Origin: Eledone cirrhosa
Lineage: Eukaryota
Length of the DNA: 64,000 bases
NCBI GenBank assembly: GCA_964016885.1
Contig: OZ024741.1
Span: 53,816,001 to 53,880,000, forward strand
Direction of reading: 5' to 3'
Part shown: piece after piece, positions 1-64,000 of the stretch
Layout: every line of letters starts with the position of its first letter
Position numbering within the stretch: the first letter of the stretch is position 1
Program-made: the position numbers and the translations under genes
The notes under the pieces: model-generated
Told to the model about the DNA's origin: nothing
What the model saw: only the letters and a program-made list of their open reading frames with translations
The model's database searches: none

Positions 1-42
1 ACACAAATACACACACATTTATATATGCATATATATATATAT

Positions 43-80
<38 letters not shown>

Positions 81-274
81 TTGAGAATGAAAGGGTGGGT
101 GATGAATGAATTCTGTCGACACTTAAATTGATAGACACATGCAGACATACTACATAATAGTTCTACTTTAAACTCTCCATTCTTCCACTTCACCGGCCTT
201 ACTCTCCTCTCTTACTTTATTACACTACTCAAAATTCCCATTTAATTACATTGAACTAAAGAATCATTCCATTA

Positions 275-1110
275 CTAACCACAAACACTATTACCACCAC
301 CAGCACCGACCAACAATACTACTACTACCACTACCACAGCAACCACCAAGACAACTACCACCACTACCACCACTACCACCAATACCACCAATACCACAGC
401 AACCACCAACACAACTACTACCACTATCACTAACACAATCACTACCACAACCACCACACCAACCACCACCAAATATCACCAATATCCACAATCAACCCTA
501 CAACTACGACCAACACCATCACTACATCACTACCACCACAACCACCACCAACCACCACCAACCACCATCACCCCAACCACCACCAACACAACCACCACCA
601 ACCACCACCAACACGCACTACCAACCACCACGAATTACCACCAACATGAGCAACGTCATCGTCACTAACTACAACCATCGCCCCAACCACCACCAACCAC
701 CACCAACACAACCATCACCACAACCACCACCCTAACCACCACCAACACAAGCACCAATACCACCGACCCGACCAACAACACTAACACGACCAACGTCATC
801 GTCACTAATCACAACCATCACTCCAGCCACCACCAACCACCACCAACACAACCACCACCACAACCACCACCCTAACCACCACCAACACAAGCACCAATAC
901 CACCGACCCGACCACCAACACTAACATGACCAACGCCATCGTCACTAACCACAACCATCACCCCAGCCACCACCAACCACCACCAACACAACCACCACCA
1001 CAACCACCACCCTAACCACCACCAACACAAGCACCAATACCACCGACCCGAACACCAACACTAACATGACCAACGCCATCGTCACTAACCACAACAACAT
1101 CGCCACCAAA
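275..1110. repeat. (ACC)-rich low-complexity tract containing a 140-bp tandem minisatellite (~3.2 copies)
   Basis: GTCACTAA restarts at 661, 801, 941 and 1081 with near-identical units; the period is not a multiple of 3. Confidence 0.9.
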
Positions 1111-1179
1111 TACAAAGAAATCATTTCACCTTCGAGTTGACCTAACTTTCTAATGCCCTCACAATTCTTGTCACTTCCG

Positions 1180-1390
1180 TTTCACATTGCAAACCTTCTG
1201 CCATCGTTTTTTCAATATGGCGTTCATTCGCTTTGTTGAAGAATTTCAAACTAATTGTTTCCACTGAGATTCTATAGAATTAGAGTTAATTCTATAGGAA
1301 TTCTGGTCAATGGCCATCCATCAGGATACTTCGAACCATTTCCTTTACATGGATTTCTTCGATTATTTTCATCAGCATGAAGTAACGTAT
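1180..1390 (-). pseudogene. Possible decayed Tc1/mariner transposase C-terminal remnant
   Basis: With frameshifts the minus strand gives LMD(W)P...NSIESQWKQL, resembling the Tc1 MDWPxxSPDLNPIENLW motif. Confidence 0.3.
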
Positions 1391-1618
1391 ACCACAGGGA
1401 AGATGTGTGTTTGTATGTGTTTTCTGTGTGTTGTGTGTGTGTATGTTACATGGGTATGTGTGCTGTTGTATGTGTGCGTTGTTTCGGTATGTAATGTGTG
1501 TGTAGGTGTGTATGTGTGTGTGTATGTGTGTGCGTGGAGGCGGGGGGGGTGAAACAGAGACAGAGACATAGACCAGAGCCAAGGATTACAAATATATATT
1601 TATGGGTCTTTTCCGCTA

Positions 1619-1650
<32 letters not shown>

Positions 1651-1651
1651 C

Positions 1652-1775
<124 letters not shown>

Positions 1776-2230
1776 TATATATATGTGTGTGTGTATATAT
1801 ATGTATATATATCAATCTCTCACTCTCTCTCTCTCGTTACACATATGTGCATGTGTGTGTGTGTGTGTGCGTGTGCATGTGTGTGTGTGTGTGTGCGTGT
1901 GTATGTGTGTATTTATGCGAACATATATTTTTGTATACAAGTGGGGGGGGGAGATAAACATTTCTAAAAGTCGACACAGTTGCGAATAGATAATGAATTT
2001 GTTATAATAATCTCTACTCTACCTCATTACAATATTATCAGTATTATCATTTACACAATCTATTCTCCGTATAGAGATGCAGTTAATCACATTTGTGTCC
2101 AATACTAATTTGATCGATCTCTGCATTTGGAGAGCCGATACATTACGGTGCATAAAGGAAGAGAGCATAAATAACTCGAGTTTGAAGACCGGTTTTAGAC
2201 TGTAATCATAAACGGAGGTATTCGAATGTG

Positions 2231-2340
<110 letters not shown>

Positions 2341-2401
2341 ATATATATATATAACACTTCGTTTTCAGTAACCACACAGCCTGCCTCTTCACCTGTATTT
2401 A

Positions 2402-2451
<50 letters not shown>

Positions 2452-2489
2452 TACATACATATATACCTGTGTGTGTGTGCGTATGTGTC

Positions 2490-2740
2490 TGATCAAAGTT
2501 AACAGAAATATCAAAGGAGACGACACATTGCAATGAAATAATATATTAGTTTAACACTTGATATAGTAGGAAAAGAGTGTTAACGTTTCGGATGCTAGTC
2601 ACTCATCAGACGACAGAATAAGAAATGACTAACGACAGAATGAGAAATAAAGATTAAATATAAAGGTAAAAAGGAAAAAAAGGAAGGAACGGAAACACAT
2701 TTTGAGAAAAATACACTTGTGTATTCAGTCAGACATTTTA
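2490..2740 (-). mobile_element. Short hammerhead-bearing repeat (family A; Penelope pLTR/retrozyme-like)
   Basis: Minus strand CTGATGA-GTGACTAGCATCC-GAAACGTTA; similar to 14880-15050 and 63110-63350. Confidence 0.65.
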
Positions 2741-2831
2741 GAGAAAAAAAATAATAAATCTGAAGACTAAAATCGAAAGAGGGCTCGATAAGGATAAATA
2801 TATATCAAATGTATAAGAACCATAGAGCAAA

Positions 2832-2944
<113 letters not shown>

Positions 2945-3075
2945 TCTGCCTCTATCTTTACTTCGGCCCTTGAAAAAATTGATTCCACTTCATTTACTCT
3001 CATCTCGGGAACAGTTTTGGATAGCGCTAGTTCGTAATTTAAATTCAAGAATTTTATATTCTTCGAATGAAAAGA

Positions 3076-3158
3076 ACCTTCTGACGAGAATCTTTCTTTG
3101 CAACGAAGGCCGTATGGTCTCCGTTTATTTTTGGGATTCGAAACCGATCGGTAAAGGT
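3076..3158 (+). ncRNA. Type I hammerhead ribozyme with long stem II
   Basis: ACCTT-CTGACGA-GAATC...GATTC-GAA-ACCGATCGGT-A/AAGGT: intact core, 5-bp stem I, 5-bp stem II base, palindromic stem III, GUA cleavage triplet at 3151-3153. Confidence 0.8.
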
Positions 3159-3351
3159 AACTATAGTAGGTAAAGTTAATTTTTTAAAATTTATTTTGAA
3201 ACTTTTTCATTATTTGCTAAACCTTGTTTATATACGTATATATATGTATATATATACACGTGTTTTTTTATGCCTGTGTGTATGTGCATATTAAATACAC
3301 ATACATATGGGTGTGTGTGTCTGTTTACATACATACATGGACACACAAACA

Positions 3352-3665
3352 TGGTTTATTGGTTAGAGCGTTCGATTCACAGCCATGAGTTTGATCCCTC
3401 AATCGGCCAGTGTGTTGTCTCTTTGAGCATGACACTTATTTCAGGCTGCTCCAGTTTATTCAACAGAAAAAATGTTGCCAAACTATATATGGTATTGCCT
3501 TTCCCTTGGCCAACATCGGTGGCGTGGAGAGCAGGGAGACTGGCTTGAACCGGGGAGCGGTGGTCTTTCACAAAAACACCTTGCCCGGTCTTGTTGACTC
3601 AGAAGGGAACTTACTGCAAAAGCCATGATCATTCTTGACCGAAGGCTGCGTGTTACACTTTTTAA
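3352..3665 (+). mobile_element. tRNA-derived SINE, second family (CORE-like centre)
   Basis: A-box TGGTTAGAGCG, B-box-like GAGTTTGATCCC, central TTGAGCATGACACTT; related to 15830-15955. Confidence 0.6.
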
Positions 3666-3699
3666 AGTATATATATATATATATATATATATGTGCGTG

Positions 3700-3774
<75 letters not shown>

Positions 3775-4154
3775 GTTTGTGTGTATGTGTATGTGAACGA
3801 TGCACATTTAGTTATCTTATCAACTGAAGAGGTTGCTAATAAAATAAAGTGTATATCGTTGAGTATTCCACAATCATGTTTACTCTTAAATTATTCTCGC
3901 GCAGAATCGGTATAAAAATTTGTGACAAAACTGGATATTTCAATTACAGCCTCAATCTAGCAATCAGCTAAATGGAATCTGGACTTCTCCTCAAAGCGAA
4001 TATCAGTCCAAGTATATATATATATATTCACCAGCATACACAAACTAACCCACCAAAATACTACTTCTCAAACAACACGATAAATAGACCAATGAAATCA
4101 ATGAAGCACACGAAAAAGCCGCCCTGCCAGCCAGCCAGTCTCTCCTCAACTCGC

Positions 4155-4174
4155 TGACTCAGAGGTCACGTGAC
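4155..4174. promoter_or_regulatory. Adjacent AP-1 (TGACTCA) and palindromic E-box (GTCACGTGAC) motifs
   Basis: Exact motifs at 4155-4161 and 4165-4174 in unique sequence; function untested. Confidence 0.3.
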
Positions 4175-4633
4175 ACATAGGGCAGGTTAACCTTCTCCGC
4201 CATTGCAGTTATACAAACAGTTGTTGCATATGTTCATATGGTGAGCAGAAGATTGCGAGAGAAAGAAAGAAAGACAGAGTAAGCTAATGAGGTGGAGATA
4301 AAGAGTGTGTGAGTTATTCGATAGAGAGATAGATAATGAGGTATATACATAGATAAATATATAGTGAGAGAGGTAATGAGAGAGAGTGGTGGTGAGAGAG
4401 AAATAGAGTGTGATGTAATAAAATAGAGATGGCTAGATAAATATATAATGACAGGGGTTGTGATAGAGATGGGAAGAAACATGGAAGAGAAGACAACGAT
4501 AAGGAAATAGTGAGGGGGATATGAGAGAGGGGTAAAAGAGGAATATGGCAGAAGAGAACAATAGAGTGAAAGATATATATATGGGGAGAGTTGTAACCAT
4601 GAGAAGAGAGATAGAAAAAAGTGGTATAGTGGG

Positions 4634-4664
<31 letters not shown>

Positions 4665-4672
4665 GAGAGAGG

Positions 4673-4775
<103 letters not shown>

Positions 4776-4860
4776 TAAAAAAAGATAAAGCGATACAGGG
4801 AGATAGAAAGACAGAAGAGCAGAGGTGAAAAATAAGTAGAGAGAGAGAGTGAGGGAGAGA

Positions 4861-4939
<79 letters not shown>

Positions 4940-5536
4940 CATTAAAAGAGTAAATAGAGAGATAAAGAAAGAAACAGGAGAGAGACGGGTGTAGAGGGAA
5001 CTAAGAGAGTAATTGAAATACAATTTTAAGTAGTGAAAAATATTACGACAGTCGTAAAATGGTTGTGAATGATTATTCGGATGATAGCATGTATATGTTA
5101 TTGGCAATGTGTATATGTGAGTGTGTATGTGTATGTTATTTGTAGTGTATATGTGCGATTGTGTGTGTGTATGTAAGTGTTGATGTGTGCACCCAGTTAG
5201 TAGCGAGTATATGTGAGTGTGTGTGTGTATGTGTTAGCGTGTGTTGAGGTATGTGATGTGTATGAAATGCAATCATGATGACGATGTGTATATAGCTGAA
5301 TCAATGGATATACAGTCGGTGTACGACCATTGCCTGAATGTTCGTAGGTTTGTCTCACAATGTATATGTAGGCGTTATGTATATATATATATATAGGTGT
5401 GTATGTGAGTGTGTTGTGTAGGAGAATATTGTATGTATGTACACACACATACACAGACACACATATATATATATATATATATATGCGTATATATGTATAT
5501 GTATATATATATAAACGGAAAAATGAAACGAAATTA

Positions 5537-5696
<160 letters not shown>

Positions 5697-5744
5697 GGTG
5701 TGATATATATATCCATTCACATGAATGTGTACGTATGTATGCAT

Positions 5745-5780
<36 letters not shown>

Positions 5781-5825
5781 GCATACATACGTACACATTC
5801 ATGTGAATGGATATATATATCACGC

Positions 5826-5865
<40 letters not shown>

Positions 5866-5913
5866 ATGTATATATACATATATAGAGAGAGAGAAATAGA
5901 TAGACACACACAA

Positions 5914-6014
<101 letters not shown>

Positions 6015-6192
6015 TGGGAGATAGAAAGTGAGACAGGAAGGGAAAAAGATAGAAGGCAGACAGAGTAGATAAAAATGCAAGGGAAGGCGGGATTACGATA
6101 AAGAGAGTGGTTAGTTGTGTATGTTATGGAGAGAATATAATATACATATATGTATATATACATATATATAGTTGTGTGTATATATAAACAAG

Positions 6193-6250
<58 letters not shown>

Positions 6251-6251
6251 G

Positions 6252-6283
<32 letters not shown>

Positions 6284-7421
6284 TACATGTATACATATAT
6301 ATCCATACATATACATACGTACATACACACACAGACACACATATATATATATATATAAGTATATCTTTACATACATTTATATATGCACATATATGTATAC
6401 ATACATACATGCATAAATACATACATAAATATACACATACATACACACACACATAATACATACATACTCACATACATACATTTAAGCATGCAGATATTCG
6501 CACGTACACACAGACCGGCAACGAAAGTGATTATTCACTTATACACCGAAAATAAACGTCCCTCCGGGGAGAATATTTGCATGAAACAGCCAACAATCAA
6601 AGTACACTAAAGAGTTCCATGATGGTGGAACTTGATGCCTGATACATAGATCGATCACTCTATTGTTTATGCCTGTGTATTTTTACATTTATCTTCTTTC
6701 TTTCTTGTCCTTTCATATATATTTTTGCTGTATTTGTCGTTCTTATTGGCATTGTTGTTGACGTTTTTTGTCATTGTTGTTGTTTTGCTGTTGCTGTTGT
6801 TGTTGTTCTTGTTGTTGTTTTTGTTGTTGCCTTTGTTCTTGTCGTGATTGGTATTGTTGTTGTTGTTGTTGTTGTTGTTGCTGCTGACGCTGTTGTCGTT
6901 GTTGTGGTTGTTTCTGCGGTTGCCTTTGTTATTGTCATTGTTGTTTGTGTCATTATTATTGCCGTTCTTGTTGTTGTTGTTGTGTTTGTCGATGATGATG
7001 TTATTGCTTTCGTGTTGTTGTCATTATTGTTGTTGTTATTGTTGTTGTCATTGCTGTTGAGGTTGATGCTGTCATTACTGTTTTCGTTGTTGCTTTTGTT
7101 TTTTTGTTGGATTGGGTTGGGGCAGTATTGTTGTTGTTGCTTTTAGCTTTGTATTTTTATTTATAATTTATTTCAAGCAAGTAACCAACCCAACATAACC
7201 CTCTCTTATTTCCTCATTGTTTCGCATTGTCTGCAAATTCTACAGGGTATGTGTGTGCATGTGTTGGAGAATTTCTACAAATACATTCTTACATCCGTCC
7301 ATTCATCCATCCAGCCATACATACATGCATACATCCAACCATATACAAATACATATATAAATTACATACATATATACATATATACATACATATACAAATA
7401 CACTTGAATACATATGTGGAT

Positions 7422-7529
<108 letters not shown>

Positions 7530-7867
7530 CACACATATATATATATATATGTGTGCATGATATGTGTGTAATGTTCGGTATTCTAATGAAACCAGATTGC
7601 ATAACAATGGTGATATGTGACATGGGAGAGAGCAGGTAAGACCAAACATTGGTTGGAATGATGGATGAATATTTGGCAAGTCTGTAAAATGGTTGAATGG
7701 AATACTGAGTCACCTGAAGGAAGACAGAAGAAGGATGTATCTGTAAATAGATTCTATAAAAACAAATACATTAAAATTATGTGTTATGTCATACAAACTA
7801 TGTTTTCCTTTCTTTCTCTCTTCTTTTTTTATTTGAGCCAGGCATCTTCCATTCTCCGGCTCAAACT

Positions 7868-7967
<100 letters not shown>

Positions 7968-8078
7968 TATATATATATATATATAATTTTGTAGAGTTCC
8001 ATGGACAGGAATAGGGAAATTAATAAACGTTTATGTATGTATATGTATATATATATGTGTGTGTGTATATATATATAA

Positions 8079-8109
<31 letters not shown>

Positions 8110-8206
8110 AAGAGAAAGAGGGGGAAAATAAAAGTGGGAATTCTGTACAATTCGTGTTATATAGAAAAATAATACTCGACTGTGTTTTTATTCATTATAT
8201 AAACAC

Positions 8207-8248
<42 letters not shown>

Positions 8249-8277
8249 TACACTATAAAACGATTCATATAAAAAAT

Positions 8278-8448
8278 AATTGCTTCTACTTTAGGCACAA
8301 GGCCAGCAATTACCCAGTGCATTACTGGTACTTTATTTTATCAACCCCGTAAGGAGGAAAAGCAAAGTCAACCTCGGCGGGATTTGAACTCAGATCGTAA
8401 AGGGACATAACTATGCTGGAAAGCATGGCGTCCGACCCTCCACCGATA
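8278..8448 (-). mobile_element. tRNA-derived SINE, main family
   Basis: Reverse complement of GAGTTCAAATCCCGCCGAGGTT...CCTTACGGGG..GATAAAATAAAGTACCAG...GGCCTTGTGCC. Confidence 0.9.
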
Positions 8449-8559
8449 AATAATAACTTTTGTACTTACATGATTCGCTTAAACTTCATTTGAAATGTTT
8501 TTTTTCACGTCTAATTTTCTAAGTTTCCATTTGTAATGTCAGTTACGTTGTGACAACAA

Positions 8560-9010
8560 CGAACACAACTGTATGTATCTTTTATGTCAAGGAAAAATAC
8601 AATCTTTATGTCAAGGAAAAATACAATCTTTACAAGAGACGTAACTTTGGTCTGACCAGCATTAAACATTATGTGGGCAAAGAGTTCAGCTTTGGCCTAA
8701 ACTTTTCTATAAAATCTTTTGATAACCTCTCTTCAGTAATCGTGTGGAATGTTTATATACAATTTCACACCATCCAATGTAATAATGTAAGTGTTTTGGT
8801 TTAGTTCATTTGGCAAATGGTTGAATATATCTAGATTATCTTGTATGAAGCTCCGGATGTGAATGGGGCGAGGTTTTAATAAATGTCTGCGGAAATACTC
8901 AGGCGGATCTATCCCAGTTCTCAAGTACAGCATCAATAGGGGCGTAAGAAGACCACTTGAAGTTATGATGTGCCGGAATACAATGCTGGCGAAATATGTC
9001 CAACTGCCTG
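8560..9010 (-). pseudogene. Decayed Penelope-like reverse transcriptase fragment
   Basis: ORF 8733-8936: HIRSFIQDNLDIFNHLP...ITLDGVKLYINIPHDY resembles the PLE RT SYIxD...LVTLDVxSLYTNIPH region. Confidence 0.7.
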
Positions 9011-9921
9011 ATGTGATGCATCAGTATAACAAGGCATGTAAAACAAATGCACAGACAGCTTAAAATAAAAGAATTATTTAAACTTTTATTCTTTTATTTT
9101 ATTTCATTTCATCTTATCTATCTATTTTATCTATTTATTATTTATCTGCTAAAACCTATGGTTGCTATGGCTCTTGCAGCTTCATTTCTTTCTTTTCTTT
9201 TTTTTTTTGTCAGAAGGGCACACTGAAAAGCCCGTGGGTGATACAGCTACCGATCATATTGCAGCTGATTGTCATTAGGTAGATAAATGCATACATAGAA
9301 ACATACATACATGCATAACTTCATAGATCTCACATACATACACACAGCCCCCCCCCCCCCACACACACACAAATATACATATACAGATAGAGAAACACAT
9401 CGTGGATTGTTTGGCTGGAAGCTATAACGGCTATTATATCACTTATACAGAAAACTGTATGAGAAAATATCAACAAATTTGACTCTTGACTCTTGTTCCG
9501 AAAACCCGTAACATGTCTAATTTTTTTTTTTTTTTTTGTGAACTTTAAAACAAACCATCCTAGTGCATAATCATTTGCAATTGATGATAGAACCCATGTG
9601 ATTTGTTGAAAGCTCACCAAACCAAATATAAAAGGTTATCAGTCATTTCGGTAGAGCCTGTTGTTGTATATAGTTGAGGAAATAGGGCGCTTGAACGTAA
9701 GCTTTTTTCCGATATGGAATTTAGTATAACTTTACATATCAACACCTTTACCCGAAACACGCCCCTTCCACACACACACACGCACACTCGTATATATATT
9801 TATTTATATATATATATATGCCCATATATATACATATATATATATGTATATATATATGAGTGTGTGTGTGTGTATATATAATTATATATATATATATAAT
9901 TATATATACACACACACACTC

Positions 9922-9990
<69 letters not shown>

Positions 9991-10004
9991 TTTATATATG
10001 TATG

Positions 10005-10040
<36 letters not shown>

Positions 10041-10076
10041 TATATATATATATATATTCATATATGTATATATATG

Positions 10077-10163
10077 TTAAGACCTTCCTGCTATATCCAA
10101 CGTTAACCTAGAATATCCCTTCCATATACTGTACCGATTGTGTTGTTATTTCTGTTTATCTTT

Positions 10164-10167
<4 letters not shown>
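10077..10167 (+). mobile_element. Family A 3' fragment
   Basis: Closely matches 14957-15050; a shorter copy lies at 11364-11404; both end in (TA)n. Confidence 0.7.
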
Positions 10168-10203
<36 letters not shown>

Positions 10204-10258
10204 TACACGGGTGTGTATGATTGTGTATAGAAGATTATATTAATAAAAGGAATTCCAA

Positions 10259-10349
<91 letters not shown>

Positions 10350-11432
10350 ATACGCATATATATAGTGGCTGGTGCAGAACTTCAGCAGTCTCTGTCATAA
10401 GTGTTGAGGCATAAGACAAGCTGGTGATGTTTCATGTGATGTTTAACATCACCGACGGTTTCTGGATAGCGTACGCTCCATGTAAGATATATAATGTGGT
10501 ATATCTCTTTCATACATAAATTACGCAGGATTGAACTATTATTTTATCGCTTGGTTTTATCGACATTTCACCATCTGATATTGTAGTATTTCTACTATCC
10601 TTCTTTTTCTAAATATACTTCAAGGGCCACGAAGTATTTTCATTTATTTGCTCTATGAAAGCGTTTAGCGGAATTTGGTTGCTGGTATAATCAGCTCTAA
10701 AATGAGTTTTCAGATGTTATGGCCTGTTAATACATGATGTGCCTATTTATGCACTGGATATCAAAAGGACTGGAATCAGTGGTTCGACAGTTACTGCTGT
10801 CTTCTATTTTGGGTGTGTTGGTTTCAATGATTTTGTGATAATGGAATGAAAATGAATTTCCTTATCAAAATATTTGTACAAGAAGAGATTTTTATGTGTT
10901 TTCTTTTTGAATGGTGCATAAAGTTTATTGTCGTTGTGGAGAACCGTTCGTAAATTAAGGAAAGGAAATGTGTCTGGATGGCATAGTATAATGTTCTTGC
11001 TGAACGCAAGGTTGAACCATTCCGTATTTCTCTCACCAGTACAGTATTATTTCGTAGCTTAAGATGCAGGGGAGGGTATATATTATTTGTATTTTGTTTT
11101 GTTTTTGATGTAACAGCGTCACTGGTTGGTAAAGAAGTACACAAATTATTCTCTTTGATGTAAAAAAATTATTTTTGTGTTCGTGCTATACACATGACAT
11201 GCATATAAAATCAAAACACATTAGGTGCTTTTTTTCATATATTTATCACTTTCTAGACACACACACACGTACGCACACACACACACATATATATATATAT
11301 TAATGCATAGATAGATACTGTCATATATATATATATGTTATATATATATATATATATATATTTATACTGTACCGATTGTGTTGTTATTTCTGTTTACCTT
11401 TTACATACATATATATATATACGCATTATATA

Positions 11433-11470
<38 letters not shown>

Positions 11471-11664
11471 GGGGGGGGGGGGGGGGTATGTATATATATC
11501 TTTAATAAGACCCGCACTAACCGAAGGGAAGATCGCAGTAGAGTACTTTAAAATACAGAAACTTTACAAGCATTACACCCTATGGGTAAATTCCTTGTTA
11601 AGCGACATAAAGCTTGAGGGCTTAACAAATATATATATATATATGCATTATATATATGCATATA

Positions 11665-11750
<86 letters not shown>

Positions 11751-11755
<5 letters not shown>

Positions 11756-11854
11756 TGTGTCCCCAAAATATATACACTTGATTTGATTACTTGTACAGGC
11801 AATATTTATTTTAATGCTGTTGAAGTGTGTATACATTTGTTTGGGACACCCTTA
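11751..11854. mobile_element. ~100-bp Tc1/mariner-type MITE
   Basis: TIRs CAGTGTGTCCC.../...GGGACACCCT with TA flanks; second copy at 21048-21152. Confidence 0.8.
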
Positions 11855-12191
11855 TGTATATATGCAGACTATAGCTTTTCTTAACAGTTTGTTGCGCCAA
11901 TGGACGACTCCGGGCAGAATATAGTAAAACCTAAGAGTGGCTGAAAATAATTCCTGGTTTTCATAATCGGCTTTCAAATGAATTTTAAATTGTTGTGGTC
12001 TGATAAATGATGCATTTATTCATGCACTGTTTACTACAGCTATTTTTAATCTGGGTTGTGAAAACAAAGCGCGAGAATAAAAGCTAGATTCATCATCTTA
12101 TTGGTTCCCAGTTCAAATACAACAATTTATTTGTATTTAATGAAAGAAAAAAAATATCATAAATGTGATGTTTATAGCGAAGGAATTTGAA

Positions 12192-12192
<1 letters not shown>

Positions 12193-12222
<30 letters not shown>

Positions 12223-13143
12223 CTTCTTCTTCTTCTTCTTCTTCTTCTTCTTCTTCTTCTTCTTCTTCTGTGTCCTGTCAGAAGCAAGCATCTTCAATTG
12301 ATCCGGCTGGATCCGAAAACGAGATCAACCAAGCCCACTGATGTTATCCAAACATCATGCTCGCTTTCTATCTCTGGGACTCCTGTCGGTTGATTTTGCC
12401 CGTAAAACTGTCCACCTATTCATTACTGAGACATTCTAACCAGATGCCCGTAATATCAGAGCTATGATCTCTCAATTCAGAGAAGTAGCGGTTCTACTTG
12501 AAGTGACCCTCTAATGTTCGAGCTACACATTCTATCGAATAATTGCATCGCAAAGACCCTTCGGAGGTGCCCCGTTTCTGCCGTTTGTCTTCGCATTTAT
12601 ATCTCTCGGTTATTACGCATGATTCATGACCATAGATAATGGTTGGCGGGAAAATCGAATTGAAGATAGCGAGTTTGGCTTTTACACTGTCTTCCCCTCT
12701 TCGGATTATCGAATGTTGAACATGGCATATTGCTGCACCAGCTCCTGCAATTATTGCACTTAATTCAGCCTCCTGCCTTCTATCACTTGTGAACACGGCC
12801 CCGAGATACTTGAATGTCTCCACCTGCATCAGTGGAATTCCATTCACAATTAGAGTGACTGCACAGGCTTCCTTGAGATGCGATTTTCTCCGTTTTCGTA
12901 AGCAGTGATTTTCATTCCAGCCGTGCAACACTCGGCATCAAACTTATCAAGTGAATGTCGGAGATCCGCGTATGAGGAATTAAGTATGTCGTCTGCAAAT
13001 TCAATCCCACTGATCTTACATCCGCCAGGATTGATACCAATGCCAACACGGCTGTGCATTTCAATCCTTTTCATGAAGGTTGTGAACAGGAGAGATGACA
13101 GTACGCACCCTTGACGGAGTCCGATTCCCACATTGAATGGTTT
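12193..13143 (-). mobile_element. 5'-truncated, decayed RTE-clade LINE with (GAA)n tail
   Basis: GLRQGCVLSSLLF, EFADDI and FKYLG motifs on the minus strand; (CTT)n at 12193-12268. Confidence 0.85.
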
Positions 13144-13268
13144 ATTCTTGTTTCATGAACCCCGAAAATGCATATGGCCGCGTTCCACTGAACCTGCAGT
13201 GAAATGTTCTGCAGGAGTACGGGATCGACGGACAGCTTTTTGTTGCCCTGATGTCTCTATGCGATTGC
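13139..13268 (+). mobile_element. Inverted 5' segment of the same RTE LINE
   Basis: + strand reads YSCFMNPENAYGRVP...VLQEYGIDGQL, matching the RT CFVDLEKAYDRVP motif. Confidence 0.75.
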
Positions 13269-14386
13269 CTTAGTATTTGAGTTAGGATAAATGGGACTAA
13301 ATCAAATAATTGTGTTGAGTTGATGTTAGTGATTATTGCATGAATCGAAAAATATATATTCAAAACATACTTAGAAATGAATAAAACGTTATCTATCAAA
13401 TTAATGGAAAATAAATTGTCATAATTCAGTTTTATTATGGCCTCATCTCTGAAGCGTAATCTTCACCGTAGCTACTGAAGAAAGGATGACTGAATCACTA
13501 AATATTTAAATTTGCAGTTACTTCTTTATTCATATATAAATGCATAACTCTTCATTTTTTAATTTTATTTGCCAAGGAACGATGGTATGGGCCTATAAAC
13601 CTAGTGAGCCTCACAGTCACTTAGGATGAAGGGATGAAGTTATTCTTAGACAAAAGTCCTGGCTTAATTTCTTACACAATGAAAGGCACCAGTACAGTTT
13701 ATATATATATATATACATATATGTGTGTGTGTATGTGTATGTGTATGTGTGGGTGGGTGTGTGTATGTGTGTGTGTGTGTGTGAGTGCGTGTGTGTGCTA
13801 CAAATTCAAAAAGGTGGTGAGCAGGACAAAGTGTTGGTAGATGAACAATCAGGGCATTATATTCAACACTCTAACTGCTAGATCTCGAAGTTTCCTGAGG
13901 TAAGCACTCAACCACCTGAGGCATTCCAGATTACATCTGGTAGCCCAGACAGTGTATATACAGTGAGGAATAAGTATGTATAATGGGTCTTTACGTCAAA
14001 GTGTTCGTAAATATTCCATTACAAATGTTTCCATGGATTTGACGACTATGCAGCGTGTTGGTTCCATAGCATCAATTCCGCCTGTTCAGGTGGTCTTCCG
14101 AACATTGTTTTATCCACATCTGGTTCCCTGGAGAACCCTAAGTGGAGGGATAGTAGATAGTAGAAAATTCTCCTCGCTCTCAATAGCAGTTCCCCTATAA
14201 ACGAGGTGATAATGGATATTGTTTAATGTCTGTTCTTACACGGAAACTGCGCAATTTGACGACTACAAACTGGAAGAGATCTAATTCCTCCCACCTACAC
14301 AATTTTAGAGCGGGTTAAGGGTTGGGATATATGGATGTTATTGAAAGGATAACAATGACGATTGATTACTCCTTCATTGCATTTAT

Positions 14387-14596
<210 letters not shown>

Positions 14597-14879
14597 TTAC
14601 ATGCACACATACTCTTTTACCCACATATACACACATATCTCTTCTTAGCTTCGTACGGAACTATAATAACACACACACACACACACACACACTCATGCTT
14701 ACACACGTGCTCAAGTACAGCTCTTTTTATAAAATGTTTTTTTTTTTCCATTTCAGCTAGACGCGCTCCATTATCCACTTTTCTAAAATACAAATCATAC
14801 ACAAAACACCAGCACCAACAATTTTGCAAGAGATGTCAACATGAATGGACCTATTATTTTTATCTAAAGACAGTTTTTC

Positions 14880-15050
14880 CAATTCCATCCCGCCCGTCCC
14901 CTTAATCTATGTTATTTCTCATTCTTTCTTCTGATGAAGGACTAGCGTCCGAAACATTAAGACCCTCTTCCTGCTATATCAAGCGTTAACCTAATATATA
15001 CTTTCCATATACTGTACCGATTGTGTTGTTATTTCTGTTAACCTTTTACA
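14880..15050 (+). mobile_element. Family A repeat with minimal hammerhead ribozyme (14927-14962)
   Basis: TCTT-CTGATGA-A-GGAC-TAGC-GTCC-GAAACATT-AAGA. Confidence 0.75.
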
Positions 15051-15211
15051 TTGCTAGGGTTTGTTCATTTGCTATGAAAAGTTACATACAGGTAAACGTG
15101 GCTTGAAAGCGAATAAGGTTATCAATTAAGTGCATAAAGTAGTTGAACCGGTTATTAAAAGTTACGAACCAATTAGCATTTTTGACAATCAGTGATGGGT
15201 TAATAATCTTC

Positions 15212-15565
15212 CAATAGCGAATTTAGCCCTGATGCCGCTGGGTGTCAGATCTATCCGCCATGGGTGACCCTACCAGGAAATACTTTTCCAGACGGCATAG
15301 CTCCAACAGCTCCAACACCTGCACCAACATCTATAGCACCTCTTTGTAGACGATATTGCGTGTCATCCTTTGAGGAGTGTAAGCAAAAAGTCCATTCCTG
15401 CTCCCTACGCGGAAACAGGCAACATAAATTGGCCACCGACAATGTTTGCCCTTGTGACTTGTTAATGGACATGGCAAAACATGGTCTCACCGGGAATTGG
15501 GATCGCCGGAAATCTAACGGGATATCTGACGTCGAGGGGAAAAGGTTCATCCTTGACAGTGTATT
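15212..15565 (-). mobile_element. Helitron 3' end (PIF1-like helicase C-terminus)
   Basis: FRRSQFPVRPCFAMSINKSQGQTL, then in another frame YVACFRVGSRNGL...TRNIVYKEVL*; GC hairpin-like sequence and CTAT near 15214. Confidence 0.85.
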
Positions 15566-15829
15566 CGGCAGAATTGCCAGAAGTACAACACTATGGGTGT
15601 TGTTATATTAATATTTAACCAATTAAAGTCATAAAAAATAAATAATTTAAACATTCCGATTCATATGTCTGTAGCATTAATCTGTTATATGAAGTGTTAT
15701 TTTGCGGGTTGTTATTTGCAATAAGCCGATTTAAAATGCCCCAGAAAAGCCGTATGTCAATACGGAACTCCAATGACTCCCCCAGCAGTTAAATTATAGA
15801 GAGGGGGAATTATCTATTATAGAGAGAGG

Positions 15830-15955
15830 CGGATTAAACTGGAGCAAGGTGAAATAAAATGACTAACTCAATGACACAACACACCACTCATTCCAGGAAT
15901 CGAACTAACATCCTCACCCATATGAATCCAACTTTCTACCTACGAAGCCACACGT
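15830..15955 (-). mobile_element. tRNA-derived SINE, second family, decayed
   Basis: Minus strand GTGGC..GGTAGA...GTTCGATTCC...GTGTTGTGTCATTGAG..TTTATTTCACCTTGCTCCAG. Confidence 0.6.
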
Positions 15956-16054
15956 CTAGTCTAAGTGTAAACAAGAACAACATAAAAAAATGATATATAA
16001 TTTTATTTACGTTTACCAGCTAATATCAAACGTCTATTAAGGGCAAAGGTGTAG

Positions 16055-17040
16055 AAATGATGGTTTTAGTAGTGGTGAAGGTGGTGGTGGTAATGTGGAC
16101 GTTGGCGATGGTGGTGGCGACAGTTGTGGTTGTAGTGATAGTAATAGTGGCGGTACTGTTAGTGGTGTTGTTGTTTGTCCTGGGAGCGGTGAGTGCATGT
16201 GGGGATTTGATGGTTGGGAGTTTGGGACCGAAGCTCAACGAATGAAACGTTAGTCAGCTATGTTATGGGACCTGTTTTCGTTCGATCGACGTAATGATGC
16301 GTGGTCCTTGTGAAAATGTAAGATACCATCACCATCGTCGTCATCATCATCATCATCATCAACATCAGCCTCATCATCATCAGCATCATCATCATCACTA
16401 TTACCACCATTACCATTATTATCATCCACATCATCATCATCATTAACACTGTTATCACCTTTAACACGACCACCGTCGTCATCATCATCGATATTCTAAT
16501 GTAGTACTAGCACAATGCCCATCATCCCCCGCCCCTCCCCTCACTACCAGCAACATCATTGCTGGTAATAGTGGCAGTGATCGCGAGGGTGTGTGTAGTG
16601 GGTTGATAGTAGTTATGGTGATGGAGGGATGGTGGTGCTGCTAGTGGAGATGATGGTGGTGGGGCTGGTAGTGGAAATAGTGGAGGTGGTGGTGGTGGTG
16701 GTGGTGGAGGTGGTGGTGCTGGTAGTGGAAATAGTGGGGGTGCTGGTGGTGGAGGTGGTGATGCTGGTAGTGGAAATAGGGGTGATGATGGTGGTGGAGG
16801 TGGTATGGTGGAAGGAATATTATAGTAGTAGTAGTATTGATGCTTAGGCATCTAGTAGTTGCGGTTGGCGATAGTGGTGAGGTTTGCTGTTACTGATGTC
16901 AATGATAGTCGAGTTTGCCTCTTTTTGATAGAGTTACTTTCATGCTGATGTTAGTGGTGTAGTATGGTGGTTTCAATGATGTTGGTGTTGGTAGTAGTGT
17001 TTGTAGTAGCGGTTGAAACGATGGCAGTTGTAGTGGAGAT
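16055..17040. repeat. (GGT)/(CAT) low-complexity region with short GGTGCTGGTAGTGGAAATAG-type repeats
   Basis: Direct reading of the sequence. Confidence 0.8.
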
Positions 17041-17534
17041 AGAATACGTGATATGAACGTTGTTGGGGTGTGGGGCTGACGTCATTATTTCGTCACGGAA
17101 CACTGGGCAGATAAATAATTTATTGAAGTTCGAAACCTCCCCTTCCAGTTCACATCCCCCACTATGCTACAATACACAGACTCAGAGAAATAGACATAGT
17201 TCCATGCATCTGCATATCCGTGCAGAGACACGAACACATCAACTTATACATATACTATGTGTGTTTGTATGTATGTATATATGTATATATGTATGTGTGT
17301 ATGTATGTGCGTATGTATGTGTGTGTGTATGTATGTTTGTATGCATATATGTATGCATATATGTATATATATATATAGAGATACATACACACGCACACAG
17401 ACATTAATTATATATATATATGTATGTGTATATATTTATATATATGTATGTATATATATGTGTCTTGGTACCCTTGAAATATATATAATAAAATAAATAG
17501 GGTTTTATAAATATAGTTTCCATTTATTTAATAT

Positions 17535-17645
<111 letters not shown>

Positions 17646-17889
17646 TGTGTGTGTGTGTGCGCGCTCGTGTTTGTGTGTGTGTACAGGAATATGTATAGCT
17701 GGCTAGCTAGCTAAATAGATAGAGAGAGAGGAAGGAGTGGTGGGGGGGGGGGGAGAATTGCTCATGTACATAGACGCACACGTGTGTTCACGATTGTGTA
17801 AAAATTCATGACCAGCATTTAGTCCAGCACTCTAGCACACTGACCATAACTACTACACACACACACAGACACACACACACACACACACA

Positions 17890-17962
<73 letters not shown>

Positions 17963-18032
17963 TTAAATTGAGATGGTAAACAGAAAACAATAAAACGTGG
18001 AAGCGAAGAGGCAGTACAAATGTTATTATTAG

Positions 18033-18215
18033 TTTGGCAGTATAGGTAGAAAGTCGGACGCCATGCTTTCCAGCAGAGTTACGTCCCTTTACGATCTCAA
18101 TTCAAATCCCGCCGAGGTTAACTTTGCCTTTCATCCTTACGGGGGCGATAAAATAAAGTACCAGTAATGCACTGGTTAATTGCTGGCCTTGTACCAAATG
18201 TGGAAACAATTATTA
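18033..18215 (+). mobile_element. Main-family SINE
   Basis: A/B boxes, conserved centre, GGCCTTGTACC...GAAACAATTATT tail. Confidence 0.9.
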
Positions 18216-18316
18216 GTTTCACGCTTGAGAGTGGAGTGTGATATATATATATATATATATAGTCCAGAAATAGCCGTCGAAACGGCTTGAGCTCTGCCGT
18301 CGGGGTCAACCATTTT

Positions 18317-18354
<38 letters not shown>

Positions 18355-18725
18355 CATGGCAGCGATGATAAAGGACAGAAACCGCTGGAGAGAATTCGCA
18401 CATGGACCTCGGGAATTTTACCCGACCTAGATATATATATATATATACATATATATATGTGGCGGGGGGGGGGTATGCGGGTGCGTGTGTGTGCGTGTCC
18501 GCTAGGAGCTTTTCCCCAGCGAACTTCACTTAGATATCATTGGTCAATTTGAAGGTACATTAGAAGTTGGTAAAACATCTCACACTAGGACTAAGCCTGA
18601 ATCGAAGTGGTTTCATCGAGAAGCTATGAAAGGTATAGCCACGCTTTAAATTGTATGACTGTACTTATACATAATATACATACATAGATATATGCATGCA
18701 TACATATATATATATATATATACTG

Positions 18726-18794
<69 letters not shown>

Positions 18795-18859
18795 ATATAT
18801 GCATATATCTATGTATGTATATGTACAGTCATAGAATTTAAAGCGTGACTGTACATTTC

Positions 18860-18949
<90 letters not shown>

Positions 18950-19619
18950 AAAAAAAGATGAAATCACAGATGTGAGAAAAACCACAGACCCTCCATCTCA
19001 ACTCTACTTTTGAAAAGCGAAACCGGTAAAGAAACCAAATAAATATATATATATTTTTTAAAATAAGACTCCAGTTGCATTTTCGATTCCATCTTTTTTT
19101 CTTTATACATTCACTCGTGTAGGACACCTCGGTTATTTTTCATTTTGTAAAAAAACCTGACTTTCTAATATATACATATACGGAATTATCTGAATTTAGA
19201 GCTCGTAGATATATGTGCCTTCATCGTAAAAAAAACAGAGGCAGTGTTATGATTGAAAGTAATTCATGCATGGCGGACAGCTTTCAATCTATGGAAATAT
19301 TCAGTCAGAGAATATTGGCAGCACTCTCACGTCAGATAATCTAGTGTAACAATTGACACAGATTTAGTAAAGTTCTCATAATTTGACAGTTTTCGCATGG
19401 CGTGCATTTCTTCCAAATTCAGAGAAAAACGCATAAAAATGCGAATTAATTTCGACCTGTTCCTCTCATCTCTATGCCACGCCCCTGCCAACACACCAAA
19501 ACACGAGCATATATATATATTATCATTTTCCGTTATTTTCCTTTAATTGTAATTTTTTTCATTACTTTATTATTTCTTCCTTATTATCATTATTAATATT
19601 AATATTAATATTAATATTA

Positions 19620-20373
19620 ATCAAATCCCGCCGAGGTTAACTTTGCCGTTCATCCTTACGGGGTCGATAAAATAAAGTACCAGTTCTGTACTGGGTATTT
19701 GCTGGCCTTGTGCCAAAAGTAGAAACAATTATTAATATTAATAGGGCGGTGAATTGGCAGTATCGGTAGAGGGTCGGACTGCAGCATAGTTAGGTCCCTT
19801 TACGGTCTGAGTTCAAATCCCGTCGAGGTTAACTTTGCCTTTCATCCTTACGGGGTCGATAAGATACGGTACCAGTAATGCACTGGGGGCCTCGTGCTAA
19901 AAGTAGAAACAATTATTAATATTAATAGGGTAGGAGATTGGCAATATCAGCAGAGCGTCAGACATTAGGTTTTGCAGCATAGTGTTACGGCCCTTTACGG
20001 TTTGAGTTCAAATCCCGCCGAGGTTAACTTTGCCTTTCATCCTTACGGGGTCGATAAGATACAGTACCAGTAATGCACTGGGGTAATTGCTGGCCTTGTG
20101 TCAAAAGTAGAAACAATTATTAATATAACTAGTTAAGTTAGAGATAATATGTTTATATTATGTATGGTTTATACATTTTGGCAGTATCAGTAGAGCGTCG
20201 GACAACATGCTTAGCTGGATAGAGTTGCGCCCTTTACGCCCTGAGTTCAAATCCCGCCTTTCATCCTTACGGGGTCGATAAAATAAAGTAGCAGCAACAA
20301 ACAGGGGTCGATTTAATCGACTTTCACCTCCCCCAAAATTGGTGGCCTTGTGCCTATATAGGGAACCATTATT
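19620..20373 (+). mobile_element. Head-to-tail array of four main-family SINEs
   Basis: Copies at ~19620-19740 (5'-truncated), 19744-19921, 19928-20125 and 20177-20373, joined mostly by ATT/AAT tails. Confidence 0.9.
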
Positions 20374-20384
20374 ATGCAATATGC

Positions 20385-20720
20385 AGAACGTGCTTCCTAA
20401 CCCAGTCGAGGCAACTGACCTTTGGAACAATATCCGGGGATTACTTTCTCCTCATAATAAGGAGACAGTCTGGCTTAAAAGAGAAAACATCCACTAAACC
20501 AGAATGTGAAATAAGATAATATCAGCATTTACACCACTGACATCAAACAGTTTGCTACAGGAATGGCAAGCTGGATGGCACCTGGTACCGAGGTTAATTT
20601 CAGCTATTCTGAACTTAAATTTATTTAAAGGTTCCTCTTTTGTATGATTACGGGCTTTACAGGAAGAATGGCTCAGCAATTTCTTGTTTATATTGATATG
20701 CGACACTAATGAGTAAATTA
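20385..20720 (+). pseudogene. Decayed R4/Dong-like retrotransposon fragment (pre-RT region)
   Basis: PNPVEATDLWNNI...HNKETVWL...ISIYTTDIKQFATGMASWMAPG parallels PGAEQAKTFWRGIW...HNAQAGWI...LSITVETLKGQAKKLTNWKSPG in the 50.9-kb element. Confidence 0.6.
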
Positions 20721-20801
20721 TTTTCTACTCTGACGTTCTGTCTTTGCATGCTCCTTCATGCAAATTGTGCTTGTCTTTACACACGTACACACACATGCAT
20801 T

Positions 20802-20868
<67 letters not shown>

Positions 20869-20966
20869 ATGTGTATACATATATATATATATGTATATAT
20901 ATATATGTATATGTATGTGTGTGTGTATACACATGTGTATATATATGTATATGTATATACATGTAC

Positions 20967-21028
<62 letters not shown>

Positions 21029-21047
21029 ATGTGTGTATGTGTGTGTA

Positions 21048-21152
21048 TGCAGGGTGTCTTAAAAAAATGTATACACACTTTGATTACCTGTACAGGCAAT
21101 ATTTATTAGAATGCTGTTGAAATGTGTATACATATTTCGGGGACACACTGTA
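21048..21152. mobile_element. ~100-bp Tc1/mariner-type MITE
   Basis: CAGGGTGTC...GGGACACACTG TA; same interior as 11751-11854. Confidence 0.8.
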
Positions 21153-21501
21153 TATATTACATTGACAGATCTGACATACAGCAGACTCGTATTTCATTGT
21201 AGTCATTTAATCAGTCTGGACATTTTGGAACGATTCGATATTTTCTCTTCTCTTTATAGGAGAGCTCTAAAAAATAGGAGTAATATTCATGAGTTAGATA
21301 AGCCGGATCTGTTAGTGCAATAAATAAATGTATACCACAAGTCATCCCTCACATTGACCTGTTATTACGTAAACACTCATATATATATATACACAGATAT
21401 GAAAACTTACGTATATGTAGTGTGTAAGTGCATGTATATATATATGCATGTGTATATATATATATATATATAGTAATAATGATAATCTGTTATTTTAATA
21501 A

Positions 21502-21539
<38 letters not shown>

Positions 21540-22439
21540 GTACTCATACAGACATTGACAGACTCACAAAATCACACGACACAAAAAATATTTCAATGGC
21601 ATAAAGTAAACACTTACCCGACCGAAACTCACAACTAATATAGATTAGAAATTAATTAAATCCTTTGAGGCACGACACTTCACACATTTTACAATTGTAG
21701 ATTTTACTTCTTTTATTTACAAACGGCAAAGTGTCTTTACTGATTTCCTTGCACCTTTCAGTGACGTCTCGCTTTTCAAGTTACGCGTTCAAATCCCGAC
21801 GGAGCCAGAATTTCCGTTGAATCTTTTTCATCTTTCGGAGAGTTAATTTGCTAAGTATGTAACAAACACATATATAATGAGGTCATTCTTATCGATTCGA
21901 CACCCTACTTGCAAATTAATCCTGCTTTTTTTTTCTTTTTGTGGTACACGGTCTCGAATTTATATAAATATATATATATATATACATATATATATAAATA
22001 TATATATACATATATATAAATATATATATATATACATATATTTATACATATATATATATTCATACAATTACCTGTGTATGTATGTCGCCGTATATGAATT
22101 CACCAACACAAACGCACACACATACGCCATATTGCATAGGCGGACACACAAGCGTATTTCTGCATGTGTGTAATTGTCTCCGTCTTAGTGTAAGAGAGTA
22201 AGGCAATCTTTTAGAGTGCATATGTTTAAGCTCACGATGACATCTAACATATTTAGAAAGAGATACATAGAAAATATATAAACTAAACTATGCAAACTCT
22301 GCCATTTCTATCTATAATGTATTTATTGATATATGTTCACATATTCAGGCGCATATATTTCATGATGTTGTATGTGCGTAAAATTAAACACACAGACACT
22401 CACACATACCTCACACCCACACATTTTAAAACAACATGT

Positions 22440-23441
22440 GTTCTTTTTCTTCTCCTTTTCCTCCTTCTCGTTCTTCTCCCCCTCCTCTTCCTCCTCCTCC
22501 TCGTCCTCATCCTCCTTATTCTTCTTTACCCACTTGTTTGTGAGAGTGTCGTGGGGTCATTGATATCAAACACTGCTTCAAGTGCGTCCTGTCAGAAGCA
22601 CAGTTTCCACCTGATCCAGTTGTATCACCAAGCGAGACCAGTCGAACTCAAAGATCTTAGCCAACCATATTACCTTGGGAGTCTACCACTTGTACTCCTG
22701 CCGTTTGGTTTTGCCTATAAAATGTGTCCAGCGAATCTTTCCTGAAACATTTTAACCACATGCCCATAGGATTGGAGCACAAATCTCTCAACTCGGAGAA
22801 GTAGCAGTTCTACATGGAGCGACTCTGATCTCCGAGCTACGTACTCTATCAAGTAACGTTACACGAAAGCTGTTGGGGGGAATCCCATTTAGGCCGCTTA
22901 TATTCGCGACTGTATACTTTCGGTCATTAACCAAGATTCATGATGTTAGGTATTGATTGGATAGCGAGTTTGGCTTTTACATCTACCTCACCTTTCCTGA
23001 TTATCGAATACTGAATCTAGCACGTTACTGCAACAGCTCCTGTAATCCCTGCACTTATTTCAGCCTCCTGCATTCCATCACTCGTGAACAGGGCCCCGAG
23101 ATACTTGAACTTCCCCCACCTCACTGACGTCAGTGGAGCTCCATTCACATGCAGAGTACACTGGGCAGGCTTCTTTGAGATGACGAGTGTCTCAGTTTTC
23201 GCAGCACTGATTTTCATTCCGACGATGGAGGACTCGGCATCAAACCTATCAAGTGGAAGTTGGAAATCAACTTCTGTCGTGCTATCAAATACCTTTGTAA
23301 ATTTCAGCCGACTGATTCTACACATGACAGTAGTGATACCACATCCAAACCGGCTGCACATGTCAATCCTGTTGATGAAAATAATGAATAGGAGAGGTGA
23401 CAGTACGCATCCTTGGTGGTGTCCGACTTCCATTTTGAATG
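22440..23441 (-). mobile_element. Second 5'-truncated RTE LINE copy, same family as 12.2-13.1 kb
   Basis: QGCVLSPLLF and KFKYLG motifs; collinear with the first copy; degenerate CTT/CCT tail. Confidence 0.85.
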
Positions 23442-23446
23442 TATAT

Positions 23447-23486
<40 letters not shown>

Positions 23487-23488
<2 letters not shown>

Positions 23489-24036
23489 GGTTTGTTGGTT
23501 TGCCACTGGATAGAACTGGTCATTCCGTGTAATCAACCTCGATGTAATATTATGGAAAGCACTCAACGTAATACAACACACCCGTCTTCGTTTGTGTAGT
23601 TGGTGGTGCGAATATGGAGTTAATTATTATAAAATAACAGGAGGGTGGACTGGTGTTCTTCCTTGAAAGGTTTATTATACTATGATCATTTGAATGACCA
23701 GGTTCAGTATGAATCTGGTGACATCATCAGGTATTTGAAATATAACAAAGGAATACAATAGACAAAATCCATGGGGCTGATACATCAGAGACATGAGGGC
23801 GACCGAACATTCAGCATCTTCTACCCTGAGGGCGACCGACCAATGTAGAAGATGCTGAATGTTCGGTCGTCTTCATGTCTCTGATTTATCAGCCCCATAG
23901 ATTTTGTCTATTGTATTACTTTGTTATATTTCAAATACCTGATGATGTAACCGGATTCATACTGAACCCGGTCATTGAAATGACCATAGTATAATAAACC
24001 TTTCAAGGAAGTACACCAGTCCAGCCTCCTGTTATT

Positions 24037-24044
<8 letters not shown>
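23487..24044. mobile_element. Fold-back hammerhead element 1
   Basis: ~200-bp arms 23625-23824 / 23845-24044 with a 20-nt loop; hammerhead motif at 23935-23992; (TA)n on both sides. Confidence 0.85.
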
Positions 24045-24067
<23 letters not shown>

Positions 24068-24184
24068 TGACGTCAATACTCATCTTTTTCCATTTCTCCG
24101 AGGGTTCTTAACCCCACTATCAGGCTAAATAATTTCTTTAATTTCTTTAGTTAAAATACGGCGATAGCTTACATTTCTAAAAAA

Positions 24185-24251
<67 letters not shown>

Positions 24252-24259
<8 letters not shown>

Positions 24260-26222
24260 TACAAATATTAATAAAATAGATGTTCTTTTTATCAATTACA
24301 TTTTATTATACATATTTCAGATATACAACAGTACGTCCTCATCAGACAAAATATAATGATACATGACATACCCTGAGATGTTAAATGGTTAAGATTTAAT
24401 CAAGGTAGTGTTTAACCTAAGAGAAAGTTTAACATTTATACCCTAATAATGAGAAAATGCGAAAACGTAATAAATTCAATAGAGAATGTGCGTGTAAGAA
24501 AAACGTTGCTTAATGTAACAGTTATAGAGATTTTAAAATGTATGATACTACAATTTATCAGGGAAAGCGGTCAATGAGAGCCGCTGAGATAATATATATA
24601 GAGAGAGGGAAGATAAGTGGTAATATATGTAGAAGGAGATTTTTCGAAAGTTAGACGGTTAAGTTTGAAAATATTTAATTTATGCTATTTTAGGGTGAAG
24701 AATCAAGATTTTAGGTTGTTTTTTTTAAATTGCAGGTTATTTATTAGTTTTGTAAATTCAATAAGTGTTTTAACATTTCTAAACTTCGGAATTTTATGAG
24801 GAAAACTTTTAAAGGATTTAGTTGGCCAGCGGAAAAGAAAGTTTACACTGTCGAATATTTTTCTAAATGTAAACTTTACCGGAGATATTCATTGTCAACA
24901 TATATGGTATGTAAATCTTATGAAGTATTTATTGTTATCTAATTAACTATTATGTATACATATATATATAGTAATGAGCCTGTATATTTTAGGTAAATGA
25001 TAACGAAAATAAAAGTAAAAATAAAATAATAGATTTAGGCATGCCAAAGTTAAATATATACGTATATATAAAAGGGTGTAAATGCATTGATTATTCATAG
25101 TTCAAAATAAATGATAATCAATAAATTTAACTAAAAATTATGTATAGAATGATACATGGAGGTTTATATGGATATAAATTAGGTATTATTGATATAAATT
25201 AGGTATTATTGATACAGTATACTTTAGGTAAATGATAACGGTTATAATTTTATATAATAAGTTTCGAAACGTGTTATAGTTAAATATATACATATATAAG
25301 AAAAGCAACACTGTTGAATATTTTCCTAAATGTAAATTTTACCGAAGATAATCAATTGTCAACATATGGTTTGTAAATCTTATGAAGTACTTATTGTTAG
25401 AAATATTTAATTAACGATTATGTATATAGATATTTATTAATGAGCCAGTATATTTTAGGTGAATGATAACGAAAAAAATATAATAGATTGAGGCATGCAA
25501 AGTTAAATATATATCAATATAACAGGGTGTAAATGCATTAATTATTCATAATTCGAAATAAATAATAATCAAAAACACATGAAAATTTCACAGTTAGAAA
25601 TAAGTTCCCTAAAAATGTATGGGTTGGATATTAAACTAAAATTTAAACCTTAGATAGGAAGATAAAGATAGAGAAATAAAGAAATAATGGTATGGATCAG
25701 AGTTAATAATTATAATATTATGTTATGTATATTAATGTTCCGGCATGTTATTGAACAAAGGATATATTACGTAGGGTTATTCTTTGGGAAGATAGAGATC
25801 ACGGGGTCAAGCCTATTCGGCTTTATTACTGTCCGTTTTGTAAATATCGAAATATCGAACCATGCCATTGTAATTACAACCACAACCACCAGCAACACCT
25901 ATGCTATCACCACTACGACCGCCACGAGATATATATGATATATATATCGATATATATCCTTAGGTTAATCACTACCTTGATTAAATCTTAACCATTTAAC
26001 ATCTCAGGGTATGTCATGTATCATTATATTTTGTCTGATGAGGACGTACTGTTGTACATCTGAAATATGTATAATAAAATGTAATTGATAAAAAGAACAT
26101 CTATTTTATTAATATTTGTATTTTAATATTAATAACTCTGGAAAATTATTTTCCATAGAGTGATTCCAATCTACTGTAAAACTCATTATTTGATATACTC
26201 ATTGAATCTTGTTTAACTCTTT
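24252..26222. mobile_element. Fold-back hammerhead element 2 with AT-rich body
   Basis: 170-bp arms 24252-24421 / 25959-26128, near identical; hammerhead motif at 26028-26080; internal direct repeat 24845-25121 / 25308-25572. Confidence 0.85.
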
Positions 26223-26396
26223 AATATATATATATATATATATATATTTATTAAAATAACAGATTAAAGTTTAAGCAAAGAATCGTTGCTTTCACCCTTA
26301 ACCGGATCTTCTGAAACTAACAAAGTCAATCTGTAAACGCAGAAGTGGATATTTCAAAAAACGTTGCAACCGGAGGAAGACAGGAAGACGATACTT

Positions 26397-26668
26397 TGGT
26401 TCGTGGAAACGTTCCCTGGCAAAGAACGGGAAAAAACGAATATAATACGTCATTAATAGGAGCGGGGGAAAACAATTACGCGCAAAGACAGAACTACGTT
26501 TATGGTATAAAAGAGGTCGTAGACTAATGTTCTCTTAGGTGGTTCATAGAGACGTTCTCTGGCAATGAACAAAAAAAAACGAAGATAATACGTCATATTT
26601 GGAGCGTGGAGAACAATTGCACGCAAAGAGAAAACCACGTAAATGGTAAAGCAGAAGTCGTAGACTAA
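26397..26668. repeat. Diverged ~140-bp tandem duplication
   Basis: ACGTTC.CTGGCAA...ATAATACGTCAT...GTCGTAGACTAA occurs twice. Confidence 0.75.
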
Positions 26669-27289
26669 AATTGTAACTAGGAGACCGAATGAATCTCCGC
26701 TTCAGAGTTAAGAATAAAGTAAATAAATACAATACAGAGGTAATAGAAATTATATAAATACATACACGCATACAAATACGTACATACACAAGCATACGCG
26801 AAAACACTTACCATAGGTATACAAACCCACGCTCATATAAATATGTGTGTGTGCGTGTGTGTGTGTATACAAATAAATAAATCATTAAATAAACGTATAT
26901 AAATAAATAAATACGTATATAACAAACGCACACACATACCTACATGTAAATACACGAATGTTCGGAGACGTAAGTCAACCAAAACATGAAGTACACATAT
27001 ACACACATCCTACATACGTACGAACCTGCATACTCACACATAGGCAAAACTCCCGTATACACATAACCAAACCATATGTACCAGAATAAATAAAATTATA
27101 CGCCATAACATATACAATCAAATATACGTACGAGAAAGTATACGTACCTTCACAAAACATGCAGGTAATATATACTTATACCTATGCAAATAAGTAATGG
27201 TATAAACAAAACATATACTTAGCTACCACATCAAGACGTAAAATCACCACGTATAGATCGTACTATCCGTTAGGGTATAACGTGGGGCT

Positions 27290-27840
27290 GTAATACAGGA
27301 AAGTTTTGTGCAATTTATGTTTACAAGCCGAAATTGCCTCAGATTTTTTGTTTAAGATGTGGTCTGTGGCGTAGAGTATTTACAGGGCCTCAGCGGCGCA
27401 GAGGTCACATGGTCTTTTATTTCCGGAATACCATCTAGCCCTAGCTAGGATCTCCCAGTATAACTTATATTGGGTGTGGTTGTCTTTTAGACTCCAGATA
27501 TAAGCTGAAAGTGACGTCATATTCCTTCTTAGAGGGTAACGAAAAGAATGAGTATGCATGTAAAGACGCTGCTTGAATCTATTGGCGGTTAACCCTATGT
27601 AGGCCCTACGGGCCGTGGGTGTTTCAACCTTACATTTGTAGACAATGTTACTAGAGAGGCATTTCCAGGATAGGGGCAATCAACCCGATTCCTACAATTA
27701 CAGTTAGTACTAACTACAGGGTTGCACGTGTTCCCACGGCTAGGTAGTTTAGCTAAATTTGAAGCTGTGATGTTATGTGCAAGGTTAGGAGTCGTAGAGT
27801 AAGAAATTTTAATAGTATTTCTATTAAAAATGTTACTATT
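27290..27840 (-). pseudogene. Penelope-like element C-terminus with GIY-YIG endonuclease (frameshift and stop)
   Basis: IFNRNTIKISYS...CNCRNRVDCP / L..KCLSSNIVYKC...YIGLT..RFKQR..H..SF...TSLSAYIW.LK...CDLC..E. Confidence 0.9.
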
Positions 27841-27854
27841 ATTACTATTATTAT

Positions 27855-27915
<61 letters not shown>

Positions 27916-27920
<5 letters not shown>

Positions 27921-28361
27921 AAATAAAGATCCGAAGGCATGGTATAAATTTCCAATCATTTTAATCACGACACATGTTTCAATAAAAGATAGATCGATCG
28001 TGTAGCAATGATGAATTATCACTGATCTCATCAGGTGAAAATGAATTGTCTTGAAATCCTTGATATGGGGAACAAAATTAACAGTTTTCATTAACAAAGT
28101 TTAGTCCCTCATATGACGAGATCAGTGATAATTTATCATGGCTACAAGATCGATCTATCTCTTATTGAAACATGTGTCGTGATTAAAATGATTGGAAAAT
28201 TATACCATGTCTTCGGATCTTTATTTTGATACAAATACTCCGTTTTACATCATCTAGCTGTTCCCATTAATGGAATTGGAGATATACAAAAGCGTGGAGA
28301 ACTTAATATTGTTAACAACAATTTTATTGGACCGTTTGACACAACCAATAATAAACCTTAC
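27916..28361. mobile_element. Fold-back hammerhead element 3
   Basis: ~118-bp arms 27916-28033 / 28114-28231; minus-strand TCAC-CTGATGA...GAAACATGTGTC/GTGA; (TA)n on both sides. Confidence 0.8.
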
Positions 28362-28448
28362 TATATATATATATATAATAAAAAATAAATAAAAAAGGGA
28401 AAAAAAAAATATTTGTCTTCCTAATAATCGTCTCTTTCTCCCTATTTT

Positions 28449-28540
<92 letters not shown>

Positions 28541-29120
28541 TATATATATATATATATACATATATATATAAATATGTGTGTGTGTGTGGGTGCGTGTGCG
28601 TGTGTGTGTATGTGTGTGTGTGTGTGTGTGTGTTTGTGTTCCCTTTGCATTTTTGTGTCTGAAATGTAAAGAAACCTTTCCTAAAATATCAAGCGTTAAA
28701 CAGATATTTTTCTTCATTGTACTGTGTCGTTTAAAGGTATTTAATCAGATGATGCATTATCGTATACCGACGGAGCGGAATTCTGATGATGATTCTAATC
28801 ACTATTGTCATAGTTTTGATCACGGTGTTGCCGTTGATAATGACGATGATGATGTAAGTGGTAGTGGGAATCTTCGTCGTGGCGGTCGTGGTGGTGATAG
28901 CATAGGTGTTGCTGGTGGTAGTGGTTGTAATTACAATGGCATGGTTCGATATTTCGATATTTATAAAACGGACAGTAATAAAGCCGAATAGACTTGACCC
29001 CGTGATCTCTATCCTCCCAAAGAATAACCCTACGCAATATATCCTTTGTGAGCCTGAAGCCAAATTCATATGCTTCGTAATATAGTCACTGACGTGTGTT
29101 TGGATCGGTGTCTAATTGCG

Positions 29121-29198
<78 letters not shown>

Positions 29199-29336
29199 AA
29201 GATACTATATATATATGTATATATATATATATGGGGGGGAGGGTATGTGTATGTATATGTAATATATATACGAGTGTGTGCATTTATATGCACATCTATA
29301 CATGCAGGTCCCCACCCACTCACAGAGACGCACATA

Positions 29337-29368
<32 letters not shown>

Positions 29369-29391
29369 CATACACACACACCACACACACA

Positions 29392-29494
<103 letters not shown>

Positions 29495-29521
29495 GATAGA
29501 TAGATAGATAGATAGATAGAG

Positions 29522-29567
<46 letters not shown>

Positions 29568-30072
29568 ATTGACAACTGGAGAGAAAAGGGAGGGGAGTAA
29601 GAAGGAGAGAGAAAGAAGTAGAGGGAGACGTACACAAACAAATACACACAGCACAAACGCGCGCATCGTAGAGTGTAATAATGAATGATAATCGATCCAG
29701 ATCTATTTGTTGAAACGTCTCATAAGAACTTCTTTTGTCCTGCGATGTCGATGAAAACGTTGAGATCAATGAATGCCGTCACATGACCCAATCCTCTGGG
29801 AGTATTTCGGCACCTAGTTTTTTTGCTGTTGTGTAACCGTATTCCATTAATCTAGGCTAGTTTCTCTTTTGTTTCTATACTTTTATATTTGAAAGACATG
29901 TAACATAATACATACAAACATACAGACATACAAATATACATACATTCATACATATATACATATATACATATATACATACATACATATATATATATACACA
30001 CATGCACACGTACATACATACATACGCACACACATACATATATCGACACACATACATACATACATACATACA

Positions 30073-31153
30073 TGGTGGCTGCCAACTCGTTTTCGAGTAT
30101 GGCCACTACTTTATATCCATGTAGGAGAACCCCTACCGATGTGCTGAACAAGTGTGACTTTTTAGTGCAGCCAGCGACATGAAAACTCTGGTACAAACAC
30201 TACACTTGTGACAATTATTGACACATAGTGCTGGGCCCATGCTACCACGTGACGACAAGTGCAGAGAGATCTCCAGATATAAAGCAATGCCTGTGCCGTG
30301 AAGCTTTTATAGTGAGCAAAGGCACTGCACATACATACATACATACATACATACATACATACATACATACATACATACATACATACATACATACATACAT
30401 ACATACATACATACATACACACATATATACTTACATATATTCATACAAACATACATCTACACACAAACATACGTACATAAAAGCATACATACATACATAC
30501 ATACATACATACATACATACATACATACATACATACATACATACATGGTGGCTGCCAACTCGTTTTCGAGTACGGCCACTACTTTATATCCATGTAGAAG
30601 AACCCCTACCGATGCGCTGAACGAGTGTGACTTTTTAGTCCAGCCAGGGACTTGAAAACTCTGGTACAAACACTACACCTGTGACAATTATTGACACATA
30701 GTGCTGGGCCCATGCTACCACGTGACGACAAGTGCAGAGAGATCTCCAGATATAAAGCAATGCCTGTGCCGTGAGGCTTTTATAGTGAGCAAAGGCACTG
30801 CACAAAGCCAGTCCCACTCTCTTAACCAAGATGATATTTACCAAAAAGAAGAACAAGTCAACATCATTGGATACCATCAGGGTTGCAGATGTTATATCAG
30901 AGTTTTCCTTCTCCTAGAATTCTGTCTTGACAAAGGCTAAGGCGTCATCTCTCCCACTGATTTTGGATGGGCATTGACCTTTAAGAGCTCCTTTGCCCTT
31001 TGACAAGTTTTGTTTTTATTCCTGCAGGATGTCCAAAGTCACCCTCCTCACCAAGAAACCTTGGTGGGGTTGCCAGTTTAGTCGCCAACGACCCGACCAT
31101 GGGACAGGTTGTACTGGGATACATGTTACCAGTAGCACCAACTGGTGACTTGA
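30073..31153 (-). mobile_element. Probable LINE 5' region embedded in (CATA)n, with a ~257-bp duplicated block
   Basis: 30073-30330 closely matches 30546-30803; (CATA)n at both ends and between the copies; the LINE identity is only an impression. Confidence 0.35.
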
Positions 31154-31195
31154 CGTACATACATACATACATACATACATACATACATACATACA

Positions 31196-31228
<33 letters not shown>

Positions 31229-31387
31229 CTAGTCACATACACAAGTACATAAAACATACATAAATGAATACATACATACCCATACGCACACATGCAAAGC
31301 ATCCATCTATCCATATATGTTTATATATATATATGTATATAAATCTACATACAAATAGAGACACACGCAATCACAAGTATATGTATG

Positions 31388-31444
<57 letters not shown>

Positions 31445-31447
<3 letters not shown>

Positions 31448-32190
31448 AGGTTACTCCGAGTTTTGTCATCCGCAGAAAGTATAATTAATCCGGAAGTATC
31501 TGCTTCAATTTTATTTAATTCCGGTGGATTCTGCTCTATATTATGTCACCGTTGTTTTAATGATAAAATGAGTAAGGTGTCGTTTACATTAGAGTGTGCC
31601 ATAAAAAGCAAGGTCACAATACTAACACTCCCTGTGTATTTTCCCATTATAAATGCCCCAATTGGTAAAATAAAACATAGTGCTTCCTTTTCTTTGTTTG
31701 ACTTAGAACCTTTGTTTTTTTGTAAATTTCTGTATTCACTGTACATGTCCATAATTTTCAGTTTCACTTCGTCTTTTCGTTGAGTCGCCACACCAGCTTT
31801 TTCCCACTGACTAACTACTTCCATCACAAGCCTATCCGCAATAGCACCATTGAAGCTAACATGCTTTTCATGTTTCATAGGACCATCTTTCAGGTAGAAG
31901 AAATATCTTAGAACATCCCCCTTTGTTGGTATTTTGTTTGGTGAAAAGGATGTAACATATTACCCCAGGAGCCATATTTCTCGATCATCACAACGAAGCG
32001 AGTAGCTACAACTAGGCCCACTGGTTTCCGCCCTTATTCTGCCAATTTGCAACTATTAGGCAAAGTTTAAATTAGTCTGAAATAATCAAAATTACATTAT
32101 AAATTGATATTGTACAAAATGGCATGAGAAAATGTATAGGGAGCTAAGAAAAAAACACTTTTGTGTAAAATGTGAGATTCTGGAACACCC
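31445..32190 (-). mobile_element. Sola2-like DNA transposon 5' part, decayed
   Basis: EIWLLG*...KIPTKGDVLRYFFY...VVSQWEKAGVATQRKD.VKLKIMDMYSEYRNLQKN; candidate terminus GGGTGTTCC at 32190. Confidence 0.6.
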
Positions 32191-32369
32191 TAGTTTACAT
32201 ATATATATTACAGATAAAGGATGATTAGCACGGAAAAGCGATATATTAGAGTTTTATTCCAAGCATTAACGCATTAACATATGTTTCATCGCTTAGTATA
32301 AAATTGATTATGTCTTGAAATCACTATCATCAATAGTTGATTGGTTATTGCGAAATTCGATATATAAGC

Positions 32370-32864
32370 AAACAGAAAACACGGAAGCTACTTCTTCATG
32401 GACAAATCCCGCTTTTCGATTGTCTTTCTGGAAATCATAGTTTCGAGTGTTTTATAAAACAGGACCATTCAGTACAATTGCATCAATAGTAACCACGGTG
32501 TTATCCATGGATATGTATTCGAATTGAAATCAGCACGGACGTTGGAGAAGAAAAGATAAACAGTCACAAAACAAAAGAAGAACAAATAACTACATACGGA
32601 TATGAGATATGAAATTAGTATAATTGAAAGAAACATAAATAAGAAACCGTAGTAGAAATGAAGGAGTGAATTAATACAGGTTAGTCCTAGAAATATCCCT
32701 AGATATCAATAGGAGAAACATGGCGAGGATTACTAGCCTGGTCGGTGTAAAATCACAAAAGGTTGAAACAAAGGCTTGGAATGGTAGGTCAATATTAAGG
32801 ACAGAGAGAGAGGGAGATTATAGGGTGATGGATATCGAAAAAGAAATAGGGAGGGGGAGAGAGA

Positions 32865-32940
<76 letters not shown>

Positions 32941-33412
32941 GTGATGCGGCCCCAGCTGTAGTACAAATTAGTTCAATCAGTAAGCCCTAGAAATAATATT
33001 GGTAGAAGAAACATGACGAAAATGACTGACCAGATCGGTGTTAAATCACACTAGGCTGAGACAAAGATTTCGAAGGATGCGGGAGTATTAAGGAGTGAAG
33101 GAGTGAAGAAAAACCGATCAGTAGATGGATATATAGAGAGAAATAGAGATATATAGATAGACGGAGAGAGGGAGAGAAAGAGAAAGATAGTGTTCCACAG
33201 CAGTAGTAAAAATCAGTGTGGTTTAGAAATTAGACTGTATGGTTATAATGATAATATCATTTAGAAAACACGTGGGAGAAATATAGGAAACAGAAAACGT
33301 GAAAGAGACAAACACAAGGACAATTCCTGCTTATCGGCTGTCTTTTGGGGATCATTATAATTTCGGATGCTTCATAGAACAGGACTATTCAAGACCAGTG
33401 CATCAATAGAGA
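32370..33412. repeat. Old A-B-B'-A' direct-repeat arrangement
   Basis: 32395-32490 resembles 33315-33410; 32680-32805 resembles 32980-33095. Confidence 0.55.
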
Positions 33413-33450
33413 AAATGGATGGAGATTAGGGATGAATACAACGGACGTGT

Positions 33451-33533
<83 letters not shown>

Positions 33534-33547
33534 GTATATGTATATAT

Positions 33548-33676
<129 letters not shown>

Positions 33677-33696
33677 TATCCATATATCCATCCATC

Positions 33697-34510
33697 TACA
33701 GAGCTGCAGTCCTGGCTCAAGCGAAGACCGAAGAAGATGGGCGCCTGGCACATTGAATGCGCCCAGACGCTCACAGTCCTCTGTCAAGCGGGCATAGCAA
33801 TCAGTGGAGACTCCACTTCGACATTCTATAGAGGGTCAGTACTTTACAAGTGCAACGACGTGCTCGGGGAGACTCTAGACATCGAAGACGACGAGCTGAC
33901 CAGTCTGTTCGGTAGGACTTTCCGCCTAGGACCTATGGACAACTTCCAGAGGTCCCTGGCTGGCAGTGCTACCGAGGAGCTCTACCTGTTCGAGACAAGA
34001 TCTACAGGCACGGACGCCCCGGCAGGGATCCTTCCAAGAGGACGTGTACACGATACGAGCAGGACATTGAAGCCGTATTGCACGCAATTGTACATTGCCC
34101 GGGCGTAACTGACCTGTGGAACTATGCAGAACAACTGCTGTCGGGTATGGGACAAATCCAGTTGACTGCCGAGTCCATAGTAAGGATCAAACCACCAGCC
34201 TCTTTCAAAAACGAAAGAGAGGCGGTTTTCCTCTGTACAGTGGCTATGGTGAAAGAAGTTATATGGTGGACGAGATTGAGAGGATGAGGACAGATGCCTT
34301 TCTCTCCGCACAACAATTGATTCCCTTCTTTAAGTGTCACTTTAGAAGAAGAATAAGAGTGGAGAGAGAGGCACTGCACCCCAGTAAATTTACTGAAAGG
34401 TGGGTGAATGAAGCGAAAATCGCCTGAGTGATTGGGCCTTCTCTGTTTCTAAGCATGTAGGCTTATAAACAACCCATTTGTAATACCTCCCCCCATTGGG
34501 GATTTCGATT
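33697..34510 (+). mobile_element. Tx1-like LINE 3' fragment
   Basis: [11 protein letters not shown]...[11 protein letters not shown]...HAIVHCP...VIWWTRL, homologous to the ORF at 56593-57780. Confidence 0.9.
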
Positions 34511-34520
34511 ATATATATAT

Positions 34521-34575
<55 letters not shown>

Positions 34576-34587
34576 TGGGGAGAGAGA

Positions 34588-34619
<32 letters not shown>

Positions 34620-34966
34620 TGGATAGATAGTTACGTATGTTATATATGTGTCTGGGGGTCGGTATGTAACTTTAGAGTGTGAGTAGGTAAATAATTAGGG
34701 CGGCGACATATAGGTTTGTTGGTTGGTAAATCGGTAGTTAAGTCGGGAGGCAGTTAAGTATGCTCGAACGTATGTATGTATGGAAAAAGAAAGAGGGGGG
34801 GGGTGAAGGAGGAGAAGAAGAAGAAGAAGTAGAAGAAGAAGAAGAAGAAGAAGAAGAAGAAGAAGAAAAAGAAGAAGAAGAAGAAGAAGAAATAACTGCG
34901 CAACAATAAGCTAACATCAAATCATTCTGTATTTAGTACTAGTAGATGTAATCTGTGTGTATGTAC

Positions 34967-35004
<38 letters not shown>

Positions 35005-35068
35005 ACATACACTTATATGTATATATAGAGATAGATAGATAGATAGATATGTATGTATGTATATATAA

Positions 35069-35130
<62 letters not shown>

Positions 35131-35288
35131 GTATATATATATAAATATATATACATATATATAAATGTATATATATATATATATACACGTTATATACATA
35201 CATTTACGTATATATATATATACATATATATACATATATATACATATATATACACATATATATATACATATATACATACATATATACA

Positions 35289-35341
<53 letters not shown>

Positions 35342-35576
35342 CCGACCACTTGTTAAGGTTGAGTGTTTTCTGCAGGCGGTCGATTATTCGCTATTGTTTT
35401 TGGAACAATCTATAGATATTCCATTCATTTCTGTTTTGATTATTTTAGTTTCAGGAGAAATTCTTGTACTTCATTTTTATATTTGTTTCTCATTTATTTT
35501 TGTTTATGTCTCTTTTATTGTAGATCTTGTCTGTATGTATACACACACACCCATACACACACATACACACGCACAC

Positions 35577-35690
<114 letters not shown>

Positions 35691-35702
35691 GCATACAAAT
35701 AT

Positions 35703-36421
<719 letters not shown>

Positions 36422-36438
36422 TATATAAATATATATAT

Positions 36439-36505
<67 letters not shown>

Positions 36506-36772
36506 TTTATATATATATATATATGCGTGTATATATTGTACGTATATCTATCTATCCACAGATGGATAGATAGATATCCGTACATACATAGATACATACT
36601 TTAGTTTGTGTTTTCTACGTACATCAAATCAAATAAGGTTATCCAGTAGATTCCGAATCGTTAACTTGTTACCTAAAGTATATGTAAATGCTTGAGTGCA
36701 CACACACACACACACTAACACATACACTCACATGTATATGTATACACACACACACACACATATATATATTTA

Positions 36773-36804
<32 letters not shown>

Positions 36805-36945
36805 AGTGGAACAAATTAGAGACAGGGAGAGAGATCGATCGTCGGTTGGTAGATACACATGAGTCTGTAGGTATATATGCATATATATAATGAAAGGTTG
36901 AGAAAGTGTGAGTTTGCAAGTGAGACATGGGAATAAAGAGCCAGC

Positions 36946-37030
<85 letters not shown>

Positions 37031-37361
37031 AGAGAGAGAGAGAGTGAGCGAGAGACAAAGCAGCATATATACGAATAACCAGCAGTACTTTAAGAATGAA
37101 TTTGGGAAAGATTGTTCTGCCAATGGGAGAATGTAAATTGAAGAGGAAGGAGACAAGATAGTACCATTGGGGAGTGAATGAGATAGTGTGAGTAATAGTA
37201 TGAGTACGACAGAGAGAGAGAGAGAGAGTGAGTGAAAGATAGAGATAGAGAGTGAAAAATAGGGAGGTAGATCGATCAGTAGAGACAGAGAGGATTATTT
37301 GACAGATTCTTAGAAGTGACTAAGGGATGGATCTGAACGATAGATCTGAATAGGATTACTT

Positions 37362-37367
37362 TGAGAG

Positions 37368-37454
<87 letters not shown>

Positions 37455-37603
37455 GAAAATGAGAGAGTGTGGGTGGGTGTGTCTGTGAGAGAGAGAGGGA
37501 GAGAGAGAGTGAGTGTGTGTGTGTGAGAGAGAGAGTGGGTGTGTGTGTGTGTGTGAGAGAGAATGTGTGTGTGTGTGAGCGAGAGAGACAGTGTGTGTGT
37601 GTA

Positions 37604-37635
<32 letters not shown>

Positions 37636-37669
37636 TGAGTGTGTGTGTGTGAGAGAGGGAGAGAATGAG

Positions 37670-37718
<49 letters not shown>

Positions 37719-38000
37719 ATGGGAGAGTGTGTGAGAGAGAGAGAGAGAAAATGAGAGAGTGTGGGTGTGTGTGTGTGAGAGAGAGAGGGAGAGAGAGTGA
37801 GTGTATGTGTGAGAGAGAGGGAGAGAATGAGAGAGTGTGTGTGTATGTGAGAGAGAGAGCGAGAGAGAATGAGAAAGTGTGAGAGAGAGAGAGAGAATGA
37901 GAGAGAGTGTGTGTGAGAGAGAGAGAGAATGAGAGAGTGTGTGAGAGAGAGAGAGAGAAAATGAGAGAGTGTGGGTGTGTGGGTGTGAGAGAGAGAGAGA

Positions 38001-38045
<45 letters not shown>

Positions 38046-38049
38046 AATG

Positions 38050-38081
<32 letters not shown>

Positions 38082-38220
38082 AAAATGAGAGTGTGTGAGA
38101 GAGAGTGGGTGTGTGTGAGAGAGAGAGAATGAGAGAGTGGGTGTGTGTGAGAGAGAGAGAATGAGAGAGTGGGTGTGTGTGAGAGAGAGAGAATGAGAGA
38201 GTGGGTGTGTGAGAGAGATG
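37362..38220. repeat. Compound (GA)n/(GT)n array with higher-order units punctuated by AATG
   Basis: Direct reading of the sequence. Confidence 0.9.
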
Positions 38221-38394
38221 AGAAGGGGAGTTAATTCGTAACAGAAATATAATGGGTAATGGGTGAGGTGTATTTGGGACATGTGACAGTCAAACAGTTT
38301 TCAAGTTAAACAGAAAGAGAATAAGTGTTTCTAATGAAGGCAGAAAGCCAGCAATTGGTGGGGCGGGGAAGGTGGATTACACCGACCCTAGTAT

Positions 38395-38580
38395 GTGGTG
38401 GATTGGCAGTATCGGTAGGGTCGGACGCCATGCTTTCCAGCATAGTTACGGCCTTTTACGGTCTGAGTTCAAATCCCGTCGAGGCTAACTCTGCCTTTCA
38501 TCCTTAGGCGGTCGAAAGAATAAAGTAGCTGTAATGTACTGAATAATTGATGGCCTTGTGCCAAAGGCAGACACAATGAT
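38395..38580 (+). mobile_element. Main-family SINE (more decayed copies at ~38985-39170 + and ~40420-40550 -)
   Basis: A/B boxes, conserved centre and tail. Confidence 0.85.
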
Positions 38581-39819
38581 TTTGCTGACCCTGGATGAAT
38601 GAACGGCAAAGTTAATCTCGGTTGGATTGAACTCGAAACATACTGTGCCAGAGTATATACCACTATGACTTTATCCAACACCTTTCCAATACGCGAGGTT
38701 GATTGAATGTTAGACGCATAGAAACACATAAACGTTATGAAAATAAGAACGAAAAACAGAGGAAAGGAGAGATGGGGAGAGAGAGGGGAATAGAGAGGGA
38801 GAGAGAGAGGGAGAGAGAGAGGGGAAGAGTGAGTGAGAGAGAGAGAGGGGAAGAGAGAGGAGAGAGAGGGGGAAAAGAGAGAAAGCGGATACGACAGGTG
38901 GGATAGGGTTGATATAAAACACTTTCTTCCAGGAAGGATTTACTTTATTTTACAGGAGATCGACAATTAATATGTAAAAGCATGGTGGCTTAACGGAATG
39001 GGTAGAGCATCGGATAAAATGTCATTGTAGTATTTGTTCAAATCCTTCCCTGGTCAATTTGGGGTTCATCATTCAGGGTCGGTAAAATATAGTACCAATC
39101 AAGTAGTGGTATTGATTTATCCTGCGCCCCAAATGTTGCTGGCCGTGTGTAGAAATTAGAAATCAATATATAGGACGCTTTGTAGAAGGGATCTATACGT
39201 CCAATTATCGAACTCCTTTCCAACGGGCTAATTATTACAGACAGAAGTATTCTGTCACCAGCGTTCTCGGATTCTACATATGACACAAAAAACATGCTGA
39301 TCAAATTTACGGAAATTGGAAGTAGATCGATCTTGACCAACAGTTAAGAAGAGTTCAGGAAAATCCGAGTGTGCAAAACAGAAAATCAGTTCATATTATA
39401 TAAGACTCCTCAAACTTCAGTTCAACTATTTACTCAATGTACGAATGTATGTCAACCATATGGGTCTTATTAATGGATAGATGCATGGTTTTCTGTTGGT
39501 TTCGAAGATGCGCGTTCCAGTTGTTTGATGAACGAGATTGTCTTCTCATGAAATCTATGTACAAGCAGCTGGGAATTCATCAGATGTTGTGTGACAATTC
39601 TGGCCATTTGAATTATTGGTACAACTCCTCTTACATTTGATAAAATGATAATATAAATATTAATAAAATTACACATTACAACAGTCTCACTACAGGAAAA
39701 AGTGGAGATTGTTTTATTAAATCAACATTAACTAGGGCAAATGATATTAATAAATAGATGAAAATAAATATCAACAACACAAATGTATGTATGGAGCTGT
39801 AATTCGTGTTGGAGTCATT

Positions 39820-40269
39820 AAAACAATGGCATTAAATTTGTGAAAATGTTCAAAGATTATGGAAGCCTAAAGAGTGAAATTAGATTTATCAGTGATAAAA
39901 AGTAAAATATAATGTTCTGTAACTAAAGATATTATACGAATTAATATGTATATCAGTGTATAGACATATTAGCTCTTAGCTATTAGTCGGAATATTGGTG
40001 AGGTGGCAGTTCGTAGATATACATACCAGATGATTTTGACGGTATGTGTAGACGTCAGTCGGCTTCTTTTCCGCTTGGTACGGAGGAAGTCTACGACATC
40101 GCAGTTTTGGAAGAGCGGTGTTCAGGGAAGTTCCAGAATGCGACTCGCTAAACGAAACCGGCACTCCGTGACAATCTCCTGCGTTGTACGTGACACTGCT
40201 CTCCGCAGAATCTCTTCGTTCTTAACCCGATCTCGCCAGGTGACCATTAGAATCTTATAATGGCACCTT
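39820..40269 (-). repeat. Local duplication, copy 1, containing an RTE 3' fragment
   Basis: Matches 41561-42046; minus strand RILMVTWRDRVKNEEILRRA. Confidence 0.8.
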
Positions 40270-40748
40270 CAACATTTACATCTGAGAAAGCCCACTCTCT
40301 TTCCTTGTCTGAACATAACCGACTTTTCTTTCCATAGAAAGAGTTAGCGAGATAAAGGAAATGAGAAAGGACTATAGAGAAAGAAGCGAATCCATTACTG
40401 ATTAGGACATTTGTTTATATCGACTTCGAAAGGATGAACGTCAAAGTTGACCTTGGTTGGATTTAAACTCAGAGCACGCAAAAAGCCGGATCGAATTTGC
40501 AAAGCATTCTACCTGACATTTTAACGAATTTGCTAATATGCTGCTTCAATAATAATTTAGGACAACATTAGAAGAAAGTTAAAGGAATTCACATAGAGAA
40601 AAATGGTCAGGTAAACAATAACAATAAAGATAAAGAAATAGATAATAATCAATAATAGATTATTAAGATCTTTATGGTGAGCACTGCCGTTTCGCCTCGA
40701 GTTCCCAAAGATCTTTCAAGAAAATGACTGACTTTGGTTTTGAACAAT

Positions 40749-40808
<60 letters not shown>

Positions 40809-41203
40809 AGATATATATTCATAAAATGTCTAACAGTCACAGAGGTGTCTCAATGAATATATCAGAACATTATAAATTCATAAACATATGTATCTGTTGG
40901 TTATATATATATATAGTTGAGTAAAACTGGCAGGTTAGTTAGTGGGCTATTTTACTTGTTACTTCTCTTCATCTTGGTCACGAAGCACGTTTTCTCATTT
41001 GGAAAAAAAATCATATGTTGCGGCGGCCACATGAAGGATTTTTCTCGTATTCCTGAGAAGCCCACTGATCATGTACCTTCTCACGACGTTAGATGTCTTA
41101 CTAGTTAAATGTTTCATATTGGTTTTGCACTATGAAACTGCTGGAGTGTATATAATTAATTCTTTTGATGTTATTTTGCTAACAGCTCCCATTTATGTAT
41201 TTA

Positions 41204-41345
<142 letters not shown>

Positions 41346-41560
41346 TATACGCATATATATGTATATATATATTTGTTTATGTATGCGGGTGTTCGTGTGT
41401 AATAAAGTTTAACAAGGATTTAGATTAAATCATTTAATTGATTGACAACGGCTTCGTTAGGCTAACTGAAATATTCCATTCCTATTAGAAGCTCATTGAC
41501 TAAATACAAATGATATTTACCTTAGATGCACCTAAATTATAGTGAGAGAGGGGAAAAGTA

Positions 41561-42046
41561 AAAACAATACCATTAAATTTGTGAAAATGTTCAAAGATTA
41601 TGGAAGCCTAAAGACGGAAATTAGATTTATCGGTGATAAAAAGTAAAATATAATGTTCTGTAACTAAAGATATTATACGAATTAATATGTATATCAGTGT
41701 ATGAACACTGATAGACATATTAGCTCTTAGCTATTAGTCAGAATATTAGTGAGGTGGCAGCTCGTATATATACATGCCAGATGATTTTGACGGTGTGTAG
41801 GTCGCTTTGGAATGTCCGACGCCAAGTAACTTCAGTCGGCTTCTTTTCCGAGTGGTTCGGGGGAAGTCCATGACATCACAGTTTTGGAAGAGCGGTGTTC
41901 AGGGAGGTCCAGAATGCGACCCGCTAAACGAAACCAGCACTCCGTGACAATCGCCTGCGTTGTACGTGACACTGTTACTCCGCAGAATCTCTCCGTTCCT
42001 AACCCGATCTCGCCAGGTGACCACTAGAATATTTTACTGGCCCCTT
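41561..42046 (-). repeat. Local duplication, copy 2, containing an RTE 3' fragment
   Basis: As copy 1, and retains a KVTWRRTFQSDL segment deleted in copy 1. Confidence 0.8.
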
Positions 42047-42908
42047 TGATGGAAATTGTTTAGATGGCTATCGGTCTTGGCAGTGCATTTCTAGGTAGAT
42101 GGCCATGGGAAGCTCAAAGCTGGTGTAGAAACGCAGCTTCATGTACGTGCTGATACACACATACTACTCACTCGTACAATTAGAACATATATGTACAATA
42201 ACACTTATTTATTGAAGTTTTAATATCAACGTTAATGTAATACATTAGGAAAAACAATATAAATTTATGTAAACATAATGCAGTAATAAATATAACTATA
42301 ATTAATTCAAGGAACAGTTAGTAAGAAAATTATGATTTAAGATGTATTAAAAGAGGAAATAGACTATTTTCAGAATAAAATTGTGATTATAATAAAGTCT
42401 AAATATACAAAAAATCAGATTCAATTCATACACATATGTATACTCACAAATATACACACATAAATTCAATATACAATTATATATATATATATACATACAC
42501 ATATGTCTACATATACACAATAAACCCACACATACAACACACACATACGCACACACATATATATGTATATGTATGTATGTGTGTGTGTGTGTGTCTTTGA
42601 AAGTGTCGTTGAATACGTATACACATACATGTACACACACCCACATATATATATGTTTGTGTCTGTGACTGTGTGTCGATAAATTTCTTTGTACACGCGC
42701 ACATTATTAATACCTTCAATGTCTACAGCGAGTTAATTATTTATGTCTCAACACGATATGAAGCCATTCTTGTCAAACAACAGTAACTTGGAAAAACTAT
42801 ATATATATATATACACACACACAGAAACACAGACACAGACACACACACGCAAACCCCCTCCCCCGCATATATATATATGTATATATATGTGTGTGTGTGT
42901 GTGTGTAC

Positions 42909-42975
<67 letters not shown>

Positions 42976-42977
<2 letters not shown>

Positions 42978-44700
42978 TATAAATTACACAATAATAAAAG
43001 CTATGTTCAAATCATTCTATTGCTGACAATCGTTTCTTCCAAACTATAGTTTGGAATCATCGGAGCAGTAGCAATGTTTGTACATATAATTAACCTCCTA
43101 TTCAACTGAACAATCATATAGATACATAGATATTAATGGCAACAACAGTTTCGTATTTACAGGGTGGAATGTCAGATCTGAATTCCTCACCACCATTAAC
43201 ACCTCACCTCTAGGTATTATCGGCATATAAGTACCCCCTCAGCATCTCACTCTTTGATCAGCTCATCACTCTACTTACCTCCTTTTTATCTCTAACTTTA
43301 TACTAGACAATAACTATTTAGAATAAACACAAAGCTAACACCATTTTATATAACCACTATAGCTTGCTTATATTATATTCAGTAATGGATAGATAATAAT
43401 AAGATGAGACACTTAATGTGGTATAGAAAAATAAATTATATTTATAATTAAATATATAAATTAATAGCATTATATATATGGGATTCACATATAACATAAT
43501 ATAATGTATATTAATAGCACAAGAGATTTAACTAATTAGACCTGTAAACAACCATACATTTTTTCCTGTAACTTTCTAATACTTTATTAAATAATGAATA
43601 GATAACAATATAATGATAACTTTAATGTATTATAGGAAAATAGATTCTATTCATAATTAAATATAAACAAATAGCATTATATGAAAGGGATTCACTTATA
43701 ATATAATGTATATCAACACAAAGGTTTTAACAGATTGGAGCTGTAAACAATTTTATATTTTTCTAATTTTTCTAATTTCTGTCATATACAATGTAATCGC
43801 TAGTTACCTCCCCTTTCGTATTAGCTCCCCTTAATATAAATCAAATTCACTAAACCGTTAGTAAAATCACTCCACAGCAACTTGAAACCTTGATAGCAAT
43901 ATAATAGGACCGGTGTACAATCCATAGCTGCGACTGATTAAAAACATTCACTAAAATAAAACATAGCTAATGTAATGGAAAAGATAGCAATAACATAGAT
44001 ACTCTCAGCACATATACATTTGAACATTACAGAAACAACAGTCATACTACATCCACCATAAACACATAGTTTTAATACAAAAACAGCTTTGTCTGATATG
44101 CTTATTTCATGTGATACCTTTGCCTTGCAAACAATTATATATGCCTAATACCATTGCTTGTTTACTTCCTGCATATGACTAATGCATTTGCACGCTCTTA
44201 CCGCTTGCATATGTACTGCTAGTGTCTTCGTTTTACAAGTACCTTTCTACCTTAATACCTCTTTAATTGTTATACTATTCCCTTATAATCTCTGTCGCTT
44301 ACATTCCAAACTGTACCTTTTTAATTTTTAATTTTCAATTTTTAATTTTTAATTTTAATTATTGTACAATTCTCTTGTAATCTATGGCGCATCCATTCCA
44401 CCCTGTAAATACGAAACTGTTGTTGACATTAATATCAATGTATCTATATGATTGTTCAGTTGAATAGGGGGTTAATTATATGTACAAACATTGCTACTGC
44501 TCCGATGATTCCAAACGATAGTTTGGAAGAAACGATTGTCAGCAATAAAAGGATTTGAACATAGCTTTGATTATTGCGTAATTTATATTCCGGCTCTGTA
44601 AAACATCTCATGTATTTACATTGAGCTATTTTTTCTTACTGATAATTAGGTAGTAATACATTACTGACCTTTCCTGTTTATAGTTGTATATAGTGTATAC
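42976..44700. mobile_element. Fold-back hammerhead element 4 with AT-rich body
   Basis: ~196-bp arms 42976-43171 / 44394-44589; TGCT-CCGATGA-TTCCAAAC-GATA-GTTTGGAA-GAAACGATTGTC/AGCA at 44498-44544; internal direct repeat ~43375-43570 / 43585-43765. Confidence 0.85.
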
Positions 44701-44722
44701 ATAACTATAAATATTATTATTA

Positions 44723-44930
44723 AGGGCGGTGGATTGGCAGCATCGGTACAGGGTCGGACGCCATGCTTTGACGCATAGAGTTACGGCCCTTGCCTTTCTG
44801 AGTTCAAATCCCGCCGAGGTTAACTTTGCCTTTCATCCTTACGGGGTCGATAAAATAAAGTACCAGTAATGCACTGGCTAATTGCTGGTCTTGTGCCAAA
44901 AGTAGAAACAATTATTATTATTATTATTAT
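44723..44930 (+). mobile_element. Full-length main-family SINE with (ATT)n tail
   Basis: GGGCGGTGGATTGGCAG...GAGTTCAAATCCC...AGAAACAATTATTATT. Confidence 0.95.
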
Positions 44931-44991
44931 ATATATATATATGTATATACATATATATATATATACATACATATATATATTTATGTGTATG

Positions 44992-45043
<52 letters not shown>

Positions 45044-45661
45044 TTTCCAACTTACTGTGTATCTATATATATATGCGTATGCGCGTGTGTGTCTGCATGT
45101 ATGTGTGTATTTTCACAAACGTGTGTTTCAAGCTATCTTGAAAAAGGTCACCAGAGATGAACTAAACATTTTATACCAGTGTATATCTTTAATTTTAATG
45201 GGTTCAATGAACTTATATATGTTGGTCTAACACTGGGTCTCATTTGACACCAACTTGTTATTTACGTTCAGTTAGCTTTGTTTCAAGAATTCCGACACAT
45301 TGCAATCTCTCGGAACAGATTTACCTCAAAATTCACCATCTACAACAACAACCAGCACCAGCAGCATCATCAGCACTACCTATACCAGCACCATTACCAC
45401 CATCACCACTGACAACAACACAACAGTTGCCATTTTTACAAAGCTCTTCAGCATCATTACTCTGCTAATGCCACCCCAAACATCAAGTCCACAACGACGT
45501 CAACAACCACCACAACCACCTCCACCACGAGCACTATCAAAACATCACCACGAGGACTACCACCTCTAAACACACAACCACCAAACCCATCGCTCACACT
45601 AGCAGCAACAGGTACAATACGAACAACAACACCACAATCTAAAGCGAATATAATGTTAGTA

Positions 45662-45932
45662 TGGATTGGCAGTATCGGTAGAACGTCAGATCCCAAGCTT
45701 GGCAGCATAGAGTTATGACCCATTATGTTCTGAGTTCAAATCCACCGGGGTGACTTCGCCTTTCATCTTTGCGGGATAGATAAAATATAGCACCAGTAAT
45801 GCACTGGGTAATTGCTGGTCTTGTGCCAAAAGTAGAAACATTATTATTATCATTATGGATTGGCATTATCGGTAGAGCGTCGTACAGCATGCTTTGTGGT
45901 ATAGAGTTACGTTCTGAGTTCAAACCCACCGC
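45662..45932 (+). mobile_element. One complete SINE followed by a SINE 5' half
   Basis: 45662-45850 complete; 45856-45932 stops just after the B box. Confidence 0.85.
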
Positions 45933-47170
45933 ATAGTGCCTCCACACTGATACCAGACCAGATCTGTCTTCGTGGTCGATTCACCTCCAGGAGGCTCTTG
46001 CTTCCCCTTGCGTAATGCAGGCCAATATCAATCAGATGCTTACTATCTAGTAGGATTGCCGACATTTTCACCCTCACCGTTCTTCTTCGTACTCCTAAAG
46101 GGAATCACGGGATGTTTTACAGACAAAGCTTCATATTTATAGAGCAGAGCACTGAAATTCCAGCAAACTAACTTGACCGCGTGATGTGTTCTACATCGAG
46201 CTTTATTTCTTTCAGTGTTGTTTCCACTTCTTCCTGATTCCTTGGTCCGGGTCTTTTCATGACTGTGGACACGCATTTGTAAGTAACCGTCTCTTTCTGC
46301 CAACATCTCAGGGAGTTTGCAACCCCAGCCGAGGATGTTTCCAATTTTATCAGTGTGCCTGCTTCAGCCAAATATGTCTCCTTTTCGGCAATGTTCATAT
46401 AAAAGAGTTCGATACTTTTGGCAGCTGATTCTGCAAAATTATTGCTCTTGTTCTTGTTGGCTTTTACTGTTATTTTTGTGGCTGTTATTGTTGCCGAGGT
46501 TAACTTTGCCTTTCATATTTCGGGGTCGATAAAATAAAGTACTAGTAATGTACTGGTTAATTGCTGGCCTTGTGCCTAAAATAGAAACAGTTATTGTTAT
46601 TATTGTTGTTCGTGTTGTTGTTGTCATTTGTGTTGTCGTCTGTGTACTTTTTATTCTTTATTTCAATTATTGCATTAGAGGTGGTGTTCGTTCTATTTCC
46701 TTTGGTTATGCTTACTTTGACTGCGGTGGGGGTGGGGGTGGGGGCAGCATTCAGAGTGGTAGCCTTTGGCAGTGGTGGAAAATTTATTTCATTCGAGGCT
46801 GCTGAGAAGAGATATTAGGTTTTGGCTGCTGCTGCTACTGGTGCTGTTGCTGCTGCTACTGGTGCTTTTGTTGTTGCTGCTGCTACTGCTATTATATTGT
46901 TTTGTTAATTTTGGCGCTTCCATTCTATGCATAGCCGGCATTAGTGTTTTTCGGACCCATATTTTAATTTCTACAAAACATTGAGTTGTGTGTTTGATAA
47001 ACAAACACAGGGTTAATCACCAAGGGATACAGGTAACGCTAAACTAACCAGCTCACAAAAATACTGGTTAGTGTAATTATCAAGCGCCAACAAATGTTTA
47101 ATACATGTTGAATTACAGAGTGAATATAGAACAAACTTTCGGAGTGATGTGTATGATCTGGAGAGGCTCA
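45933..47170 (-). mobile_element. Decayed Tx1-like 5'UTR/ORF1 fragment interrupted by a SINE 3' half (46492-46600, +)
   Basis: TVTYKCVSTVMKR...HITR parallels TVTYRTVSTKSRR...HITR in ORF 61123-61983; low-complexity N/S-rich N-terminus. Confidence 0.7.
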
Positions 47171-47189
47171 ACAACATCAGCAACAACAA

Positions 47190-47405
47190 TAATGGTTCCT
47201 TATATAGGCACAAGGCCAGCAATTTTGAGGGAGAGAAAAGTTGATTAAATCGACCTCAGTACATTACTGGTACTTTATTTTATCAACCCCGTAAGAATGA
47301 AAGGCAAAGTTAACCTCGGCGGCATTTGAACTCAGAACGTAAAAGGCCGTAACTCTATGCTGCGAAGCATGGTGTCTGACGCCATACCGATACTGCCAAC
47401 TCACC
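47190..47405 (-). mobile_element. Main-family SINE
   Basis: Reverse complement of the family consensus. Confidence 0.9.
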
Positions 47406-47430
47406 ACCACCACCATAATAATAATAATAA

Positions 47431-50400
47431 TGATTTCTTTATTGGCCACAAGGGCTGACATCAAGAAAAACACTACAGAGGGCACAGGACGGTACAGGAC
47501 TGTACGATGTGGGTTATGTGCGGGTAAATATTTTTATTATTTATATAAGAAAAGAAAAAAAAAAGGACATAGAAACATATATATATATAAACAATAAAAA
47601 TGAAAATTGAAACAATGAAAAATTCCCCAATAGGGAGGAAACCTCCGAGGGTTACTCGTGGCGAAAACCACACAAAAGACCACGGCCACCCTAACCACCA
47701 GGACAAGCGCCCTCTCTCAATTTTTCTATCTCTCAAACTACAGACGTATATTCGGACCATTCTCTCTACATTCACCCACCTTTCAACAAATTGCTAGAAG
47801 GCAGCACTTGCCTCTCCACCCTGATTTTCCTCTTCAAGTGAAACTTGAAAAAATTAATCAGGGATTCGCCGAAGAGAAAAGTGTCTGTCTTTAACCCTTT
47901 TAACCTTGTCCACCACACAATCTCTTTCGCCATGGCCACCAGGCTGATGAAAACCGCCTGCCCTTCCTCCTCGAAGGAAGACGGCGAGACCATCTGCACA
48001 ATGGACTCAGTCGACAACCGGATCAGTCCTACACGCGACAGCAACTGTTCGACATAGCTCCACAAGTCAGCAATGCTCGGACACTGAACGAGTGCGTGCA
48101 CGACGGTTTCGTCGCTCTGCGCGCATCTCGCATAGGCTCGGCTGACGGCACTTCCGTGCCTGTAAAGCTTATCTCAAACCGGCAGCACTCCCCGGTAGCA
48201 CTGCCAAGCCAGGGATTTTTTGAAGTTATCCATAGGCCCCGGGCTGAAAGTTCTCTGAAAGAGAGCAAACAGCTGATCTTCTTCGACTCCCAGGATCTCT
48301 CCAAGAATGTCGTCGGTCTTCCCCTCCACTAGTCCTCTATAGAATGCCGAGGTAGATGTTCCACCGATACTGGTGCCCAGCTGGCAGAGGACATTGAGCG
48401 CCTGGAGACATTCCAGTTTCCAAGCGCTATCCCTCGCACTTTTTCTGACCCAGGACTGCAGCTCCGTCAAGGAGACGAGCTGTGGGTAAACGTGCCTGGC
48501 GAACGGCGACCACACCTGTTCACCATCAAGAACGCACCAGAGATGTCGCAGCCTCAGCGCATATTTGCGCATCATCAGCCATGGCATGCTCAGTCCTCCA
48601 CGCAACGGGTGTTGACAGCGGATGGATCGTCTGACCATGGGAGCGTGTCCCTTCCACAAAAAGCGGAAGAGGAGGCGCTCCCTTTTGGTGAGAGTTGGGC
48701 TGGAGCAAGGGACGACGGTGAGGCGGTAGCAGATGACGGATGCGATGTACGCATTCGCCACCTCCGCCCGGCCTTTCAAGGACAGCTTCCTCTCGGCCCA
48801 TTTCTGGGTGAGGGAGGCCACCCTGCTCGTCACCTCGTTCCAGTTTTTCTCCATCTGGAGGTCCGGTCCGAACCAGACCCCTAGCAATTTAACCGGTCCG
48901 TCCGTCCAACGCCCCACAACGCTGTCGGACGGCATGGACTTGCCTCTCCAGGTGCCGAGCTGCAAGCCCACCGACTTTTCCTGGTTTATCTTTGCTCCTG
49001 TCACCGCTTCGTATTCCTTGAGAGCGGGGCCGAGCATCTGGACGTGTCTGGTGCTCGACACCACCACAGTGACGTCGTCAGCGTAAGCCGACTCGGATTT
49101 CCCGCATCCTAGTTCGCGTGGGACGACCCTCATCGCCCCCTGTTTGTGCAGTAACGGCTTGAGAGCCAATACGTACAAGAGGGACGAGAGGGGACAACCC
49201 TGGCGGACTGAGCGCATGATGCTGAATGGCTGCGACAAGTGACCGTGCACCCTCACAACTGAGCGGATGTCGCTGTACATTGCTGCGATCCAACCCCTGA
49301 AAACGGGCCGAAACCGGCTGCCTCGAGGACCGCCGCCAGTTACCGAGGGTCGACCCTATCGAATGCTTTGGATGATCCAAGTTGATCAGGGCCCCACCCG
49401 TGCCAGGTTCCTTAACTGCCCTCTCTATGATTTATCGCATGAGGTGAAGGTTGTCGTGTATGGATCTGTCCGGAATGGCGCATATCTGCGCCTCTCCCAC
49501 CAGACCCTTGACGACAAGCGCCAACCACGTTGCTAACACCCTGGCCAAAATCTTGAATTCTGCGTTTAGCAGTGATATGGGCCTGATATTATCGATAACA
49601 TCCCCCTTGTTCGGGTCTTTTCTCAGCAGCGCCACTCCTCCCCGGCTCACAAAACTGGGAATGCTCCCGTTCTGCTGCCAGTTGCAGTAGACGTCTGCCA
49701 AGAGGTCACCGAAATGGTGCCGTACTGTCTGCCCCTCTCTATGTACTGGGTGTCTTCTCTGATGCACCTCAGCGCGACTTCGACATCTTCTTGTGGGATT
49801 AAAGCTGCCCTTTTGGTTTGTGCTGAGATGCATCTATAATGCACCGTTTTGCGCTCCACTGCCTCAATAGCTTCTACCGGGACAGTTAAGTTGGCCCAAG
49901 TTTGCTCTTACTTGATGAACTTCCATGCGTTGGCCAACTTTTCATCTTTCTGTGAGAGGTCCATGTTGAAGTATGGCCTCTTTTTTGCTGCTGCCGCAGC
50001 GAAAGTGTTCTTGTTTTCGTTGGGGGTGTTGTTGACGTTGTTTTTGTTGGTGTTGTTGTTAGCACTGTCGCTGTTATCATTGTTGTCTTTGTTGCCACCG
50101 TTGTTCTCGGTGCAGTTGGTATTGTTGCTGTTGGTGTTGTCGCTATTTGTTTTCATGTTAGTGGTGTTGATATTGTTGTTGTATTTGTTATTTTTTTTTT
50201 GTTATCTGTGTTTTCGTTGTTGCTGTTACTGTCATTTTTTTTCAAAATTAGAGTTCTTATTAGTATCATTGGTGTCTTTGTTTACCTTGTTTGTGGTGGT
50301 GTTTGTGTTATCAATGTGTGTTAATTTCGCTGTAGCACTCCTCTCAACTTCTACGTCGTTGTCGCACGACAGCTGACATATCGCTGGGGGCGTGGCTCAT

Positions 50401-50576
50401 GTAAAAAAAGTTCAAATATTTGGGCCAAAAGGCCCAAATATTATACTTTCCCCTTCACGGGGCAAAGTCTAAGGGCTTATATCCCTTACACAACAAGAAA
50501 TATTTAACAACAAATAATTTTAACAGGCAAATAAAGCGACTTACTGTGAGCGAGCAAAATACGTCCGCTTAGACCA
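47431..50576 (-). mobile_element. Tx1-like LINE with both ends but a large internal deletion; frameshifted RT
   Basis: RPISLLN, VRQGCPLS, AYADDV and LLGVWF motifs; ORF1 N-terminal part joined near 49725 to the pre-RT region; (AAT)n on both sides. Confidence 0.9.
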
Positions 50577-50597
50577 ATAATAATAATAATAATAATA

Positions 50598-50790
50598 ATA
50601 ATTGTTTCTACGTTAGGCACAAGGCCAGCAGTTATCCAGTGCATTACTGGTACTTTATTTTATCGACCCCGTAAGGATGAAAGGCAAAGTCAACCTCGGC
50701 GGGATTTGAACTCAGATCGTAAAGGGACGTAACTATGCTGGAAAGCATGGCGTCCGACCCTCTACCGATACTGCCAATCCACCGCCCTAT
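50598..50790 (-). mobile_element. Full-length main-family SINE between (AAT)n tracts
   Basis: Reverse complement of the family consensus. Confidence 0.95.
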
Positions 50791-50813
50791 AATAAGAATA
50801 ATAATAATAATAA

Positions 50814-50856
<43 letters not shown>

Positions 50857-53800
50857 TGGTTTATTTAAATTAGATGAACAAAAATTGGCCGGGCAGGCTC
50901 GGGTAATAAGAACTAATGGGTGGATAAGCGAGCTGGAACTGGAGGAACTGAGCAGAGAGAATGGCTTGGAGATGGCGGGTGTAGTATGCCAGACAAGCGA
51001 GCCGGCGGGAAATGAAGGTGAGGAGGTCCTGAGAACGGAGGAACCACCCGAAGCAGACAATGATCTGAATACTGAGATAAATAATACCTGGAACAGAGAT
51101 ACGGCCACTGAGGAGATGAATGCTGACGGGCTAGGACAAGATTCGGTTGACATCCTAAATTTAGTGGTAGATGAGTTGAACAATGATAGTGGGAGACCTA
51201 TGAACCTAAGATTTGTAGACAGGAAAAAGTTAAAAGAAACAACAGCTAAGGTAAACAAAGTCATCCCATACCTTGAGGCGAGGAGTCTTCACCAGTGCAA
51301 CAATATCCTCAAAGCAACAGCAAATACGGTGAGGAAACTACTTGGTATAAAAGCGAGAGGAAACAACAGACAAGAAAGAGCAGAGCCGTGGTGGAAGAAG
51401 CGACTGAGTGGGCAAATCGGGGAAATGAGAAATGACATAGGAAAGCTTGAGTCACTACTGAATGGGACACTAAAAAACATAGGCACTAAAAATAGACTGG
51501 AAATAAAATACAAAACTAGGAGTAAAAAGCTAAATATTATCATAGAGGAATTGAAGCAACGCATTGTAGCAAAGAGTGCCAAAATCAGGCGATACGAGAA
51601 CAGAGTCAGTCAGTATAAACAGAACCGCATGTTCGACAACAACCAGAAGATGCTGTTTGGACAGCTTGAGGGGAAAGAAAGAGGCAACGACTTGATCCCT
51701 GGGGCGGAACAAGCTAAAACATTCTGGAGAGGAATATGGGAGCAGGATGTTAGACACAATGCCCAGGCAGGGTGGATTGAGACAGTACAGAGGGAGATCG
51801 GTGAGCAGGCACAACAACAGATTGATTTGAGTATCACAGTTGAAACTCTTAAGGGGCAAGCCAAAAAACTAACCAACTGGAAATCACCAGGCCCAGATGG
51901 TGTGCAGGGGTATTGGATTAAACATTTAACATCCCTCCACCCGAAGCTGACGGCCATGTTCAATGACTGCTTGGTGTCGGGTGAGGTGCCAGAGTGGTTG
52001 ACAAAAGGTACCACAGTTCTGATAATGAAAGACCGAATCAAGGGTAATGATGTTACCAACTATAGACCTATCACATGTCTGCTCGTAATGTGGAAACTGT
52101 TGACGAGCATTGTGTCTGAGGAAATCTACCATCACCTCCACACAAACAACTTGTTACTGGACGAACAGAAAGGATGCCGAAAGAAGTCACGTGGTACAAA
52201 GGACCAGTTGCTTATTGATAAGATGGTAATGGGGAATTGCAGGAGGAGACACACTGATCTTGCCATGGGATGGATAGACTACAGAAAGGCATTTGACATG
52301 GTGCCTCATTCCTGGATCACCAAAAGCCTGGAGATCTTCAGGGTGGCAGATAACATCAGACAGTTGCTGGGCAGGAGTATGGGGTCCTGGGAGACAGAGT
52401 TGACATCAACTGGAGTATCCTTGGGAAGCGTGAAGATCAAGAGAGGTATCTTCCAGGGAGATAGCCTGTCCCCTCTGTTGTTTGTCCTTGCCCTGATGCC
52501 CTTGACCATTATGCTGCGAAAAGTGAGAGCAGGATACAAGTTGGGAAGGGGAGAGCTTACCATCAATCACCTCCTCTTCATGGACGATCTTAAGCTCTTC
52601 GGGAAAAGTGAGAAGGAGTTGGATGTGCTTGTTGATACTGTCCGTATTTTCAGCAGTGATATATGTATGCAGTTTGGTATTGGTAAATGTGGAGTCATTG
52701 TGATGAAGAGGGGTAGGTTGAGCAGAAGTAACGGGATCCAGATACCAACAGGTGAGATGATAAAGGAAATTGACTCTGAGGAAGGATACAAGTATTTGGG
52801 CGTTCTGGAGGCTGATGGCATAAAGAACAAAAAAATGAAGGAATTGTCAAGAACTGAATACATTCGGAGAGTAAGGAGCGTATTGAAGTCACATCTGAAC
52901 AGCAGAAATACCATAAGCGCAGTAAATTCCCGAGCTGTGTCTATTATTAGGTACAGTGCGGGAATTCTGAGATGGAATGTTGCTGAACAAAAAGAAATGG
53001 ATAGGAAGACTAGGAAGCTATTGACTATCTACAACATGTTCCACAAGAGGAGTGATGTCGATAGACTCTACCTAAGGAGATCTGGGGGTGGAAGAGGTCT
53101 TATCAGCATAGAGGACTGTGTTCAGATGGAGAAAAACAACCTATACAAATACGTGACCTATAGTAAGGAGCCAATGCTCAGAACTGTCCTGAAGGAGGGG
53201 ACAGTAGGCCAGGGGATATCCAAGGAGGAAATAACATCAAGGAGGAAGAGCAGCCTTAAGGGAAAATCCCTTCATAGTACCTTCTTTGAGAAAACTGAAT
53301 TTAGAGATTCACAGACATGGAACTGGTTGAGAAGAGGAGACCTCAAAAAGGCTACAGAAGGAATGCTAATGGCTGCGCAGGAGCAGGCCCTCAAAACGAA
53401 GTGGTTGAAGCACCATATCTACAAGGAGGAGGCTAGCCCACTGTGCAGGATCTGTGGAGAGAGAGAGGAGACTGTGGCTCACATTGTGTCCGAGTGTAAA
53501 CACCTAGCCCAGACCCACTATAAGGGCTGGAGACACGATGTGATGGGCAGGGTGATCCACTGGTATCTGTGCAAAGTAAACAATCTACCACATTCTTAGA
53601 AATGGTATGAGCATAGGCCAGAGGCGGTGATGGAGAACAGTTAGGTGAAGGTGCTGTGGGATTTTAGGATACAGACGGACAAAAAACTGGAACACAATAG
53701 ACCTGACCTGGTGGTTATGGACAAAGAAAAAAGATCGTGCCTGATTGTGGATGTGGCCTGCCCGTTCGACACGAGAGTGCAAGAGAAGGAGAGGGAGAAA

Positions 53801-54092
53801 ATTAACCGATACCACAACCTAAAGTGGGAGGTGAAAAGGATTTGGAACTGCCATGAAGTCAAAGTGATCCCGATTGTCATAGGCGCACTGGGGACTATCT
53901 CCAAAGGTTTCCAGGGATGGTTAAAGAAAATCGGCCCCTTCACGCTTTTTGGAACGCTTCAAAAGGCATGCTTGCTTGGAACAGCAAGAACCCTCCGATA
54001 CGTCCTGAATATCTGAGGCTGCAGGTAGTGGCTTGATATTCAATCCAACGGACTTTCCAGTTAACCAACATCAATGACTGAGATTCAAGGAA
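50857..54092 (+). mobile_element. R4/Dong-like non-LTR retrotransposon (RT + CCHC + restriction-like endonuclease), probably 5'-truncated, with two premature stops
   Basis: YRPITCL, DYRKAFD, GIFQGDSLSPLLF, FMDD, CRIC..ETVAHIVSEC, RHD and RPDLV..DVACP motifs; TAG at 53597 and 53642 where copy 2 has GAG and CAG; ORF ends at 54016; (TAA)n flanks. Confidence 0.95.
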
Positions 54093-54125
54093 TAACAATA
54101 ACAATAATAATAATAATAATAATAA

Positions 54126-55200
54126 TGAAGACTAGGAAGCTATTGACTATCTACAACATGTTCCACAAGAGGAATGATGTCGATAGACTCTACTTCAGGA
54201 GATCTGGAGGTGGAAGAGGTCTTATCAGCATAGAGGACTGTGTTCAGATGGAGAAAAACAACCTACACAAATACGTGACTGATAGTAAGGAGCCAATGCT
54301 AAGAATTGTACTGAAGGAGAGGACAATAGACCAGGGGATGTGCAAGGAGGAAATATCAACAAGGAAAAGAGCAGCCTTCAAGAAAATTCCCTTCATAGTA
54401 CCTTCTTTGAGAAAACTGAATTCAGATATCCACAGACATGGAACTGGTTGAAAAGAGGAAACCTTAAAAAGGCTACAGAAGGAATGCTAATGGCTGCGCA
54501 AGAGCAGGCCCTCAAAACGAAGTGGCTGAAACACCATATTTACAAGGAGGAGGCTAGCCCATTGTGCAGGATCTGTGGAGAGAGAGAGGAGACTGTGGCT
54601 CACATTCTATCCGAGTGTAAACGCCTAGCCCAGACTCACTATAAAGGCTGGAGACAGGATGTGATGGACAGGGTAATCCAATGGCACCTATGCAAAGTAA
54701 ACAATTTACCACATTCTGAGAAGTGGTATGAGCATAAGCCAGAGGCGGTGATAGAAAACGATCAGGTGAAGGTGCTGTGGGATTTTAGGATACAGACGGA
54801 CAAGAAACTGGAACACAATAGACCTGACCTGGTGGTTTTGGACAAGGAAAAAAGATCGTGCCTGATTGTAGATCTGGCCTGCCCATTCGACACGAGAGTG
54901 CAAGAGAAGGAGAGGGAGAAAATTAACCGATACCAGGACTTAAAGTGGGAGGTAAAAAGGATTTGGAATTGCCATGAAGTCAAAGTGGTCCCGATTGTCA
55001 TAGGCGCATTAGGTACTATCTCAAAAAGTTTCCAGGGATGGTTAAAGAAAATTGGCCCCACCTCGCTTTTTGTAACACTTCAAAAGGCATGCAAGAACCC
55101 TCCGATACGTCCTGAATATCTGAGGCTGTAGGTAGTGGCTTGATATTCATTTCAACAAACTTTCCAGTTAACTAACATCGATGACTGAGACTCAAAGAAC
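54126..55200 (+). mobile_element. Second, shorter 5'-truncated copy of the same R4-like family
   Basis: Collinear with 53005-54092; frameshift near 54350 and a 14-nt deletion near 55092. Confidence 0.95.
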
Positions 55201-55220
55201 AATAATAATAATAATAATAA

Positions 55221-56312
55221 TCGTTTTGAAACACGAAAGCATCAAAAGATCATACTCCATTACAAAAGATGCACAAAGATATAGTAATGGACTACAAATT
55301 TCAGAAGTCCCATTTACTGCTGAAATGGAAAACACAGAAAAAGCAAAGCAGGTAAAAGTAACTGCAAAGAAAGAACTGCTACAGAAACTCGCTAAGAAAT
55401 GGCAAGAAAAGCCTCTGTATGGAAAATACCCAGAACGAGCTAACAATCCTGATGTTGACAAAACTTTAACCCATCAGTGGTTGGCATCCTCTGGACTAAA
55501 ATCGGAGACTGAAGGACTGATTATATCAGCACAAGTTCAGTGTCTGCCAACAAAATATTACCAAGCCAACATAATAAAAAATGGATGCAGCCCATTATGC
55601 CGTGTATGTAAAAATCAACCAGAGAGACCATTGACCATATAATTTCAATGTGCAGTCCTATATCTCCAACCGAATGCCTAAACAGGCATGACAGAGCTGC
55701 ACGATACATACATTGGATAATGTGTAAGCATTTTGACCTGCCCCATCAAAAGCATTGGTGGGAGCATCAACCACCTCCCATACTTGAAAAAGATCACATC
55801 TCAATGTTGTGGAACATTAGCATCCAAACAGACCGAAAAATAGATGCAAATAGACCTGATATAATATTGAAGGACTTTAAAAAGAGGGTATGCCTGCTAA
55901 TTGATATGTCCGTTCCAATAGACAAGAATGTATCTATAAAAACATTTGAAAAATTGAGCAAGTATAAGGACTTGGAGATAGAAATTGGAAAAATGTGACA
56001 ATTGAGAACTAAAACAATACCAGTGGTTGTAGGCGCTCTAGGAATAATACCTAAGGGGTCTAATGATTACTTATCGCAAATCCCAGGAAACCCGCGTATA
56101 GGAGAAATACAAACGATAGTACTTATGGGAACTGCCCATATACTAAGGTAGATTCTGTCAATATAAGTACATCACAAGTCTAAACACCTAAAGATGCATG
56201 TGTGAGTATGTATGTTCTTTCTTGAACATGGCGGACCTTGTTGTCTCTTGAGGTCACTGGTTGTGACTTGGTGATAACTCGTATGAACATAAAGCAAGAT
56301 AAATACAGCTGT
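55221..56312 (+). mobile_element. Third R4-like 3' fragment from a different family
   Basis: LKSETEGLIISAQ, CRVC, RHD, NRPDII, IDMSVP and EKLSKYKDL motifs; frameshift and stop; (TAA)n tail. Confidence 0.9.
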
Positions 56313-56592
56313 AATAATAATAATAATAATAATTATTATTATTATTTCTTTATTAACCACAAGTGTTTACATAAAGTACACATTAAGGACAGTCCAGGAC
56401 AATACAGGACGGTACAAATGGGCATTTCTGCGTGTAAAAAATAAAAACAGAGGATGTAAGAAAAAATAACAATGAAAAATTCCCCAATAGGAGGGAGACT
56501 TCGGAGGGACATTTGTGGAGAAAGCCCAGTAAAAGGCCACAATGACCCTGACCACCAAGGCAAGTGCCCTCTCCCAGTTTTCCACCTTTAAT

Positions 56593-59500
56593 TTACAGAT
56601 ATATACTCAGAGTAGGCCCATTCACTCGGGCCATTCTTGCTTCTCTCACCCATCTTTCAACAAAATGCTGGGAAGAGAGCACTTCCCTCTCTACTCTGAT
56701 TTTCCTTTTCAAATGAAATTTGAAAAAATCAATCAGAGCATCACCGAAGAGGTAAGTGCTCGTCTTCAGCATTTTCAAACGTGTCCACCATACTATCTCT
56801 TTCGCCATGGCCACCCGACAGATAAAAACTGCCTGCCCTTCCCGGCTAAAGGAGGGGGGCGGGGCAATCCTCACGATGGACTCAGATGATAGCCGGATCC
56901 GTCCTAAACGCGACAGCAGGTGTTCGACATAGACCCACAAGTCAGCAATTTTCGGACACTGGACGAGTGCGTGCAGGATGGTTTCGTCGCCCTGCGCGCA
57001 TCTCGGACATGTCCGGCTTACGGCACCTCCATGCCTGTAGAGTTTATCCCGAACTGGCAAGGCTCCTCGGTAGCACTGCCAGGCCAGAGATTTCTGGAAG
57101 TTGTCCATAGGCCCCGGCCCGAAAGATCTTCCGAAGCGATTGGCTAGTTGATTTTCATCGACGCCTAGAGTTTCCCCAAGTACGTCGTCGCTCTTCCCCT
57201 CCACTAACCCTCTATAGAACGCCGAGGTGGAGTTTCCACCGATCACATTGCCCGATTGGTCGAGGGCTGTGAGCGCCTGAAGATATTCCAGTCTCCAGGC
57301 GCTCCCTCTCGGTCTTCGCTTGACCCAGGACTGCAGCTCCGTCAAGGAAACGAGCTGGAGAAATACGTGTCTAGCAAACGGCGACCACACCTGATCACCG
57401 TCGAGGAAGAGGTGGAGATGTCGTAGCCTGAGCACATGCCTGCGCATCATCAGCCACGGCAAGCCCAGCCCTCCACGTAGCGGGTGTTGACAACAGATGG
57501 ACCGCCTGACCATCGGAGCGCGTCCCTTCCACAAAAAGCGAAAGAGCAAACGCTCCAGCGCAGTCAGGCGAGGCTTAGGACAAGGTACGACGGTCAGGCG
57601 GTAGCAGATGACAGACGCGATATACGCGTTAGCCACCTCCGCTCGACCTTTCAGGGATAGCTTCCTCTCCGCCCATTTCTGGGTGAGAGAAGCCACCCTG
57701 CTCGTCACCTCGTCCCAGTTTTTGTCCGTCTGGAGGTCCGGACCGAACCAGACCCCTAGGAATTTAACCGGTCCATCCAACGACGCTGTTGGACGGCATG
57801 GACCTGCCTCTCCAGGTGCCGAGCTGCAGGTCCACTGACTTTTCCTGGTTGATCATTGCTCCTGTCACCGCTTCGTATTCTCTTAGTGTAGTGCCGATCG
57901 CCTCGATGTGTTTGGCGTTCGACACCACTACGGTGACATCGTCCGCCTATGCTGACACGGATCTGCCGCATCCTAGTTCGCGCGGGATGCCCCTCAACGT
58001 CTCCAGTTTGTGCAGTAATGGCTCGAGAGTCAATACGTACAAGAGGGACGAGAGGGGACATCCTTGGCGGACCGAGCGCATGATGTTGAACGGTTCCGAC
58101 AGGTCACCGTTCACTTTCACCACAGAGCAGATGTCGCTGTGCATGGCAGCGATCCAGCCTCTGAAGACGGGCCCAAAGCCAGCCGCCCTCAGGACTGCCA
58201 CTAGGTAACGATGGTCGACCCTATCGAAAGCTTTCGACTGATCTAAATTGATCAAGGACCCACCCGTGCCAGGTTCCCTAGCTACCCTCTCTACGATGTA
58301 TCGCATGAGGTGGAGGTTGTCGTGGATGGATCTGTCGGGAATGGCGCATGTCTGCGCCTCTCCCACCAGACCACCAACGACAAGCGCCAACCTCTTTGCT
58401 AGCACCTTGGCCAAAATCTTGAACTCTGTGTTTAGCAGAGTTATGGGCCGGAAATTATCTATGTTATCCCCCTTGTTCGGATCCTTTCTCAGCAGTGCCA
58501 CTGCTCCTCGGCTCACAGAACTGGGAATTCTCACGTTCTGTTGCCAGTTGCAGTAGACGTCCGCCAAGAGGCCTCCGAACAAATCTGGTATCTGTACGTA
58601 AAGTTCATAGGGCAGACCATCCAAACCAGGCGATTTACCTCTTTTGCAGCCATTCATTGCCTCCCTTACTTCAGCGGCTGTTATCGGCTTTTCGCAACAC
58701 TTCGCCTCAGTGGCCGAGAGCCGCGGCAGTCCGTCGAGGTAGACACTAAAGTCCATCCCTCGACCCGGCCCACCGCTGCCCCCGAACAGCTGAGCGAAGT
58801 GTCGCTGAAAATCTTCACACATTTGCCCGGGATCGAGTAGCATGCGCCCGTCGTCGTCCACCAAAGACCGGATCGTGGCTTTGTTGCCACGACGCGCCTC
58901 CGCCACTTGGGACCATTGAACGGCTTTCGTCCCCTCGTGTCTGAGAGCACGCACCCTTGCTCTGACAACGCAGCCTTCGTGCTTTGCATTGAAGAATTGG
59001 TCAAGGGCCAATTTCGCCGTAAGCACGTCGGTCGCAATGCCTTTGCTAAGCGCCTCGTCTAATTTTCTAACTAGTTCTCCCTCTGCTCTATTTTTCTCTA
59101 ATGCTAAAGCCTTACTAAACCTAATGGATTCTATTCTAATCGCTCTTTTCAGAGCAAACCACCACTTGTTGTTGACGATGGCCCCCGTCAACGCCCACTT
59201 AACTAGTTCGCTAATCCGGTCTCTGTAGGCCTTGCGCGCTGGTAAGGACGCGTTTAGCTTCCAGTAGCCGGGTCCTCGTCTATGAAGCCTATCTAAGTCA
59301 AGCACACAGATTACGAATGTGTGGTGCGTGTAGCTGACTATCTTGAATTGTGGACAGCCTATGCTAGACCTATCTATTTCCCTACAAAATACTCTATCTA
59401 GATATGATCTGGATGACCCTATGCGTTTTGTCCAAGTCCACATTGGCACATTCGGGAAATCCAATCGGTACCTGTCAGACAGTTCAAAACGCCTGAGCAG

Positions 59501-60001
59501 GTTGGTGAGGCTCTTGCACCCTCCACCCCTATCCGCTAATCCCACACAGTCCCAGCGTGCATCTAAGATCCCGTTCCAGTCGCCCACTAACACTAAAGAG
59601 CGGGACGTTCCAAGAAAGGTCTCCAGACGCCGGAAGAAATCAGGCCGCCCTGCTCCTGTCGGGGCATAGACGGCCACTAGCCTGAAAGCTTGCCCGTCTC
59701 CGCTGGTCACGTCCAGCACCACCAGCTTACCCTCTGGGTCCAGGAAGATGTCCCGTATGGCGAGATCCAAACCTCTCCGAAAAAGCACAGCAACTCCTCC
59801 CCCCGATCCAGGACGGCTGGGAGATGCGTACACATCGTAGCCGCCAAAGATCGGTGTGAAGGCCCGTGCTTCGGAGAATCTGGTCTCGCTGATGGCCACT
59901 ACATCTATGTTTAGTGACCTGAGGTCGTTGAGCAGGTGACCCTGCTTCCATGACGACCCCAAGCCACGCGCATTTATGCTGCCTATTCTGAGTGAGGTCA
60001 T
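56593..60001 (-). pseudogene. Tx1 ORF2 (AP endonuclease + RT + C-terminal Cys/His motif)
   Basis: SINARG, ISET, VYAP, GDWN, YLDR, SPGLDG, DQSKAFDRV and RQGCPLS motifs; YADD changed to *ADD at 57947; frameshifting deletion near 57780. Confidence 0.95.
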
Positions 60002-60036
60002 GTTTAAAATAGAGTGGAAAAGATGGGAAAGACCAC

Positions 60037-62147
60037 TTACCGGACTTTTCGTAGAGGAGGGATGGTTTTTACATCCCTTTTCACTTGATCGTCTGGTGAA
60101 GGGACCGTTGAATCGTCCCTTCGGCTGGTCGTCGGCTCTTCTAAGAGAATGTCTGAATATACTCTTCGATTGATAGTTCCTCCTAGGTCCCTGAAATCAC
60201 CAACTGCGTTGGGGAATTTCGTTTTAATATTTGTGTATTGTTTCTGTGCTATTTTTAGCAGTCTTATGTTAGTTGGCGTTTTGATTGGTGCTGGTATTAT
60301 GTAGTCGTGTTGTGAAATGTCTGTGTGTTCAATTATGTAAGTCATTAGTTTCTTGTTGTGTGTATTTATTGCCGTGCATTTGTTTTTCTGGGGGTGGGGT
60401 GTGGTTCTGCTATTTTCTTGTCGTTGTTGCTGGGTGTGTGTGTTTTGTTGTTGTGTTTGCGATGTTGGTGCTTGTGGTGGTGGTGTTGAAGGTGTTGTTG
60501 GCGGTGGGGTTGTCGCCGGTGGTGATGGTGGTGCTAGTGTGGGTGGTGATGGTGTTGGTGGTGTTGCTGCTGTGGGTCTCTTTGCAGTAGACTTTACCCT
60601 TTTCTCATTTCTTTCCTCCCTTTTCAAAGGCGACGATGCGCTGCTTCTGCGTTTGTGCCTCCTTACGACGTTTTGCCATCCCTCTCCAACCTCACACTCC
60701 ATGTCTGATTCTGTGAGGTCGGGGAGGGGTACCAGCTCCACTCTTTCACTTGTTGTTGTTGGTGATGTTTGCACTGGAGTCTCTGTTGCAGCTGCATTTG
60801 GTATTGCTGTTGTTGTTGTTAATATTTCCACTGCTGCTGCTGTTTTTGATTTCCGTGGCGTGGGTATGGGTGCCACGGACATATCGTTCCTGGTTGCCGC
60901 TTGTCCTGTTGCTGGTAGCCGTGGAGCCGGTTTCGGAAGGAGGGGGTTTTCTCCTTTCTCAGGGTCTTCTCGTTGCAGAAGGCCCTGAGGTGAGTCTTCG
61001 ATCCACAGCGAAAGCATTTCGGGCGTTTTCCCTCAACACTTATGGGCAGTTGAGTGCCGTTATCGAAATCTATCACATCCGGGATAGCTTCGATGCACTC
61101 CTGGTTGGTTTGGATTAGCATCTCAATGGAGGTGCCGACCCAATCTTCTCCTACTTTTTTCTGTACTTGCAGTACAGTCGTTTTGTCCTCGATTCCGACG
61201 AGGACAGACGCGGCCAGCCAAGAAGGGGCCATTCCGGGGGGGGGGGGGGGCGTGGGTCAGTTTGACCCTCACAATTTTTTGCCCGCAGTAGGAGGGCTCC
61301 AACACCATTTCCTCGCTCCTTAGGGTCACTACGGATTGGGCCTTTGCCTCCTGGGGTGTGGCAAAAAGTACGTCTACGGTGGCATATTTTTTGCCTCGGG
61401 TGATGTGCGTTTTCCGCTGCCACACAGACCCCAAGGCTTTTTGTATTTGAGCCTCTGTGGCTCTTTCCACCCTACGGGATTTTGTACTTACTGTACGGTA
61501 CGTGACCGTACAGTGCTGTTGGGTTTCGAAAAATTTTTCCGCTGCCTTGCAGATTGCTCGGTGTCCATTCTTTGTCACCATCTTCTTCGCTTCCTCTAAT
61601 TCCTCATTTGTTATGAGGATTGTTTCCAAGTTTTTCGCAATACCTGCAAATGAGATTGTTTTTTCTTTGCTGCTGTTGTTGTTGTTGTCGTCAGAGCTGC
61701 TGTTACTTTTGTTGTTGCTGCAGGTACTACGACTACTGCCTCCGCCGCTGTTGCTGTGGTTGTTGTTGGTGTTGCTGCTGCTAATGCTGTTGTTGTTTAT
61801 GCTGCTGGTGATGCTGTTGCGGCTGCTACTGTTGTTTTCATTGTCACTGTTGCTGTTGTTATTACGGCTGCTACTGCTATTATTCCTGACGTCAGACGAA
61901 TGAACTGGGTTTTCGTATTTCCCGCACACCTGTTTCGTCGCTGTCGTCGTCGTCGTCGTGGAGAAACCTTGCACGCTTTGCACGAGCTTTTCTTTTCTTT
62001 CGTCGCTTGCGAAAGAGAAGGGAGGGAGAGAGACACATTTAAAGAAGGGAGGGAGAGAGACAATCTTCTCTCTGCTGTAGTGATGATTGAGGAAGAAGAA
62101 GACGGAATGAGTGGGAGTGACCTATGAAATTTCTGTTTCGTAGCCAT
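60037..62147 (-). pseudogene. Tx1 ORF1 with zinc knuckle, split over several frames
   Basis: CFRCGSKTHLRAFC (CCHC); frame changes near ~61950, the G-run at ~61240 and ~60950; ends ~35 bp before ORF2. Confidence 0.8.
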
Positions 62148-62740
62148 GTTGTTTTTTTTTTGTTTAAAATAAATATTGGGTACAAAACCCCAATAAGCAG
62201 TTATTTAACCCCGAAGGGCCAAATAACGGGCAGAAAGACCCCTCTCACGAGGAGGAGGGTGTTTTTGTCTACAAGTTCGTTAAAGTTTTAAACAATTTAC
62301 AATTGTTATAGTGTTCAAAATTTACAATACCTTACAGAGCCGAGCCTCCGTCAACCATAGCATTCAATAATAATAATAATAATAATAATAAAACAAAACA
62401 CTTGCGAGTGAGACAATGACAGTTTATGTTTTGTTACTTAGTTTGACGCAAGCGCAAGCATAGCTATGTAGATTTGTCAGGATAATCATTTCCGATGATT
62501 AAGAACTTAGAGATGTCACAGATAATTTTGGAGCTCGTCTTTAATGAGAATGCAATTATTGAATTAGTACTTGTTGAATTGCAAAAACACCCACATGCAT
62601 ATACATGCATTGATATAGTGAGAAAGGAAAATCATGTCTATCTATACCTATTTATCTATCTATCTACCTACCAACCTACCTACCTATCTATCTCTCTCTA
62701 TCTCGCACTCTCTCTCACTTTCTCTCTCTCTCTCTCTCTC

Positions 62741-62782
<42 letters not shown>

Positions 62783-62914
62783 TGTGTGTGCCTGTGTGTA
62801 TGTTCATGTTAAAATAGGCATTCAAAATACCTTAGTACTTAGAACATTCAAACATTAACCGAAGGAGCATTCAATGCATGTAAGGAGATTGTACAATTTA
62901 CTTGTTTCTGGGTA

Positions 62915-62967
<53 letters not shown>

Positions 62968-63019
62968 CGTGTGTGTGTGTGTATGTATGTATGTATGTAT
63001 GTATGTATGTATGTATGTA

Positions 63020-63109
<90 letters not shown>

Positions 63110-63116
<7 letters not shown>

Positions 63117-63450
63117 GGTAAACAGAAATTTAAAAAATAACAAAACAAATGGCCTAGTATTTTGTAAAAATATATTAGTTGATCACTTGAAATAGCAAGA
63201 GAGCCTTACCGTTTCGGACATTAGTAATTTATCAGATGATAGAGTTAGAAATAGAAGATAAAGAGAAAGTAAATAATGATAAGAGAAAGGAACGGAGAAA
63301 TGAGAAAATAATTGGGGAGAAAAAAAGTACGTGCGTATTCAGTCAGCCATATATATTTAACACTGCAAACCATACAGTACCATGTAGATATATATTAGTT
63401 TAACGCTTCATATAGTAGGAAAAGGGTAATAATATTTCGGACGATGACTA
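63110..63450 (-). mobile_element. Family A repeat with decayed hammerhead, plus a second partial tandem copy
   Basis: Minus strand CTGATAA...GTCCGAAACGGTA; shares GTATTCAGTCAG with ~2720; 63385-63445 repeats the unit. Confidence 0.6.
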
Positions 63451-64000
63451 AGGGCATGTATATGTATACATGTATTCGCACATACATACACGTACAAGCA
63501 TCTAAATGTGCAGATGCAGTGGAGGGGGAGCAAGTGGTGTAGGTAGTGTTTGAATAATCGTAGATGCTGATGCATGAGTATATCATGTAACGGCATGTGT
63601 GTGCGTGTACATGCTTGTTGTGTGCATGGAAGGATAAATATTGTCCATGGTGGGATCGATGGGTCCAGCACGGTAGACATGCATGTGCGTGTGTAGAAAT
63701 TTGAAGTTTAAGTGAATGCAGAAGTATATACATGTTAGTTGTTATATCCAAGTGTAGTGAATATGTGTGTATTGGAATGCTGGTTAGAGACTTGTGTGTG
63801 TATACATGTGAATATATATAAATATATGAGTGTGTGTGTGCACGTGTGCGTATGTGCGCGTGCGCGTGTGTGTATGCATGCGTGTGTTTGTGTGTGCGTG
63901 CGTGTGTTTGTGTGTGAGCAAGAATAAAGGTAGGTTATAGAAACTGTGGAGAAGAGTTAAAGCCAATTGGGAAAGTTCTGATCGTTCCCGGTAGCAGTGA

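Follow-up and report, generated by a model that had tools for sequence, protein, structure and literature searches.

The question raised by this locus is why retroelements of different kinds should be joined end to end through one trinucleotide repeat, each kind with its own orientation. The window, i.e., the whole stretch of 64,000 nucleotides of Eledone cirrhosa DNA that was analysed (assembly GCA_964016885.1, contig OZ024741.1, positions 53,816,001 to 53,880,000 of the forward strand), contains such a chain at 47.19-62.39 kb of its length. The explanation that we favour as a whole, with a probability of roughly three in four, is that the endonucleases of Dong/R4-like and Tx1-like LINEs would nick opposite strands of the repeat, that the tracts would be reused, that the SINE would be a passenger, and that full-length Tx1 RNA would come with an (AUU)n run; this explanation is drawn from sequence comparison.

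Layout of the Chain

From left to right, the chain is composed of SINE(-), Tx1(-), SINE(-), R4a(+), R4a'(+), R4b(+) and Tx1B(-), in agreement with the order and strands given in an earlier note on this DNA. It starts with a SINE of an older subfamily with a longer tail (47194..47416, minus strand; 3' end at AATAAT, 47188-47193), followed by (AAT)5 (47417..47431, plus strand, as are the AAT tracts below), a frameshifted Tx1-like LINE (47432..50575, minus) combining a Tx1D-type head (50575-49713) with the 3' part of an A-type ORF2, (AAT)9 (50576..50602), and a young SINE (50603..50790, minus) with 98% identity to the nearest sampled copy and the 3' hairpin GGC-CTTGT-GCC. Beyond (AAT)8 plus (AAT)11 (50797..50856) are three Dong/R4-like LINEs on the plus strand: R4a (50857..54102), of the restriction-like endonuclease (RLE) type, which is 5'-truncated with ~1.6 kb missing, has stop codons near 53.6 kb and is 99% identical to intact copies; R4a' (54127..55200), which comprises the 3' 1.07 kb, belongs to an older R4a subfamily (90.5% identity to R4a) and lies behind (AAT)8 (54103..54126); and R4b (55222..56312), the 3' 1.09 kb of a second lineage with ~40% amino acid identity to R4a, behind (AAT)7 (55201..55221). 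A palindromic tail-to-tail junction, (AAT)7 into (ATT)5 (56313..56346, to which no strand applies), leads to Tx1B (56347..62365, minus), a full-length 6.0-kb Tx1-like LINE with 97.5% identity to other copies; this frameshifted copy has an ORF1 with a zinc knuckle and an APE-RT-zinc finger ORF2, and (AAT)8 at its head (62366..62389) is followed by host DNA.

Element-derived sequence makes up 14,923 of the 15,200 bases, as expected from the description of the chain as having almost no host DNA. Neighbours are separated by (AAT)5-11, and the claim that every junction is (AAT)n holds for seven tracts; it does not hold for the left end, where only AATAAT is found, or for the internal deletion joint of the first Tx1 near 49713, which has no AAT. 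Fixed-step regions of 480 kb in total contain 36 tracts of at least four units, compared with all seven places within 15 kb in this chain. Further SINE and Tx1 pieces lie to the left (45662-47187), as had been noticed: a SINE (45662-45840), a SINE 5' fragment (45856-45931) and a SINE 3' fragment (46493..46592), all on the plus strand, the last interrupting an old Tx1-like element on the minus strand of which a decayed 5' part is left (45940..47187, the extent to 47187 being probable), and whose ORF1 fragment (45940-46480) has 29% amino acid identity to Tx1D ORF1 (E 3e-19). Since the SINE pieces go against the polarity of the chain, the cleanly polarised part of the proposed ~17-kb nest is 15.2 kb. 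Two other sites with the R4b joint of the window have other neighbours, and for this one joint tested a segmental duplicate was rejected. Chains of this kind form across the genome, and that of the window is an ordinary one.

Polarity and Chains in the Genome

The rule that R4 reads on the TAA strand and Tx1 and SINE on the TTA strand was kept genome-wide in 106 of 107 pairs of R4 beside Tx1 or SINE, and 229 of 233 adjacent pairs had the expected polarity, with four breaking it; these pairs come from loci picked around the elements, a few of them duplicates (L081/084/086, L047/048). At 5' ends adjoining a single-strand tract, the polarity was as expected in 139/139 R4, 122/123 Tx1 and 76/78 SINE copies; at 3' ends the tails determine the polarity, which hence gives no evidence on targeting. 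Another member adjoins across the tract at 85 of 145 sampled element ends (background ~2.6%) and at 48 of 87 sampled Tx1 ends (12, 17, and 19 of 29 each), and exact joints between Tx1 and R4b tails number 176. This favours the self-extending landing pad that the earlier note had proposed, with the amendment that some chain links were made by local duplication. Chain frequency, a check suggested there, was obtained from 48 unselected 10-kb regions on contigs C1-C4, one of which (L285) falls in a chain.

Dong/R4-like Elements

Genome-wide, (AAT)3 occurs within 20 nt upstream of 683 of 761 reverse-strand R4 heads. Among 52 5'-truncated copies, at least three AAT units are found at the 5' joint in 32 and ATT in none, against a background of 0.18%; (AAT)3 is missing within 12 nt in 20/52, some of which were split by later insertions. 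An intact R4a copy (L171) has a single 1,141-aa ORF, RT, CCHC and a PD..D..K motif are present in all 56 aligned R4a relatives, and the best PDB matches of R4a are R2, by sequence and by fold. The CxxC..H..H/C pattern of N-terminal zinc fingers was found in 0/56 relatives within the first 400 aa. The available parts of PMC7998251 and PMC3812793 give as R4/Dong traits a single ORF with RT, CCHC and restriction-like endonuclease, without N-terminal zinc fingers, and report the (TAA)n target of Dong for insects, molluscs and cnidarians. Our assignment to R4/Dong was made from architecture and target, the 120 homologues listed including no named R4/Dong reference. The present elements resemble Bombyx Dong, DongAg, DongBg and Darwinula Dong1/2, as described in those parts, in their single-ORF RT/CCHC/RLE structure and (TAA)n target, whereas here there are two lineages with at least 1,477 heads, and the tracts are also used, on the opposite strand, by an APE-type family.

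The clade is also described as having a diverged N-terminal Myb/SANT-like domain (PMC7998251, available part); the full R4a model has three helices at 58-109 (pLDDT 85-89), and the isolated domain, modelled as a single-sequence fold, folds poorly (pLDDT 49). An HDV-like ribozyme at the 5' end is given as a further trait of this clade (PMC3774820); an Rfam scan of R4a and R4b at three loci with E up to 1 gave no ribozyme family, only microsatellite noise.

Tx1-like Elements

We provisionally call the LINEs on the other strand Tx1 from their architecture, their 3' microsatellite tail and the general features of the clade. Intact copies have an ORF1 of ~713 aa and an ORF2 of ~1,200 aa, and the best PDB match of Tx1B is L1 ORF2p (E 4e-38). 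In the window, Pfam detected RT in the ORFs of R4-like and of Tx1-like elements; the domain of an APE-type endonuclease (Exo_endo_phos, E 8.5e-14) was detected in Tx1B only. Directly before 2,352 of the 2,459 Tx1B heads (95.6%, genome-wide) there is (ATT)4, the joint ATT|G being base-exact in 95.6%; an upstream ATT repeat was found in 7/7 other Tx1D copies fetched, and G comes first after ATT in all of four unrelated Tx1 heads. For full-length Tx1B, 16 copies among 20 loci had both ends found, and the repeat hides the target duplication in 15 of these, leaving one long case (L153). The (AAT)n expected at 5' junctions elsewhere is thus seen at Tx1B and R4 heads, and at only 8 of 33 truncated Tx1 copies (24%; at least three units), with at least two units in 13/33. 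In view of these truncated copies, Tx1 could be less specific than its heads would indicate. The 95.6% of heads and the 24% of truncated 5' ends both lie above the 20% used for target preference in the available part of PMC4494074.

That part lists the Tx1-clade targets (TC)n for Kibi, (TTC)n for Koshi and (TTCC)n/(TTTC)n for crocodilian Tx1, elements which have in common with ours two ORFs, the APE-RT-zinc finger order and a microsatellite preference; it contains no (ATT)n target, and our elements differ also in the four unrelated heads with G after ATT and in the copy number of one head (at least 2,459). A literature search on Tx1 at ATT/TAA, or on target sites in cephalopods, was unproductive; Kojima and Fujiwara 2004 and Repbase may have such families. 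Dong on TAA is known, and, as far as this search reaches, a Tx1 targeting ATT on the opposite strand would appear to be without precedent and (ATT)n would join the list of Tx1 targets.

The SINE

The SINE had been regarded as a third class landing in (AAT)n, which was rejected: in unselected regions ATTAT directly follows the 3' end in 45 of 49 copies and at least three ATT units are found in only 6/49, and the target duplications are unique (12-21 bp), 21 of the 23 that are 12 nt or longer starting with ATTAT. Two SINEs within R4 coding regions lie each at a lone ATTAT/ATTATT. Because of this insertion at ATTAT with unique duplications, together with a small 3' hairpin common to the SINE and Tx1 families, the SINE, which covers ~2% of sampled DNA, is likely a passenger of Tx1, using the Tx1 protein via the hairpin and ATT tail. 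Tx1 3' ends join at ATT and SINE duplications start at ATTAT, i.e., nick motif and strand match. The common 3' end (~25 nt) consists of a CTTGTG core, an A-rich spacer and the ATT tail, and is weak evidence alone owing to its shortness. The stems vary by family yet pair (AACC/GGTT in 50, TGGC/GCCA in 42, GCC/GGC in 29, and GGCC/GGCT in 8 copies), with a covariation of 0.55 against 0.28 in shuffled sequences (0/500) for 10 hand-picked sequences, from which the structure itself was read. The stem has only 3-4 bp and appears in 3/5 predicted folds; with z values of +0.48 to -0.90, its folding energy is no better than that of shuffled sequences. There is also a CR1 family whose tail is ATT and which lacks the hairpin, and ARAGORN found no tRNA in the window. 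Comparable cases are SINEU, likely moved by the protein of Tx1-Mar in crocodilians (PMC4494074, available part), and stringent LINE/SINE pairs with a common 3' stem-loop and compensatory changes (PMC3747384, available part); in contrast to these, only ~25 nt are in common here, and the target of the SINE is looser than that of its presumed partner.

Proposed Mechanism

The reading strand is AAT for Dong/R4-like LINEs and ATT for at least four Tx1-like subfamilies, likely because their endonucleases nick opposite strands: ATT would be nicked by the R4 restriction-like enzyme and AAT by the APE enzyme of Tx1. The junctions suggest that the endonucleases themselves choose the repeat. The repeat tail of each RNA would pair with the freed end. 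At the junctions each insertion has left a tract on both sides, and such tracts likely serve again as targets when an element of either kind inserts later, whereby polarised chains would be produced. The SINE inserts at any ATTAT, and its presence in chains would be solely that of a passenger. For full-length Tx1 RNA an upstream (AUU)n run is likely, either as part of the RNA or as its pairing partner; this would account for the long 5' tract in full-length and not in truncated copies. A wider version is rather doubtful to us: a single dispersed trinucleotide repeat might have become the mutual habitat of APE-type and RLE-type elements through convergence on its opposite strands, with Tx1 RNA having (AUU)n at both ends, the 5' run finishing integration at the next tract and sometimes duplicating up to kilobases, every insertion multiplying the target, and one Tx1 protein driving a very abundant SINE that seeds ATT tails.

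In Bombyx telomeric repeats, TRAS and SART are likewise two families in one repeat with opposite orientation and arrays (PMC10088271, available part), but both belong to the R1 clade and are telomeric, whereas here RLE and APE elements share dispersed interstitial tracts. Since all of the ingredients have been described before (Dong on TAA, a microsatellite preference of Tx1, and the polarity of TRAS/SART), the surprise is moderate. The system would provide a natural side-by-side test of how one and the same simple repeat is read by two unrelated endonuclease folds, and its young copies, which number in the thousands, and intact ORFs are at hand for assay. It would also provide a likely driver of the abundant SINE, and a possible way in which TE hotspots and AAT microsatellites arise in the Eledone cirrhosa genome.

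Alternative Explanations

The tracts might instead be made mainly by Tx1, whose target would be short, ATTAT(T) as for the SINE, with long tracts derived from the 5' leader and 3' tail of its own RNA and Dong following as the sole true specialist. We consider this unlikely. In its favour, at least five ATT units are found at the head in 25/25 full-length Tx1A/B/C copies of 3'-selected sets and at the 5' joint in 3/33 truncated copies (Fisher p 2e-13), so that long 5' runs may be partly element-borne; ATTAT suffices for the SINE; and some Tx1 3' tails have only 1-2 units (L002, L005). A five-letter target (0.26% of positions) would, however, give far fewer Tx1 ends adjoining another member than the 48/87 found, truncated copies are still ~130-fold enriched for (ATT)3 (8/33 vs 0.18%), and several short joints adjoin other members with the tract deleted. 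Unspecific insertion, with chains arising from selection, or from low recombination where TEs are dense, finds a parallel in the TE hotspots of an octopus genome (PMC13282606, available part), but is refuted by the junction counts, including ATT|G in 95.6% of Tx1B heads, and by the polarity of all mixed pairs except one, and its probability is negligible.

A further possibility, that most chain growth is due to duplication of local DNA or to unequal crossing-over from tract to tract, and not to new insertions, is very improbable. In its favour, there are 0 mismatches between the tandem Tx1B copies L153 and L152 across the 5' 3 kb, and a 38-kb array contains two 100% identical 813-bp R4b pieces. 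A near-identical repeat across elements was seen in only 1/92 long loci, however, and the members of the window's chain are all of different subfamilies (90.5% and 80% identity between like kinds). The five Tx1B copies of the 38-kb array differ by 32-68 bases spread throughout, and an origin of the middle one as a mosaic, by crossover between its neighbours, was rejected, its mismatches running along the whole copy.

Chain of retroelements in the window

The AAT/ATT chain system is a real, genome-wide feature of microsatellite-targeting retrotransposons in the 3.0-Gb host genome, which is probably that of a cephalopod, given its likeness to octopus repeat content in the literature. The chain in the window was annotated by comparing the sequence with itself, by ORF and Pfam searches, and by matching to a library of natural element copies, which was partly built from window copies and each family of which was confirmed at other genome sites. 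From 47194 to 62389, the order is SINE(-), Tx1(-), SINE(-), R4a(+), R4a'(+), R4b(+) and Tx1B(-), where the R4 elements are Dong/R4-like LINEs on the AAT strand and the Tx1 elements are LINEs on the ATT strand. The order and strands reported from 47.19 kb in the earlier note are thus confirmed, as are the essential lack of host DNA (library matches account for 14,923 of 15,200 bases) and the short (AAT)n junctions, the tracts between neighbours being (AAT)5 to (AAT)11. The first Tx1 is a single element with an internal deletion, in which a Tx1D head (5' start) meets an A-type ORF2 end at ~49713. R4a is 5'-truncated and has 99% identity to intact 4.86-kb copies encoding a 1,141-aa ORF, R4b is a second lineage with a protein ~40% identical to that of R4a, and Tx1B is full length and frameshifted, intact two-ORF copies being found in 4 of 22 examined. 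Left of 47.19 kb are an old Tx1 ORF1 fragment and three SINE pieces orientated opposite to the chain polarity. Elsewhere in the window, an old Tx1-like 3' fragment (33698-34460, plus strand, ~70% to Tx1B) lacks an ATT tract where it appears to end, and four SINE pieces lie in tandem at 19621-20297 (plus strand, period ~195 bp).

Target repeat and polarity in the genome

Queries without the repeat itself were used for the target test. In whole-genome searches with exact patterns, (ATT)4 was found directly upstream of 2,352 of 2,459 Tx1B heads, and (AAT)3 within 20 nt of 683 of 761 R4 heads, the latter being reverse-strand matches, since forward counts were set aside as multiply counted. Three other Tx1 heads, dissimilar in sequence, start with G right after ATT. 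When copies were selected at the 3' end, with 29 taken per search and the window copy left out, at least five ATT were present in 25/25 full-length Tx1; truncated Tx1 had at least three in 8/33 and at least five in 3/33, and truncated R4 had at least three AAT in 32/52. These counts retain apparent misses, several of which are elements split by later insertions, and three R4a rows that represent one duplicated locus. The repeat of the opposite strand was found in 1/58 Tx1 and 0/58 R4, and the background in 48 fixed-step 10-kb regions was 0.18%. The expectation that copies elsewhere have the repeat at their 5' junctions therefore stands for heads and for truncated R4, and only in part for truncated Tx1. 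Two interrupting elements were also noted: one of 706 bp with terminal inverted repeats and an 8-bp duplication in a Tx1A copy (L268), and a TG...CA element of 4,951 bp with a 5-bp duplication in an R4b copy (L184).

In fetched loci other than the window's own, which were selected around the elements and include some non-independent ones, 229 of 233 pairs of neighbours on either side of a tract kept the polarity rule, as did 106 of 107 pairs of R4 with Tx1 or SINE, and orientation elsewhere is thus strand-specific, as had been proposed, and not random. Polarity at 5' ends (R4 139/139, Tx1 122/123, SINE 76/78) was noted separately, because tails do not set orientation there. Two of the four exceptions are at AAT-to-ATT flips; such flips, giving short palindromes, occur in the tract at 56313-56346 and at L062, L094, L133 and L159.

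Another member adjoined 85 of 145 sampled ends, a LINE in 73 of them (expected ~2.6% and 0.65%), and the Tx1-tail-to-R4b-tail joint has 176 occurrences. Since a 38-kb stretch on contig C1 contains five Tx1B copies, two R4b pieces and SINEs with the same polarity, the window chain is not exceptional. Local duplication contributes some of the links: the two members of a tandem Tx1B pair (L153/L152) show no differences in the 5' 3 kb and differ at 43 sites in the 3' half, and in the C1 array two 813-bp R4b pieces match exactly, unlike the surrounding Tx1B copies. Such cases amount to 1 of 92 long loci.

SINE and its probable link to Tx1

Among 49 SINE copies with intact 3' ends from unselected regions, ATTAT follows the end in 45 and at least three ATT units in only 6, which does not bear out the view of the SINE as a third microsatellite-targeting class. 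Duplications of at least 12 nt were found for 23 copies, 21 of them beginning with ATTAT, of which four are pure A/T and about two are possibly tandem-SINE artefacts. For two SINEs within R4 coding regions, the empty site is a lone ATTAT or ATTATT. SINE and Tx1 families have a common 3' ending, C-CTTGT-G, with stems AACC/GGTT in Tx1B/C, GCC/GGC in Tx1A, GGCC/GGCT in older Tx1 and TGGC/GCCA in the SINE. The hairpin is weak in folding energy, and among ten ends picked by hand, changes on both sides were seen in three of the four pairs (covariation score 0.55 vs 0.28 shuffled). Because the 3' ends are shared and the stems differ yet pair, the SINE is likely a partner of Tx1 through this hairpin.

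Enzyme types and proposed mechanism

Tx1B ORF2 has an APE endonuclease domain, RT and a zinc finger (Pfam), and its nearest solved-structure relative is L1 ORF2p. RT, CCHC and PD..D..K motifs are present in 56/56 aligned relatives of R4a, none of which has an N-terminal zinc finger, and the predicted R4a structure (pLDDT 85) best matches R2 structures; the endonuclease folds are therefore unrelated. The clade names Tx1 and R4/Dong are assigned provisionally, from architecture and target.

The repeat at both ends, the fixed polarity, the chains and the ATTAT duplications of the SINE were observed directly. In target-primed reverse transcription the bottom strand of the element is nicked first, so that the Tx1 endonuclease would nick the AAT strand and the R4 endonuclease the ATT strand, and the repeat tail of each RNA would pair with the freed 3' end. 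Full-length Tx1 differs from truncated Tx1 in 5' ATT (p 2e-13), suggesting a putative (AUU)n run at the 5' end of Tx1 RNA, which may join by homology.

Comparison with known systems

In the extracts of the sources considered, Dong is known to target (TAA)n, molluscs included (PMC3812793, PMC7998251), and the present R4-like elements are also in (TAA)n; (TC)n, (TTC)n, (TTCC)n and (TTTC)n are known targets of Tx1 families, and one SINE is likely moved by a Tx1 protein (PMC4494074), whereas Tx1 here is in (ATT)n. As with TRAS and SART in telomeric repeats (PMC10088271), two element types occupy one repeat in opposite orientations. Dong-R4 and L1-Tx1 are among the recently active families of the O. 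vulgaris annotation, the available text of which gives neither targets nor nesting for them (PMC13282606), and nothing on shared targets appears in that of PMC8967140, PMC9115989, PMC4758252, PMC4824008, PMC3747384 and PMC3774820. In the published literature searched, with Repbase and Kojima and Fujiwara (2004) outside its scope, we found neither an ATT-targeting Tx1 nor a pair of APE and RLE (restriction-like endonuclease) elements on one microsatellite.

Observations on individual families

Tx1B (56347-62365) and Tx1C (L246, L252) are alike in ORF2 and the 3' end (94-97%) and unlike in head and ORF1, pointing to an exchange of 5' modules. A LINE that we take to be CR1-like from its C-terminal motif (L229:7190-7937, L284, L037, L051, L039) ends in (ATT)n and has full-length Tx1B in its tail. 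A common non-coding repeat with an ATT-repeat end, often in (TA)n (L191, L199, L203, L207, L211, L290, L042, L064, L277), gives rise to tracts that Tx1 and R4 use. R4a and R4b share a head sequence (L171, L190, L256, L263; first 350 bases 71-74% similar), and (AAG)n slips stand before several heads. Four R4b copies (L189, L206, L260, L185) start within ~80 bases, at R4b positions ~1280-1360, in a G+C-rich stretch shortly upstream of the ORF, a possible RNA processing site that has no Rfam match. The 5' UTR of full-length R4b holds a SINE 3' tail plus ATTATT (L190, R4b positions ~935-1020; L263), which seems fixed in the family because it is found in two copies.
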